Virus record (IMG/VR): IMGVR_UViG_3300025570_000016
Coordinates: 1 to 61,506 of that record
Direction: 5' to 3' (one strand)
Length of the DNA stretch: 61,506 nt
DNA from: a virus
Taxonomy: Duplodnaviria; Caudoviricetes
Shown: piece by piece, positions 1 to 61,506 of the stretch
Position numbering within the stretch: the stretch's first letter is position 1
How the letters are laid out: each line of letters opens with the position of its first letter
The notes under the pieces: generated by a model
Seen by the model: the letters and a program-made list of their open reading frames with translations, nothing else
Told to the model about the DNA's origin: nothing
The model's database searches: none
Program-made: the position numbers and the translations under genes

Positions 1-8827: not shown

Positions 8828-9092
8828 TGTTGTCGTCTATTGAAATCATTAATAAAATAAGGTAACCACATAGGTCAAATAGCGTATCCTCCGTGCTATC
8901 TGATACACCTACGTTCTTTATCCTCGCTAACTTGTCATCAATCCTTGCGCATAATGAATCCGTTGACTTACCCTTATTGAATATGTTCAATGGCTCAAGC
9001 GCAGAACTTCCGTAATCCTTGTTCTTCTGTAGTAGCATGTCTCTAACCTTGTCAGCCTTCTGCTTTATCTGTAAACCTCTATCCTTGCTCAT
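8808..9092 (-). CDS. DUF1599 / nucleotide-modification-associated domain protein
   Basis: KNKDYGSS...RIDDKLARI...EDTLFDLCGYLIL. Confidence 0.78.
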   Translation of the reverse strand: MSKDRGLQIKQKADKVRDMLLQKNKDYGSSALEPLNIFNKGKSTDSLCARIDDKLARIKNVGVSDSTEDTLFDLCGYLILLMISIDDNNEKTGI

Positions 9093-9435
9093 CTATACTC
9101 TGCTTTACGTAATTAAATAATGAATACTCTACATGCTTTATGTCTACATCCTCATGCCATGCCCAACCAAACTTACCATTCTCAAGAAACTCAATACAGA
9201 AGCCTCCAATATACTTGCATACGGCCTTAGTACCTTTAGTTAGATTGGTGTTAGGATACCTCTGCTTAAGCCTATCCTCAGTCATAATCTGTCCCGTGGA
9301 GATGAATGTTTTATGGTCTAAGTTCTTAAGGTCTCCTAAGATTCTATTGCCGTTCTGAACGTAGTATTTATCCTTACTACCACTCATCTTCTCGGCAAGC
9401 AAATCTCTATTTATCAACTCTCTTATCGTCATCAT
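9079..9435 (-). CDS. Hypothetical protein
   Basis: ORF in operon. Confidence 0.65.
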   Translation of the reverse strand: MMTIRELINRDLLAEKMSGSKDKYYVQNGNRILGDLKNLDHKTFISTGQIMTEDRLKQRYPNTNLTKGTKAVCKYIGGFCIEFLENGKFGWAWHEDVDIKHVEYSLFNYVKQSIDEQG

Positions 9436-9538
9436 CTTGTTTTGCTTTTAAATCTCTTGAATACTTTACCATCTCCCACGCTATGAATATAGCTATGATG
9501 GTTATCGTGGTTATTACACCCATAAATAATCCTCCCAT
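9407..9538 (-). CDS. 43-aa single-TM peptide (not in ORF track)
   Basis: MGGLFMGVITTITIIAIFIAWEMVKYSRDLKAK...; coupled by TAATG to the upstream gene. Confidence 0.55.
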   Translation of the reverse strand: MGGLFMGVITTITIIAIFIAWEMVKYSRDLKAKQDDDDKRVDK

Positions 9539-9786
9539 TATACTTGTTTTAGTTCGTTCTTGCTCAGTAATACTGCGTTACCTACTATTACCATCCCCGC
9601 GAGATGTGAGGCTTCTGTGTTATGTGGTAGTGATTCGTTAAGGCCATTGTCGTTAACCACCAAGCCTTCGCCGTTAGGTAGGTAAACAATCTCTATGTAG
9701 CCGTCAACCGCTTGTTGCATACCACTCAATGTAAGTTCTGTGAAATTCTCTTGACGTGTTCCGTCAGATTTGATTAATGTTGCCAT
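9538..9786 (-). CDS. DUF3846-like protein
   Basis: TLSGMQQAVDGYIEIV...VVNDNG...LPHNTEAS...IVGNAVL; start moved to MATL, downstream of the promoter. Confidence 0.75.
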   Translation of the reverse strand: MATLIKSDGTRQENFTELTLSGMQQAVDGYIEIVYLPNGEGLVVNDNGLNESLPHNTEASHLAGMVIVGNAVLLSKNELKQV

Positions 9787-9813
9787 TGTGTTTGTTTTAG
9801 TGTTAGTGTTGTA

Positions 9814-9845
9814 CAAATATAGTATAACTTTTGTTTAATTCCAAA
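9814..9845 (-). promoter_or_regulatory. Bacteroidota sigma-A promoter
   Basis: TTTG-N20-TATATTTG. Confidence 0.85.
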
Positions 9846-9850
9846 TTTAA

Positions 9851-9890
9851 AGAGAAAAAAAAGAATCCGTGATAACGGATTCCCTTCTCT
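9851..9890 (-). terminator. Terminator built on palindrome 2 (core 9866-9879, one loop change)
   Basis: Minus strand GAATCCGT-TATC-ACGGATTC followed by a T-run. Confidence 0.75.
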
Positions 9891-10008
9891 CTGTCTTTGA
9901 ATACCTTTGCCAATATGAAAGTCTAACTAAAAGACTCGTGGTCTTGGCTATTAACCATAAGCAGGTATCCCCTCAATCCCCAAGACATCGGAGATTTTTA
10001 AATGACCA

Positions 10009-10248
10009 CTACAAATGTCCTCCGTATGTTGGTATACCCTCAGAATCTAATTCATCGTATCTCCACACCTCTCCATCCAAGACATGCTTCGTATCCACAA
10101 ACTTATTCTTTATTTTCCAATCGTACTTATCTTCGTTCTGCCAAAGCCACGTATCTAAATGCTCTTGGTCTACGTTTTCGGGTATCTCAATCTCCACGAT
10201 TACTTTCTTGAAATACTTTCTCTCTGCCGTTATTCTTACCTTTCTCAT
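10009..10248 (-). CDS. Hypothetical protein
   Basis: ORF, likely start MRKVRIT. Confidence 0.6.
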   Translation of the reverse strand: MRKVRITAERKYFKKVIVEIEIPENVDQEHLDTWLWQNEDKYDWKIKNKFVDTKHVLDGEVWRYDELDSEGIPTYGGHL

Positions 10249-10342
10249 AATGTTATTCTTTAAAATCGTTTGCACTCACTATGACTATCAAAATCATAGC
10301 TATTGTTGTTGCTATAAATAAAGTTGCGTACATGTTTTTGTC

Positions 10343-11410
10343 TTAAAAGTTATACACTTCTGCTAATGTGTACCAATCATCGCACCCATTACAATGGTAT
10401 TGGTTTATGGTATCATCGTATTGTAGAGGCTGAAAGCAAATCATACACTCCTTAGATTGTGTATCACAACAATCATCATCGGTAGCTAAGTCTACATCGT
10501 AGTAGCTATTAAAGTTTATCTGCTGACACGTATCCACAACCCTTGGTCTTCGGTACCCCGTGTAGTTCTGAACGTAACTCTTATGCATCTCTGTACTTGA
10601 ATCAACCTTCTTAGGGTTAAAGTATAACCACGCGTTAATCACTCTACCATCCTTCATTCTGATAGGTATCTGCCTGCGCTTGTACCAATTAGGGTGACCC
10701 TCTAATGCGTCAATCTCCTTGAATGCCTTATCTGAGACCTTGAAGATGTCCACCTCAACATGATGTCCACTACCCCTTTGGTCTACCATGTATGGCAACC
10801 CCTCAATCAGTAATGGGTATTTGTCGTAAGTCTCCCCTCTACCTAAATGCTTTGATGATGTTAGGTATGAGTAGTAGTTGCTATAACCTTTCTTCAACGT
10901 GCCGTATACTGCAATAAGATTGTCTTGCAGTACATTGGCTTTTGAGTACCATATACCGTCTCGGTATGTGTAGGCATCTCTGTTGTACATTTGGAATGAA
11001 CGATTACGCTTGTTGACCGTTACAAACCGTGAGTCATACTGCTCCAACTCTTTCTTCCATAGTTGCCTTGGTATCTGACCAAGCGATATAGCTAACGCTT
11101 TTGAATCTGACATCTGAGCATTACCCATACCCTTGATAGTTCCATTCATCATTAGCCACTCATCTTTCTGCACCCCACATTGGAATGGGTGCATGTTCTC
11201 TCTGTTTACTGCTCCGACAGTAGCATATCTAAAGTGAGCAATAAACGGTCTATCTGTTAGTAGTAGACCATAGTCTTTTGACTCGTGATACGTTATCTCA
11301 AACGTATCTAACCACACGATACCAAGTCCGTGAGGATTAATCCTTGCTGATGTCTTCGCAATCTCTCGCGACATCATCTGCTTTTTCTGTTTAATAATAA
11401 TTACGCACAT
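10343..11410 (-). CDS. Class II glutamine amidotransferase fused to gamma-glutamylcyclotransferase, with C-terminal Zn ribbon
   Basis: Start MCVII (Ntn Cys), NPHGLG, HFRYATVG, NMHPF, NGTI, SDS; VYGTLKKG and LEGHP (GGCT/AIG2); CMIC...CNGC. Confidence 0.88.
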   Translation of the reverse strand: MCVIIIKQKKQMMSREIAKTSARINPHGLGIVWLDTFEITYHESKDYGLLLTDRPFIAHFRYATVGAVNRENMHPFQCGVQKDEWLMMNGTIKGMGNAQMSDSKALAISLGQIPRQLWKKELEQYDSRFVTVNKRNRSFQMYNRDAYTYRDGIWYSKANVLQDNLIAVYGTLKKGYSNYYSYLTSSKHLGRGETYDKYPLLIEGLPYMVDQRGSGHHVEVDIFKVSDKAFKEIDALEGHPNWYKRRQIPIRMKDGRVINAWLYFNPKKVDSSTEMHKSYVQNYTGYRRPRVVDTCQQINFNSYYDVDLATDDDCCDTQSKECMICFQPLQYDDTINQYHCNGCDDWYTLAEVYNF

Positions 11411-11432
11411 TGTGTTTAATGTTTGTGAGGAA

Positions 11433-11446
11433 TCCGTTATAACGGA
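11433..11446. repeat. TCCGTTATAACGGA palindrome 3, in the 5' leader of GATase-GGCT
   Basis: Lies between the promoter at 11471-11502 and ATG 11410. Confidence 0.95.
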
Positions 11447-11470
11447 CTGACCTCTGATTAGTGAATTGTA

Positions 11471-11502
11471 CAAATATAAGACAAAATTTAGACATAGCCA
11501 AA
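11471..11502 (-). promoter_or_regulatory. Bacteroidota sigma-A promoter
   Basis: TTTG-N20-TATATTTG; spacer largely shared with 13205-13236. Confidence 0.85.
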
Positions 11503-11503
11503 T

Positions 11504-11662
11504 TTAATGTCCGTTATCTATCAAGGCTTCTGTTACCTTCATTCCTTGCTTCTTAGCTTCCTCTTCCAATGTAGGAAAACAAGCTATGAATAGTTCTTCT
11601 GTTTCAAACGTAGCCACGCATTCAGCATGATTACTGCTCTCAAAGTATACTTCTACGTACAT
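11504..11662 (-). CDS. 52-aa hypothetical protein (not in ORF track)
   Basis: MYVEVYFESSNHAECVATFETEELF...; preceded by the 18-bp leader repeat. Confidence 0.65.
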   Translation of the reverse strand: MYVEVYFESSNHAECVATFETEELFIACFPTLEEEAKKQGMKVTEALIDNGH

Positions 11663-11702
11663 GATTTACTTCTTTTTAGGTTTAGTTTTAGTTTAGTTTG
11701 TA

Positions 11703-11945
11703 TTAGATATGATAAAATTTTATCGTATCAGTATATTTAGGTAGCTTCTTAAAACCATCTTGTCTTTTTATTTCAATAACTCCATTTTCTACTGCCACAT
11801 ATTCCCAACCATAATTAGTCATGCCATAGGCATTGATTATTCCTACTATCTCTTTGACGTTATTTGTTGGTAGGTCGCAGATAGTCATTTGCGTTTCGCT
11901 AAATTCGTCTAAAAATGTGCATTCGTAAAGTTTCTTACTTTCCAT
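11703..11945 (-). CDS. Early hypothetical protein
   Basis: ORF between 18-bp repeats. Confidence 0.7.
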   Translation of the reverse strand: MESKKLYECTFLDEFSETQMTICDLPTNNVKEIVGIINAYGMTNYGWEYVAVENGVIEIKRQDGFKKLPKYTDTIKFYHI

Positions 11946-11970
11946 AATTTCTACTTCTTTTTAGGTTTAG

Positions 11971-12198
11971 TTAGATGCACCAACATCCGTCTTCGGTTTC
12001 TTTTAATATGTATAACTTCTTCTTATTAGCTTTTTCTTTATCAAGAAACTGAATACCATTGACAACAAGATCGTCTATGTTTAACTCGTTTAAATCTACA
12101 TCCATTTCAAGTAGATAATCCATAAGCTCTTCGTAATACTCATTGTCTATGTCTACACAACAAGACATCATAAGTCTGTTTAAATTAAATTCTTTCAT
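11971..12198 (-). CDS. Early acidic hypothetical protein
   Basis: ORF between 18-bp repeats. Confidence 0.7.
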   Translation of the reverse strand: MKEFNLNRLMMSCCVDIDNEYYEELMDYLLEMDVDLNELNIDDLVVNGIQFLDKEKANKKKLYILKETEDGCWCI

Positions 12199-12217
12199 AA
12201 CTTACTTCTTTTTAGGT

Positions 12218-12403
12218 TTAAATTAAATCTCCGTTCTCATCAAAAGAACCTATTACATCTTCTTCTTCAGTTTCTTTTTCTTTCTTGTAGATTGACATTC
12301 TGTACTCATCATCTACCATACGTTTAGTCATCTGTTGTTCAATGCTAATGCCTTCAATCATGCCTTGCATCATGGACTCGAATAATTTTTTGGTCTGTCC
12401 CAT
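12218..12403 (-). CDS. Early hypothetical protein
   Basis: MGQTKKLFE; AAACACAATG leader. Confidence 0.7.
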   Translation of the reverse strand: MGQTKKLFESMMQGMIEGISIEQQMTKRMVDDEYRMSIYKKEKETEEEDVIGSFDENGDLI

Positions 12404-12418
12404 TGTGTTTAATTTATT

Positions 12419-12482
12419 GGTTAAGACTCAAATCCGCTATAACGGATTCAAGTTTCGGATATTCAACCCTCATCAGTTAACC
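12419..12482 (-). ncRNA. Hammerhead ribozyme, type I, with palindrome 4 inside stem III
   Basis: GGUUAA CUGAUGA GGGU-UGAAU-AUCC GAAA CUUGAAUCCGU-UAUA-GCGGAUUUGAG UC^UUAACC. Confidence 0.88.
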
Positions 12483-12486
12483 TATT

Positions 12487-12795
12487 TTAGGTAGTTATTA
12501 TCTCAAAGTTATACGCCTCTATTTCATTCTTAATAAAATTTTTACCCTCTTCCGTTGTTACAACTTCGTCTATCCATAAAGAGAATAAAGAATTGTGTAG
12601 TTTATCAAATTCATCATCTGAAACACATTGTATTATCTTGTGAAATATGGGTGCAATTTCTTTGTTGTTAATCCACCACTCACCTAAAGATTCGTCACAT
12701 ACGTATCTTAAGAAAAATCTATATGCTGAAATAGTTGGCTCGTTTTCTACAATAAACTTGTTTAAATCGTTATCATAAATTGAAACTCTTTTCAT
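12487..12795 (-). CDS. Early hypothetical protein
   Basis: ORF. Confidence 0.7.
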   Translation of the reverse strand: MKRVSIYDNDLNKFIVENEPTISAYRFFLRYVCDESLGEWWINNKEIAPIFHKIIQCVSDDEFDKLHNSLFSLWIDEVVTTEEGKNFIKNEIEAYNFEIITT

Positions 12796-12815
12796 ATCGT
12801 TTTAGTTTTAAAGGT

Positions 12816-13007
12816 TTATAGGTCTAATTTATATTCTAATCTGTTCTGCATCTCCGTTTCAATCATAGCAATAAATGTCGAATCGTATTTACAGCCTTTC
12901 GGGAATTCTTTTCTGTACTCTGTTATGTCTCTGTGGACTAACTTCAATGTGTAATCACTCATAAGACCTATTAGGTCATAAGCAGATTGTGTTTCTAAAT
13001 GTGCCAT
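12816..13007 (-). CDS. Early hypothetical protein
   Basis: ORF. Confidence 0.65.
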   Translation of the reverse strand: MAHLETQSAYDLIGLMSDYTLKLVHRDITEYRKEFPKGCKYDSTFIAMIETEMQNRLEYKLDL

Positions 13008-13018
13008 AGCTTTGTAGT

Positions 13019-13183
13019 TTAAGTTATTTCGTATCCAAACGAATGTATTGAATTCTCGTTGAGCATCTTCAATAACTGCTTGTACTCTCTTGTCGCAGTC
13101 GGTCTCTTGCAGTCACGCACTGCCAATGTAGATGAGTTAATTCCAACCCCTTTTAACGTGTAGAAAAATCTTACTCTTAACAT
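13019..13183 (-). CDS. Early hypothetical protein
   Basis: Start MLRV, downstream of the promoter. Confidence 0.6.
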   Translation of the reverse strand: MLRVRFFYTLKGVGINSSTLAVRDCKRPTATREYKQLLKMLNENSIHSFGYEIT

Positions 13184-13204
13184 AGTTTCTGTGTTTGATT
13201 TAGA

Positions 13205-13236
13205 CAAATATAATACTAAATTTAGACATATCCAAA
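13205..13236 (-). promoter_or_regulatory. Bacteroidota sigma-A promoter
   Basis: TTTG-N20-TATATTTG. Confidence 0.85.
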
Positions 13237-13238
13237 TG

Positions 13239-13400
13239 TTAGTCTATATTTTTATGTGTTAATACTAAGTATAACGTGTATACTCCAAATGGTAGTAGGT
13301 AAATGTATCCTACCTCTGTCGTGATAGCAAACAAGAATATTATCATAATGTTTGCCATAATCAATGCGAATATTGTCGCGTAGTCTAAAATCTTCTTCAT
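13239..13400 (-). CDS. Small two-TM membrane protein
   Basis: MKKILDYATIFALIMANIMIIFLFAI... Confidence 0.6.
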   Translation of the reverse strand: MKKILDYATIFALIMANIMIIFLFAITTEVGYIYLLPFGVYTLYLVLTHKNID

Positions 13401-13401
13401 C

Positions 13402-13626
13402 TTATTTGTCGTTTTGCTTGAATGCTTCCAATGTCTTTGTGTAATTGGATAGCTTCGTTTGTAATAATTTAATGGTCTCACGCGTATCATCGCACACGTA
13501 GGTGTTACACTCCGCCAATCTGAATTGGTAGAAATGAATGCTGTGGTTAACCTTATCTAGGTCAGCAATATACTGCTCAGTAGATGCGATTAAATTTCTC
13601 AATTCTCTTCTCTCAATTGTATCCAT
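13402..13626 (-). CDS. Coiled-coil hypothetical protein
   Basis: Start MDTIERR, downstream of the ribozyme; the listed upstream extension reads through the ribozyme. Confidence 0.65.
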   Translation of the reverse strand: MDTIERRELRNLIASTEQYIADLDKVNHSIHFYQFRLAECNTYVCDDTRETIKLLQTKLSNYTKTLEAFKQNDK

Positions 13627-13646
13627 ATCAATATGTTTAAATGGTT

Positions 13647-13697
13647 TCCGTTTCGACCTTTTGGTCTCATCAGCACAAGCACTCACTTGTGGACGGA
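13647..13697 (-). ncRNA. Hammerhead ribozyme, type III
   Basis: UCCGUC^CACAAG-UGAGUG-CUUGUG CUGAUGA GACC-AAAA-GGUC GAAACGGA. Confidence 0.93.
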
Positions 13698-13698
13698 T

Positions 13699-13724
13699 GA
13701 GGAATCCGTTATAACGGACTCCCC
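13699..13724 (-). repeat. Hairpin with palindrome 5 (core 13705-13718)
   Basis: GGGGAGTCCGTTATAACGGATTCCTC, directly 5' of the ribozyme. Confidence 0.92.
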
Positions 13725-13731
13725 ACATACG

Positions 13732-14688
13732 TCATCTTAAAGTCTCCGCTCTAAGGCTTCTTGTGTACAAGTGACTCAAGTTACCAAATCGGTCAACGAA
13801 TGGTTTCACTGCGTGGTTAATTTTACGCGTCATCAACATCTTTCTGAAATGCTTTGATAACTCCATAACCTCAGACACCTTATCTGCGTCGCCATTGTAC
13901 ATCATCATGAGAATTGGTTTCAACTTGCTTAGAAGACCTCTATGCGTTCCATTTGGCTTATTCACCGCGTAGTTAACAATCTCATACATCAATCTGTATC
14001 TAAAGTTCAAATCAGCTACACTCTTCACCCTACTCGGCAATCTAAACTCAATCCTATTGTCATCAATACGGCATACTTGGTATTTGTGATGAGTACTAAT
14101 TCCGTCCCACTCAGACCGGCATACATCCATGAAGATGTTTGACTGACACCACGTTCTTCGCAATCTGAATCGGTATAGCGCGTAGATGATTCCACTGAAT
14201 GGTCTAATTGCGTCAGCTAACTCTTCTCCGCTCATCCCTTTAACCGCTAGGTTAATGTGACCCCCACATTCGATGTCTGACGGCGAGAATTGGTCATCAA
14301 TGACATGCTTCGCTTCGCTGAACATATTGAAGATTTTGTTCCTCCAAACGGATTTGCCAATCAACGGAAGTACATTTGTGATAGCTTCAACACCACATGA
14401 CCCGTCAGTCTCAAAGTGACTGAGCAAAGGGTATTCCTTGACCGCATTACGATGAAATGTGTTCTTCTCAATCTCAAAGCCAATAGTAAAACGCGACTCA
14501 ATCTCTCCCTCATCAGTTACATTGGTAGTTAAATTCATTTCATTGTGAGGTAAATGCTTTAGGTCATATTGGAATGGTGTTTTGTCAAACATCCTATAAG
14601 GCAATCCATTGCGCTTTGCCCACCCATAAGATAGCATTCGACCGCGGTCCTCATTGCCCTCAGTAGTGTAAGTGATTTGTGCATTCAT
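13732..14688 (-). CDS. Putative amidoligase (COOH-NH2 ligase, Amidoligase_2-like)
   Basis: FTIGFEIE, ETDGSCGVEAIT, CGGHINL, RIEFRLP. Confidence 0.82.
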   Translation of the reverse strand: MNAQITYTTEGNEDRGRMLSYGWAKRNGLPYRMFDKTPFQYDLKHLPHNEMNLTTNVTDEGEIESRFTIGFEIEKNTFHRNAVKEYPLLSHFETDGSCGVEAITNVLPLIGKSVWRNKIFNMFSEAKHVIDDQFSPSDIECGGHINLAVKGMSGEELADAIRPFSGIIYALYRFRLRRTWCQSNIFMDVCRSEWDGISTHHKYQVCRIDDNRIEFRLPSRVKSVADLNFRYRLMYEIVNYAVNKPNGTHRGLLSKLKPILMMMYNGDADKVSEVMELSKHFRKMLMTRKINHAVKPFVDRFGNLSHLYTRSLRAETLR

Positions 14689-14713
14689 AATCTATGTAGT
14701 TAATGGTTTAAAA

Positions 14714-14764
14714 TCCGTTTCGACCTCTTGGTCTCATCAGCGCAGGACACTACCTGCGGACGGA
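14714..14764 (-). ncRNA. Hammerhead ribozyme, type III
   Basis: UCCGUC^CGCAGG-UAGUGU-CCUGCG CUGAUGA GACC-AAGA-GGUC GAAACGGA. Confidence 0.93.
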
Positions 14765-14765
14765 A

Positions 14766-14793
14766 CAGAAAATCCGTTATAACGGATTCTCTG
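14766..14793 (-). repeat. Hairpin with palindrome 6 (core 14773-14786)
   Basis: CAGAGAATCCGTTATAACGGATTTTCTG, directly 5' of the ribozyme. Confidence 0.92.
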
Positions 14794-14807
14794 CATCATC
14801 TTAGTGA

Positions 14808-15497
14808 TTAGCTCCATATACCAATTGCTCTGATGATTTTCAATGAGTCAGCTTCAAATTCATCCTTAATGTATTGAGGCACCTTGTCTGCGTCTCCGTC
14901 AATTGTCCATTGAGCATCATCGTATAGCTTCACTACAACTCCAATTCCGTCTTCGAATAACTGCCCGTTAACAATGTAAGATTTGATAACCTTACTTGTA
15001 GTTTCCTCAGCATTTGCTTCAGCGCTCGCTTCAGCGGTAGCTTCAGCAGATTCCTCTGTGCTTACTACCTGCGCATCATCTCCGCTTTGCTCAGCCTTGA
15101 TAAACTTGATAAGATTAGCAATTGAGCGCGATGCAGTTACGTTCCCTGAATTCTCCATGGTTGTACATTGTCGCTTGTATTTCGATACAATGTTTTGGTC
15201 TTCCACAACAACCTTACCCACTCTGTTTTGGTCAGCAAAGAATGAATACTTCCACCCGAAGATATCCATAGCGAATTCTTCTTTGGTCATCACAATACCG
15301 GCATACTCAAAGCACTGCTTTCCCTCAGGCGATTTAAACCATTGGTAGGTCAGGTGCACCTTTTTAGCTAGCTTGATTTTCTTGTCGAATGCAGTCACGT
15401 CATTAGCATTCAATTCATTCAATAGAGCAACTGCACCATTGAATTCCGCTACATTGCTTTCTAGCAATTCAGCTACATTTGTGTTTAATGTTCTCAT
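14808..15497 (-). CDS. First early gene, hypothetical protein
   Basis: 229-aa ORF with Ala/Glu-rich linker; TATCTTAG promoter-like box near 15547-15556. Confidence 0.75.
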   Translation of the reverse strand: MRTLNTNVAELLESNVAEFNGAVALLNELNANDVTAFDKKIKLAKKVHLTYQWFKSPEGKQCFEYAGIVMTKEEFAMDIFGWKYSFFADQNRVGKVVVEDQNIVSKYKRQCTTMENSGNVTASRSIANLIKFIKAEQSGDDAQVVSTEESAEATAEASAEANAEETTSKVIKSYIVNGQLFEDGIGVVVKLYDDAQWTIDGDADKVPQYIKDEFEADSLKIIRAIGIWS

Positions 15498-15599
15498 AAT
15501 CAGTAGTTTAAGTGGTTATCGCTCGGGGTGTATCCCCAACCGCACAGCTAAGATACGTCTAATTCTCGTATAAAAAAACTATATGCAGATTATTTATAC

Positions 15600-15965
15600 A
15601 TTATTTTGACAGAATTTGTACAAGCGCAGTAAACACGCAATATGCAGCGCGGTGTATTTGGGGCAATTTATTTGGGGCTAATTTGGTCGGGCGGGGGCAA
15701 TCTCTTATGTGCTGATATGCAATATTGAGATTTGTCTTTGGGGCAAAGACATGGAGCGCAGTGAATACGCGGTAGAATCCGTTATAACGGAACACGTAAA
15801 ACGTGGACGGACGGGGGACGGGGGACGGACGGACGGGGGACGGGGACGCGTAGCAAAACGTCAAAAAATCCACATGCGCAGGACAAAAGCACACCCCCAC
15901 CCTTGAAAAAAAAATCGGTTTCGTTCGAGGGTGCGCGCGCGTGCGGCGGGGGGGAACCCACAACC
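15600..15965. other. GC-rich non-coding strand-switch region (candidate genome end or origin)
   Basis: TTTGGGGC x3, GCGCAGTRAAYACGC x2, palindrome 7 (15778-15791), GGAC/GGGGGAC tandem array. Confidence 0.6.
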
Positions 15966-15999
15966 TACACATATCTAAAAATTTTTGTATCTTTACCCC

Positions 16000-16152
16000 A
16001 TGTATGAGATAGAACTACAGAATAGAATTAAGATAGGTTTTTGCTTAGGCTTTGGTATATACCCAAACGATAAGGATTATAACTTCTCGGAGTACATTTT
16101 ATATTTAGGATTAATTAGTATACACATAAAAATTTTCAGGGATGAACTATAG
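16000..16152 (+). CDS. 50-aa hypothetical protein (not in ORF track)
   Basis: MYEIELQNRIKIGFCLGFGIY...; overlaps the next ATG. Confidence 0.55.
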   Translation: MYEIELQNRIKIGFCLGFGIYPNDKDYNFSEYILYLGLISIHIKIFRDEL

Positions 16153-16330
16153 TGGATTAAAAGTAAAGGACGGTCGATTGATTAATGATAGACCAACAGG
16201 TAAAAGCGGTATTGAAGAGGCTTCAGAAATTCGCAAGGCTGTAAAGATGAACGAGAAGGCAAATGTTATTGCTAACGGAATAGAAAAAGCTGAAATGCGT
16301 AAGGATATGCGCAACATGTTCGGCAAATAA
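16142..16330 (+). CDS. Hypothetical protein
   Basis: ORF followed by a terminator. Confidence 0.65.
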   Translation: MNYSGLKVKDGRLINDRPTGKSGIEEASEIRKAVKMNEKANVIANGIEKAEMRKDMRNMFGK

Positions 16331-16384
16331 CATCATTGTGTTTGATGGTTGAATTGATTGGGTAGTGACTTTCAATTCGTAAGA

Positions 16385-16407
16385 GAGGGGTTATCCCCTC
16401 TTTTTTT
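16385..16407 (+). terminator. Intrinsic terminator
   Basis: GAGGGG-TTAT-CCCCTC then T7. Confidence 0.8.
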
Positions 16408-16444
16408 GTTTATGCTTTGACAATAGTCGTCATAAATAGTTAAT

Positions 16445-16581
16445 ATTATGATGATTTAATGACAACTTTAAAAACGTAAAATATTGGTTATCAATTACTT
16501 TGATAATAATGATAACTTTTTACTTAATTTGTAGTGAATAAAAAAAGAGAGAGAGAGATATATTATATATATATATATAGA
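16445..16581. repeat. Origin-like AT-rich element, copy 2
   Basis: Same motif order and spacing as 5869-5990. Confidence 0.65.
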
Positions 16582-16629
16582 GCGACCCTAACGAATCAAT
16601 AGTTTATTACTTTATTAAAAAAGATTTAC

Positions 16630-16637
16630 TATCTTTG
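16630..16637 (+). promoter_or_regulatory. Bacteroidota -7 box upstream of groEL
   Basis: TATCTTTG; similar intergenic TAnnTTTG boxes at 19599, 20405, 24259, 31141, 34576, 41621, 50476 (+) and 19613-19620 (-). Confidence 0.75.
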
Positions 16638-16659
16638 TGTGAAATCAAATCAAATAACA

Positions 16660-18270
16660 ATGAATCAAACAGGATACACTCCGAAAGATTTACACTTCGA
16701 TAAGGAAGGTAGAGAAAAACTATTCAGCGGTTTAGATAAAATTGCTACCGCTGTGAAGAGCACACTTGGTCCTCAAGGTAACACGGTGCTTATTGAATCA
16801 CAAGAACATACTCATGGGATGACTGTCACCAAGGATGGTGTAACTGTAGCGAAGTCAATTGCTTTGCTTGACCCTGTGGAGAATCTAGCAGTCAGAATCA
16901 TGAAGGAGGCTTCGGAGAAGACTGCTGTATCTGCGGGTGATGGAACGACTACAGCTATTGTTCTATCTGAGGCTTTGGTAAACGCAGGTGTTTTATGCAT
17001 TGATGAAGATAATAATAAAACTGCTGTTTTCAGGGAGCTAGTTAAAGCAACTAGTCATGTTGTGGACAAGTTAAAGAAAATGAGTAAGCCTGTTACTGAT
17101 AAGAAGCTAGCTAGTGTAGCTACTATATCGGCTAACAATGACCCTGCGGTTGGTAAGATTATTGCTGACGTGTATAAGGAGGTTGGTTCAAATGGTATCG
17201 TTACCGTTGAGCGCAGTCAAACTGCTCAGACCTACTACGAGACTACTAAGGGTATTAAGGTTGACAGGGGCTATACCTCTAACTTATTCATTAACAATCA
17301 CAAGAAGGACGAGTGCATACTCGAGGATACTTATGTCTTGGTTAGTGACGCTGAGATAAGTAACGTGCTACAGATTGAGAATGTTCTCAAGCCTATCATT
17401 ACTAACAACAGCAAGCTGCTTATTATTGCGCCATGCTCTACTAATGTGGTAAACACGTTGGCCGCTAACGTAATGAAGAACGGCTTAAAGATATGCGTGA
17501 TACAGCCGCCGAACTTTGGCTACAAGCAGCACGAGCTGATGAATGATATTGCATTGTCTGTTGGGGCTACCTACTACAGTGAGAAGACGGGTGATGACCT
17601 GAGCTTAATTACCGCGGATGACTTGGGTAAAGCCAAGAAGGTTATCGTGGGTAGAAACCAAACAATTGTCATCAAGGATGATGAGGTGGTGTCAGAAGAA
17701 TCTATACAGGAGCGTGTAGAGCAATTACAGGACGCTCACGAGCTTTCAATGAGTAAGGATGAGAAAGAGTTCATTCTGTCTAGGATAGCGTCTCTAACGG
17801 GCGGAATCGGCGTTATATACGTAGGTGGTAACACTGACCTAGAGCAGAAGGAGTTGCATGACCGTGTTGACGATGCTGTATGCGCAGTTCGCTCAGCTAC
17901 CGTCGAGGGTATACTACCGGGAGCGGGTATGTCTTTAGCTTACATTGCCGAGAACATCGAACTGAATCATGAGTGGGGTGCTGACAAGTTCTCTGCCTAT
18001 GAGATGCTTAAGATAGCTTTAAAAGCTCCTGCACAAACAATTCTTGAGAACGCGGGTCTTAGTTACTATGAAATGTATAGTGAGGATAAACCGAAAAAGG
18101 GGTACGGGTATGACGTTAAAAATGGCAAGCACGGTAACCTAATGAGCATGGGCGTTATTGACCCAATGAAGGTTACTAAGAGTGCGCTTCAAAATGCTGT
18201 GTCAGTAGCTGTCACACTTCTCAGCACCAACGCTATTGTGACAATGGCACGTAGCTATGAGACCAAGTAA
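16660..18270 (+). CDS. groEL: Chaperonin GroEL
   Basis: TLGPQG, TKDGVTVAK, AGDGTTTA, GVIDPMKV; no GGM tail; start at MNQT. Confidence 0.96.
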   Translation: MNQTGYTPKDLHFDKEGREKLFSGLDKIATAVKSTLGPQGNTVLIESQEHTHGMTVTKDGVTVAKSIALLDPVENLAVRIMKEASEKTAVSAGDGTTTAIVLSEALVNAGVLCIDEDNNKTAVFRELVKATSHVVDKLKKMSKPVTDKKLASVATISANNDPAVGKIIADVYKEVGSNGIVTVERSQTAQTYYETTKGIKVDRGYTSNLFINNHKKDECILEDTYVLVSDAEISNVLQIENVLKPIITNNSKLLIIAPCSTNVVNTLAANVMKNGLKICVIQPPNFGYKQHELMNDIALSVGATYYSEKTGDDLSLITADDLGKAKKVIVGRNQTIVIKDDEVVSEESIQERVEQLQDAHELSMSKDEKEFILSRIASLTGGIGVIYVGGNTDLEQKELHDRVDDAVCAVRSATVEGILPGAGMSLAYIAENIELNHEWGADKFSAYEMLKIALKAPAQTILENAGLSYYEMYSEDKPKKGYGYDVKNGKHGNLMSMGVIDPMKVTKSALQNAVSVAVTLLSTNAIVTMARSYETK

Positions 18271-18926
18271 TGGACAACAAGAAGAAGACACCCCCAAAGG
18301 GGAATGTACGGTTTAACGTAAGCTTATCGGCAGAGCAGAAGAAGGCCAAGGAGAATATTATAGCTCATGCGTTCAGCTTTGTTGTAGGTAAGGCAGGGTC
18401 GGGAAAGACCCTCCTTGCTGTACAAGTGGCTTTGGATATGTTCTTCAAGCGTCAGTACAATAAGATAATCATTACTCGGCCAACCATCGCCACTGAGGAC
18501 AATGGATTCCTGCCCGGCAACGAGAAGGAGAAGCTAGAGCCGTGGCTTGTACCTATTATGTCTAACATGCGTAAGGTGTATAACAAGCCTGACAAGATAG
18601 CTAAGATGGTTGAGCAGGAGGAGATTGAGCTAGTGTCACTAGCACACTTCCGTGGACGCACCTTTGACAATGCTGTGGTTATAGTGGATGAGTTTCAGAA
18701 CCTCACCAAGGCGCAGTTGCGTATGGCACTAGGTAGGCTAGGGAAGGACTCGATAATGATTTTCTGCGGGGACAATCAACAGATTGACCTAGGGGATGTA
18801 AACAACTCAGCGATACAAGAGCTTGCAAAGATAAAAGATAGCGACCATGTGTTCAAGGTTATCCTAGAGGACAACCACAGGCACAAAGCTATTGACGATG
18901 TACTTAAACTTTTAACAGGATACTAA
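18270..18926 (+). CDS. phoH: PhoH-like ATPase
   Basis: GKAGSGKT, ITRP, GFLPG, RGRTF, DEFQN, GDNQQID. Confidence 0.93.
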   Translation: MDNKKKTPPKGNVRFNVSLSAEQKKAKENIIAHAFSFVVGKAGSGKTLLAVQVALDMFFKRQYNKIIITRPTIATEDNGFLPGNEKEKLEPWLVPIMSNMRKVYNKPDKIAKMVEQEEIELVSLAHFRGRTFDNAVVIVDEFQNLTKAQLRMALGRLGKDSIMIFCGDNQQIDLGDVNNSAIQELAKIKDSDHVFKVILEDNHRHKAIDDVLKLLTGY

Positions 18927-19184
18927 ATGAAACCAATAGGAAAATATATTGCAATCAAAAAGGTTAAGGAAGAGATAACCACCAAGTCAGGACTACTTCT
19001 CTCAGGAGATGATGTCGATGGTATAAGATACAAGAAAGCAACAGTCGCTGAGTCGGGTACTGACGTAACTGTAATCAATAAGGGAGACACGATTTACTAT
19101 GACAGCAGAACGGGTTACACCATGTTCATTGAGGACGAGCAGTTTACTATTATTCAGGAGCACGATGTCGTTGTTGTCGTATAG
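18927..19184 (+). CDS. groES: Co-chaperonin GroES
   Basis: MKPIGKYIAI...TTKSGLLL...KGDTIYY...IQEHDVV. Confidence 0.88.
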   Translation: MKPIGKYIAIKKVKEEITTKSGLLLSGDDVDGIRYKKATVAESGTDVTVINKGDTIYYDSRTGYTMFIEDEQFTIIQEHDVVVVV

Positions 19185-19584
19185 ACTTATTTAGATTCTT
19201 TATAAAATTTCGATACACCTTATCGGTGTATTTAACATTCTTAGCGAACATAGGGTTTGCTGATTGGCTAGTGGGGATTTCTTCCCCACTTAGTTTTTTA
19301 TAGATAGAGGTGCACACTCTCTTAGCCTTGTATGACAGAACGTATACCGCCTTGGTAGGGCCGTTACGTTTTCTGAAGGTCTGTATCCATCCCTTGGCGT
19401 GTAGCCTGTCAAACCTTTTATCCTCCCAACTTAGTAGCTCATCAAACTCATTGAACTTATCCTTAGTGAAGTATCCTTCTGAGTTTAAGAATAATATTAC
19501 ATCAAGGTCTGACTGTGTTAGGCCGTACTTAGCTTTTATGAAGTATCGTATTACTCTCCAATACTTTAGGTAGTCATTATTCAT
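19150..19584 (-). CDS. Putative winged-helix DNA-binding protein, oppositely oriented in the late arm
   Basis: YGLTQSDLDVILFL...RFDRLHAKGWI...YVLSYKAK (MarR-like pattern); own promoter at 19613-19620. Confidence 0.65.
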   Translation of the reverse strand: MNNDYLKYWRVIRYFIKAKYGLTQSDLDVILFLNSEGYFTKDKFNEFDELLSWEDKRFDRLHAKGWIQTFRKRNGPTKAVYVLSYKAKRVCTSIYKKLSGEEIPTSQSANPMFAKNVKYTDKVYRNFIKNLNKSIRQQRHRAPE

Positions 19585-19626
19585 TCGATTTAATTTTGTA
19601 GATTTGTAATTACAAATATAGTAATT

Positions 19627-19911
19627 ATGAAACAACCTAGTAAGCAGAATAAATTAACTAGAGTGAGTAAGAAGATAGAGTCTTTAAAAAAGAAGTTATC
19701 GAACCCTGACACAGCATCCTCTAAGGTAAACGCTTTAAGCTCAGAGCTTAAGGCTAATAAGAAGAAGTTAAAAGATTTAAAAGGTGGTGGAAAAGGAATA
19801 ATAACATACGCAGGACCTAGGAAGACAGGTTTTGATAAGGCGTGGCAGAAGAGAACTAATGACCTAGCAAGTGTGTGGAACGGTACATACGTATCTAAAA
19901 AGAAGAAGTAG
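19627..19911 (+). CDS. Lysine-rich hypothetical protein
   Basis: ORF. Confidence 0.65.
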   Translation: MKQPSKQNKLTRVSKKIESLKKKLSNPDTASSKVNALSSELKANKKKLKDLKGGGKGIITYAGPRKTGFDKAWQKRTNDLASVWNGTYVSKKKK

Positions 19912-20391
19912 ATGACTAATATACCTGAGGGAACAAAATTTCACGGAGTAGCATCATTTGTAGACACCACCAATAGAGGGTCGGTATCCGCTAACGCTAT
20001 GCGTGACGCTTATACTATTGAGGATATAGGCTCGGCTGTAGACACTTATATTATTGAGAATGGTATAACAAAGCTTATACCTGAGTTTATAACTATAGGT
20101 CCTGACACTACTACAGTGTACACAGGTAATAGGAATATAGTGGACCTTGATTGGGTAGGCGGTTCAGGTGTTCATATATTTCAGCTACCTGCCGCAGACG
20201 CTATTCCTTATAGAGTTATACGTATTGTAAATAATTCAACGGTTACTGCTAATGATAAGGTTCACGTCTCACCTATAGTTCCTGAAACGGTTGATGGAGA
20301 CCCGTACTATGTACTTAACAAACCCTACAATGGGGTGGCAGTATGGTCTGATGGAACTAATTGGACAGTAATACAAGCTAAGTCAACTTAA
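19912..20391 (+). CDS. Virion structural / fibre-like protein
   Basis: FQLPAA...VWSDGTNWTVI C-terminal pattern of fibre and decoration domains. Confidence 0.6.
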   Translation: MTNIPEGTKFHGVASFVDTTNRGSVSANAMRDAYTIEDIGSAVDTYIIENGITKLIPEFITIGPDTTTVYTGNRNIVDLDWVGGSGVHIFQLPAADAIPYRVIRIVNNSTVTANDKVHVSPIVPETVDGDPYYVLNKPYNGVAVWSDGTNWTVIQAKST

Positions 20392-20429
20392 AATAATTTT
20401 TAGCTATCTTTGTATAAAATAATAGTATT

Positions 20430-20648
20430 ATGAAAAAGCAAGGTTACAATTCAAGATTAGATGAATCATTAGGAGCTAAGAACGGTAAGAAGTCACAGTC
20501 AATGAAAGATAGACGTGATGAGTCAAAGGCTATATCAAAGAAAGACTACGGCCACGCATACGGTGGAGACCACTCAATGTCTTACGAGCACCAATGTATT
20601 AAGGACCGCAAAGTAGGAGCACACCTAGGAGCTATAATTAAAAAGTAA
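20430..20648 (+). CDS. Small basic hypothetical protein
   Basis: KQGYNSRLDESLG. Confidence 0.65.
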   Translation: MKKQGYNSRLDESLGAKNGKKSQSMKDRRDESKAISKKDYGHAYGGDHSMSYEHQCIKDRKVGAHLGAIIKK

Positions 20649-20663
20649 CAATACAACTACCAA

Positions 20664-20825
20664 ATGAAATCAAGAGGACTAGGAGATTCAATAGAAAAGT
20701 TCACTCAGGCAACCGGTATTAAGAAGGTTGTTCAGCAGGTGGAGAAGGTTACAGGGAAAGACTGTGGCTGCGGTAAAAGAAAGGATACATTAAACAGGGC
20801 GTTCCCCTATAACAAAAACAAATAA
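20664..20825 (+). CDS. 53-aa conserved small protein (not in ORF track)
   Basis: MKSRGLGDSIEKFTQATGIKKVV...DCGCGKRKDTLN. Confidence 0.75.
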   Translation: MKSRGLGDSIEKFTQATGIKKVVQQVEKVTGKDCGCGKRKDTLNRAFPYNKNK

Positions 20826-21307
20826 TGGCATATCAAAGATTACAAGTTGGAAGGGCTTTAGGAGTAATTCCAAGTGACACTATTAACATTCCTAATGTAG
20901 CAGCAGTAGCAACTTCAGGAACAACCACTAACGCTTCAGGACCTCCCGGAGTCCTTCTTGCGGATAGCACTAAAAACTTTCCTGAGCTAGGAGTTAAGGT
21001 AGGTGATATTGTTGTTGCGGGTAACGACATTTATACTGTTACAGGCTTAGTAGGTACTAATTATGTAGAAATTTCAGGGTCAACCTCTGTATCAAGCGGT
21101 GTTTCTTACACTATATACTCACAAGCTGACAACCCAAGTAATGGTTGTACCCTTTATGTAGGGCTTGCGGGTAACCTAACTGTACAGACTGTTGGCGGTG
21201 ATGTTGTTCAGTTCACAGGAGTACCTACAGGTTCATTTATACCTGTTCATGTTCTTAAGGTTATGTCAACAGGAACAGACGCGCAGAATATTGTAGCCCT
21301 TTGGTAG
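20825..21307 (+). CDS. Putative head spike-base/decoration protein
   Basis: LYVGLAGNLTV...GSFIPVHVLKVMSTGTDAQNIVALW. Confidence 0.65.
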   Translation: MAYQRLQVGRALGVIPSDTINIPNVAAVATSGTTTNASGPPGVLLADSTKNFPELGVKVGDIVVAGNDIYTVTGLVGTNYVEISGSTSVSSGVSYTIYSQADNPSNGCTLYVGLAGNLTVQTVGGDVVQFTGVPTGSFIPVHVLKVMSTGTDAQNIVALW

Positions 21308-21308
21308 T

Positions 21309-22010
21309 ATGATAGGAACAGGTAATGGTATAGGGATAGGTGCAGGTAATGGACTACTGTCAAATACTTGGGGTGCAGGAGAGGAGCTGTTTAAGGATGG
21401 CTACTTTGTTCATATTCTTGAGCAGGTAGGTGGTGACTTTTTACGTAATCAAATTACCCAACAACTTTGGCCTGAAGGCCCCCCAAATCCAAATAGAGTT
21501 TTTAACTATTTTAGTGGTACTATAGAGAATAAGCCTTATTCAGGCAATAGCTTTTATAACACCTCAAGTACAGGTTGGGTAAGCATTCAAACAACGGGAG
21601 CTCAAGGATGGGGCGGCGGTGGATACGCTGTTGGAAGTACACCTGTTTTCGTTCCTGCAAATTTTAGTTCTTTTACATTTAATTTTCATGTAGCTCTTAA
21701 AGCAACGCAAGATTTTGCATTTCAGTTAGAGTTAGGTGGGATAAGTAATAGTCAAGCTATATTAACATTTGGCTCATCACAAGGAGGCCCTGAAGATTAT
21801 TATTTACCAAGAGACGGTAAGTGGCACTCGTTTGATATTCCTGCATCAGTTATAGTAGGAAAAGGCTACATTGCATCCAACCCCGGAAATTCCGGAACAA
21901 TAACAAACCAAGGATACCTAGCTTTTATCTTTCCCGTTAATCCTGTTGGAGGTGGGTTAGGAATAGAGGTAGATGCAACATTTTTTTATAACCCTAATGG
22001 TTCAAGATAA
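21309..22010 (+). CDS. Putative spike/carbohydrate-binding virion protein
   Basis: GIGxG N-terminus, beta-rich, RDGKWHSFDIP. Confidence 0.55.
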   Translation: MIGTGNGIGIGAGNGLLSNTWGAGEELFKDGYFVHILEQVGGDFLRNQITQQLWPEGPPNPNRVFNYFSGTIENKPYSGNSFYNTSSTGWVSIQTTGAQGWGGGGYAVGSTPVFVPANFSSFTFNFHVALKATQDFAFQLELGGISNSQAILTFGSSQGGPEDYYLPRDGKWHSFDIPASVIVGKGYIASNPGNSGTITNQGYLAFIFPVNPVGGGLGIEVDATFFYNPNGSR

Positions 22011-22059
22011 TGAATTGGGATACTAACACAACCTTCGGGGATTACGAAATTATTTACGT

Positions 22060-22356
22060 ATGATAAATAAAGCAAAGAAAGAATCGGCAATAAAGAGGGC
22101 AGGTGTTAGAGGTTTAAACAAACCTAAGAGAACACCATCTCACAAGAGTAAGTCACACGTCGTGGTTACAAACTGCAACGGGAAAATAAAGACTATACGC
22201 TTTGGTGAGCAAGGTGCTAGCACCGCAGGAAAGCCTAAGGCAGGAGAAGGAAGTAAGATGAGAGCTAAAAGAAAATCTTTCAAAGCTCGTCATGCAAAGA
22301 ATATAGCTAAAGGAAAATGCTCTGCAGCGTATTGGGCTAATAAAGAAAAATGGTAA
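22060..22356 (+). CDS. Conserved basic phage protein
   Basis: KPKRTPSH...IRFGEQG...RKSFKARH...SAAYWA. Confidence 0.75.
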   Translation: MINKAKKESAIKRAGVRGLNKPKRTPSHKSKSHVVVTNCNGKIKTIRFGEQGASTAGKPKAGEGSKMRAKRKSFKARHAKNIAKGKCSAAYWANKEKW

Positions 22357-22360
22357 GCTA

Positions 22361-22633
22361 ATGAAATTAGGAAAGGATACAGATATTAGTTTAACCTTTG
22401 AATCCCTAGGAATGGTAGGGTTTTTTATATTTAGCCTAGTAGCGATGTGGTTCACTCTGCAGAATGATATAGCAGAAGCAAAAGAGTTACCTAAACCTAC
22501 TGACCCTGAGATTACAAGGATAGAGTTTGATATGAAGGACCAACTGATTCGTCAGACTATTATGTCTACTCAGGAGGATGTATCGGAAATGAAGGATGAC
22601 ATAAAGCTCATCAAAGAAAAGCTGTATGAATAA
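22361..22633 (+). CDS. TM + coiled-coil protein
   Basis: One TM segment; similar to 23052-23396 (shared WFTL). Confidence 0.65.
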   Translation: MKLGKDTDISLTFESLGMVGFFIFSLVAMWFTLQNDIAEAKELPKPTDPEITRIEFDMKDQLIRQTIMSTQEDVSEMKDDIKLIKEKLYE

Positions 22634-22985
22634 AATTCTACTTACATTGTTTTTCTCATTAACTCCCTTAACAGCAAAGGGTCAATCCTCAATAGGGGTC
22701 GATAACTTTGATTGGGAGATACGAAGAGGTGTTACAGTAGTGGAGTTTTGGGCAGGATGGAATAGAGGGAATGAAATATTATTTCTACATGAGTTAAATA
22801 ATTGCAGGGCTTATAGACATATAATAAAAAGAGATAGGTCACTTTTAGAAAGATTTAAAGTATCCGCAGCTCCAACCTTAATAATATTTAAGAACGGAGA
22901 GGAAAAGTATAGGTTTGCCCCAAACATTATGTTAAAGGTAACCGCGACTAAAGAACAAGTACAATCAGCTGTCAACGATTTATAA
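22626..22985 (+). CDS. Secreted thioredoxin-fold protein lacking CxxC
   Basis: Signal peptide; VVEFWAGWN in place of WCxxC; APTLIIFKNGEE. Confidence 0.75.
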   Translation: MNKILLTLFFSLTPLTAKGQSSIGVDNFDWEIRRGVTVVEFWAGWNRGNEILFLHELNNCRAYRHIIKRDRSLLERFKVSAAPTLIIFKNGEEKYRFAPNIMLKVTATKEQVQSAVNDL

Positions 22986-23051
22986 TTAAAACAATGATTA
23001 CCATTTGCTCATCAGTAGTATTATCAACAGTAATATTAAGCTACGTTTATT

Positions 23052-23396
23052 GTGGAGGAAGATAAGTTAAACATATCGGAAGGCTCTAAGATTAATCTAG
23101 ATATAAAGACGCTTATCAGTATCGTCATAGGTATAGTTTCTATGGCAGGGATATGGTTTACACTGACCGCTGAGATAGCTCAACTACAATTAGATGTGGT
23201 TCGCATGCAGGATGCTGTACATCTAAACGAAGAGTTTAGAATTAAATGGCCTCGTGGTGAGATGGGTGCATTGCCTGACGACGCAAAACAAGACCTTAGA
23301 ATTTCGTATCTTCAAAAAGACGTAGATTACTTAAGAACTGTAGTCAAAGAATTAGAAATAACCCAAGCAAAAAATCAAGTAGATGAGATTAAGTAA
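23052..23396 (+). CDS. TM + coiled-coil protein (lysis-cassette associated)
   Basis: One TM segment, directly upstream of the endolysin. Confidence 0.6.
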   Translation: MEEDKLNISEGSKINLDIKTLISIVIGIVSMAGIWFTLTAEIAQLQLDVVRMQDAVHLNEEFRIKWPRGEMGALPDDAKQDLRISYLQKDVDYLRTVVKELEITQAKNQVDEIK

Positions 23397-23853
23397 GAAC
23401 TTTGTATTGTCTGAAATAACGCATAGCAATACAGCTAAAAGATTAGGGATAAAGAATGAACCTACGAAAGACCATCTTAAGAATCTCCAACTCCTTGTCA
23501 GAGGTGTGGTACAGCCTGTTCGTGATGGGGTTGGTGCTATCAGGGTTAGTAGTGGTTATCGCAACCCGACACTCAATGAGGCGATTGGCGGAAGCTCTCG
23601 CAGTCAGCATTGTAAGGGTCAAGCGGTGGACATCCAACATTGGTCAAAAGGTCAGATGGATAATAAAAAAATTTACGACTATATTCTAGATAACGATATT
23701 GAGTTCGACCAAATGATTAATGAGTTTGATTACTCGTGGATTCATATATCTTACAGTGAAACTAAGAACCGTAAGCAAGTGTTAGAGGCTTATAAGGACG
23801 ACAACAACAAGACGGCTTACAGACACCCAAGCGACAACATAAAAGCATTATGA
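23383..23853 (+). CDS. Endolysin, peptidase M15A
   Basis: SSGYR, SQHCKGQAVD, WIHIS. Confidence 0.9.
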   Translation: MRLSKNFVLSEITHSNTAKRLGIKNEPTKDHLKNLQLLVRGVVQPVRDGVGAIRVSSGYRNPTLNEAIGGSSRSQHCKGQAVDIQHWSKGQMDNKKIYDYILDNDIEFDQMINEFDYSWIHISYSETKNRKQVLEAYKDDNNKTAYRHPSDNIKAL

Positions 23854-24239
23854 TAAAAACAATTATACAAAGCCTCGTAGGACAAGCTTCTACAATTATT
23901 GACGAAGTAGTTACTACAGATGAAGAAAGAATACAGCTTAAGCAGCAATTTAAAAAAGCTGTTAAGGAGCATGAGAAAGATATGTTTGCCCTCGAGGTTA
24001 AAGACCGAGATAGTGCACGAGAGATATATAAAGATGATGCTATTATACAGAAGGTATTAGCGATAATATTTACAGTCGCTTATTTCTTTTTGTCTTACAC
24101 GATGTTTAAGTATTTTGTACTTAACACACTAGAGCTTTCAGATTACGAGATAGGATTTATTAGTACGGTGTTTGGTGCTATGAGTAGTAAGGTGAATACG
24201 ATAATTGATTTCTTCTTTGGTGGCTCTTCAAAAAAGTAA
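23850..24239 (+). CDS. Putative holin
   Basis: DRDSAR followed by two TMs and FFFGGSS; adjacent to the endolysin. Confidence 0.7.
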   Translation: MIKTIIQSLVGQASTIIDEVVTTDEERIQLKQQFKKAVKEHEKDMFALEVKDRDSAREIYKDDAIIQKVLAIIFTVAYFFLSYTMFKYFVLNTLELSDYEIGFISTVFGAMSSKVNTIIDFFFGGSSKK

Positions 24240-24285
24240 ACCATGAAAAATTAATTTGTATCTTTGCTGTACTAAATTAAATCAA

Positions 24286-24519
24286 ATGAAAAAGTTAGAA
24301 CAACAGGAGTTAGACACGCTACAAGAGTCTATGAAGAAGTACAATGAATGTAAGATGCAGTTGGGAGAAACTGTCTTACGTCAGCAAGCTTTAATGATGC
24401 AGGTTACAATGATTCAGAAAGAGTCAAAATCTTTTGAGGATTTATTGATAAAGAAGTACGGTCAAGACTCAGTGATAGATATGAAAACCGGGGAGGTAAA
24501 GCCTTCTGAAAAAAAATAA
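24286..24519 (+). CDS. Coiled-coil hypothetical protein
   Basis: KYGQDSVIDMKTGEV; start after the promoter. Confidence 0.7.
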   Translation: MKKLEQQELDTLQESMKKYNECKMQLGETVLRQQALMMQVTMIQKESKSFEDLLIKKYGQDSVIDMKTGEVKPSEKK

Positions 24520-24522
24520 GAT

Positions 24523-24777
24523 ATGCCAAAAATTAGCTCATATAACCAAGCAGCACCCGCAGAATTAACGGATAAGTTAATAGGTACAGAAACTTCAGCT
24601 CTTAATGCTACTAAAAATTTCACATTAGGTGGCGTGCTAGCTTTATTTAATAGTGCTAGTATTCCCTCAACTTTAACATCAACAGGGACTAAAGGTCAGA
24701 TTGCTGCAAACGAAACACATTTATATATATGTGTGGCCACTGATACTTGGAGAAGAGTAGCTTTATCTACATTCTAG
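24523..24777 (+). CDS. Short fibre-like structural protein
   Basis: GTKGQIA...LYICVATDTWRRVALSTF. Confidence 0.65.
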   Translation: MPKISSYNQAAPAELTDKLIGTETSALNATKNFTLGGVLALFNSASIPSTLTSTGTKGQIAANETHLYICVATDTWRRVALSTF

Positions 24778-24781
24778 AGTT

Positions 24782-25006
24782 ATGGATATTAGAAAAATAT
24801 CTGTAGGCCCTGACTACAAGTCGGGAGCTATGCATTACCTCGTAGGGCAGGATATACTTAACAGCTCTCACAAGATACATCTTATTCAGCAAGATAAGGA
24901 TTCTCAATCTATAAAAGTTTGGATTCAGAGGGAGGATGAGATTCTTCTTTGGAAAGAATTCAATTCAAATATGCCAATTTCAATCGAGTACAATATAAAT
25001 TTTTAA
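24782..25006 (+). CDS. Conserved hypothetical protein
   Basis: IRKISVGPDYKSGAMHY...WKEFN. Confidence 0.75.
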   Translation: MDIRKISVGPDYKSGAMHYLVGQDILNSSHKIHLIQQDKDSQSIKVWIQREDEILLWKEFNSNMPISIEYNINF

Positions 25007-25007
25007 G

Positions 25008-25163
25008 ATGAGCGAAGACCAAAAAGATGCCTTAGAGCAACTTAAGAAATCAGAAGAGTCAGCAAAAGATACGTTTGACTCATGGGTAAACAACTTAGAA
25101 GACCAAGAACAGCCTGATGCTTGCAGCATTGATGACGAGGACTGTGAAGCCTGTGGGTCGTAA
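25008..25163 (+). CDS. 51-aa acidic peptide ending ACSIDDEDCEACGS (not in ORF track)
   Basis: Fills the gap exactly; TAATG coupling to the next gene. Confidence 0.8.
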   Translation: MSEDQKDALEQLKKSEESAKDTFDSWVNNLEDQEQPDACSIDDEDCEACGS

Positions 25164-25726
25164 TGAAGTCTCCATTTAATTTTATTGTACGCCCTTTAGA
25201 AGGGAAGAGATATAACAACACCAAGAGTATTGGAGGGATGGAGTTTGTGGTTAGCACATCAGAGGAAGACCATAAGTTCTCTAACCGAGAGGCTATTGTT
25301 GTCGAGACACCTGTAGGATATACAGGGGATATAAAGATTGGGGATACACTGCTTGTGCACCACAACGTGTTTAAGTTCTACAACGACATGAAGGGTAGGC
25401 GTAAGAGTGGTAAGAGTTACTTTAAGGATGATTTGTTCTTTGTAGATAACGACCAATTTTATTTATACAAGCAGGATGGTAAATGGAATAGCCACGATAG
25501 GTTCTGTTTTATAGAGCCTGTAGCAGTTGTAGAAACCTTTATAGATAAGTCGTGTAAGTACGAACCCTTAATAGGTCGTGTTAAGTACCCTAACGATTAC
25601 TTAAAGTCAAAGGACATAAAGGAAGGTGACTTGGTTACCTTCAGTCCTGATAGTGAGTACGAGTTTAAGGTAGATGATAAAACCCTTTACAGAGTATTCG
25701 ACCATCAGGTAACCATGAAGCTATAG
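25163..25726 (+). CDS. Tandem GroES-like protein
   Basis: Two units with FIVRP/FIEP...IKIGD/IKEGD GroES-like strands. Confidence 0.6.
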   Translation: MKSPFNFIVRPLEGKRYNNTKSIGGMEFVVSTSEEDHKFSNREAIVVETPVGYTGDIKIGDTLLVHHNVFKFYNDMKGRRKSGKSYFKDDLFFVDNDQFYLYKQDGKWNSHDRFCFIEPVAVVETFIDKSCKYEPLIGRVKYPNDYLKSKDIKEGDLVTFSPDSEYEFKVDDKTLYRVFDHQVTMKL

Positions 25727-25727
25727 T

Positions 25728-26009
25728 ATGGACTCAAAAGATTTACGTAAGGAAATTATAGAGGCGGGTTATAAAGCTGTCAAGCAACTCATTAAGGTTG
25801 CGAAGGAGGATATTATAAAGCCTGACCCTATGGATGAGCTTGCAGCGGATAAGTTAAAAAACGCAGCAGCATCAAAGAAGCTTTCTATATTCGATGCTTT
25901 TGAGATATTAAAAAGAATTGACAGCGAGCAGGAAACTTTAGATATAGAATCTAAAGGCCCTAATAGAACAGACACTAAACAAGGATTTGCAGAACGAAGG
26001 TCAAAATAA
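25728..26009 (+). CDS. Probable terminase small subunit
   Basis: Small helical ORF immediately upstream of and overlapping terL. Confidence 0.55.
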   Translation: MDSKDLRKEIIEAGYKAVKQLIKVAKEDIIKPDPMDELAADKLKNAAASKKLSIFDAFEILKRIDSEQETLDIESKGPNRTDTKQGFAERRSK

Positions 26010-28233
26010 CTTATATCGTGTTATTCCCGATTACATTCCCTCAAGGCCACTATCGAAAAAGAATGGTAGCCGAAGTTGGTTGTATGGGTACAACGAGGAG
26101 TATGACTTTATAAACATTTCTAAGACAGGGCAGGTAGGTGAGGTAGTTGAAATCTCAGGGCTACGAATAGGGTTACCGCCTGCACCTAAGGATTGCCATA
26201 AAAGACATAACGCAAAATCACAGCAGTATTGGGAGCGTCAAGAGTTTCCAAAAGAACTACAAAAAATAAACTCTATATTTCAATGGAATGAGATGCCGTC
26301 ACCTTTTAAGGATAGATGGGTTGACTATATAGAGTCTGAGTTTGATAGAAGGGAGGAGGGGCATTGGTTTATGAATCATGGTGACCCGACCTACATAACA
26401 GGTTCACACTATATGTATCTTCAATGGACTAGTATAGATGTAGGTTATCCCGACTATCGAGAAGCTAACAGAATATTTTTTATTTTTTGGGAGGCGTCAA
26501 AAGCTGACAAGCGTTCTTTTGGTATGACATACCTTAAGATAAGACGTTCAGGATTTTCCTTTATGGGGTCCTCGGAAGCAGTGAATACGGGTACGCTAGC
26601 AAAAGACTCTAGGGTAGGTATACTATCTAAAACAGGTTCGGATGCTAAGAAAATGTTTACCGACAAGGTTGTGCCTATTAACAGTAGACTACCTTTCTTC
26701 TTTAAGCCAATCATGGACGGTATGGATAAGCCAAAGACAGAGCTTGCCTTTAGAATTCCTGCATCTAAGATTACTAAGAAGAATATGTACGACACTGAGG
26801 CTGAGGAGCTTGAGGGGTTGGATACTACAATAGATTGGAAAAATACGGATGACAACTCCTATGATGGTGAGAAGTTATTACTGCTAGTACATGATGAGAG
26901 TGGTAAATGGATTAAGCCGAACAACATCTTAAATAATTGGCGTGTAACAAAAACATGTCTACGTTTGGGTAGTAAGATTATCGGTAAGTGTATGATGGGT
27001 TCTACATCCAATGCATTATCTAAGGGTGGTAACAACTTTAAGAAACTTTACGAAGACTCTGATGTAAATACTAGGAATGCCAACGGGCAGACTAAGAGTG
27101 GTATGTACGCACTGTTTATTCCTATGGAATGGAACATGGAAGGTTTTATTGATAGATACGGCATGCCTGTATTTAAAAAACCTAAGAAGCCTGTGTTAGG
27201 TGTTGATGGTGAGATGATAAGTAATGGAGCTGTAGATTATTGGGAGGCTGAGGTTGAGTCACTTAAAAGTGACGCTGACGCTTTAAATGAATTCTACAGA
27301 CAGTTTCCTAGAACAGAGTCGCATGCTTTTAGGGATGAGAGCAAGTCGTCGTTATTTAACCTTACTAAAATATATCAGCAGATAGACTATAACGATTCAT
27401 TGATTACAGAGCACCACGTAACGCGTGGCTCATTTCATTGGAAGGGAGGGGTGAAGGATACTGAGGTTGTATTTAGCCCCGATACTCGTGGTAGGTTCTT
27501 GGTAAGTTGGATTCCTAATAAGAATCTTCAGAACAGGTCTGTAAGTAAGAGAGGCAACAAGTACCCGGGTAATGAGCATATAGGTTCATTTGGATGTGAC
27601 TCCTATGATATATCAGGAACGGTAGGCGGTAAAGGGTCTAACGGCTCTTTGCATGGGCTTACTAAGTTTAACATGGATGAGGCACCTAGCAATGAGTTTT
27701 TCTTAGAGTATATAGCTAGGCCGCAGACTGCAGAGATATTTTTTGAGGAGGTTCTGATGGCGTGTATATTCTACGGCATGCCACTTCTTTGTGAGAACAA
27801 TAAACCAAGGCTCTTGTATCACTTTAAGAATAGAGGCTACAGAGGTTACTCAATGAATAGGCCTGACAAGGTATTTAATAAGCTTTCAAAAACAGAGAAA
27901 GAGTTAGGAGGAATACCTAACTCGTCTGAGGACGTAAAGCAATCACATGCCTCAGCTATTGAGTCGTACATAGAGAAGCATGTCGGTATAGATATGAGTG
28001 GTGCGTATAGGGATTCTGATGAAATGGGCTCAATGCCTTTTGCTAGAACTCTTGAGGATTGGGCTAGGTTTGACATTAACAATAGAACAAAGTTTGATGC
28101 CTCGATTAGCTCAGGGTTAGCTATCATGGCTAATCAGAAAAGCTCGTATCAGCCCGAACAAAAACAGTCAAAAATAAGTGTTACCTTTGCTAGATACAAT
28201 AACAAAGGGTCAATCAGTGAATTACTAAGATAG
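25987..28233 (+). CDS. terL: Terminase large subunit
   Basis: KIRRSGFS (Walker A variant), LVHDESGK, GSTSN, FGCDSYD, CENNK, FDASISSG. Confidence 0.88.
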   Translation: MQNEGQNNLYRVIPDYIPSRPLSKKNGSRSWLYGYNEEYDFINISKTGQVGEVVEISGLRIGLPPAPKDCHKRHNAKSQQYWERQEFPKELQKINSIFQWNEMPSPFKDRWVDYIESEFDRREEGHWFMNHGDPTYITGSHYMYLQWTSIDVGYPDYREANRIFFIFWEASKADKRSFGMTYLKIRRSGFSFMGSSEAVNTGTLAKDSRVGILSKTGSDAKKMFTDKVVPINSRLPFFFKPIMDGMDKPKTELAFRIPASKITKKNMYDTEAEELEGLDTTIDWKNTDDNSYDGEKLLLLVHDESGKWIKPNNILNNWRVTKTCLRLGSKIIGKCMMGSTSNALSKGGNNFKKLYEDSDVNTRNANGQTKSGMYALFIPMEWNMEGFIDRYGMPVFKKPKKPVLGVDGEMISNGAVDYWEAEVESLKSDADALNEFYRQFPRTESHAFRDESKSSLFNLTKIYQQIDYNDSLITEHHVTRGSFHWKGGVKDTEVVFSPDTRGRFLVSWIPNKNLQNRSVSKRGNKYPGNEHIGSFGCDSYDISGTVGGKGSNGSLHGLTKFNMDEAPSNEFFLEYIARPQTAEIFFEEVLMACIFYGMPLLCENNKPRLLYHFKNRGYRGYSMNRPDKVFNKLSKTEKELGGIPNSSEDVKQSHASAIESYIEKHVGIDMSGAYRDSDEMGSMPFARTLEDWARFDINNRTKFDASISSGLAIMANQKSSYQPEQKQSKISVTFARYNNKGSISELLR

Positions 28234-30669
28234 ATGAAAGAGGTAAATGTAAACATATCGGCTGCAGGTTTTCCTAGTCAATTTGTTTCAGATGCAGAGA
28301 AAGCAACTGAAGAATTTGGGATACAGATAGGTCAAGCAATACAGTACGAATGGTTCAAGAGAGATGGTAATTCATGTAGATACTACGACCAATGGAGAGA
28401 CTTTCATAGGCTAAGGTTATACGCAAGGGGTGAGCAGTCTGTTGCTAAATATAAGACTGAGCTTGCCGTTGATGGTGACCTTTCATATTTAAACCTTGAT
28501 TGGACTCCCGTGCCTATACTTCCTAAGTTTGTAGACATCGTTGTTAACGGAATGTCTGACAGACTTTTTAAGGTTAAGGCTTACGCTGAGGATGCAATAT
28601 CACAAGAGAATAGAAGTAAGTTTCAGGAAATGATTCAAGGTCAGATGGTTGCTAAACCAATCCTTGAGACGATACAGAAGAACACAGGTATGAACCCGTT
28701 TACTATGGAGCCTGACGACTTACCTGAGAATGACGAGGAGCTTTCCTTGTACATGAACTTAAACTACAAGCCGGCTATTGAAATAGCTGAGGAGACTGCT
28801 ATTGATACTTTATTCTCAGAGAATAAGTACGCAGACCTACGAAAAAGATTTGACTACGACCTTACCGTTTTAGGTATAGGTGTAGCAAAGCATGAGTTTT
28901 TACCGGGTGCAGGAGTTCAGGTAAGCTATGTAGACCCTGCGAATGTGGTGTACAGCTACACCGAAGACCCACACTTTAAAGATTGTTTTTATTGGGGTGA
29001 GATTAAAACTGTACCTATTGTTGAGTTAATTAAGATTGACCAATCACTTACTAATGAGGATTTAGAAAAAATCTCTCAGCACAGTCAGAGTTGGTATGAC
29101 TACTACAACACGGCTCAGTTTTACGAGAATGATATTTTCTATAAGGACACAGCTACCTTAATGTACTTTAACTATAAGACAACTAAAAAGATTGTCTACA
29201 AGAAAAAGGTATATGACAATGGTGGTTCTAAGATGATTGAGAAGGATGACCAATTCAACCCACCCGTGGAGATGATGGATGAGGGTAACTTCGAGAAGGT
29301 AGAAAAAACTATTGACGTTTGGTACGAAGGCGTTATGGTTATGGGAACAAACATATTACTTAAATGGGAAATGGCTGAGAATATGGTTAGGCCTAAGTCT
29401 GCTAGTCAGCACGCTATCCCTAACTATGTAGCCGTAGCTCCTAGGATGTATAAAGGAAATATTGAGTCTTTAGTAAGAAGAATGATTCCTTTTGCTGATT
29501 TGATTCAGATGACACATCTAAAGCTTCAGCAGGTAATATCAAGAGTTGTTCCTGACGGTGTTTATATTGATGCGGATGGACTGAATGAGGTAGACCTTGG
29601 AACAGGTAGCGCGTATAACCCTGAGGATGCTTTAAGATTATACTTCCAAACAGGTAGTGTAATTGGTAGGAGCTACACGCAGGATGGTGACTACAATCAA
29701 GGTAAAGTTCCTATTCAGCAGCTAACGTCAAATTCAGGTGCTAGTAAGACGCAAATGCTTATTGGTAACTATAACCATTACCTAGGAATGATTCGAGCTG
29801 TAACAGGCTTAAATGAAGCTAGAGACGGTTCTACACCCGACCCTAATTCTTTGGTTGGTGTACAAAAGTTAGCAGCGTTAAATTCTAACACAGCTACAAG
29901 GCACATTCTAGATGGTAGCCTTTATATGTATAAAACATTAGCTGAAGCTTTGACGTACAGGGTTTCTGATATACTAGAGTATGCTGACTTTAAAGATGAG
30001 TTTGTTAATCAGATAGGTAAATACAACGTGTCCATCCTAAACGAGATTAACAGTCTATACATTTATGACTTTGGAGTTTTCATTGAGGTATCTCCTGATG
30101 AAGAAGAAAAGGCTCAGCTTGAGCAGAATATACAGATGGCTTTATCTAAGGGTGATATAAACCTAGAGGACGCTATTGATATTAGAGAGATAAGAAATTT
30201 AAAGCTCGCTAATCAATTACTTAAAGTAAAGAGAATTAAGAAGCAAGAGCGTGACGAGAAGATGGCTATGCAGAAGCAGGCCATGACAGCTCAGCAACAA
30301 TTAAAATCTCAAGAAATGGCGTCTCAGGTAGCTATGCAAAAGATTCAAGCAGAGAGTCAGGCTAAGATGCAGCTCAAGCAAGCTGAGATAGCTTTTGAAA
30401 TTGAGAAGATGAATAATGAGGCTCAGCTTAAATCCATGCTAATGGATAAAGAGTTTAGTCTTAACATGCAGCTACGTGGTGTATCTGAGCAAGCTTTAGA
30501 CCAAAGAGAATCTCAAAGAGAGGACGCTAAATCAGCTCGTATTAGTCAGCAGAACACAGAGCAGAGTAAATTAATAAATCAGCGTAAGAACAACCTACCG
30601 CCTCAGAACTTTGAATCTAATGAGGATAGTTTAGATGGGTTTGATTTAGCTGAATTTAACCCAAGGTAG
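28234..30669 (+). CDS. Portal protein
   Basis: 811 aa after terL, WTPVPILPKFVD, long C-terminal coiled coil. Confidence 0.82.
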   Translation: MKEVNVNISAAGFPSQFVSDAEKATEEFGIQIGQAIQYEWFKRDGNSCRYYDQWRDFHRLRLYARGEQSVAKYKTELAVDGDLSYLNLDWTPVPILPKFVDIVVNGMSDRLFKVKAYAEDAISQENRSKFQEMIQGQMVAKPILETIQKNTGMNPFTMEPDDLPENDEELSLYMNLNYKPAIEIAEETAIDTLFSENKYADLRKRFDYDLTVLGIGVAKHEFLPGAGVQVSYVDPANVVYSYTEDPHFKDCFYWGEIKTVPIVELIKIDQSLTNEDLEKISQHSQSWYDYYNTAQFYENDIFYKDTATLMYFNYKTTKKIVYKKKVYDNGGSKMIEKDDQFNPPVEMMDEGNFEKVEKTIDVWYEGVMVMGTNILLKWEMAENMVRPKSASQHAIPNYVAVAPRMYKGNIESLVRRMIPFADLIQMTHLKLQQVISRVVPDGVYIDADGLNEVDLGTGSAYNPEDALRLYFQTGSVIGRSYTQDGDYNQGKVPIQQLTSNSGASKTQMLIGNYNHYLGMIRAVTGLNEARDGSTPDPNSLVGVQKLAALNSNTATRHILDGSLYMYKTLAEALTYRVSDILEYADFKDEFVNQIGKYNVSILNEINSLYIYDFGVFIEVSPDEEEKAQLEQNIQMALSKGDINLEDAIDIREIRNLKLANQLLKVKRIKKQERDEKMAMQKQAMTAQQQLKSQEMASQVAMQKIQAESQAKMQLKQAEIAFEIEKMNNEAQLKSMLMDKEFSLNMQLRGVSEQALDQRESQREDAKSARISQQNTEQSKLINQRKNNLPPQNFESNEDSLDGFDLAEFNPR

Positions 30670-30670
30670 T

Positions 30671-30826
30671 ATGGCGACAAAAGGTAGAACAAAAAAGAAT
30701 AAGATATGTCCTGCAGGGATTGCTTGGGCTAAAAGAACATTCGATAGATACCCTTCAGCTTATGCAAACATGGCTGCAAGCAAATATTGTAAAGACCCTA
30801 ACTACGCTAAAAAATCTAAAAAGTAA
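30671..30826 (+). CDS. 51-aa basic protein (not in ORF track)
   Basis: MATKGRTKKNKICPAGIAWAKRTFDRYPSAYANMAASKYCK. Confidence 0.75.
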   Translation: MATKGRTKKNKICPAGIAWAKRTFDRYPSAYANMAASKYCKDPNYAKKSKK

Positions 30827-30876
30827 TGGCAGCATACGGAACTAAAAAGAAGAAGCCTAAAAAACCAAAGTACTAA
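30826..30876 (+). CDS. 16-aa lysine-rich micropeptide
   Basis: MAAYGTKKKKPKKPKY; TAATG overlaps at both ends. Confidence 0.55.
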   Translation: MAAYGTKKKKPKKPKY

Positions 30877-31121
30877 TGGGTGAGCTTAAGAAGTGGAGAG
30901 ATGAGAAATGGGTTCGCATAGGGACTGACGGTTCTATTAAAGGAGCGTGCGGTACTAGTAAGGATAAGAAGAACCCTGATAGATGCTTACCGCTTAACAA
31001 AGCTAACAGCATGAGTAAGGCAGAACGAGCTTCAACGGCTAAGAAGAAAAAGAAGTACGGAAGAACAAAGCAGTTTGTGTCCAATACCAAGGCCGGTAAG
31101 GTGACAAGGAAAAGCGTCTAA
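30876..31121 (+). CDS. Conserved basic phage protein
   Basis: LKKWRDEKWV...CG...RCLP. Confidence 0.75.
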   Translation: MGELKKWRDEKWVRIGTDGSIKGACGTSKDKKNPDRCLPLNKANSMSKAERASTAKKKKKYGRTKQFVSNTKAGKVTRKSV

Positions 31122-31164
31122 AATATAAATAAATTTTGTTTAACTTTGCATAAAATCAAATCAA

Positions 31165-32265
31165 ATGGAAATTAAAGTAAAAGCGTTAGACGGTGTAGAG
31201 CAGAAGTCTACATCGGAGGTGGAAGGGGAATTGCTAGAAAAGCATGAAGAGCAGTTTGAGGACTCAGCACCAACAGAAGAAACTCAGGTAATAGAAGAAC
31301 CGCAAACCGAAGAGGTTGAGCAGCAAGAGCCGCAAGGCATTACCGAGGAGCAAGTTCTTTCACATATTAAAGAAAGATACAATAAGGAGATTACATCAGT
31401 AGATGAGTTGTTTGTAGAGCGAGAAGCTCAAGAAGAATTACCTGAGGATGTGGCTGCTTATTTTAAGTATAAAAAAGAAACAGGGCGAGGCATCAGTGAC
31501 TATGTTAAATTACAACAGGACTTTGATGAGGTAAACCCTGAATCTTTGCTAAGAGATTATCTTAAGGCTACGGAAACAGCTCTTGACGATGACGACATTC
31601 AGTCGTTGATGGATGAGTATTCCTACGATGCAGACTTGGATGAAGAGTCGGATATTAAGAAAATCAAGGTAGCAAAGAAAAAAGCTATTGCTAAGGCTAA
31701 GAACTACTTTACCGAGCAGCAGGAGATGTACAAGCAACCACTTGAGTCAAGACAGGAAGCTATCTCTGAAAGCGAGAATGAGGAGTACAAAGCGTATAAG
31801 CAGTATTTGAATGAGGCGGCAACGCAGCAAGAGGAGACAAAAAGAAAGTCTGAGTGGTTCTCACAAAAGACTGACGAGGTTTTCAGCAATGATTTCAAAG
31901 GTTTTGATTTCAAGATTGGGGAAGACCAAATCACTTTTAATCCGGGTAGTGCAGAGGAAGTAAAGAAAGCTCAGCTATCACCAATGAATTTTGTTAACAA
32001 GTATTTGGATGATAACGGACTTATGAATGACGCTGCAGGATACCACAAAGCACTAGCCGTTGCAATGAATCCTGAGAAGTTTGCTCAATTTTTTTATGAG
32101 CAGGGTAAAGCAAACGCAACAGAGGATGTTATGAGGAAGACTAAGAATATTAATATGACAACTCGCAACGCCCCTGCTTCAACTGTTAAATCAGGAACAC
32201 AGTATAAATCTTTGAGTAACGACTCAGGTCGAGGTTTAAAGATTAGAAGTATTAAAAGAAAATAA
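31165..32265 (+). CDS. Putative capsid scaffolding protein
   Basis: Acidic, helical, between portal and capsid. Confidence 0.65.
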   Translation: MEIKVKALDGVEQKSTSEVEGELLEKHEEQFEDSAPTEETQVIEEPQTEEVEQQEPQGITEEQVLSHIKERYNKEITSVDELFVEREAQEELPEDVAAYFKYKKETGRGISDYVKLQQDFDEVNPESLLRDYLKATETALDDDDIQSLMDEYSYDADLDEESDIKKIKVAKKKAIAKAKNYFTEQQEMYKQPLESRQEAISESENEEYKAYKQYLNEAATQQEETKRKSEWFSQKTDEVFSNDFKGFDFKIGEDQITFNPGSAEEVKKAQLSPMNFVNKYLDDNGLMNDAAGYHKALAVAMNPEKFAQFFYEQGKANATEDVMRKTKNINMTTRNAPASTVKSGTQYKSLSNDSGRGLKIRSIKRK

Positions 32266-32283
32266 TCTTAAAAAAACAAAAAA

Positions 32284-33720
32284 ATGGCAGGTTCAGTACA
32301 GGGCACTCCGGGCTTTAATTTACAGCCGAGTGCAGAACAGGTTGCTACAAGTAGCAACTACATTACAGATTTTAACTTCTTGAATCAGTATCTACCGGAT
32401 ACTTACGAGAAGGAATTCGAGCGTTATGGTAACCGTACCGTAGCATCTTTCCTACGATTGGTAGGAGCAGAGATGCCAACTAACTCAGACCTTATCAAAT
32501 GGGCTGAGCAAGGAAGGCTTCACACTAAATACGTAGACGTAACGACAACCGCTACAGGAGCTCAAGATACAGCTACATTTACAGTTAATGACGTTTTATC
32601 TCCGGGTTCAGGTGCTATCGCTATTCGTACCGGTCAAACTCTTATGTTTACCAACAATGCGGGTGGTCAGAACTTTAAAGCAGTTGTAACTTCTGTTGAC
32701 ACAGCAAACGGGACTTTCGTTGCAGCGTTCTACGATGCTTCAGTAACTTTTGCAGCAGCAACATTTACTTGTTTTGTTTACGGTTCTGAGTTCAAGAAAG
32801 GAACATTGGGTATGGAAGGTTCTTTGGAAGCTGATGACGTATTCTTTGAAAACAAACCAATTATCCTTAAAGATAAGTACGCAGTATCAGGTTCTGATAT
32901 GGCTCAAATCGGATGGGTTGAGGTTACTACAGAGAACGGTGCTACAGGATACCTTTGGTACTTGAAGTCTGAGCACGAAACTCGTCTTCGTTTTGATGAC
33001 TACCTAGAAACAGCTATGCTAGAAGCAATTCCTGCAGCAGTTAATTCAGGTGCTCAAGCTGCACTAGGTAATAATACTACTACAGCAGGAGCTCCAACAG
33101 GAGCAGGTTCTGAGGGTGTGTTCTACGCAGTAGAGAACAGAGGTAACGTGTGGTCAGGTGGTAACCCTAACGTATTGGGTGACTTTGACGCTGTTATCCA
33201 ACGTCTTGACAAGCAAGGTTCTATTGAGGAGAACGTAATCTTCGTTGACCGTCAGTTTGGATTCGACATTGATGACATGTTAGCTGCTCAGAACTCTTAC
33301 GGTGCAGGTGGTACGTCTTACGGACTATTTGACAATGACGAAGAGATGGCTCTTAACTTAGGATTCACAGGATTCCGAAGAGGGTATGACTTCTACAAGT
33401 CTGATTGGAAATACTTGAATGACCCAACTATGCGTGGTGGTTTACCATCAGGAGCAGGTTCAGGAAAAATTAACGGATTGTTAGTTCCTGCAGGTTCAAC
33501 TTCAGTGTATGACCAAATCTTAGGTAAGAACGCTAAGCGTCCTTTCTTACATGTACGTTACCGTGCTTCACAAACTGAAGACCGACGTTACAAGACTTGG
33601 ATTACAGGTTCAGCAGGTGGCGCAGCTACTTCTAGCTTGGATGCAATGGAGGTTAACTTCTTGTCTGAGAGAGCTGTATGTACCTTAGGTGCAAACAACT
33701 TCTTCTTATTCCAAGAGTAG
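32284..33720 (+). CDS. Major capsid protein
   Basis: 478 aa after the scaffold, followed by a strong terminator. Confidence 0.8.
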   Translation: MAGSVQGTPGFNLQPSAEQVATSSNYITDFNFLNQYLPDTYEKEFERYGNRTVASFLRLVGAEMPTNSDLIKWAEQGRLHTKYVDVTTTATGAQDTATFTVNDVLSPGSGAIAIRTGQTLMFTNNAGGQNFKAVVTSVDTANGTFVAAFYDASVTFAAATFTCFVYGSEFKKGTLGMEGSLEADDVFFENKPIILKDKYAVSGSDMAQIGWVEVTTENGATGYLWYLKSEHETRLRFDDYLETAMLEAIPAAVNSGAQAALGNNTTTAGAPTGAGSEGVFYAVENRGNVWSGGNPNVLGDFDAVIQRLDKQGSIEENVIFVDRQFGFDIDDMLAAQNSYGAGGTSYGLFDNDEEMALNLGFTGFRRGYDFYKSDWKYLNDPTMRGGLPSGAGSGKINGLLVPAGSTSVYDQILGKNAKRPFLHVRYRASQTEDRRYKTWITGSAGGAATSSLDAMEVNFLSERAVCTLGANNFFLFQE

Positions 33721-33726
33721 TATATT

Positions 33727-33767
33727 AAAAAGGGAGTCCGTTATAACGGACTCTCTTTTACTTTTTT
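33727..33767 (+). terminator. Terminator built on palindrome 8 (core 33737-33750)
   Basis: GGGAGTCCGTTATAACGGACTCTC then TTTTACTTTTTT. Confidence 0.85.
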
Positions 33768-33786
33768 AAATTCTAATTAAATTCAA

Positions 33787-34539
33787 ATGAAAAAAACAGT
33801 AGAGTACGTAGACAAGCAGTATAAGTTATTAGGTAGCAGTGTACCATTATCATTTATGCTCGCATCAAGAAACACAAGAAGATTTCCATTGCTATGGTTT
33901 GATGAGGAGAAAGGTGAGAACAGAGCCCTTCGATACGCAAGAAACCAAAAGAGTCCGTTTGAGGATGAGCAAGATGGGAATGCAATATTAGAGCCTATCA
34001 TATTCGATGACGGCTTCCTTACAGTTCCAAAAACAAATCAGGTATTACAGAAGTTCTTAGAGATACACCCGTCTAATGGTGTTAAGTACGCTACCATTGA
34101 TAAAGCTAAAGAGGCTAAGGAGATAGTAGAAGACCTTAACGTAGAGGTTGACGCATTGATTGCAGCTCGCGAGCTTTCAATAGAGCAGATAGAGGCTGTA
34201 ACCCGTGTAGCTTTTGGTACAGACCCAAGCAATATCACATCGGCAGAACTTAGAAGGGATATACTTTTATTCGCTAAGCAGGACCCGCACGCATTCTTAG
34301 CGGTTGTAGGAGATGCTTCTCTTCAGATTGACTCCAAGGTTCAGTCGTTCTTTGATAAGAGCGTGTTGACGTTTAGAAACAATAAGAAGGAGGTATTCTT
34401 TAATACACCAAGCAACAAGAAGCGTATGCTGACAATACCTTTCGGTGAGGACCCGTTGTATGTGGTATCATCATATTTACAGAGCGATGAGGGGCTTGAT
34501 GTCCTTGAGTTCTTAGAGAAGGTCGCAGAGACCAAGTAG
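33787..34539 (+). CDS. Conserved protein downstream of the capsid gene
   Basis: 250-aa ORF. Confidence 0.75.
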   Translation: MKKTVEYVDKQYKLLGSSVPLSFMLASRNTRRFPLLWFDEEKGENRALRYARNQKSPFEDEQDGNAILEPIIFDDGFLTVPKTNQVLQKFLEIHPSNGVKYATIDKAKEAKEIVEDLNVEVDALIAARELSIEQIEAVTRVAFGTDPSNITSAELRRDILLFAKQDPHAFLAVVGDASLQIDSKVQSFFDKSVLTFRNNKKEVFFNTPSNKKRMLTIPFGEDPLYVVSSYLQSDEGLDVLEFLEKVAETK

Positions 34540-34540
34540 T

Positions 34541-34573
34541 AAAAGAGGAGGCAGAAATGCTTCCTTTTTTTTT
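34541..34573 (+). terminator. Intrinsic terminator
   Basis: GGAGGCA-GAAA-TGCTTCC then T9. Confidence 0.8.
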
Positions 34574-34617
34574 GCTATCTTTGTTTCATTATTAATCATC
34601 TAATATTTTTTTTAACG

Positions 34618-34899
34618 ATGGCAAAATTCTTAACATTTAACAACTCAGGTCAGAGTTTTCTACTCCCTGCTGATGGTTTTATTATGGCTAAAAAATTTGA
34701 TGCTACATCAACAATCTTGTACTACATCTCGGCAAACGACAAGGAACAAATAAGGCTCACACACGCGTCTCAGTCAGGTCATGAAATAGCTGACTTTATT
34801 CAAGACCAATTTATTAACTTAGCTCAAACGAATTGGAGAAATGCGGTTGTAAACATTACATCTTCATCTCCACTAACCTTAGTTGCAGAAATACGATGA
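34618..34899 (+). CDS. Small paralog A1
   Basis: MAKFLT...PADGF...AQTNWRNAVV. Confidence 0.75.
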   Translation: MAKFLTFNNSGQSFLLPADGFIMAKKFDATSTILYYISANDKEQIRLTHASQSGHEIADFIQDQFINLAQTNWRNAVVNITSSSPLTLVAEIR

Positions 34900-35189
34900 A
34901 AAAGTTTTTAAAAATATACAACGACTCAGAGTCAAGGTATGTAGCTATTAATGCTGACGAAGTTAATTTTCTTTTAAGTACATCTACAACTTTAGAGTTT
35001 TTTTACAGCGTAACAGATGATTTTAAAAATAATGTAAATGTAAATTATGGTTCAGTTAATGATGAAACCAAAAGAGAGATTAAAAACGTCGTTATAACGG
35101 CATTTCAAAAATTAATGTGTAAGTCTTACTCTAAAGCAACAATAGATGTAAAGCTACCTGCAACTGTAACATCAATAGTAATACAATAA
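34896..35189 (+). CDS. Small paralog B1
   Basis: MKKFLKIYND...YSK...VKLP; ATGA overlap start. Confidence 0.7.
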   Translation: MKKFLKIYNDSESRYVAINADEVNFLLSTSTTLEFFYSVTDDFKNNVNVNYGSVNDETKREIKNVVITAFQKLMCKSYSKATIDVKLPATVTSIVIQ

Positions 35190-35191
35190 TT

Positions 35192-35494
35192 ATGGCAAAA
35201 TTTTTAACAATAGATACAGGTGTTGAAGGGAAGTTTTTAATCCCTGCAGATGGTTTTGTTTTTAGTAGAAAAGAATCAGACATAAAGACATACATTTTTC
35301 TTAAAAACAACAATGTTCGTGATACTTTGGTTCTTACATACGATTCTGTAAGTGGTTTTGATGAAAACGCTTTAACTAAGTTTATTCAAGACGAGATGGT
35401 GGAGTTAGCTCAAACTCATTGGACTAATGCTGTTGTAGACATTACAGATAGAATACCTAAGCCTTATAATATAACAAACGTATCAATATTATAA
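35192..35494 (+). CDS. Small paralog A2
   Basis: MAKFLT...PADGF...AQTHWTNAVV. Confidence 0.75.
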   Translation: MAKFLTIDTGVEGKFLIPADGFVFSRKESDIKTYIFLKNNNVRDTLVLTYDSVSGFDENALTKFIQDEMVELAQTHWTNAVVDITDRIPKPYNITNVSIL

Positions 35495-35496
35495 TT

Positions 35497-35793
35497 ATGA
35501 AGAAGTTTTTAAATATATACAACGACGCTGATGATATGTACGTTTTGTGTAATGTATCAGACATTAAGTTTGTAACTGTTAGTGCTCTTAACCCAACAAC
35601 TGAAACGCAATTGTTTTACAACTTAAAGGACTCAACCACCGACCAAATAATAATAACACATGCTGTTGACTCTTTAGGTTTGAATAGGAACGCTATTGTA
35701 GCCGCTATAAAGGAAGTGTCAAGTAAGGGTTATACTAAATCTTTTATTGAGGTTAAACTACCGATAGCGGTAACACAAATAACAAACGGATAA
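35497..35793 (+). CDS. Small paralog B2
   Basis: MKKFLNIYND...YTK...VKLP. Confidence 0.75.
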   Translation: MKKFLNIYNDADDMYVLCNVSDIKFVTVSALNPTTETQLFYNLKDSTTDQIIITHAVDSLGLNRNAIVAAIKEVSSKGYTKSFIEVKLPIAVTQITNG

Positions 35794-35796
35794 GAC

Positions 35797-36087
35797 ATGG
35801 CAAAATTTTTAACAGTAACAGTAAGTGGTGCAGATTACATAATTCCTCAGAATGGTTTTGTTGCAGTTTCGCAAGAGCCAACTGATAACACTAGAACAAA
35901 TGTAAACTATGTTTCAGCAAACATTAGCGACCAAATTCTATTGTATCATTCGGCAGACGCAGGGAAACTTGTTCAGGATTTTTTAAAAGAAAAGTTTAAA
36001 GAGATGGCAGAAACAAATTGGACGAATGCAATAATTGACATTACCGATGACTGCCCTTTAAGTATAACATCTGTAACAATAGTTTAG
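35797..36087 (+). CDS. Small paralog A3
   Basis: MAKFLT...PQNGF...AETNWTNAII. Confidence 0.75.
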   Translation: MAKFLTVTVSGADYIIPQNGFVAVSQEPTDNTRTNVNYVSANISDQILLYHSADAGKLVQDFLKEKFKEMAETNWTNAIIDITDDCPLSITSVTIV

Positions 36088-36089
36088 AT

Positions 36090-36386
36090 ATGGAAAAGTT
36101 TTTAGAAATATACAATGACGCTGATGGTAAATACGTTTTAGTTTCAGCAAATAGAATTAAGTTTGTAGCTAAAGAAACAGGTAGCACTGTTAATACTTGG
36201 ATATATTATAACGCTCAAAGCACGGATGAAGATATTGTTCAGGTAGAAACAGCAGTAACCTCTTCAGGTTATGAAGTACAAAACGAAATTATAGATGCTA
36301 TTGCTAAAATTGCAAGCGAGGATTATACCAAGTCTTCTTTAAAGTTAAAACTATCTTTAGAGGTAGCTAGTATTTCAATTATTTAA
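36090..36386 (+). CDS. Small paralog B3
   Basis: MEKFLEIYND...YTK...LKL. Confidence 0.75.
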   Translation: MEKFLEIYNDADGKYVLVSANRIKFVAKETGSTVNTWIYYNAQSTDEDIVQVETAVTSSGYEVQNEIIDAIAKIASEDYTKSSLKLKLSLEVASISII

Positions 36387-36396
36387 AAAGAATGAA

Positions 36397-38217
36397 ATGG
36401 CAAAATATTTAGGAATACCACTTACAGTTTCTAACGGTAATAGGATACCACTTACAGCTCAGCCCAATAAGGTTGAAAATCCAACTTTTGAAGGCACTCA
36501 GACTCCTAGTGGAGTAAATTTTGTCCTTTCTTCAGGGTGGAGGTTGAATAACTCAGGTGCGGGTGCTGCCGCTTCTTCTTCTGAGTTTACATCTGAAGGA
36601 GCTAAAATTGAATGGCCTGCGGCTAACCCTCCTTCATCAACTTATTTAAGAGCTTGGAACGTAAGCTCTGCCTCAAATTTAATTGTGTTTACAAAAGGAA
36701 AAGCGTATAAGATGACTTATACTATTAGCTCCTCTAACAATGATTCAGGCTTGAGGCTTGAAAACGGAGCTTCTATTGTTTCTTTAAATACATCCGTTGG
36801 TACTCATGAGATTAACTTTATAGCTGATATTGATATATTTACAATAATACGTAATAACAATGTTAACTCAGGAGCTACAATAGTGGTTAGTTCTGTTTAC
36901 GTAAAAGAAATAGCCGCAACTGAAACACCTACGTATGGTTCGCCTGAGCTTGTTGAAAACAGTGAGTTTAATAAGGGTAATGTTGATTGGACTTTTTTAG
37001 GGACAAATCCTCCCTCAATTAATAACACTACTGATACTTTAGATTTTACAAACTCCCCGACTACTGCGGCAGCTAAAACTACCAATACAATATTAGAGCA
37101 GGGAAAAAGGTATGTAGCTACAATTGATATAGAATCAATAACTTCAGGAGGATTAGCATTGGTGTATTCTGCAGGAGCGTATTCTCCTACCTTTACATCA
37201 GCAGGCGTTTATAACTATGATTTTGTACAAGACGGAAGTTTAAATCTTGCTAGTTTAGAGTGTTATTCTAGGGATGCTTCAACAACGGCTGTGGTAAACA
37301 GTATAAAAGTAAAAGAAGTTCCTTATGTAATAGGGACTCGTGAGTTTGTTAAGAACGGCGATTTTAAAAATGGGACTACAGGTTGGGCACCATACACAAA
37401 CGCATCTTTAAGTGTGCAAAATAATAAATTAGTTATAGTCCCAACTGTTGCATCTACGTCTAGAGCAACTCAAGGCTTTGACACTGAAATTGGTAAAACT
37501 TATTCAATAACAGCAAGCTTTGAAAACCCTAATTCAAGTACAGTTTTAATTGGATTATCACCAAATGAGAATGGCAGTAGTCCTACTGCTGACCAATCTA
37601 CAGATTCTAGTGGGACTATTAATGTTTTTTATACAGCAACATCTTCAACTACCTATGCCTCATTAAGTAGAAACGCTAATGATACTAATCCTATATATTA
37701 TAGTGATGTTTCAGTAGTAGAAATAGGATACAATTATCTACAGGTAGCTGACGGTGGGTTTAAGAAGTCAGTTAAAGAGGGTGATGTAATTTTCAATACG
37801 TCTACAAACACAGAGGGTGCTGTTAAACAGGTTATAGACAACAACGTACTATTAATGTCTAATAACAACTTCTCAACGGCAGGTGAGTTCTTTAACGTCT
37901 TCGCAGCTAATGGGGATACAAGAGGAAATCAGGTTGTACGAACAGATAAGTACATTATGTCTGAGTACGATGAGAACCCAAGTAATCCTCAGGAGTCGTC
38001 ATTTTGGTACGCAGGTGGTGTGGATGCTGATAAGGTAACCCTTACTCATTTAGTTCCTGCAACGAATACGTTCTTTGTAGCGAATCTAATTGAGGATTAC
38101 ACTCAAAGGTTAAATGCTCAGTCAGCTACAGCAAGCAGGTTAGACATTCCTTTAGACGCATTTAGAGACCACAAGAATAGCGAGGTGCTAGTAACAACTT
38201 CTATAACACTTTCATAG
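36397..38217 (+). CDS. Virion protein with three CBM-like beta-sandwich modules
   Basis: Repeats bounded by ELVxNxxF...W and VSVKE; paralog of 38219-39958. Confidence 0.72.
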   Translation: MAKYLGIPLTVSNGNRIPLTAQPNKVENPTFEGTQTPSGVNFVLSSGWRLNNSGAGAAASSSEFTSEGAKIEWPAANPPSSTYLRAWNVSSASNLIVFTKGKAYKMTYTISSSNNDSGLRLENGASIVSLNTSVGTHEINFIADIDIFTIIRNNNVNSGATIVVSSVYVKEIAATETPTYGSPELVENSEFNKGNVDWTFLGTNPPSINNTTDTLDFTNSPTTAAAKTTNTILEQGKRYVATIDIESITSGGLALVYSAGAYSPTFTSAGVYNYDFVQDGSLNLASLECYSRDASTTAVVNSIKVKEVPYVIGTREFVKNGDFKNGTTGWAPYTNASLSVQNNKLVIVPTVASTSRATQGFDTEIGKTYSITASFENPNSSTVLIGLSPNENGSSPTADQSTDSSGTINVFYTATSSTTYASLSRNANDTNPIYYSDVSVVEIGYNYLQVADGGFKKSVKEGDVIFNTSTNTEGAVKQVIDNNVLLMSNNNFSTAGEFFNVFAANGDTRGNQVVRTDKYIMSEYDENPSNPQESSFWYAGGVDADKVTLTHLVPATNTFFVANLIEDYTQRLNAQSATASRLDIPLDAFRDHKNSEVLVTTSITLS

Positions 38218-38218
38218 T

Positions 38219-39958
38219 ATGGCAAAGTATTTAGGGATACCGTTAACAGTTTCAAATGGGAACAAAGTGCCTCTTACAGCTCAGCCTGAGTTGGTTGACA
38301 CTACTGTTACACAATCTTCAGATTGGTTTGCCGCTGCAACTTCTCCCTCAACAGCATCTATTACATCAGATGGTGGGTTAGTAAATGTAGTTTCGGGAAA
38401 CTTTGCTTATGTTAGAACAAGTGTTAATAGTTTGTTTACAATTGGCAAGTCTTACACTGCAACTGTTCGATTTCAAAGGATAAGTGGTTCAGGCGGGAGC
38501 GTTGGTGTTAGGCAAACAATAGGTTCGCCTTTAGTTATTAAAAATCTTACAGGAGGAATCCAAGAGATTACTTATAATTTTACAGCTTATGTGGATGACC
38601 AACTTTACATTTTAAGAGAAGGTACGGGGGATTATAGTTTTTTAGTATCCTACGTATCCGTCAAAGAAATAGCTGCGACAGAAACACCTACTTATGGTTC
38701 GCCTGAGCTTGTTACGAATGGTGATTTTAATGATGCTAGTGATTGGTCAGGAACAAATTGGACTATAAGTGGTAACGGTAAAGCTGTTCACGCAACTACT
38801 AATACTAATTACCTTATTCAATCAATGGGGTTGGAATCAGGTAAGAAATATGCAATACAGTGGACTGTTGCAGATTACAGTTCAGGTACTTTAGGTATAT
38901 CCGCCTCTAGTGGAACTAAGTCAGGTGATGACGCTGTAAGTGCTAACGGAACTTACAATACCGTTTTAGTAAGCAACGGTACAGCTCTTCAGATTTACGC
39001 TACCGGGGTAACTTCATTATCAAGCGTATCCGTAAAAGAAATTCCTTATGTAATGGGAACTCGTGAGTTTGTTAAGAACGGGGATTTTTCTGATGGCACA
39101 AATGGGTGGGATGCAACTAATGAAGCTGAGCTTAGCATTAGTAGCGGCAGACTAAGGGTGACCTCAAAAACCGCGAATTACGCATACGGGTATCAATATA
39201 TTCATGTAGAGGCGGGTAAAACTTACAGATTTACAGGTGACGTGCATTATGTTTCCGGTGCTGTGGGGTGGTTGATAGTAGATGGTTTTGATGAAAATAA
39301 TGTTTATCACGAATATGGAATAGTAAGTGTAAACAGTTCTACGACCACAAACTCTTTAGATATAACCTTTGTAGCCAAAACAAATTTATTTACAGTTAAA
39401 GGTCAAGTATATGATAACCCCTCCGGTTTAGCGGTTGAAATAGATAACATATCGGTAAAAGAACTTGAGTACAATTATTTACAGGTAGCTGACGGAGGAT
39501 TTACTAAATCGGTTAAAGAGGGTGATGTTGTATTTAATACATCTACAGGAACTGAAGGTGTAGTTAAGGAAGTTATAGACAATAATGTACTATTGATGTC
39601 TAATGATAACTTCTCTACAGCAGATGAGTTTTTTAACGTGTTTGCCGCGAACGGTGATACGAGAGGGAATCAACTTATAAAGACAGACAACTACATAATG
39701 TCTGAGTATGATGAAAATACATCCAACCCACAAGAATCATCGTTTTGGTTTGCGGGAGGGAAGAACTCAGATAAAGTTGTTTTAACGCAACTCAACCCTG
39801 CAACCAACACATTCTTTGTAGCAGGCGTAATTGAAGAATACCTTGAGAGACTTAACAGTCAATCAGCAACAGATAGTAGATTAGATATACCACTTGATGC
39901 GTTCAGAGACCATCAGTACAACGAAATATTAACAACAACAGCTATAACACTTTCATAA
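38219..39958 (+). CDS. Virion protein with three CBM-like modules (paralog)
   Basis: Near-identical N- and C-termini and linkers with 36397-38217; modules divergent. Confidence 0.72.
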   Translation: MAKYLGIPLTVSNGNKVPLTAQPELVDTTVTQSSDWFAAATSPSTASITSDGGLVNVVSGNFAYVRTSVNSLFTIGKSYTATVRFQRISGSGGSVGVRQTIGSPLVIKNLTGGIQEITYNFTAYVDDQLYILREGTGDYSFLVSYVSVKEIAATETPTYGSPELVTNGDFNDASDWSGTNWTISGNGKAVHATTNTNYLIQSMGLESGKKYAIQWTVADYSSGTLGISASSGTKSGDDAVSANGTYNTVLVSNGTALQIYATGVTSLSSVSVKEIPYVMGTREFVKNGDFSDGTNGWDATNEAELSISSGRLRVTSKTANYAYGYQYIHVEAGKTYRFTGDVHYVSGAVGWLIVDGFDENNVYHEYGIVSVNSSTTTNSLDITFVAKTNLFTVKGQVYDNPSGLAVEIDNISVKELEYNYLQVADGGFTKSVKEGDVVFNTSTGTEGVVKEVIDNNVLLMSNDNFSTADEFFNVFAANGDTRGNQLIKTDNYIMSEYDENTSNPQESSFWFAGGKNSDKVVLTQLNPATNTFFVAGVIEEYLERLNSQSATDSRLDIPLDAFRDHQYNEILTTTAITLS

Positions 39959-39959
39959 A

Positions 39960-41564
39960 ATGGCGAATTATTTAAAACTAAACAAGTCGTACATAGGTAA
40001 CGACTTATTGGAAAACCCTGAGTTTAACATGCTAGGACCTGAAGAGGTGTTAAATGCAGACTTTTCTCAATCTTACCCATCAACAGTTCCTGACATTGAA
40101 GGGGTTATGTTCAACAATTGGACGGTAGAGAATGGATTAGGAGGAAGCTCTTATAGATTAGAGGCTATACCTAACGGGTATAAGCAAACGCTTATTACTT
40201 TACCTACTGCACCCGGTTCTGTGTATCTAACAAGGCTAAAGCAGGACCTTTCATCAGTTCTTGAGGTAGGTAAGGTTTATAAAATTAGCTATGAAATAAA
40301 AGGAAGTAGTAATTACATTTTTTACAATTCTGTAGCTAAACTAACTAGCCAAGATACTTTAACTTCTACACCGAATATAAGTATGGGGGATAACCAAGAA
40401 ACCATTAAGGTTGAGCATGAGTTTGCGGTAACTGACTTATTAGACTCAGGCAACAACCCTGTAACTGTAGGCCAACACATATCGTTTTACATGTCAACAA
40501 ACGCTCAAGTTGGTGATTGGATAGAGGTTACTAACATTACTTTAAAAGAAATAGGACAGGTTGAATATTCTCCTGACCCTTTATTTTCAAGTGCAACCAA
40601 AGACACTTCTGTAAGTGCTTTATCAGGTTGGGGTACTTGGAATACCCCTGTTTCAAATAATGTGATTTCGTCTTCAGGTAAATATGTTCTTGAAATAGTA
40701 ACTAACGGGCCCACGCAAGGTGCTTGGTTATCTTTAGCTGATATACCTGATGGAATGGAGGTTAATATTAAAATAGAAAGTGTAACAGGAGATGTTGGGA
40801 TTCTTCTGTTGGGTGGTGAAAATATTTTTATTCCAACAGAGTCAGGTTTTGTTGACTTTACTTTTGTTAAAAAGTCAAATATTAATTATTTATATTTTGG
40901 AGTCGATGGTGCAGGTACTACAAACTACTACAATATTACAGTTCGACCTACTAATGTGTTTGCTTATGGTTGGCAAAGAAATCCAAATGAGGCTCAAGAA
41001 GGAGTTACCTTTAGTAATAACAACGTGACTATGGCAGGTCAGTTTACTAAAATTAAAGGCCTTTCTAGTTCATACCCTTCAGGAACTGAAGTTTTGTTAA
41101 AGTTTGATGTACTCTCATTTACTGAGGGTGTAAACTTTAGAGTATCTAAAGGTGCGGGTGAAATTGAAATTAAAGATTTAAAACTCGGTGAGAATGAACT
41201 TAGGTATACTACGACAGCATCACAAACAGATGTAATAATTAGCACTAGTAATGATAGCGATGATTACGAAATAACTCTTGATTCTATGTCAGTTCAAGAG
41301 GTTAAAAACCAACCGAAGCTTATCGGGGTTGATAATGTGTCTACAGTAAGCGCACCAACAAACAGTACGGTTGTAATCAACAACGGTCTAACTGATGGGG
41401 CTGACACTATAACTATCACGTATGCAGAGGCTGACGCGAGCTCAACGGTGCAGATGAGGAACTTCTTCCAAGACGCAATCGTAGAGTCTGCTAACGCAAA
41501 TAACACAGGTAAGGTAATTGAGATTAAGTCTCCTGTCCTTATCAACGACATTGTAGCATCTTAA
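39960..41564 (+). CDS. Virion protein with CBM-like modules
   Basis: LLENPEF, EVLNADF, ITLKE, MSVQE; C-terminus resembles the small paralogs. Confidence 0.65.
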   Translation: MANYLKLNKSYIGNDLLENPEFNMLGPEEVLNADFSQSYPSTVPDIEGVMFNNWTVENGLGGSSYRLEAIPNGYKQTLITLPTAPGSVYLTRLKQDLSSVLEVGKVYKISYEIKGSSNYIFYNSVAKLTSQDTLTSTPNISMGDNQETIKVEHEFAVTDLLDSGNNPVTVGQHISFYMSTNAQVGDWIEVTNITLKEIGQVEYSPDPLFSSATKDTSVSALSGWGTWNTPVSNNVISSSGKYVLEIVTNGPTQGAWLSLADIPDGMEVNIKIESVTGDVGILLLGGENIFIPTESGFVDFTFVKKSNINYLYFGVDGAGTTNYYNITVRPTNVFAYGWQRNPNEAQEGVTFSNNNVTMAGQFTKIKGLSSSYPSGTEVLLKFDVLSFTEGVNFRVSKGAGEIEIKDLKLGENELRYTTTASQTDVIISTSNDSDDYEITLDSMSVQEVKNQPKLIGVDNVSTVSAPTNSTVVINNGLTDGADTITITYAEADASSTVQMRNFFQDAIVESANANNTGKVIEIKSPVLINDIVAS

Positions 41565-41585
41565 TGTTATAATGTAATAGGTTGA

Positions 41586-41617
41586 AAGAGGAGCTCCATA
41601 GGGGCTCTTTTTTTTTT
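41586..41617 (+). terminator. Intrinsic terminator
   Basis: GAGCTCC-ATA-GGGGCTC then a T-run. Confidence 0.78.
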
Positions 41618-41643
41618 GCGTATATTTGTGAAAAGATTTAATA

Positions 41644-42340
41644 ATGATAGATTCAGTAAGAAGCACAGTTCTCGCTGTGTTAAATAAGAATAACTACGGG
41701 TATTTATCTCCAATGGATTTTAACCTGTACGCTTAAGCAAGCGCAGCTTGAAATATTCGAGAACTTATTTTACCAATACAATAATCAAATAAACTCAGAG
41801 AACGCTCGTAGGTCAGGTACTGACTATGCTGACATATCAAAAGGAATCCTTGAGGATATAGATTTGTTTAGCAAGGACTCAATTTTAAGCAGTAATTATG
41901 GAGCACATGCATTACCAAGCGATTATTACTTTATAAATAGAATTACAATAAGTATTAGCAATGTTGATGTTGAGGTTGAAAGAGTGTCTCAAGGCAAGAT
42001 TACAGCTTTAAAAATGTCTCCTCTTACAGCCCCAAGCAATGAGTTTCCTGTATACACCCAAGAGGGTAGTATTATAGAAATTACTCCTGATTCGGGGCAA
42101 GCTACCGCAAGATATATTAGATATCCATCTGAGCCTAAGTGGACTTATACCTCCGTTGGTAATAACGTACCTATATTTAATCCAAGTGCGGGGGATTATA
42201 AAGACTTTGAGCTACCCTTTAGCTATCAAAACGAGTTGGTGAATAAGATACTTAAGTACGCAGGAGTTGAGATTCGTGAGACTATGGTAGTTGATTTTGC
42301 TAATAAACAGGAACAACAAAATAATATAGAGCAACAATAA
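41644..42340 (+). CDS. Tail tubular/ring-like protein with a +1 frameshift at about 41734
   Basis: MIDSVRSTVLAVLNKNNYGYLSPMDFNLYA-GCT T AAG; removing one T gives KQAQLEIFE, in frame with ORF 41864-42340. Confidence 0.72.
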
Positions 42341-43263
42341 TGGCATATATATCTCAATACGAATATTACGATAACAGCGGCTCTAATCCTCAGGATAAGA
42401 ATTGGGGTTCGTATCAGTACGTTAGCCTAAAGGATATAGTAACAAACTTCATGCTTATGTATCAAGGGAATCATTCCCTTGTAAATAACGAGGAGCGATA
42501 CAAGATTATATTCCACGCCAAACGTGCGATTCAAGAGCTTAACTATGATGCGTTCAAGGAAATCAAGGCATTAGAGATTTCGCTGCCGGATACGGTGCGA
42601 TACGTGCTTCCTTCGGACTATGTTAATTGGGTTAGGGTGTCGATGTTTGAGAATGGTGTATTATTCCCGTTAACTGAAAATATTCAAGCTACTACCGCTC
42701 AAGCATATCTTAAAGATAATAGCGGAGCTTTATTGTTTGATGAAAACGGTGAGGTGTTAAACCCTGAGTTCTCAGACTTTGACCTTGCAAGAATTAAAGG
42801 AACTAAGAAGAGTATATACCTAAACGATTCTAGCCCATTCAATGGTAGCGAAGGTTACTGCTATGACGGGGCTTGGTATTTTGACTACGCTATAGGTGCT
42901 CGTTACGGACTTAATACAGAGACCGCAAACGCTAACCCAACCTTTAGGATAGATTCTAAGGCGGGTGTTATAAACTTTGACTCTACAATGGCAGGTAAGT
43001 CTGTTATATTAGAGTACGTGTCTGATGGTATGGAAGGTGGTAATAACTCACTTATTACTGTAAACAAGTTGTTTGAGGAGTACGTGTACGCATACATTCA
43101 GTACGCTATACTTAATAGTAAGCTTGGTGTTCAGGAGTACATTGTTGCTCGAGCAAGAAAGCAAAAGTCAGCACTACTACGCAATGCTAAAATAAGAATT
43201 AGTAACATACACCCCGGTAGACTCCTAATGAATCTAAGAGGGCAATCTAAGTGGATTAAATAA
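42340..43263 (+). CDS. Tail ring/adaptor-like structural protein
   Basis: FHAKRAIQELNYD, LPSDYVNWVRVS, LEYVSDG; position in the tail module. Confidence 0.65.
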   Translation: MAYISQYEYYDNSGSNPQDKNWGSYQYVSLKDIVTNFMLMYQGNHSLVNNEERYKIIFHAKRAIQELNYDAFKEIKALEISLPDTVRYVLPSDYVNWVRVSMFENGVLFPLTENIQATTAQAYLKDNSGALLFDENGEVLNPEFSDFDLARIKGTKKSIYLNDSSPFNGSEGYCYDGAWYFDYAIGARYGLNTETANANPTFRIDSKAGVINFDSTMAGKSVILEYVSDGMEGGNNSLITVNKLFEEYVYAYIQYAILNSKLGVQEYIVARARKQKSALLRNAKIRISNIHPGRLLMNLRGQSKWIK

Positions 43264-43265
43264 AT

Positions 43266-46200
43266 ATGGCTAACTTAAAAAGGCACTTTATAGCCGGTAG
43301 GATGAATAAGTCTGTCGATGAACGGCTAGTACCTAACGGTGAGTATGTGGATGCAATGAATGTTCGCCTTGGTTCTACTGAGGAATCTGAGATAGGTTCT
43401 GTAGAATCATCAAAAGGTAACGAGCTTTTAACCGCAATCAACTTAGGTACTTACTCAGATATTCAATATGACTTAAGTGCAAACGCAAGGTGTATTGGAG
43501 CTTTTGAGGACGGTGCTAATGAAACCATATATTGGTTTATACACGATAATAATGCGTCAGATACAGGTACAAATAAAGCTGACCTTATTGTGTCTTACAA
43601 TACAAATGTAAAGTCGGCGGAATATCACGTTATTAGTTTTAAAAACGATGACGACCCTACAAATACCACGTTAAACTTTAACCCGAGCTATCTTATTAGC
43701 AACGTAAACAAGGTTGGTAACTTTTTGTTTTTTACAGACAACTACAATCCACCAAGAAAAATAAATGTAAACTCAAATTACGAATACCCAACTTCAATAA
43801 CGGGTAGTGATAACTTTGAGTACAATGATATATTAGTAGTTTTAGACCCACCTGCTCAAGCACCTTTGGTTACAGGTATTGACAACCCAAGTATCACTGA
43901 TACTTTTATGCAGGACAGGTTTATATGCTTTGGTTACAGGTATGAGTACGCTGACGGCGAGTACTCAGCTACATCACAGTTTACCAACCCAAGCTTTTTA
44001 CCTAAACCATTTGAGCTTTCGCCTGAAAGTGGTGTAAACGATGGTATGGTAAATAGTATAAACACTGCTGAGGTTACATTTTACACAGGCGGCCCTCAGG
44101 TAAAAGGCGTTGAGATATTATTTAAAGAGTCTGACTCAGGAACTATTAAGGTTATTGAGAAGCTTAACAAGCAACAGTTGAACTACTTAGACTATACGAA
44201 TTATACGTATTCATTTACCGATAGTAAAATATTTACTATATTATCAGAAGGTGAGATATTGCGTTTGTATGACAACGTACCATTACTTGCTAAAACACAA
44301 ACCTTAATGGGTAACCGTATTATGTATGGTAACTACATTGAGGGTTACGATTTAAAACGTGGCGGTCAAAATACTCGACTATCTTATACGGTAGATGTTA
44401 ACAGTACAGATATTGGTTTTAACGCATTATCTAATAATGGGTTTAACAGTGTCGCGTACGACATTAACCCTGCAACATCAGTAACTACTCTTGGTAATGT
44501 GGTTGTAGACTTATCAAACATACAGGATAAATTAACAGCAGGCTCCGCCTTTTCATTTAGCTTTAGATTAGAACATAATAGTTTTAATGGGGCACCTACA
44601 ACCTTACCTGCATCTACAAATAACAACATGGAGTTTGGGTTTACATACATACTCCCTCAAAACTTTAGCAATACAACAGAGCTTTTAAATAGCACGGACT
44701 TTCAGGATAAGTTAGGCTTATCATCTTCTATAGTGCCTATAAGTACAGCTTGTGAAAGACAGACTTTAACAGATAGATATAACTGCGCGTTGTCAGACAC
44801 TCTTCAAGGGGGCTATAGTCTTTATAGCAGCGGTATTTCTGCTGTTGAACAACCTATCATTGTAGGTCCTTCATCAGGTACGGAGATGAGTCTAGTTGTT
44901 TTGGCAGCGGTATATACAAACGACCCTGCTCAACCTGTTATAGGTAACTTAGCTTTTGAGTATTTTGATATAGCTGAGGCTGAGTTTTCTTTTCAGCAAG
45001 AACCAAGCTCAGCGAGCCTTCATAGTAACAGAGGGTACGAGGTAGGTATTGTTTATATGGATGAGTTTAACAGAGCTACAACAGCTTTGGTAAGTGAGTC
45101 GAATACAGTTTATATCCCCTGCTCAGCAAGTCCGACTAAAAATGAGGTGGTTGTAAATATACCCCCATCTCAGTTAGCTCCTGACTTTGCTAAGAGATAT
45201 AAGTTTGTAATAAAACCTGACGGTGAGCAGTACGAAACTATTTACTCAAACATTTACTTTAAAGACTCTGAAAGCGATTTCACATACTTCTTATTGGAAG
45301 GTGAGAACATTGCTAAGGTTGAAGAGGGTGATAGATATATCGTAAAACGAGACTCAACAGGGCCGTTGAGGAGCTGTGCTCAAGCAACTGTATTGGAAAA
45401 GAAAGCTCAGGCAGAGGATTTTATAACGGTTTTTGATTCAGGTGGAGATAATGTAACAGTTCCCGCAGGAACTTATATGAAGATGATGACCACTAACTTT
45501 GTAGCAGGCTCATCAAGTTCTTCGTTCAATCAATCAGGTATTCAATCATCTGAGCAAAACGTGCCTAGCACAATCACGTATCTTCAGTATGATGGGTTTA
45601 GCACACCTGCTTCAGGTGGTGGTAGCCCATACTCAAATACTCTTATACCAAGAGGGTCTAGAATTAATATTAGTATTGATTGGTATAGAGCAGGAACTAA
45701 CTATATAGGAGATAGAAATTGTAACAAGTTAGAATACAACTTCACAGCTAATGTTGAAGCTTCTCAAGAATACACAGATATTATAGGCTTGTGGAACGGT
45801 GAGAATGTATCAGACTTATTGCCTAATGATTTTGTTTACAACTCAACATTACTTACCACTCCTGCGGAAATAATTGCATTTGAACAAAGCGGAACCTCTT
45901 CAACTAGAAGGTTGCAGTGGTTTGAAAACGCAGCTGATAACCAAATAAAACTTTTAATTAGTGGCTATCAATCTTGTGCAAGCGGTACTACTTCAAGTAT
46001 TACCTCTAACTTTCAAATATTTATAGCAGGAGAGACTAATCTTATTGTTTTTGAAACCGAACCTACAGATGCTTTACCTGACGTTTGGTATGAGGGTCAA
46101 GACTCGTATCCAATTGATACAGTTACAGGATACCACTTGGATGGTGGTAACTTTGCTGACCCTGATGACCAAGACCAAAGCGCAACAGAGCCTGCTATAT

Positions 46201-47924
46201 TACACCTTAAGTTTTCTAACTGCTACGCTTTTGGTAACGGTGTAGAGAGTTATACCGTTAGAGATTCTGTAAAAGGAAGAGCTATGAGTTTGGGTAATCG
46301 GGTAACTACAGTTTCAGAGCAGGACTACAAAAGAGCTCATAGAAGCAGTGATATTACTTACAGTGGTATATACAACGATGAGACGAACTTAAATAGATTA
46401 AACGAGTTCAACTTAGGGTTAGCTAACTTTAAGGCGTTAGAAGACTCCTTTGGCCCTATAAACAAACTATTTGCTCGTGAAACAAATATACTCGCGCTTC
46501 AGGAAGATAAAATATCTTACGTTCTTTCGGGTACAAATTTATTGTCAGACGCAAGTGGTGGTGGTGTTTTAACGTCTGTACCTGAGGTGTTAGGAAAGCA
46601 GATAGCTAGAATAGAAGACTATGGTATTAGTGATAATACTGAGAGCTTTGCCTCGTATGGTAGCAGTAAGTTCTTTACAGACGCTAAGCGAGGTGCTGTT
46701 ATACAGTTAAAAGGCGACGGCCCATCAGAAAGTCTTAATGTTATTTCAGAGCTTGGAATGCGCAGTTGGTTTAGAGACTTATTTACTGATAGCTTTGAAA
46801 CTCAAAAGCTTGGCGGTTATGACCCTTACATGAATGAGTATGTTTTATCTAACAACGACATACTACTCCCTAAAGAAGATGAGTGTATTCCTTGTGGTCA
46901 AAGGCAAACTTTTTCATTAAAGCCTAGCGGAACTAAATCTTTTTGTGTAGACTTGTTAACAACGCTTGGCGAGGTTCCATTTATTTTTTCTGCAGGAGCT
47001 GATGAATTTACGGTATCAATAAATTGGGATGGCAGCACTAACATATACCCAAGCATAACAGGTAATGAAACTAGAACTCTTAATAAAGATAAGACAACCC
47101 CAACAAAAGCATTAATATCTATACAAAATAATAGTTCGGAAAATGATGCAACTATTGATTTAACTTCAGGGTGTCCTACGGGTACTGAATTAAAAGTAAG
47201 GACTATTGTTCTTACAAACAACTCTGATTCAAATAAAATTTTAAATTGTTTTTATAGTTACAATGGGGGCAGTGCTGAAGTATTTAGCCCTAATAACATT
47301 GTTACTTTCCAAAACAATCCTAATACATTAATATTTGCGTCTTCTTACGAAACTTACACAGGAGACCAAGGGCAGGGCTCAATACCTGTAAAAGGAAATG
47401 ATGTTACTATAAGAACATCTGCGCACGCTTCAACTTTCTATAACTTAAATAATAAAGACAGGTTTTTGTGGTTAAATACTAATACAGACTACGCAAATAC
47501 GTCAGCAGATTTATTTAGTTTAGTTACCGCAGCAAACTCTCTGACACCAAATAATAATGGTGCAAATGAGTTTAGTGCTACATTTACCCTTCCAAGTTCT
47601 GTATATGATTATATTTATTTAATATGGGATTTAAGAAGAGAAGACTCTTCATTTTTATGTGAACAAGCGGGTGAACAAACAGTTCCTAACCTTGAAGAGG
47701 TTTGCTGTGCTTGTGGGTGTGAAGATGGTTCAGGTAGCTCTATTCCAACTGAATATACAATTACAAACTCAGGAAGCACGACTTTAACTTTAACATACAA
47801 TGGTGGTTCTACGTTAAGTATTTTAGGTAATACGGTAACAGACTTCTGCTCATCGACTACACCAACATATACACCTACAACTGCGTCAGGTGTTTTAATA
47901 ACCGCTAAATCTTGTGATTGCTAA
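43266..47924 (+). CDS. Tail nozzle/stabilization protein, main part
   Basis: GRMNKSVDERLVPNGEYVDAMN, FFTDNYNPPRKIN, GNRIMYGNY, GIVYMDEFNR, FFTDAKRGAV. Confidence 0.72.
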   Translation: MANLKRHFIAGRMNKSVDERLVPNGEYVDAMNVRLGSTEESEIGSVESSKGNELLTAINLGTYSDIQYDLSANARCIGAFEDGANETIYWFIHDNNASDTGTNKADLIVSYNTNVKSAEYHVISFKNDDDPTNTTLNFNPSYLISNVNKVGNFLFFTDNYNPPRKINVNSNYEYPTSITGSDNFEYNDILVVLDPPAQAPLVTGIDNPSITDTFMQDRFICFGYRYEYADGEYSATSQFTNPSFLPKPFELSPESGVNDGMVNSINTAEVTFYTGGPQVKGVEILFKESDSGTIKVIEKLNKQQLNYLDYTNYTYSFTDSKIFTILSEGEILRLYDNVPLLAKTQTLMGNRIMYGNYIEGYDLKRGGQNTRLSYTVDVNSTDIGFNALSNNGFNSVAYDINPATSVTTLGNVVVDLSNIQDKLTAGSAFSFSFRLEHNSFNGAPTTLPASTNNNMEFGFTYILPQNFSNTTELLNSTDFQDKLGLSSSIVPISTACERQTLTDRYNCALSDTLQGGYSLYSSGISAVEQPIIVGPSSGTEMSLVVLAAVYTNDPAQPVIGNLAFEYFDIAEAEFSFQQEPSSASLHSNRGYEVGIVYMDEFNRATTALVSESNTVYIPCSASPTKNEVVVNIPPSQLAPDFAKRYKFVIKPDGEQYETIYSNIYFKDSESDFTYFLLEGENIAKVEEGDRYIVKRDSTGPLRSCAQATVLEKKAQAEDFITVFDSGGDNVTVPAGTYMKMMTTNFVAGSSSSSFNQSGIQSSEQNVPSTITYLQYDGFSTPASGGGSPYSNTLIPRGSRINISIDWYRAGTNYIGDRNCNKLEYNFTANVEASQEYTDIIGLWNGENVSDLLPNDFVYNSTLLTTPAEIIAFEQSGTSSTRRLQWFENAADNQIKLLISGYQSCASGTTSSITSNFQIFIAGETNLIVFETEPTDALPDVWYEGQDSYPIDTVTGYHLDGGNFADPDDQDQSATEPAILHLKFSNCYAFGNGVESYTVRDSVKGRAMSLGNRVTTVSEQDYKRAHRSSDITYSGIYNDETNLNRLNEFNLGLANFKALEDSFGPINKLFARETNILALQEDKISYVLSGTNLLSDASGGGVLTSVPEVLGKQIARIEDYGISDNTESFASYGSSKFFTDAKRGAVIQLKGDGPSESLNVISELGMRSWFRDLFTDSFETQKLGGYDPYMNEYVLSNNDILLPKEDECIPCGQRQTFSLKPSGTKSFCVDLLTTLGEVPFIFSAGADEFTVSINWDGSTNIYPSITGNETRTLNKDKTTPTKALISIQNNSSENDATIDLTSGCPTGTELKVRTIVLTNNSDSNKILNCFYSYNGGSAEVFSPNNIVTFQNNPNTLIFASSYETYTGDQGQGSIPVKGNDVTIRTSAHASTFYNLNNKDRFLWLNTNTDYANTSADLFSLVTAANSLTPNNNGANEFSATFTLPSSVYDYIYLIWDLRREDSSFLCEQAGEQTVPNLEEVCCACGCEDGSGSSIPTEYTITNSGSTTLTLTYNGGSTLSILGNTVTDFCSSTTPTYTPTTASGVLITAKSCDC

Positions 47925-49678
47925 TGGCTAAATTTGGACAATACTATATAGATGGAGATAACTTAGGAAACGCAACCGCTGTATTTTCTAATGAAAAAAT
48001 GACTACACTAGCACCTGAAGGGTACTACTCAGAAGGTAATATAACTAGATATTTTAACACTACAGGTAAAGGTCCTGAGTTAATTAAAAATGGTAATTTT
48101 AACCTTGGAATTAATTCATGGGCTACTATTCCTTTAGGGAACGGTAACTTTACACCGGGTCAAGTTGTTATAACTACAGGAGGAGCTCCGGGACAAACCA
48201 AGTTGTTTAATATTCCCGGTCAAGAGACTTTAAATTTATTCCCTACAGGTCAAGTAGAGTTTTATTTTGAATACGCCGTTTCAGCAACAACAGGTAATCC
48301 AACCCTTCAATACTTTGATGGGACTAATTTTATAAACACAGACACAAGTGCTAGTGAAGAGATTTTATTTACATCTACAAATACTATAAATGACTTTCAA
48401 ATAAACATTGCTAGCAGCACTGCTACAGACACAATAACTATAACCAACCTTTCTTTTAGACAAAAAATTCCAATTGGATTAAGTGGTAACCTTGACTGCC
48501 CTTTATGTACTGTAGACTGCGCAGTTCAACCATTAATTACTACTCCTAATAATGCAGCGGGTATAGCTAATATAAACACCAAGTTTGGAAGTGCGACGGG
48601 TGCAATAAAAGTAACGGTTAACACAAGTAAACCTATAGGTCTTTTTCTTAAAAATCAAACATCCTCCAACACATATAATGAGTTTGTAGATGCAAACGAT
48701 GGTCTTAATGTAACCGCAGACCCATCTGCTGTAAGTTATTATTATGGTGGTGGCTATACAGATACTTGTACCAATTGGGATAACAACGTATTAAGCAACC
48801 CTCCTGTCTTTGAGTATAATGTAAATACAGGCGGGTTTGACTTTGTTGGTAACAACCCTACGTCTAGCACGTCTAATAAAGTTTCTGTAGGCTCTGATAA
48901 ATTTTTATCTTTAGTTAATTATATCCCTAAAGCTTTTGTTACTGATTTTGTTTTAGAAGGTGAGTTTGCGTTTCCTTGTGGTGGGGATGAGGATGCAAGT
49001 AATTACGCAAACATTCAAATATCTTGCCCTTCACCACTACCGTCAGTAAATTGGTTAAACCTTAGTTTTACAAGTCATGCAGATGCATGCAGTTCCAATA
49101 TTGGTCCTGAACTAGCTACAAATGGTAGTTTCGGAAGTGCTAGTGATTGGTCTGATACAGGAAATTGGACTATAAACTCAGGTTTAGCTAAGCATACTGC
49201 TTCCGGAAACAATTTACTATATCAAAACATGGGACTTGTTTCAGGGAAAAGCTATCAGGTACAATGGGTTGTAGATTACAATACGTCAGGAACTGTTGGT
49301 ATATATGAAGGTTCATACGGTACTGTAACGGGTGATAATCATGTGTCTAGTGCAGGAACTTATAATTCGGTTCTCTTAAGTACAGACCCTCTTTTTGTGT
49401 TTTACTCTTATGGGGTTTGCGGTATAGATAGTGTTTCTGTAAAAGAAATTATTAGTTCAACTCCTCTAAATACCGGTACAATGTATATAGGTCGAGTTAG
49501 TACAAGTGCAGGTCGAAATAATATTGAGATTAACGATTTAATTTATCATACTTCATCCGCAGAAGGTGGTCTTAGTATTGGCTACTATAAAGTTGCAGGC
49601 TCTGATGTTGGTTCAGCGGCAGTTAATTCTACAGTAAAAGTAGTGGATAGAGTAGTAACAGAAATACAAGATTGTTAA
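47924..49678 (+). CDS. Tail-associated protein with CBM-like modules
   Basis: PELIKNGNF and PELATNGSF...SVSVKE modules. Confidence 0.65.
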   Translation: MAKFGQYYIDGDNLGNATAVFSNEKMTTLAPEGYYSEGNITRYFNTTGKGPELIKNGNFNLGINSWATIPLGNGNFTPGQVVITTGGAPGQTKLFNIPGQETLNLFPTGQVEFYFEYAVSATTGNPTLQYFDGTNFINTDTSASEEILFTSTNTINDFQINIASSTATDTITITNLSFRQKIPIGLSGNLDCPLCTVDCAVQPLITTPNNAAGIANINTKFGSATGAIKVTVNTSKPIGLFLKNQTSSNTYNEFVDANDGLNVTADPSAVSYYYGGGYTDTCTNWDNNVLSNPPVFEYNVNTGGFDFVGNNPTSSTSNKVSVGSDKFLSLVNYIPKAFVTDFVLEGEFAFPCGGDEDASNYANIQISCPSPLPSVNWLNLSFTSHADACSSNIGPELATNGSFGSASDWSDTGNWTINSGLAKHTASGNNLLYQNMGLVSGKSYQVQWVVDYNTSGTVGIYEGSYGTVTGDNHVSSAGTYNSVLLSTDPLFVFYSYGVCGIDSVSVKEIISSTPLNTGTMYIGRVSTSAGRNNIEINDLIYHTSSAEGGLSIGYYKVAGSDVGSAAVNSTVKVVDRVVTEIQDC

Positions 49679-49679
49679 T

Positions 49680-50468
49680 ATGGCAAATTACACACTAACA
49701 TACAGCGAAGGTTCAAAAGGGTTTCCTTCTTTTTACAGCTACTACCCTGATTACATGATTGGGATGAATAATTATTTTTACACGTTTAAAGGCGGTCAAA
49801 TGTATAGGCATAATACCAACGACATTCATAACAGGTATTATGAAACTACTCATAGTTCAATAATTAAAACTGTAATAAATCAAGCCCCACTACAGAATAA
49901 GCTATTTAAAACAATTAACTTAGAGTCTACTGATGCTTGGATGACTGATATTTTAACTGACGTTAACTCTCAGTTAGGCAAGATACCTTCCGATGAGTTT
50001 GTGAAAAAAGAAGGTAATTACTTTGGCTATGTACGGAATCAAGGGGTGAGTAATACTCAAGCTGTTATATCGAATTCTGATTTAAACTCAAGAACTGTTG
50101 GTGGTTTAGGTGTTCCATACACTCAAAATGCAGGTAGCATGAAGTTTTATCTTTCAGAGACGAGTCTTAGTATTGGGGATTACATATATAGGTATGATAG
50201 TTTTCCCAACTCTCTGATATTTGTAGGTAAGGTTACGAATCTTGTTTATTCAACTCTATCTCCAAATAATACTTCAGTTTTAACCGTTACGCATAACGGA
50301 ACCACCGTTTCTTCCGGCACGTCTATAATGTACGCTAAGGATACCGCGGCTGAGTCAATGGGTGTTATGGGTCATTATGCTGAGGTAACTTTAACACTTC
50401 CAAGTACAGTAACAGGCCCTAGTGAGCTTTTTGCTATTGAATCTGAAACAATGAAAAGCTATCCTTAA
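49680..50468 (+). CDS. Probable separated C-terminal part of the nozzle protein
   Basis: TLTYSE..KGFPSFYSYYP...NNYFYTFKGG, KLFKTINLES, FVKKEG, GHYAEV...ELFAI. Confidence 0.6.
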   Translation: MANYTLTYSEGSKGFPSFYSYYPDYMIGMNNYFYTFKGGQMYRHNTNDIHNRYYETTHSSIIKTVINQAPLQNKLFKTINLESTDAWMTDILTDVNSQLGKIPSDEFVKKEGNYFGYVRNQGVSNTQAVISNSDLNSRTVGGLGVPYTQNAGSMKFYLSETSLSIGDYIYRYDSFPNSLIFVGKVTNLVYSTLSPNNTSVLTVTHNGTTVSSGTSIMYAKDTAAESMGVMGHYAEVTLTLPSTVTGPSELFAIESETMKSYP

Positions 50469-50490
50469 ATTTTAGTATCTTTGTTGTTAT

Positions 50491-50901
50491 ATGATATTTA
50501 GCACAAAAGCACTACGAGCCGAAGATTATGACAACACCTTAGTAGGGTGGTGGAACGATTGGGGAGGTCAAGCTCCAAGTAAGGAGTTTCTTCCTGAGGA
50601 TGGATTGTCAGGGTTAATGATTTGGGATGAGGATACACCTATATGTGCAGGTTTTTTGTATGACACCAACTCAAAGATAGCATGGATAGATTGGATTATA
50701 TCCAATAAGAATTATAGAAAGAAGCCACACCGCAATAACGCTATTAACTACTTATTAGATAGCTTGATTGGTGTAGCACAGAGTATGGATAAGAAATATA
50801 TTTTTGCAAACAACAACAACCCTTTACTCGTAAATCATTTTGTGGGTAAGGGATTTAGTGTTGGGGCTAAAAATCAAACAGAATTACTTTTAAAAATATA
50901 A
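50491..50901 (+). CDS. GNAT-like protein
   Basis: ICAGFLY, WIISNKNYR, KGF; located before the ejection genes. Confidence 0.6.
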   Translation: MIFSTKALRAEDYDNTLVGWWNDWGGQAPSKEFLPEDGLSGLMIWDEDTPICAGFLYDTNSKIAWIDWIISNKNYRKKPHRNNAINYLLDSLIGVAQSMDKKYIFANNNNPLLVNHFVGKGFSVGAKNQTELLLKI

Positions 50902-50903
50902 CT

Positions 50904-51512
50904 ATGGGAGTAGAATTAGCTGCTATGTCAGGTTTAGTTTCAGCGGGAATGTCTTTCTCGCAAGCCTCTAAAGCAAGAAAGGAAAGGGAACAAGCTCAAA
51001 ATCTAGCTGACGAAGCTTTTGCTGAGGCAAGAGAACAACTAGAGGTTAACTACTTAGAGGAGCTTAGTATAAGTAAAGAGCCATACGAAAGACAACGTGA
51101 AGCCCTTGCTCAGCAAGCTGCTCAAGCAATTGAAGTAGGCCGAGAGGGTGACCCTAGACTAGCCGCAGCTACTGCAGGTAGAGTTCTTGGTCAGGCTCAG
51201 AAGGCGGAGCAAGCAATTACTACTCAACAAACCCAAGACCTTGAGACTTTAGAGAGAGCTGTAGCTGATGAAGAAAAAGCTTTGGCTTCAAAAAGGGCTG
51301 AGCTTGATTTAGCTCAAGCTGAAGGGGCGGGTATAGCTGCTGCTGAAGCTGCTAATTTAGAGGCCACCTCTATGCAGTCTGCAACCCAAGGATTAGTTGA
51401 TACAGGTATGGGGTTGTACGAGATGTCTGAGTTATACCCTCAGCAAAAACTCGCAGGTGTAACGGGAACTAATCAGGGACGCGTAAAGGGTGCTCAAGGT
51501 AAAATTAGATAA
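50904..51512 (+). CDS. Putative ejection/pilot protein
   Basis: Ala/Gln-rich helical protein. Confidence 0.6.
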   Translation: MGVELAAMSGLVSAGMSFSQASKARKEREQAQNLADEAFAEAREQLEVNYLEELSISKEPYERQREALAQQAAQAIEVGREGDPRLAAATAGRVLGQAQKAEQAITTQQTQDLETLERAVADEEKALASKRAELDLAQAEGAGIAAAEAANLEATSMQSATQGLVDTGMGLYEMSELYPQQKLAGVTGTNQGRVKGAQGKIR

Positions 51513-51514
51513 TA

Positions 51515-53305
51515 ATGGCAAAGTCGTATTATAAGTTTGATAAACGCCCTGACAAAGTAACTGTAGATTGGGGTGCTATAAGTAAAGATTTTTCTACTCG
51601 ATTATCTAAAGAAAGAAATCGTAGAGAGGATTTAAAGTCTGAGATTGCAGAGGATACTAAGAAGTATTTACGCACAGTGCAAGACACACCTCAGGGTCAG
51701 AACCAATCAGCTAATGATAGGATGGCTTCTTTTGCTGAAGCTGCAACAAAAACAAGATTGATGCAGGAGCAGAAGCTTAAAAGCGGAGAGCTTAAGCTTA
51801 GGGATTACTATGCTCAGAAAGCTAACCTTGAGCAAGGAACAACTGACCTGTTTGAGGTTGCTAAAAATTTCAACACCAACTTTGAGAAGAACATGCAGAG
51901 GGCTAATACCAACGCATCTCAGGTTGAGATATGGAATAATGGTAGGATGCAAGACTTTGCTAACCCTGCTCAGTCACAGATTATCGTAGACCCTGAGACC
52001 GGCGAGGTTTTAGTAGCTAAGATTGTAGACGGAGTTCCGTCTAAGACAGACATAGCTTCAGTGTTTAGTTTAAAGAGTGGTGTTAACCAAGAGATTGATA
52101 GGGTTGATGTAAAGGATTGGGCAAGTAAAACACTTGACACTTATAAGGAAGACTTTCAACAAGTTTTTGCAAGTGGTGGTTCAGTTACATCAAAATTAAA
52201 TAACCCTAAGTTTAAAAAAGCAATTGATAAAGATGTTGCTGCTAAATTAAAGACAGGTAGTTATACGGCTGCGAGTGTGTTGGCAGACAATACAGATAAA
52301 GAGTACACGTTCTCTACAGACGAGAAAGATAGAGGTAAGGACGGCGTTATAATGATGATACCAAACCCTAAGAACCCAAGCAGTGGTGTATTGATTCCTG
52401 ACCTAACAGAGGCACAGGAGAAGGAAGCTGCTAAGGTTCTTAAAGATTCAATACTTGGTAGATTAGGACGTAAAGAAACACCCGCACCTAAGGTAACTAA
52501 AAGTGACATTGAGGTTGCTAGCATTCAGGACAGGACTGCTAACTACAAGAAAGATATTACAGACGTTATTGTTTTAGGTGGGGACGATTTTTCGGAGTCG
52601 GCTGAAAGATTAATCACAAGGTACAATAAGGATTCAAAAAAGGGTGAGGATATAATTTTATCTATAGATAAAGCAGAGGACTCTATACTTATTGAATATG
52701 AAAACGAAGATGGTGGCACACGACTTGAAACGATTGATATTACAGGAAAATCATCTCAACAATTAGCCGCTGACCTTTCGGACAAACTAAAACCTAGAAA
52801 TATTAATATACCATCAGAAAGATTTGCTGAGCTTGAGATTAACCTTGAGCCGGGAAGAGGTGAGAGAGGTAAGGTAATGGAGAAAGCAACACCTATATTG
52901 CAAGATTACTTTTTATTAGCAGATGGTGCTAATATAAAGGTAGATGAAGCTTTTAGTGGTCAAGAAGCTGAGAAAGCTGTTGAGTTGACTAACGAGTTAC
53001 TCTCTAGGAACTTCTCTAACCTAAGAACCTCCACTGAAGAAATTGCCGGAACTAAAAATATTTTATTGAAAATAGGTGACCTTGAGATTAAGGTAGGTTA
53101 CAATAGTGATAACACTAGAGCATACCTAAACGACTTGCAAGAAATATTTGATGCAGTTAGAAGCGGAGACACTGAAGGCCTTAAAGATAAGTACGAAGTA
53201 GTTGTAGAGTATGGTGGAAGCAGGTCTGATGTGAGAAAAAGAGAATTGGAACGACAAGGCAAGAATCAGGATACATCCAAGAAAGTAGACTACAGTAACT
53301 TATAG
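51515..53305 (+). CDS. Putative ejection protein
   Basis: 596 aa; position between the pilot and giant proteins. Confidence 0.55.
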   Translation: MAKSYYKFDKRPDKVTVDWGAISKDFSTRLSKERNRREDLKSEIAEDTKKYLRTVQDTPQGQNQSANDRMASFAEAATKTRLMQEQKLKSGELKLRDYYAQKANLEQGTTDLFEVAKNFNTNFEKNMQRANTNASQVEIWNNGRMQDFANPAQSQIIVDPETGEVLVAKIVDGVPSKTDIASVFSLKSGVNQEIDRVDVKDWASKTLDTYKEDFQQVFASGGSVTSKLNNPKFKKAIDKDVAAKLKTGSYTAASVLADNTDKEYTFSTDEKDRGKDGVIMMIPNPKNPSSGVLIPDLTEAQEKEAAKVLKDSILGRLGRKETPAPKVTKSDIEVASIQDRTANYKKDITDVIVLGGDDFSESAERLITRYNKDSKKGEDIILSIDKAEDSILIEYENEDGGTRLETIDITGKSSQQLAADLSDKLKPRNINIPSERFAELEINLEPGRGERGKVMEKATPILQDYFLLADGANIKVDEAFSGQEAEKAVELTNELLSRNFSNLRTSTEEIAGTKNILLKIGDLEIKVGYNSDNTRAYLNDLQEIFDAVRSGDTEGLKDKYEVVVEYGGSRSDVRKRELERQGKNQDTSKKVDYSNL

Positions 53306-53320
53306 TAAAAGATAAACATA

Positions 53321-56300
53321 ATGAACGAGCAGGTATTAAAAGATTTATACGATAGAGCTGTATCTAAAGGTTATCAAAAATCTATTGAAGAGTTTAATGC
53401 GTTACTACAAAGTAATGAGAATGTATTAGCCGACAACTATGGTTACGTGCAAGAGAAGGGATACCAAAAGTCTCTTGAAGATTTCTCTGTTTTAGTAGGA
53501 GTAAAAAAAAAAGAAGATTCGGTTTCAGTTTCTCAGCAGGTCGTTACGGATTCTACTATACCACAGCAGCAGGAAGAGGTTATTTCTTCGGAGTCTATCA
53601 CACTTGAAGAACCTTCTGAATATACTGTTGTACAGGATGCAGAACCAAGTAGAAGGTATCAGGGTGATAAACCGATTTCATTAGAGAAGTCTACCGCTAT
53701 TGAGAGAGTGTTCGGTAAGAACGAACTTACCGATTTGTTTGGTGACATCTATAGAGCAGGTGCAGCAGGTCAAGCCCAAGGTGGTTCTGTTGACGAGGCT
53801 TTAGAGTTGTTTGCAAAAGGTTCTGACGTTTCAGATGATGACATCCAAGAATTTATTGCTGCACAAAAACGCATGCAATCTATGGGTGAGTCTGATGAGA
53901 TGCGTGATTTCCAAGAAATTTATCAAGAGAATGGTGGCGGTTGGCTAGGCTTTGTAAAAGGTGTGGCTAAAAACCCTACCGTTATACCACAGTTATTCGT
54001 ATCGTCAGTTAGTGCTATGGCTACCCCTGCAGTCCTTGCGGGTGCAGCAGGTGGTGCAGCAGGTGGTGCTTTAGTTGGTGGGCCTGCCGGAGCTTTAATA
54101 GGTGCTATGGGTATGGCCGGTACTACGCTTGAGACAGGTCTTACTTACGCTGAGCTACTACAAGAGCAGCTTGGTGACAAGCCTATGACCACTGAGAATA
54201 TAAGAGCTGTATTAGGAGACAAGGAAGCGATGGATGAGATTCGCTTTAAAGCTGTAGGGCGTGGTCTTACAATTGGTACTATTGATGCTATCACGGGTGG
54301 TCTTGCAGGTAAGCTTACTACTAGCGTTGTAAAATCTACAGGTCGAAAACTTTTAGGTGCTACCGCAGGTGGTACTGTCGAGGCTGTAGGTGGTTCTGCG
54401 GGTGAGGTTGCAGGTAGATTGGTTGCGGGTCAAGAGATGGACGTTGCTGAGATTGGTTTTGAAGGTATTGCCGGTACAGCCACAGCCCCACTGACTGTAG
54501 GTTATGGTCTTTACAAAGCCCCTAAATACCATATAAATGGTAAGGATAAAAACGCTGCAGTATCAGGTCCTGATATGGCTAGGTTTATTAGAGAGGCTAA
54601 CCCTAACGATTTAATTAAGGCTGAGGTTAACATTGTTAACGACGATGTGCTGCAGGCTGAGTATACAAAGAAATACCAAGAGGCTGTAACTAAGAGAGAT
54701 ATATCTGAGGCTGACCCTGAGATGAACCAACCTACGCTTGACGCTATCACAGAGCTTCAGGTAGAGTTGAATAACCTTAAGGGTAAAGACAATCAGGTAG
54801 CTAAGGATAGAGCTAAGGTTATAAGAGAGGAGATAAAGAATCTTCAAGAGAACCCATTAACAGAAGAAACAGATGCCATTCAAGAGCCAAGCGCAGAGAC
54901 GGTGGATGTACAAGAACAAACCGGAGTTAGCGAAGGAGTTCGAGAAGGAGACACCGACATCACAGCAGTTACCGAAGAGGTTACACAAGAAGAAGTACAA
55001 GAACAAGATGTCTCTCCGGAGCTACAGAGCGAGGTAGACAAAGCTATTGCAGACGAGCAGTTAGACTTAACTGAGTTAGACCAAGCTATTACTGAAGAGG
55101 CGGCCACTGAACAGGCGGTTACTGAGGAGTCTATCGCTGAGGAAGTTGCACCTGAAGAGGTGGTTACCGAAGATGCTGTTGCTGAAGATGCTGTTACTGA
55201 AGTATCTATATCTAATAAAGAACAGGTTAACAACCTTATTGATAAAGTTGATTCTAATAAACAGCAAATAATAAATAGTGCAGTCAAAGCTGTTAATACC
55301 TTAAAGTCTGTATTACCTAACTTTGATATTATAATACACGACACCACTGATAGCTATAATTCTAAGATGGCTAAGGTTAATGGTAATGAAAATTCTCGTG
55401 GCAGCTTCTCTTATTCAATTAACGAGAACGGAGACTTTGTAGGTAGCATAGATATTAACTTAACTAATGCTAGGGTTAGAACGGTTGCTCATGAAGTGAC
55501 TCATGCTGTTTTACTAAAATCATTTGGTGAAGCCCCTGCTACATTTTCAAAATTTAAGAATAAAATATCGCAGATAATTAAATCAGATGACAACGTAGCT
55601 CTTCAAGAGTTTGCTGATTTATACGATAGAGATGTAGCTCCTGAGGAATATATTACAGAGCTTACTGCAATGCTTGCTGAGAAGGGGACTAAGATAAGCC
55701 CGTCTACATTACAAAAAATTGGAGCATTAATAAACGAATTAGTGTCTAAGATTACTAATGGTAAATTAAAACCATTTGAAGAACTGTCTAACATCAATGA
55801 GTTAGCTGATTTCTTTAACACCGTCTCTCAAGCAATAGCTGAGGGGGATGTGATTGACTCTGACGGCGTTACTGAGAAAATAAATGTAGACGCTACACCT
55901 AACGAAACAGAGGTTGATACCGGCAGCTTAACGTCTAAGTCAAGTTTAATTCAAGACTTAGGGCTTACTAGGTTTAAAGAGATGTCTTCAAGAATAAAGA
56001 CGGGCGTCACCATAAAAGATGTTGGAGAAGTAGAGTCTCATTTAACTTTCGCAGATAGATTAGTTACAGGTAAGGTTGGGACTGAAGATTATTTAGGCGG
56101 TATATTATTCGCCGCAGCGACAGGTAATGTTTGGGCCTCTTTTAAGCTAGGGAAAGTTAATTCTATAATCAAAGGAATGCCTAAAAATAAAGACGGCTTC
56201 CGATACTTAATGCCCGCTCTTCTTACTGAGTCATCGCACATGTCTAACAAGAACATGGTTATGACATCGTTAAAATTAATGAATGATTCCATAAAAAATA

Positions 56301-61506: not shown

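Follow-up and report, generated by a model that had tools for sequence, protein, structure and literature searches.

Three hammerheads in the gaps between minus-strand genes

The locus lies in the window, by which we mean the whole stretch of 61,506 nt of phage DNA that was analysed (a complete contig), and consists of a run of genes on the minus strand with three hammerhead ribozymes in the gaps (Table 1). Hammerheads 1 and 2 flank the gene for a 318-aa protein, and hammerhead 3 is found about 1.2 kb further on the same strand. Read on the minus strand, site 1 presents in order UCCGUC, stem I (CGCAGG/CCUGCG), CUGAUGA, stem II (GACC/GGUC), GAAA and ACGGA, with a 6-nt loop on the 6-bp stem I and a 4-nt loop on the 4-bp stem II. 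Site 2 has the same layout and loops with CACAAG/CUUGUG as its stem I, and the compensatory changes that a preliminary description of this DNA had claimed for this stem are correct. Site 3, also in minus-strand reading, has the order GGUUAA-CUGAUGA-stem II-GAAA-stem III-GUC-UUAACC, and its palindrome (12432-12447) forms the top of a 12-bp stem III.

Table 1. Features of the locus, in order of position in the window
Feature	Position	Strand	Remarks and basis
61-aa gene	12218..12403	minus	ATG 21 nt past predicted cut 3
Hammerhead 3, type I	12419..12482	minus	GUC 12427-12425, predicted cut after 12425; sequence, descriptor scan, model R1, fold
102-aa gene, upstream of hammerhead 3	12487..12795	minus	stop 12489-12487, four bases before stem I
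Promoter-like site, Bacteroidota type (TTTG..TAnnTTTG)	13205..13236	minus	pattern search, consensus match only; nearly identical to 11471-11502
74-aa gene	13402..13626	minus	ATG 65 nt past predicted cut 2; ORF list
Hammerhead 2, type III	13647..13697	minus	GUC 13694-13692, predicted cut after 13692; sequence, descriptor scan, model R2
Hairpin 2, about 12-13 bp	13698..13726	minus	palindrome 13704-13719 at top; adjoins stem III of hammerhead 2
318-aa gene, between hammerheads 1 and 2	13732..14688	minus	ORF list
Hammerhead 1, type III	14714..14764	minus	GUC 14761-14759, predicted cut after 14759; sequence, descriptor scan, Rfam, model R2
Hairpin 1, 13 bp	14765..14794	minus	palindrome 14772-14787 at top; adjoins stem III of hammerhead 1
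229-aa gene, upstream of hammerhead 1	14808..15497	minus	stop 14810-14808; ORF list

The full core that had been assigned to these minus-strand positions was recovered by sequence reading and by a descriptor scan: all three sites contain CUGANGA, GAAA, the A15.1-U16.1 pair and an unpaired H17 after U16.1, and the GUC triplets fall where the cuts after 14759, 13692 and 12425 had been predicted. The sequence and the ORF list also bear out the proposed order of stop codon, hairpin, GUC and ATG, with ATGs at 14688, 13626 and 12403, or 70, 65 and 21 nt past the cuts as had been said. A descriptor scan of both strands of the whole 61.5-kb genome gave no hammerhead besides these three, and together with a palindrome search it located all of them in intergenic gaps, on the coding strand and beside the palindrome. 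Clustered phage or prophage hammerheads are recognised as at least two in one orientation that flank single genes or short blocks, and this arrangement is found here and likewise in G001 and G003, two relatives of the phage. The 10-mer TAAGATGAYG occurs 5' of both type III modules (2 versus 0.38 expected), which suggests that the module was duplicated. A split hammerhead acting in trans on many substrates was considered and rejected: GTCTTAACC at one mismatch or fewer has 18 matches against 15.9 expected, and the sole exact match is the ribozyme itself.

At gathering score, Rfam gave no match in the whole window. The scan with hammerhead models that the preliminary description had proposed did find them in E-value mode over 12000-15200, but all three below the gathering scores. 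Site 1 matched Hammerhead_3 (RF00008) with 42.6 bits (E 3e-7) and site 2 gave an 18.0-bit local match to the same family, where the cut-off is 48.5, and site 3 matched RAGATH-1-hammerhead (RF03152) with 26.1 bits, where it is 56.3. By gathering score, sites 1 and 2 are therefore outside RF00008 and site 3 is outside RF03152; the core and the three-helix topology are those of the two families, and the alignments span the full model length. An E-value scan of the whole window, with the stricter filters that apply to longer input, did not return the hammerheads found in the scan of the 3.2-kb region. Loci L008-L012 had no match in the Rfam E-value scan, and the copy in relative G004 reached 28 bits in the RF00008 family search. 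With our own models the scores were 71.5 bits for hammerhead 1 and 80.6 bits for hammerhead 2 (R2), and 83.8 bits for hammerhead 3 (R1). Because both hammerhead families stay below the Rfam cut-offs, they are missed by standard annotation.

The 318-aa protein has no Pfam or PHROG match, and the small flanking proteins belong to no Pfam or PHROG family. The Atlas neighbours of the 318-aa protein are viral clusters, and in one of these 12% of the members are Amidoligase_2; this is a lead only. In G001, G003, G004 and G005 too, the homologue of its gene has a type III hammerhead behind it. The 229-aa protein shares 41-42% identity with the protein encoded ahead of the type I hammerhead in two relatives, and the start of the 61-aa gene, ATGGGACAG, is also found after the orthologous type I hammerhead in relatives. 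ARAGORN detected no tRNA, and blastn against GenBank phages gave no match to the region or to the site 2 module.

Conservation of the ribozymes and of the adjoining hairpin

In the type I alignment (12 sequences, from the window and relatives) 264 of 264 cells pair and nine of the 22 pairs change on both sides, whereas slid controls pair in 21-38% of cells only. The type III set comprises 133 matches (118 distinct) from the window and 99 loci; here 95.5% of 1749 cells pair, compared with 63.8% after shuffling, 13 of 15 pairs change on both sides, and the covariation score is 0.847 versus 0.220. The core columns are invariant in the family alignments, and in both types the three helices around the core carry compensatory changes. 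These comparisons indicate that the three hammerheads, each predicted to be cut just 3' of a strong hairpin between early genes of a Flavobacterium-type phage, are genuine and conserved.

All 51 nt of hammerhead 2 are identical in the window, L002, L005 and L006, among which the adjacent protein is just 59-87% identical. L003 has a single base change and L001 a compensatory exchange of one stem II pair; with these two included the protein is 59-98% identical. In G004 and G005, where the protein is about 41% identical, the gene is again followed by a hairpin and a type III ribozyme; the hairpins there have unrelated sequences, and the stems show compensatory changes. One orthologous gap is occupied by a type I module in some genomes and by a hairpin with a type III ribozyme in others, which fits the idea that a cut just 3' of the hairpin is what matters. 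Close relatives contain 3, 5, 4 plus one truncated, 4, 1 and 1 ribozymes. Cultured Flavobacterium phages (Elemovirus) carry such ribozymes as well, so that the idea is testable in culture. In G002, a hammerhead copy without its 3' part lies beside a different gene.

The coupling of ribozyme and hairpin that had been noted at the three sites proved real and wider than claimed. Among 100 unique IMG/VR hammerheads of type III, 74 have a strong upstream hairpin, defined as an upstream 45-mer folding at -10 kcal/mol or better, compared with 56 of 393 control 45-mers of the same loci; such a hairpin is absent in the other 26. This survey of relatives, which the preliminary description had suggested, puts the link far beyond chance, and the link is kept even where the hairpin sequence is entirely different. 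The gap between hairpin and stem III is 0 nt in 51 of the 74 and 1 nt in eight. Of the 100 loci, 82 have an ORF of 40 codons or more that terminates no further than 90 nt upstream, its stop codon lying at a median of 33 nt before stem III, and the type III 3' end is followed by an ATG at a median of 22 nt. In the type I module, the stop codon overlaps or adjoins stem I, stem III itself is the hairpin, and the ATG comes next; in the 76 IMG/VR relatives, the upstream stop lies at -5 to +7 nt of the ribozyme start in 63, an ORF of at least 40 codons is found downstream in 69, and the distance from cut to ATG is 18-24 nt in 67. The G-U pairs in the flanks of stem III and of the terminators are workable on the coding strand alone; the hairpin therefore acts as RNA.

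Minimum free energy (MFE) folding gave -39.7 kcal/mol (z -6.4) for hairpin 1 with hammerhead 1 (14706-14800) and -39.2 kcal/mol (z -5.2) for hairpin 2 with hammerhead 2 (13639-13733). The MFE fold of hammerhead 3 is the hammerhead fold. At sites 1 and 2 the MFE, which considers secondary structure only, contains the hairpin, stem I and stem II and lacks stem III. Both MFE folds also contain a possible alternative 4-bp helix in which CGUC pairs with GAUG or GACG. A 'switch' by cross-pairing between the palindrome and stem III was not adopted, because it is not conserved: in G001, G002 and G004 the arms are one base off, and only the window and G003 have matching arms.

No RNA sequencing run was found with this phage itself. 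Relatives 88-95% identical gave contigs in two metatranscriptome runs of one study and in two 'RNA?' runs. In the two RNA-library runs of that study, some contigs of these relatives run across sites 1 and 3, and so some RNA, or contaminating DNA, is uncut there. One RNA contig ends at 13693 (predicted cut 13692/13691) and one departs at 12419 (predicted cut 12425/12424), in one study and as contigs, which cannot show RNA ends; the letters beyond 12419 we take to be sequencing adapter. Contigs of the relatives also skip whole small genes between hairpin sites.

A palindrome specific to each genome

The palindrome has nine copies in the genome against 0.21 expected, and none of 100 shuffles reached nine. 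Three of the nine are at ribozymes, and the palindrome also stands alone in terminators, in one 5' leader and in plain gaps. Across the clade, the hairpin is a genome-specific palindrome that has changed in concert at 8-16 sites per genome, ribozyme interiors included: within a genome the arms are constant and the loops variable, and between genomes all copies change together. The arms are, genome by genome, TCCGT/ACGGA (eight copies plus one), GTCTGT/ACAGAC (15 and 16), GTCCGT/ACGGAC (13), GTCTCT/AGAGAC (9) and GTGTCG/CGACAC (14). This concerted change is seen at orthologous sites with conserved flanks as well as within ribozymes. Relative MW202828.1 has no hammerhead in the 20 kb scanned, yet the signature palindromes are present, and the hairpin thus has a role independent of any ribozyme; five of its 14 copies are inside annotated genes. 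G005 has no such genome-wide motif, yet hairpin and ribozyme are kept. Beyond the clade, no genome-wide hairpin serving as stem III was found: among 66 loci, recurrent arms occur inside hammerheads in only seven, all of the GTCCGT or GTCTGT types.

A scan of 5800-16700 for intrinsic terminators, in which a U run comes directly behind a G+C-rich hairpin, called the palindrome at 9853-9892 and none of the three ribozyme hairpins. Type I ribozymes also need transcription through the hairpin, which argues against reading it as a terminator. For the same reason, and because the 2339-aa ORF that had prompted the idea has no Pfam family and only a PHROG of unknown function, we rejected the hairpin as promoter of a hairpin-reading polymerase.

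Proposed processing of messages at the modules and other readings

The reading we prefer, with a probability of roughly 0.6, is that the sites are cis-acting hammerheads, two of type III and one of type I, from two large phage-borne families, and that they work as compact intergenic modules which cut 3' of a hairpin and thereby would protect the upstream end. The proposed geometry is fixed: stop codon, hairpin, cut, a leader of about 21 nt, and start codon. RNA polymerase would transcribe through the gap, and the ribozyme would then fold and cut at GUC. The upstream message would keep its stop codon, and its 3' end would be a 2',3'-cyclic phosphate no more than about 6 nt past the long hairpin; such an end would resemble that of an intrinsic terminator, but transcription would continue. 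The downstream message would start with a 5'-hydroxyl, on an A/U-rich 21-nt leader after a type I cut, or on the folded ribozyme body and then about 22 nt after a type III cut. In this phage, the outcome would mainly be that the 318-aa gene (cuts 1 to 2) gets a separately stabilised message and the 61-aa gene a new 5' end. The hairpin in use is the signature palindrome of the phage, found also at the top of its terminators and of one 5' leader. What the analysis establishes is the motif, its structure and conservation, the geometry and the link to the hairpin; cutting inside cells, protection of the ends and a possible influence on translation are inferred.

The preliminary description went further and saw an operon-processing system that makes the early mRNAs monocistronic. 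Real hammerheads under selection with a conserved hairpin link are indeed there, but not every early mRNA is treated in this way: ribozymes occupy only 3 of about 25 minus-strand gaps, and the pattern search and terminator scan found three Bacteroidota-type promoter-like sites and one terminator inside the 'operon'. The pattern used was TTTG..TAnnTTTG, the consensus of Bacteroidota promoters, and the putative promoter at 13205-13236 would be the start of the hammerhead 3 transcript. The system would isolate a few messages, chiefly that of the 318-aa gene, rather than rendering all early mRNAs monocistronic.

Partial parallels are known. In the early transcript of phage T7, host RNase III cuts between genes inside a hairpin and each upstream message keeps a protective 3' hairpin. 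Common to both is a polycistronic early phage RNA cut between genes, with a 3' hairpin left upstream; in T7, however, a protein enzyme cuts inside the hairpin, whereas here the RNA would cut itself just past it, leaving a cyclic phosphate and a 5'-OH. Synthetic insulators of the RiboJ type likewise have a hammerhead and a hairpin ahead of a gene and standardise its 5' end, but they are engineered and placed after promoters, whereas the present modules are natural and lie between genes. Species-specific repeated hairpins with a co-evolving partner include REP elements with their transposases, CRISPR repeats with Cas6, and lambdoid boxB with N. The phage hairpin is similarly short, with a stem sequence common within a genome and different between relatives, but it is without known partner and is built into ribozymes and terminators.

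The text of Perreault et al. (2011, PMC3088659) describes clustered cis hammerheads flanking single genes in prophages and reports that three tandem prophage sets cleave in vitro; the processing of long transcripts into gene-length mRNAs was proposed there, and the cutting of polycistronic phage RNA by hammerheads has therefore been an idea in print since that work. As presented in that text, the sets resemble ours in having hammerheads of mixed type, in one orientation, between small non-conserved phage genes. The text, as distinct from the supplementary alignments and figures, which may hold examples, makes no mention of an abutting hairpin, a fixed stop/start spacing or a genome-wide hairpin as stem III, and the filter it gives rejected 10.1-11.1 mispairs (PMC3088659); such a mispair is present in 54 of our 118 distinct type III members. 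Clustered phage hammerheads are thus already known, but their close coupling to a hairpin appears to be undescribed: the literature searched mentions neither a hairpin directly beside phage hammerheads nor one shared across the genome. Reviews, where they treat bacterial and phage hammerheads, call their function an open question (PMC6155905; PMC6765202). The locus and its relatives give this question a concrete, testable form, with three natural experiments: the type I/III swap at one gap, the relative with hairpins but no ribozymes, and the hairpin sequence drifting in concert in each genome.

Perhaps the hairpin is mainly structural, a built-in fourth helix that stacks on a weak stem III of 4-5 bp and shields the fold from upstream coding RNA and terminating ribosomes, end protection being secondary. 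We give this somewhat less than an even chance. It would explain why in 59 of 74 cases at most 1 nt separates the hairpin from stem III and why in type I it literally is stem III, and stem III alone is marginal, being in the MFE in only 27 of 100 type III members and costing a median of 1.5 kcal/mol to enforce. However, 26 of 100 type III members do without a strong upstream hairpin, and the same palindrome stands alone at terminators, in the 5' leader and in plain gaps. The two roles are compatible, and both may hold.

The signature hairpin might instead be the site of a sequence-specific trans-acting factor, of phage or host, that controls termination, cutting or decay, with the hammerheads as one attached output. 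Arms that are constant per genome and shift together between genomes, even inside ribozymes, are what such a factor would leave behind. We nevertheless consider it unlikely: the search gave no candidate protein and no Pfam or PHROG family among the small flanking proteins, the MW202828.1 copies inside annotated genes fit a DNA-level or mobile element equally, and G005 keeps hairpin and ribozyme without the motif. More speculative still, and rather improbable as a whole, is the view that one genome-specific hairpin punctuates RNA universally, that a trans-acting factor evolving along with it reads this mark, that three interchangeable outputs can be joined to it, a U-run (stop), a hammerhead (cut and carry on) or nothing, and that the hairpin abutting type III is a fourth helix, functional but so far overlooked, in a very large family of phage ribozymes.

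The main purpose could also be to have the downstream gene translated: the cut would release a short leader of constant length and without structure, on which ribosomes could load in a host without Shine-Dalgarno pairing, and upstream stability would be incidental; this too we hold to be unlikely. The spacing speaks for it (67 of the 76 type I modules have their ATG 18-24 nt past the cut, and the median after the type III 3' end is 22 nt), as do the leaders of the window clade, which are A/U-rich with no obvious ribosome-binding motif, and a report of ribozymes aiding translation initiation in eukaryotic RNA viruses (PMC13725137). But MW202828.1 has the same hairpin-to-ATG spacing without any ribozyme, and after a type III cut the ribozyme body remains at the 5' end.

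It is quite improbable that the hammerhead-plus-hairpin units are borders of exchangeable gene cassettes, whose repeats promote recombination with little gain from cutting. The varying number and type of ribozymes among close relatives (from 1 to 5), the truncated G002 copy beside a different gene, the small genes skipped between hairpin sites and the TAAGATGAYG shared by both type III modules would all suit such borders, but core and stems are under strong purifying selection and show compensatory changes, and this, together with the fixed stop/start geometry, argues that catalysis itself is selected. That the motifs are chance matches or inactive relics is scarcely credible, since, even with scores under the Rfam gathering cut-offs, the only three matches in the genome are all intergenic, on the coding strand and by the palindrome, and covariation in two independent families contradicts it.

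The three ribozymes and their genomic setting

The phage contig is complete at 61,506 bases. On its minus strand the stretch between about 16.3 and 0.6 kb holds some 25 small genes as well as genes for recombination and replication, whose products are a Sak-type annealing protein, an exonuclease, a primase-helicase and a helicase; the plus strand carries a GroEL-sized gene and the terminase, portal and structural genes. The nearest GenBank record is MW202828.1, an uncultured podophage from a spring, with a primase 74.5% identical, and remoter kin are cultured podophages infecting Flavobacterium and other Bacteroidota. Judging from its gene content, the minus-strand block would be an early one.

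Inspection of the sequence bore out the three minus-strand hammerheads of the preliminary description, including the compensatory changes in stem I between sites 1 and 2, the positions of the predicted cuts, and the 70, 65 and 21 nt that separate these cuts from the next ATG. A descriptor scan of both strands, demanding the core and all three helices in either topology, found only these three genome-wide. Against the Rfam hammerhead models, which the same description had proposed as a check, sites 1 and 2 score 42.6 and 18.0 bits with Hammerhead_3 (cut-off 48.5) in E-value mode, and site 3 scores 26.1 bits with RAGATH-1-hammerhead (cut-off 56.3). All three values lie below the cut-off, and at gathering scores none of the three ribozymes in the window is reported. 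Plain minimum free energy (MFE) folds of sites 1 and 2 lack stem III, and 13-bp hairpins in the window stop directly at it. A 10-mer lies ahead of both type III modules (two copies versus 0.38 expected); its GAUG/GACG pairs with the cut-site CGUC in MFE folds and could form an alternative helix.

Features of the window and of related records
Feature	Position (strand)	Description
Site 1, type III	14714-14764 (-)	UCCGU stem III strand, C17, 6-bp stem I hairpin, CUGAUGA, 4-bp stem II hairpin, GAAA, ACGGA; predicted cut after 14759
Site 2, type III	13647-13697 (-)	same elements as site 1; predicted cut after 13692
Site 3, type I	12419-12482 (-)	GGUUAA, CUGAUGA, 4-bp stem II, GAAA, 12-bp stem III topped by the palindrome, GUC, UUAACC; predicted cut after 12425
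10-mer TAAGATGAYG	14794-14803, 13730-13739 (-)	ahead of both type III modules
Promoter-like sites, Bacteroidota type	13205-13236, 11471-11502 (-)	consensus match; near-identical 32-nt elements, TTTGG.TATGTCTAAATTT.GT.TTATATTTG
Promoter-like site, Bacteroidota type	9814-9845	consensus match, looser; directly past terminator
Window palindrome	6795, 9865, 11432, 12432, 13704, 14772, 15777, 33736, 60352	TCCGT-N4-ACGGA, 8 copies, and a one-mismatch copy inside site 3
Terminators topped by palindrome	9865 (-), 33736 (+), 60352 (+)	
G/C-rich repeat	15793-15830 (-)	CGTCC, CCCCGT units; adjoins palindrome in strand-switch region
2339-aa ORF	53321-60340	no Pfam family; sole PHROG, of unknown function, at residues 122-568
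Palindrome, relatives G001 and G002		GTCTGT-N4-ACAGAC, 15 and 16 copies
Palindrome, relative G003		GTCCGT-N4-ACGGAC, 13 copies
Palindrome, relative G004		GTCTCT-N4-AGAGAC, 9 copies
Palindrome, two further contigs		arms GTGTCT
Palindrome, MW202828.1		GTGTCG-TTAA-CGACAC, 14 copies in 20 kb
Palindromes within genes, MW202828.1	3543, 5801, 10019, 11047, 14433	5 of 14 copies, including one in the primase gene
Truncated type I copy, G002	42495-42560 (locus L003, ~3771-3836)	5' part and hairpin intact; GUC and 3' strand of stem I lost

Conservation and geometry in the relatives

With the 318-aa protein encoded between sites 1 and 2 as query, twelve IMG/VR loci were recovered (identity 40-98%). Whole records carry three hammerheads in the window, five in G001, four each in G002 and G003, and one each in G004 and G005, every one of them on the coding strand and in the same gene block. 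In the alignment of twelve type I copies all 264 cells are paired, against 21-38% in slid controls, and both sides change in 9 of the 22 pairs. The 51 nt of site 2 are identical in the window and three other loci (L002, L005 and L006); L003 has a single base change, and the one difference in L001 is a compensatory pair in stem II. Across these six the protein next to the site has an identity of only 59-98%, and this divergence rules out the long ORF at 13402-13728 as the cause of the conservation. G004 and G005 likewise have a hairpin with a type III hammerhead 3' of a homologous gene, with a GUA triplet, compensatory changes in stems I and II, and a U-U mispair at 10.1-11.1. Comparison of these sequences proves the predicted hammerhead structures.

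Beyond its four hammerheads, G002 holds one copy without its 3' part, which adjoins different downstream sequence and is probably the scar of a recombination event. In contigs from relatives 88-95% alike, 61, 180, 464 and 587 bases are missing between hairpin sites (window 11694-13702), a pattern that suggests gain or loss of small genes as cassettes.

A type I pattern search of IMG/VR gave 83 ribozymes (71 distinct) in 66 stretches, and geometry was scored on the 76 ribozymes with enough flanking sequence. The predicted cut falls 18-24 nt upstream of the next ATG in 67 of these 76, that ATG begins an ORF of 40 codons or more in 69, and the upstream ORF stops at -5 to +7 nt from the ribozyme start in 63, the stop being the TAA within GGUUAA 26 times and the TGA of CUGAUGA seven times. 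Among these 66 stretches, the type I ribozymes from beyond the window clade make no use of a recurrent hairpin.

The corresponding pattern, aimed at the stem II region of type III, matched at least 120 stretches; among the matches listed the descriptor assigned 108 to type III and 6 to type I, and 20 fitted neither. A covariance model built from ten clade sequences gave 133 matches in the window and 99 of 119 loci (among the matches listed), several contigs carrying four or five. In this alignment 95.5% of cells are paired and 13 of 15 pairs covary; being fitted to the model it favours pairing, but slid controls stay at 28-49%. The 10.1-11.1 pair beside the core is non-standard (e.g. U-U, A-A) in 54 of 118 distinct members of this IMG/VR type III family, the remaining stem II pairs covarying; the filters of earlier surveys had removed such cases (PMC3088659).

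The linkage of hairpin and ribozyme that the preliminary description had proposed to survey holds among these relatives, since the upstream 45-mer folds at -10 kcal/mol or below in 74 of 100 unique type III members versus 56 of 393 control 45-mers drawn from the same loci. The last pair of the hairpin touches stem III in 51 of the 74 and lies 1 nt off in eight more. In 82 of the 100 an upstream ORF of 40 codons or more terminates no further than 90 nt away, at a median of 33 nt from stop to stem III, and the median distance from the 3' end of the ribozyme to the ATG is 22 nt. The sequences of these hairpins vary widely, and thus it is the structure that is kept.

By its topology a type I ribozyme leaves an upstream product whose 3' end is the stem III hairpin, and both designs would therefore yield the same end, as had been claimed from the window. 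In G001 and G003 a type I hammerhead follows a gene that is 41-42% identical to the one upstream of site 1; the same gap thus holds a hairpin with a type III ribozyme in the window and L001, and a type I ribozyme in G001 and G003. This natural swap supports the equivalence of the predicted upstream ends.

A palindrome particular to each genome

The 16-mer palindrome occurs nine times in the window versus 0.21 expected. Its arms are constant inside each genome and its loops vary, and orthologous sites with conserved flanks bear each genome's own palindrome, as do the tops of type I stem III. The G-U pairs of the flanks function solely on the coding strand, which argues that the element acts as RNA. 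The copy at 11432 lies within a 5' leader, directly past a promoter-like site. In MW202828.1 the palindromes are present and no hammerhead was found in the 20 kb scanned, so that the hairpin system is older or wider than the ribozymes. The nine copies of that record outside annotated genes lie 2-3 nt past a stop and about 16-25 nt (one 37 nt) ahead of an ATG.

The concerted change of the palindrome points to a putative sequence-specific partner or to copy-and-paste spread. Comparison of the flanking small proteins with Pfam and PHROG gave no candidate partner.

Proposed transcript processing and previous work

From sequence, the most likely working mode is hammerhead cutting of the phage transcript. 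RNA polymerase would read through the gap, and the ribozyme would then fold and cut. The upstream message would retain its stop codon and finish with a terminator-like hairpin bearing a cyclic phosphate, and the downstream message would start with a 5'-OH. Such processing would be like that of T7 early RNA by RNase III and like synthetic ribozyme insulators. A further or alternative part in starting translation is suggested by the constant leader of about 21 nt, in hosts that appear to do without Shine-Dalgarno pairing. Ribozymes occupy just three gaps of the minus-strand block, which is split by three promoter-like sites and one terminator, the promoter pattern itself being weak (six matches in the window versus 3.0 expected). 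Contigs of relatives from RNA libraries give an ambiguous picture of cutting: some run across sites 1 and 3, and single ones end at 13693 and at 12419, close to the predicted cuts.

Clustered hammerheads of all types were reported to flank prophage genes by Perreault et al. (2011), three sets of which cut in vitro, and processing into gene-length mRNAs was proposed there (PMC3088659). The biological role of bacterial and phage hammerheads is still called open in two reviews (PMC6155905, PMC6765202). The literature searched gave no account of the abutting hairpin, the stop/start geometry or the shared signature hairpin. The ribozymes of the window are new members of a class that is known, as is the kind of arrangement; the new part is the coupling to the hairpin and the concerted evolution of that hairpin across the genome.

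Both types, one copy of type I (51 bits, E 7e-14) and one of type III (30 bits, E 9e-7), are present in cultured Elemovirus phages of Flavobacterium, which makes the function directly testable. In elemoB (NC_062741.1; locus L246) the type III copy is at 7195-7247 and the type I hammerhead at 9003-9060. The latter contains the annotated start of gp69 (locus 9041), and an ATG at locus 9084, 28 nt past the predicted cut, is a better fit to the type I geometry.

Follow-up and report, generated by a model that had tools for sequence, protein, structure and literature searches.

Introduction

Hammerhead ribozymes have been described in prophages, where several of them flank genes, and the main text of Perreault et al. 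2011 (PMC3088659) proposes that they process long phage transcripts. The role of hammerheads in bacteria and phages is still termed undefined in the sections of PMC6765202 and PMC10085705 that touch on it. As outlined in PMC3867540, the polycistronic precursor RNA of phage T7 carries five RNase III signals. T4-like phages contain promoter/terminator stem-loops, named PeSL, as introduced in PMC4122927.

The window analyzed here, i.e. the whole stretch of 61,506 nt of DNA, is a phage genome, which we compared with related phage genomes (G001 to G005). It appears to belong to a ∼61-kb podovirus-like phage of Flavobacteriia, in which transcription would be carried out by the host polymerase. A Pfam/PHROG scan of 50 ORFs recognized no candidate phage RNA polymerase or RNA-binding protein, a tRNA scan of the window found none, and the DNA of positions 11000-16500 has no similarity match among deposited phages. 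The hammerhead motifs of this genome resemble those presented in the main text of Perreault et al. in several respects, i.e. they have canonical cores, occur as copies separated by a few hundred to a thousand bases, lie on the coding strand and flank single genes. Indeed, as in the cases detailed in that text, one gene, which encodes a 318-aa protein, is flanked by ribozyme motifs on both sides in all genomes of the clade.

Three hammerhead motifs in the window

A search of the window with the core pattern CTGATGA-N4-30-CGAAAC gave 0 matches on the forward and three on the reverse strand, and a reversed-pattern control gave 0 and 0. The minus strand contains one type I hammerhead (12482..12419) and two type III hammerheads (13697..13647 and 14764..14714), which confirms the first-pass annotation, where two type III copies and a type I copy whose stem III contains a palindrome had been noticed. 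All three are located on the coding strand between a stop codon and the next start, the cut-to-AUG distance being 21 nt in the type I copy and 65-70 nt in the type III copies, and each would fill an intergenic gap inside polycistronic early transcripts. When the whole window was searched with our own covariance models, exactly three hammerheads were found, the next-best matches being bare palindromes with scores ≤27.6 bits. With filters off, these models detected no hidden or decayed ribozymes beside the other six palindromes of the window. Judging from sequence and predicted folds, the three motifs are genuine and probably constitutive hammerhead ribozymes.

The type I hammerhead (12419..12482, minus strand) was assigned on the basis of its sequence, covariation and minimum free energy (MFE) fold. 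From 12482 to 12419, it reads GGUUAA / CUGAUGA / stem II GGGU-UGAAU-AUCC / GAA / stem III A-CUUGAAUCCGU-UAUA-GCGGAUUUGAG-U / C17 / UUAACC. It is composed of stem I (12482-12477 paired with 12424-12419), the CUGAUGA core (12476-12470), stem II (12469-12457), GAA (12456-12454), the stem III hairpin (12453-12426) and C17 (12425), with a predicted cut between 12425 and 12424. The core is complete, the cleavage triplet is GUC, and GAAA is present. Stem III, which has 12 bp, is itself the palindrome hairpin, as had been claimed: its apex (12433..12446, minus strand; UCCGUUAUAGCGGA on the RNA strand) is a copy of the palindrome repeated in the window, with 1 mismatch to the consensus TCCGTTATAACGGA. 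An alignment of 15 type I homologues, in which 286/286 cells are paired, 9/22 pairs have changed on both sides and slid controls are ≤38% paired, provides covariation for the three helices around the core, with stem I open. The core is invariant in 15/15 homologues except for position 7, which is U or C, both in line with the consensus, the stem II loop has a conserved length of 5 nt, and the apex of stem III is each phage's own palindrome variant. The cut-to-AUG distance is 19-24 nt for 14 of the 15 type I copies in relatives. In a 146-nt context, the hammerhead fold is the MFE structure of the type I copy, which scores 83.4 bits with our own model, to whose training set it belongs.

Both type III hammerheads follow the order UCCGU-C17-stem I hairpin-CUGAUGA-stem II-GAA-ACGGA. 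In hammerhead A (13647..13697, minus strand), stem III is formed by UCCGU (13697-13693) and ACGGA (13651-13647), C17 is at 13692, and the predicted cut is between 13692 and 13691. Hammerhead B (14714..14764, minus strand) has its C17 at 14759 and its predicted cut between 14759 and 14758. Each is preceded by a hairpin that ends 1 nt before the ribozyme, i.e. an 11-bp hairpin for A (GGGGAGUCCGU-UAUA-ACGGAUUCCUC; 13699..13724, minus strand) and a 12-bp hairpin for B (CAGAGAAUCCGU-UAUA-ACGGAUUUUCUG; 14766..14793, minus strand). In both copies (13697..13647 and 14764..14714), the stem III arms UCCGU/ACGGA are the same letters as the arms of the neighboring palindrome, again in agreement with the first-pass annotation. 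Hairpin A, which has a pair probability of about 1.0, starts 7 nt past the point where the upstream 318-aa gene ends in a UGA stop (13734-13732). On the minus (RNA) strand, the complementarity of its arms continues for a further 8, versus 0 if only Watson-Crick pairs are counted, so the extension depends on G-U pairs that are valid on the sense strand alone.

With our own model, hammerhead A scores 77 bits (as a training member) and hammerhead B 67.8 bits, and the differences between their stems I are compensatory. In the type III alignment (24 sequences, with stem III set by the search pattern save for two UCUGU/ACAGA rows), 359/360 cells are paired and 9/15 pairs have changed on both sides, including 6/6 in stem I and 2/4 in stem II, with slid controls at ≤47%. 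These helices thus also covary, and the loops have conserved lengths of 6 and 4 nt. Two further candidates at these copies were discarded. A small ORF spanning the hairpin and the cut site was found, by eye, in copy B only, and RNA circles generated by paired type III cuts were rejected because relatives have a type I hammerhead at one of the junctions, so that no ribozyme would be re-formed.

Comparison with Rfam families

At gathering level, Rfam gives 0 matches in the window and none for 20 copies in loci of six relatives; in practical terms, its thresholds overlook all 23 copies examined. The best Rfam match of the type I copy is RF03152 (RAGATH-1-hammerhead), which has a matching core and helix layout and to which it aligns end to end with 26.1 bits for a gathering threshold of 56.3, a value that reflects curation and not biochemistry. 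At the type I copy, folding predicts no counterpart of the additional 5′ hairpin of RAGATH-1. RF00008 (Hammerhead_3) has the core and helix layout seen here in type III: hammerhead B aligns to it end to end with 42.6 bits (E 2.6e-07 in a 2.6-kb search; gathering 48.5), and hammerhead A gives a partial match only (18.0 bits; gathering 48.5). Neither A nor B is listed in a whole-window Rfam scan at E≤10. Separately, in a cultured Flavobacterium phage, the annotation places a protein gene, on the wrong strand, at the locus of one hammerhead copy.

A palindrome repeated across the window

The palindrome TCCGTTATAACGGA is present in 9 copies in the window at ≤2 mismatches versus 0.16 expected, and 0/100 shuffles reach 9. 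Three copies are followed by a U run. The one at 9853..9892 (minus strand) is intrinsic-terminator-like, with 18 pairs and then a T run in a terminator scan; a TAnnTTTG promoter-like site lies near 9821, after the hairpin, and motif and promoter-like site together span 9892-9814. The other two, recognized by eye, combine an extended stem with a U run and are also terminator-like. That at 33737..33750 (plus strand), after a 478-aa virion structural gene, has a stem that is lengthened by 9 on the plus strand and precedes a T-rich tail, and that at 60353..60366 (plus strand), after a 2339-aa gene, has an extended stem GGGGAG.../...UUCCCC. The three copies linked to ribozymes have no U run, and neither do those at 6796, 11433 and 15778. 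The copy at 11433..11446 (minus strand), which has no ribozyme, is flanked by a TAnnTTTG promoter-like site (11478) on one side and the beginning of a GATase/GGACT gene on the other, and has the flank AGUCCGUUAUAACGGAUUCCUCA in common with hairpin A. The copy at 6796..6809 (minus strand), also without a ribozyme, comes right after a stop codon; this site is conserved in G001-G004, with an identical downstream flank CACACAGATG in all five genomes. The copy at 15778..15791 (minus strand) is found in a GC-rich non-coding stretch, where it adjoins a (GGAC/GGACGGG)n array. No half-site arrays matching the palindrome were found in relatives, the (GGAC)n array being present in the window only.

A wider 26-nt unit, GGGGAGUC[C/U]GU...AC[G/A]GA[C/U]UCCCC, is common to the sites. 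Because the stem extensions of the palindrome hairpins use G-U pairs that hold only on the sense strand, the palindrome hairpin acts at the RNA level.

Conservation of hairpin placement in related genomes

In five related genomes (the window and G001-G004), the palindrome is inside stem III in 15/15 type I copies and just upstream of the ribozyme in 6/6 type III copies. The statement of the first-pass annotation that both topologies place the same hairpin just 5′ of the cut is supported. Its suggestion that this placement is under selection is borne out by the same counts, and the placement survives both a compensatory change in G001 and a swap of topology at one junction. Indeed, all 15 palindromes of G001 read UCUGU/ACAGA, and this applies to all of its type I stems III (4/4) as well as to the hairpin that precedes the type III copy, the stem III of which is still UCCGU/ACGGA. 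The 16, 14 and 13 palindromes of G002, G003 and G004, respectively, are all UCCGU/ACGGA. No mixed-arm genome was found among 67 palindrome copies in 5 genomes, with search patterns that required given arms and that divergent copies would escape. In G005, the palindrome is GUGUC/GACAC and stem III is UCUGU/ACAGA. The swap of topology concerns the junction before the 318-aa gene, which is occupied by a type III hammerhead in the window and by a type I hammerhead in G001 (protein 84% identical) and G004 (58%), and the junction after this gene holds type III in the window and in G001-G005. The genomes have 3 to 5 ribozyme modules each, and the flanks that these have in common reach past the core, e.g. 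with UAAGAUGAYG on the upstream and AAACC...UUAAAC on the downstream side.

MW202828.1, the nearest record by terminase (76% identity), contains no hammerhead-like CTGATGA...GAAAC match, which suggests that the modules are dispensable in some relatives. Among the sampled contigs, a type I apex that is also a genome-wide repeat occurs in the window's clade only: the apex hairpin of the type I copy in a cultured Elemovirus phage (MT497017.1; copy near 17290-17347, minus strand) is unique there and not a genome-wide repeat, and a search for the palindrome of the GUGUC/GACAC clade in type I stems gave 2 pattern matches, neither of which is a type I hammerhead with that apex. The 318-aa protein was considered as a hairpin binder and rejected, its structural model (pLDDT 91.6) resembling glutamine-synthetase-type enzymes; it has no sequence match at E<0.4 among solved structures.

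Hairpins abutting type III hammerheads in phages

In phages, type III hammerheads generally have a hairpin that abuts them. For 71 unique type III copies in viral contigs, the upstream 45 nt have a mean folding energy of -16.8 kcal/mol versus -8.1 for flanking controls (n=554, Mann-Whitney p=1.4e-23), in a set where the pattern imposed stem III UCCGU/ACGGA and several members are related phages. When the copies are clustered by upstream sequence, 32/41 clusters have an abutting hairpin, and in a sample with unrestricted stem III (n=14 among the matches listed), the values are -11.3 versus -6.4 (p=0.012). The gap between hairpin and stem III is 0 nt in 42/71 and ≤4 nt in 66/71 copies. The downstream 45 nt of type III copies average only -3.9 kcal/mol. 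The hairpins that abut type III copies in other phages are unrelated in sequence to one another, and some phages have type I stems III that contain hairpin-plus-U-run terminators (L247, L259, L264, L306, L321, L350 and L352).

Modeling of a possible switch

In the first-pass annotation, the identity between the palindrome arms and the strands of stem III had led to the idea of switchable ribozymes, in which cross-pairing would create an alternative fold that gates cleavage. The identity of the arms is real in the window and is common to the close relatives L004 and G002-G004, and the type III model aligns every bare palindrome as stem III with 9.8 bits. Nevertheless, gating by such cross-pairing is very improbable. 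Both cross-helices have an equilibrium probability of 0.00-0.01 because the competing local hairpin has 11-12 bp, and this hairpin is also transcribed first. For RNA that begins at the hairpin base, hairpin plus hammerhead is the MFE structure and stem III has a probability of ∼0.6-0.7, the same as for the ribozyme alone. Besides, arm identity is lost in G001, where a UCUGU/ACAGA hairpin accompanies a UCCGU/ACGGA stem III, and in G005, where GUGUC/GACAC accompanies UCUGU/ACAGA, and the TCCG...CGGA palindrome is absent upstream of 84/93 pattern-found type III copies that have the same stem III. The hairpin of the type I copy is just one of the helices that make up the active fold, and this fold is the MFE structure. 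A conformational switch is expected to display two mutually exclusive helices, one blocking the active fold, that are both conserved or covarying, and the cross-helices do not display this.

The folding models point to another competitor of stem III. With ∼20 nt of natural upstream flank, a nearest-neighbor model predicts, for type III, a helix that joins an upstream GAUG/GACG to the cleavage-strand CGUC, lowers the stem III probability to 0.01-0.03 and leaves the native fold 2.8-3.0 kcal/mol above the MFE, in a model that has no tertiary contacts, such as the one between stems I and II on which fast hammerhead cleavage at low Mg2+ depends. This GAYG:CGUC competitor is predicted in the window and in G001 and not in G002. 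Cleavage of the type III copies could, on the basis of this modeling, be slow or conditional. A composite scenario, which we regard as distinctly unlikely, is that the uniform hairpin is an address tag for a co-evolving trans-acting factor and that type III copies are conditionally active, the GAYG:CGUC helix, the GAYG of which overlaps or abuts the stop codon of the upstream gene, holding stem III open until a terminating ribosome or a hairpin-binding factor displaces it. If true, type III cutting would be gated and linked to whether the upstream cistron is being translated or to the infection stage, and the phage operon would contain a naturally gated hammerhead, with a mechanism other than that of the first-pass annotation.

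Discussion

The explanation we favor, and consider rather likely, is constitutive intercistronic self-processing that would give the upstream cistron a hairpin-capped 3′ end and the downstream cistron a 5′-OH leader. The cut would occur just 3′ of a stable hairpin, at a distance of 1 nt in type I and of 7 nt in type III, leaving the upstream cistron with a 3′-terminal stem-loop and a 2′,3′-cyclic phosphate. The downstream cistron would begin with a 5′-OH, followed in type I by a 21-nt A/U-rich leader and in type III by the folded ribozyme body and then a short leader. The hairpin would be the general-purpose 3′-end hairpin of this phage. Because the 26-nt unit also serves as the stem of the intrinsic-terminator-like sites, the module would produce terminator-like mRNA ends without stopping the polymerase. 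We infer cleavage in vivo, protection of the 3′ end and effects on stability or translation. In T7, the RNase III cut leaves a protective, stabilizing 3′ stem, and the module may be a host-independent counterpart of such RNase III processing of early mRNA. Pure protection does not account for identical arms combined with varying loops in 9-16 copies per genome.

The hairpin could instead help the ribozyme to fold by stacking on the short stem III. As a part of the ribozyme, it would stack coaxially on the 5-bp open stem III and aid folding or product release rather than protect mRNA ends. The spacer, mostly 0-1 nt (0 nt in 42/71), would suit this, and type III plus an abutting hairpin would topologically be a circular permutation of type I with a long stem III. 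Stacking is, however, possible at either strand end, yet structure is found on the 5′ side only (-16.8 upstream versus -3.9 kcal/mol downstream), most type I copies of the same family get by with a stem III of 5-9 bp, and the modeled stem III probability is equal with or without the hairpin, which makes this alternative unlikely. Identical arms and varying loops would be expected if the palindrome were the address of a sequence-specific phage or host factor that acts on hairpin or DNA to control termination, stability, translation or cleavage. In every copy found per genome the arms are identical, all 15 copies in G001 have switched together with 0 mixed genomes (67 copies in 5 genomes), and the wider 26-nt unit is common to the sites. 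This picture is weakened by search patterns that required the arms and so would miss divergent copies, and gene conversion between short repeats could yield it as well. Moreover, no RNA-binding or regulator family was recognized near the sites (Pfam and PHROG, 50 ORFs), the G-U pairs of the stem extensions favor RNA over a DNA operator, and unrelated hairpins occupy the same place in other phages. We therefore consider an address of this kind quite unlikely.

A reading compatible with self-processing, to which we attach little probability, is that hairpin-ribozyme-leader units are mobile regulatory cassettes, the repeated sequence of which acts as a recombination point that shuffles small early genes, in which case the uniformity of the hairpin and its adjacency to the ribozyme would be by-products of cassette spread. 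One orthologous junction holds different topologies, module number varies from 3 to 5 per genome, the flanks UAAGAUGAYG upstream and AAACC...UUAAAC downstream are shared, the gene products of the phage include a Sak-type annealing protein and a PDDEXK nuclease, and the PeSL motifs of T4-like phages, as portrayed in PMC4122927, offer a parallel. Cassette spread does not, however, account for the constant position of the hairpin 5′ of the cut across unrelated phages. The locus and its relatives yield a testable rule, i.e. that the cut is always just 3′ of a stable hairpin in either topology. This rule is based on type III copies that recruit an abutting hairpin (66/71 within 4 nt), on one phage clade that puts its own repeated hairpin into type I stems, on phages that put full terminators into stem III, and on one gene junction that swaps topology with the hairpin kept.

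A full-text literature search returned no paper that joins a hammerhead ribozyme with an upstream, terminator or adjacent hairpin. The main text of PMC3088659 contains 0 occurrences of "terminator," and its supplements may hold relevant alignments; relative to that text, the obligatory hairpin 5′ of the cut, the genome-wide repeat in that role and the type I/type III junction swap are new. The PeSL elements, as described in PMC4122927, are similar in that a short stem-loop is repeated between small variable early genes, sometimes with a promoter, as at 9892-9814 and 11478-11433 in the window; they differ in having no ribozyme. The T7 RNase III sites, as outlined in PMC3867540, share with the present modules intercistronic cuts at or beside hairpins in one long transcript that yield separate mRNAs. 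Unlike in T7, the cut is here predicted to be made by the RNA itself, giving 5′-OH and cyclic-phosphate ends with no host enzyme needed. Intrinsic terminators are resembled most directly at 9853-9892, 33737 and 60353, where the hairpin unit is followed by a U run, whereas the three ribozyme-linked hairpins have no U run and the cut would replace termination. If this is confirmed, hammerheads would provide phages with a self-contained means of making mRNA ends, akin to a terminator without a polymerase stop.

Results

Three hammerheads in a complete phage genome

The window spans an entire IMG/VR virus record (61,506 bases), which is rated as complete and has one gene block on the minus strand (1 to ~16,330) and another on the plus strand (16,639-60,340). 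PHROG matches are to a large terminase, portal, virion structural proteins, primase/helicase, helicase, and a GroEL-type chaperonin. In terminase sequence, the phage is 76% identical to MW202828.1, an uncultured podovirus record, and 46% identical to Flavobacterium phages of the genus Elemovirus; Cellulophaga phages are likewise among the terminase matches. Because TAnnTTTG motifs, which we take to be the -7 element of Bacteroidota promoters, precede many genes and no phage RNA polymerase was recognised in the window, transcription by the host enzyme is our working assumption. The AT-rich divergent region between the gene blocks carries AT and TC dinucleotide runs at 16545-16590 (ctatatatatatatataatatatctctctctctc).

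Judging from sequence, three elements of this genome are almost certainly hammerhead ribozymes. The type I copy (12482..12419, minus strand, predicted cut between 12425 and 12424, GUC triplet) is complete: it reads GGUUAA, CUGAUGA, stem II (4 bp, loop of 5 nt), GAA, stem III, C17 (the nucleotide 5' of the cut), and UUAACC. As the first-pass annotation had proposed, its stem III is the hairpin of a repeated palindrome with arms UCCGU/ACGGA: it forms 12 bp (A-CUUGAAUCCGU-UAUA-GCGGAUUUGAG-U), and its apex differs from the palindrome TCCGTTATAACGGA at a single position. The two type III copies, copy A (13697..13647) and copy B (14764..14714), both on the minus strand, have stem III UCCGU/ACGGA, confirming that its letters equal the palindrome arms. 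The core pattern occurs three times on the minus strand, never on the plus strand, and never in a reversed-pattern control; purpose-built models run over the entire window with filters off revealed no additional hammerhead. At gathering level, Rfam does not match these elements. A narrower search gave 42.6 bits for copy B and 18.0 bits for copy A against a Hammerhead_3 threshold of 48.5; for RAGATH-1-hammerhead, whose threshold is 56.3, the type I copy reached 26.1 bits. These ribozymes are of a known kind, as new members below the Rfam thresholds.

Close relatives came from pattern scans of viral contigs; five records (G001-G005) were fetched whole, and copies were counted with our own simple finder. 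The window has one type I and two type III copies, and each of the five records has one type III copy, together with four type I copies in G001 and G002, three in G003 and G004, and none in G005. When the 15 type I copies are aligned, 286/286 cells are paired and 9/22 pairs have changed on both sides, against at most 38% paired when the partner is slid as a control. The type III alignment comprises the two window copies and 22 of 26 distinct 51-nt copies, the four omitted being a duplicate of copy A and three whose stems are in another register. Here, 359/360 cells are paired, and changes on both sides affect 6/6 pairs of stem I and two of stem II; stem III, preset by the search pattern, is uninformative on covariation. 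The predicted type I and type III folds are well supported by this sequence comparison. MW202828.1, the closest record by terminase, has no match to a hammerhead-like CTGATGA...GAAAC pattern with U as the only base at core position 7. Elsewhere, the cultured Flavobacterium phage vB_FspP_elemoA_7-9A (MT497017.1; L103/L104) has, between early genes, a type I hammerhead that its record does not annotate (GGCAAA-CUGAUGA-...-GUC-UUUGUC; ~17290-17347, minus strand); the record instead places a hypothetical protein there, on the opposite strand (17275-17382, plus). Type I hammerheads cluster in viral contigs L124, L278, and L143, with 4-5 per contig over a few kilobases (five in 3.7 kb in L278).

A genome-wide hairpin lies 5' of the cut in both topologies

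The palindrome occurs nine times in the window at up to two mismatches, versus 0.16 expected. Arm-based patterns, which count only copies with the arms searched for, found 9 to 16 per genome in the window and G001-G004: 16, 14, and 13 in G002, G003, and G004, all with arms UCCGU/ACGGA, and 15 in G001, all with UCUGU/ACAGA. G005 has neither palindrome, with GUGUC/GACAC instead. Loops vary while arms stay the same across every palindrome found in a genome. The G001 variant is present in its four type I stems and in the hairpin before its type III copy, so the stem III hairpin tracks the repeat of the phage. Before copies A and B, the hairpin ends 1 nt from stem III and reaches 11 and 12 bp because the flanks pair too (GGGGAG/UUCCUC and CAGAGAA/UUUUCUG). 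These extensions include G-U pairs valid solely on the sense RNA strand, which indicates that the hairpin acts as RNA. U runs follow it at 9853-9892, 33737, and 60353, so the unit seems to double as a terminator stem. A stretch weakly matching the Bacteroides sRNA BTnc231 (5928-6096, minus strand; 27.6 bits versus a gathering threshold of 80.4) ends in a strong terminator (6054-6030) lacking the palindrome.

In the window and G001-G004, the palindrome is at the stem III apex of 15/15 type I copies and its hairpin is directly upstream of 6/6 type III copies. The junction before a conserved 318-aa gene has a type III module (hairpin, ribozyme, and leader between genes) in the window and a type I one in G001 and G004, where the encoded protein is 84% and 58% identical, respectively. 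The two topologies are thus interchangeable at one site, with the hairpin before the cut in both. The junction after this gene is type III in all six genomes. The earlier suggestion that two topologies place the same hairpin just 5' of the cut under selection is thus borne out.

The 318-aa gene itself (13732-14688, minus strand) is flanked by ribozymes in all genomes of the clade and has 563 homologues, with no Pfam or PHROG family. Its predicted model, a confident one with pLDDT 91.6, is similar in Foldseek (E 4e-05, TM ~0.32) to enzymes of the glutamine-synthetase type. A GATase and GGACT fusion (10343-11401, minus strand) and a weak match to DUF1599, 'nucleotide modification' (8808-9092, minus strand), lie close by; together, these genes may form a nucleotide or DNA modification module.

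Two further repeat features were seen. In G002, a type I stem III and the pre-type III hairpin (56031-56056 and 57283-57315) share a 4-nt duplication (ACGGACGGA), also found at the corresponding sites in G003 and G004, that permits two hairpin registers. In the window, a non-coding sequence at 15600-15980, between the gene blocks, is GC-rich (up to 56%) and holds a (GGAC/GGACGGG)n array at 15805-15850, absent from G001-G005. The array adjoins a palindrome copy (15778-15791) and reads on the minus strand as repeats of CCGUCC, letters also found in the cleavage strand of type III copies. After it come UCCGUC and a short hairpin, CACGU-UUU-ACGUG, a combination resembling the opening half of a type III hammerhead but lacking a core. 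For this region, an origin, a genome terminus, and a decayed module are all conceivable.

Hairpins abut type III hammerheads across phages

A strong hairpin, unrelated in sequence, also abuts stem III in nearly all type III copies of other phages found with a pattern that fixes stem III as UCCGU/ACGGA. Among the 71 unique type III copies with 45 nt of upstream sequence to hand, these 45 nt fold at a mean of -16.8 kcal/mol, versus -8.1 in nearby control windows (554 windows, p = 1.4e-23); the 45 nt downstream reach only -3.9 kcal/mol. The distance from hairpin end to stem III is 0 nt in 42/71 copies and within 4 nt in 66/71, and by upstream-sequence cluster the hairpin abuts in 32/41. A sample without stem III restriction (at least 55 type I and at least 14 type III copies) shows the same type III trend more weakly (-11.3 versus -6.4, p = 0.012), some of its type III copies perhaps being false finder calls. 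In the GGUUAA...UUAACC family of type I copies (158 unique), stem III is mostly 14-22 nt, and the 28-32 nt seen in the clade of the window lie in the upper tail. Seven copies of this family from other phages contain a terminator within stem III, a hairpin then a run of 7-8 U (contigs L247, L259, L264, L306, L321, L350, and L352). Among the contigs sampled, a genome-wide repeat in stem III is restricted to the clade of the window. The hairpin rule and the topology swap mark these ribozymes as a variant of the known hammerheads.

Gating by arm cross-pairing is not supported

The shared arms had raised the idea that hairpin and ribozyme strands cross-pair and so could gate cleavage, an idea that thermodynamics, comparison, and breadth all speak against. 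The energy model gives a pair probability of just 0.00-0.01 to each of the two cross-helices that were proposed, because the local hairpin is far more stable. For an RNA starting at the hairpin base, the minimum-energy fold is hairpin plus hammerhead, with stem III at a probability of ~0.6-0.7, as in the ribozyme alone; for the type I copy in a 146-nt context, the hammerhead is likewise the minimum-energy fold. In G001 the palindrome has changed, yet type III stem III stays UCCGU/ACGGA, and in G005 stem III is UCUGU/ACAGA with an unrelated palindrome. Of 93 pattern-found type III copies with stem III UCCGU/ACGGA, only 9 are preceded by a TCCG...CGGA palindrome, and these 9 come from the window and its close relatives. 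The arm identity is best read as a lineage accident.

Gating of another kind is hinted at, but only hinted at, by a competitor fold. With ~20 nt of natural upstream flank added, the energy model, which lacks tertiary contacts, favours GAUG or GACG, at or beside the upstream stop codon, paired with CGUC of the cleavage strand; stem III then has a probability of just 0.01-0.03, with the native fold 2.8-3.0 kcal/mol above this competitor. This competitor is predicted for G001 and not for G002. A conserved UAAGAUGAYG, overlapping or following the upstream stop codon, lies just upstream of type III module hairpins in the window (13731-13740 and 14795-14804, minus strand), G001 (~1215-1230), and viral contig L004; its predicted pairing partner is the cut-site CGUC.

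Discussion

Each of the three ribozyme modules fills the gap between the stop codon of one gene and the start of the next; the predicted cut precedes the AUG by 21 nt in the type I module and by 65-70 nt in the type III modules. The sole TAnnTTTG site of these gaps, at 12511, falls within the end of the gene upstream. We lean towards a model, built on sequence features, in which modules punctuate mRNA by forming its ends. The polymerase would read on and the RNA would cut itself just after the hairpin, the upstream cistron retaining a 3' stem-loop and the downstream cistron beginning with a 5'-OH and a short A/U-rich leader. A protective role alone leaves unexplained the arm uniformity and the joint change of all 15 G001 copies, which could come from a co-evolving binding factor or from gene conversion between cassettes. 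The window also encodes a Sak-type single-strand annealing protein (7546-8130, minus strand) adjoining a PDDEXK (DUF3799) nuclease (6810-7562, minus strand), a recombination pair that could act on its short repeats.

Phage genes flanked by several hammerheads have been published, together with the proposal that transcripts are processed in this way (PMC3088659), in a paper whose main text does not contain the word 'terminator'. Full-text search found no paper joining a hammerhead with an upstream, adjacent, or terminator hairpin. In phage T7, RNase III cuts leave a stabilising 3' stem. The nearest functional parallel to these putative end-forming modules is the set of RNase III signals in the polycistronic early precursor of T7 (PMC3867540), and the closest known repeated stem-loop cassettes are the PeSL motifs of T4-like phages (PMC4122927).
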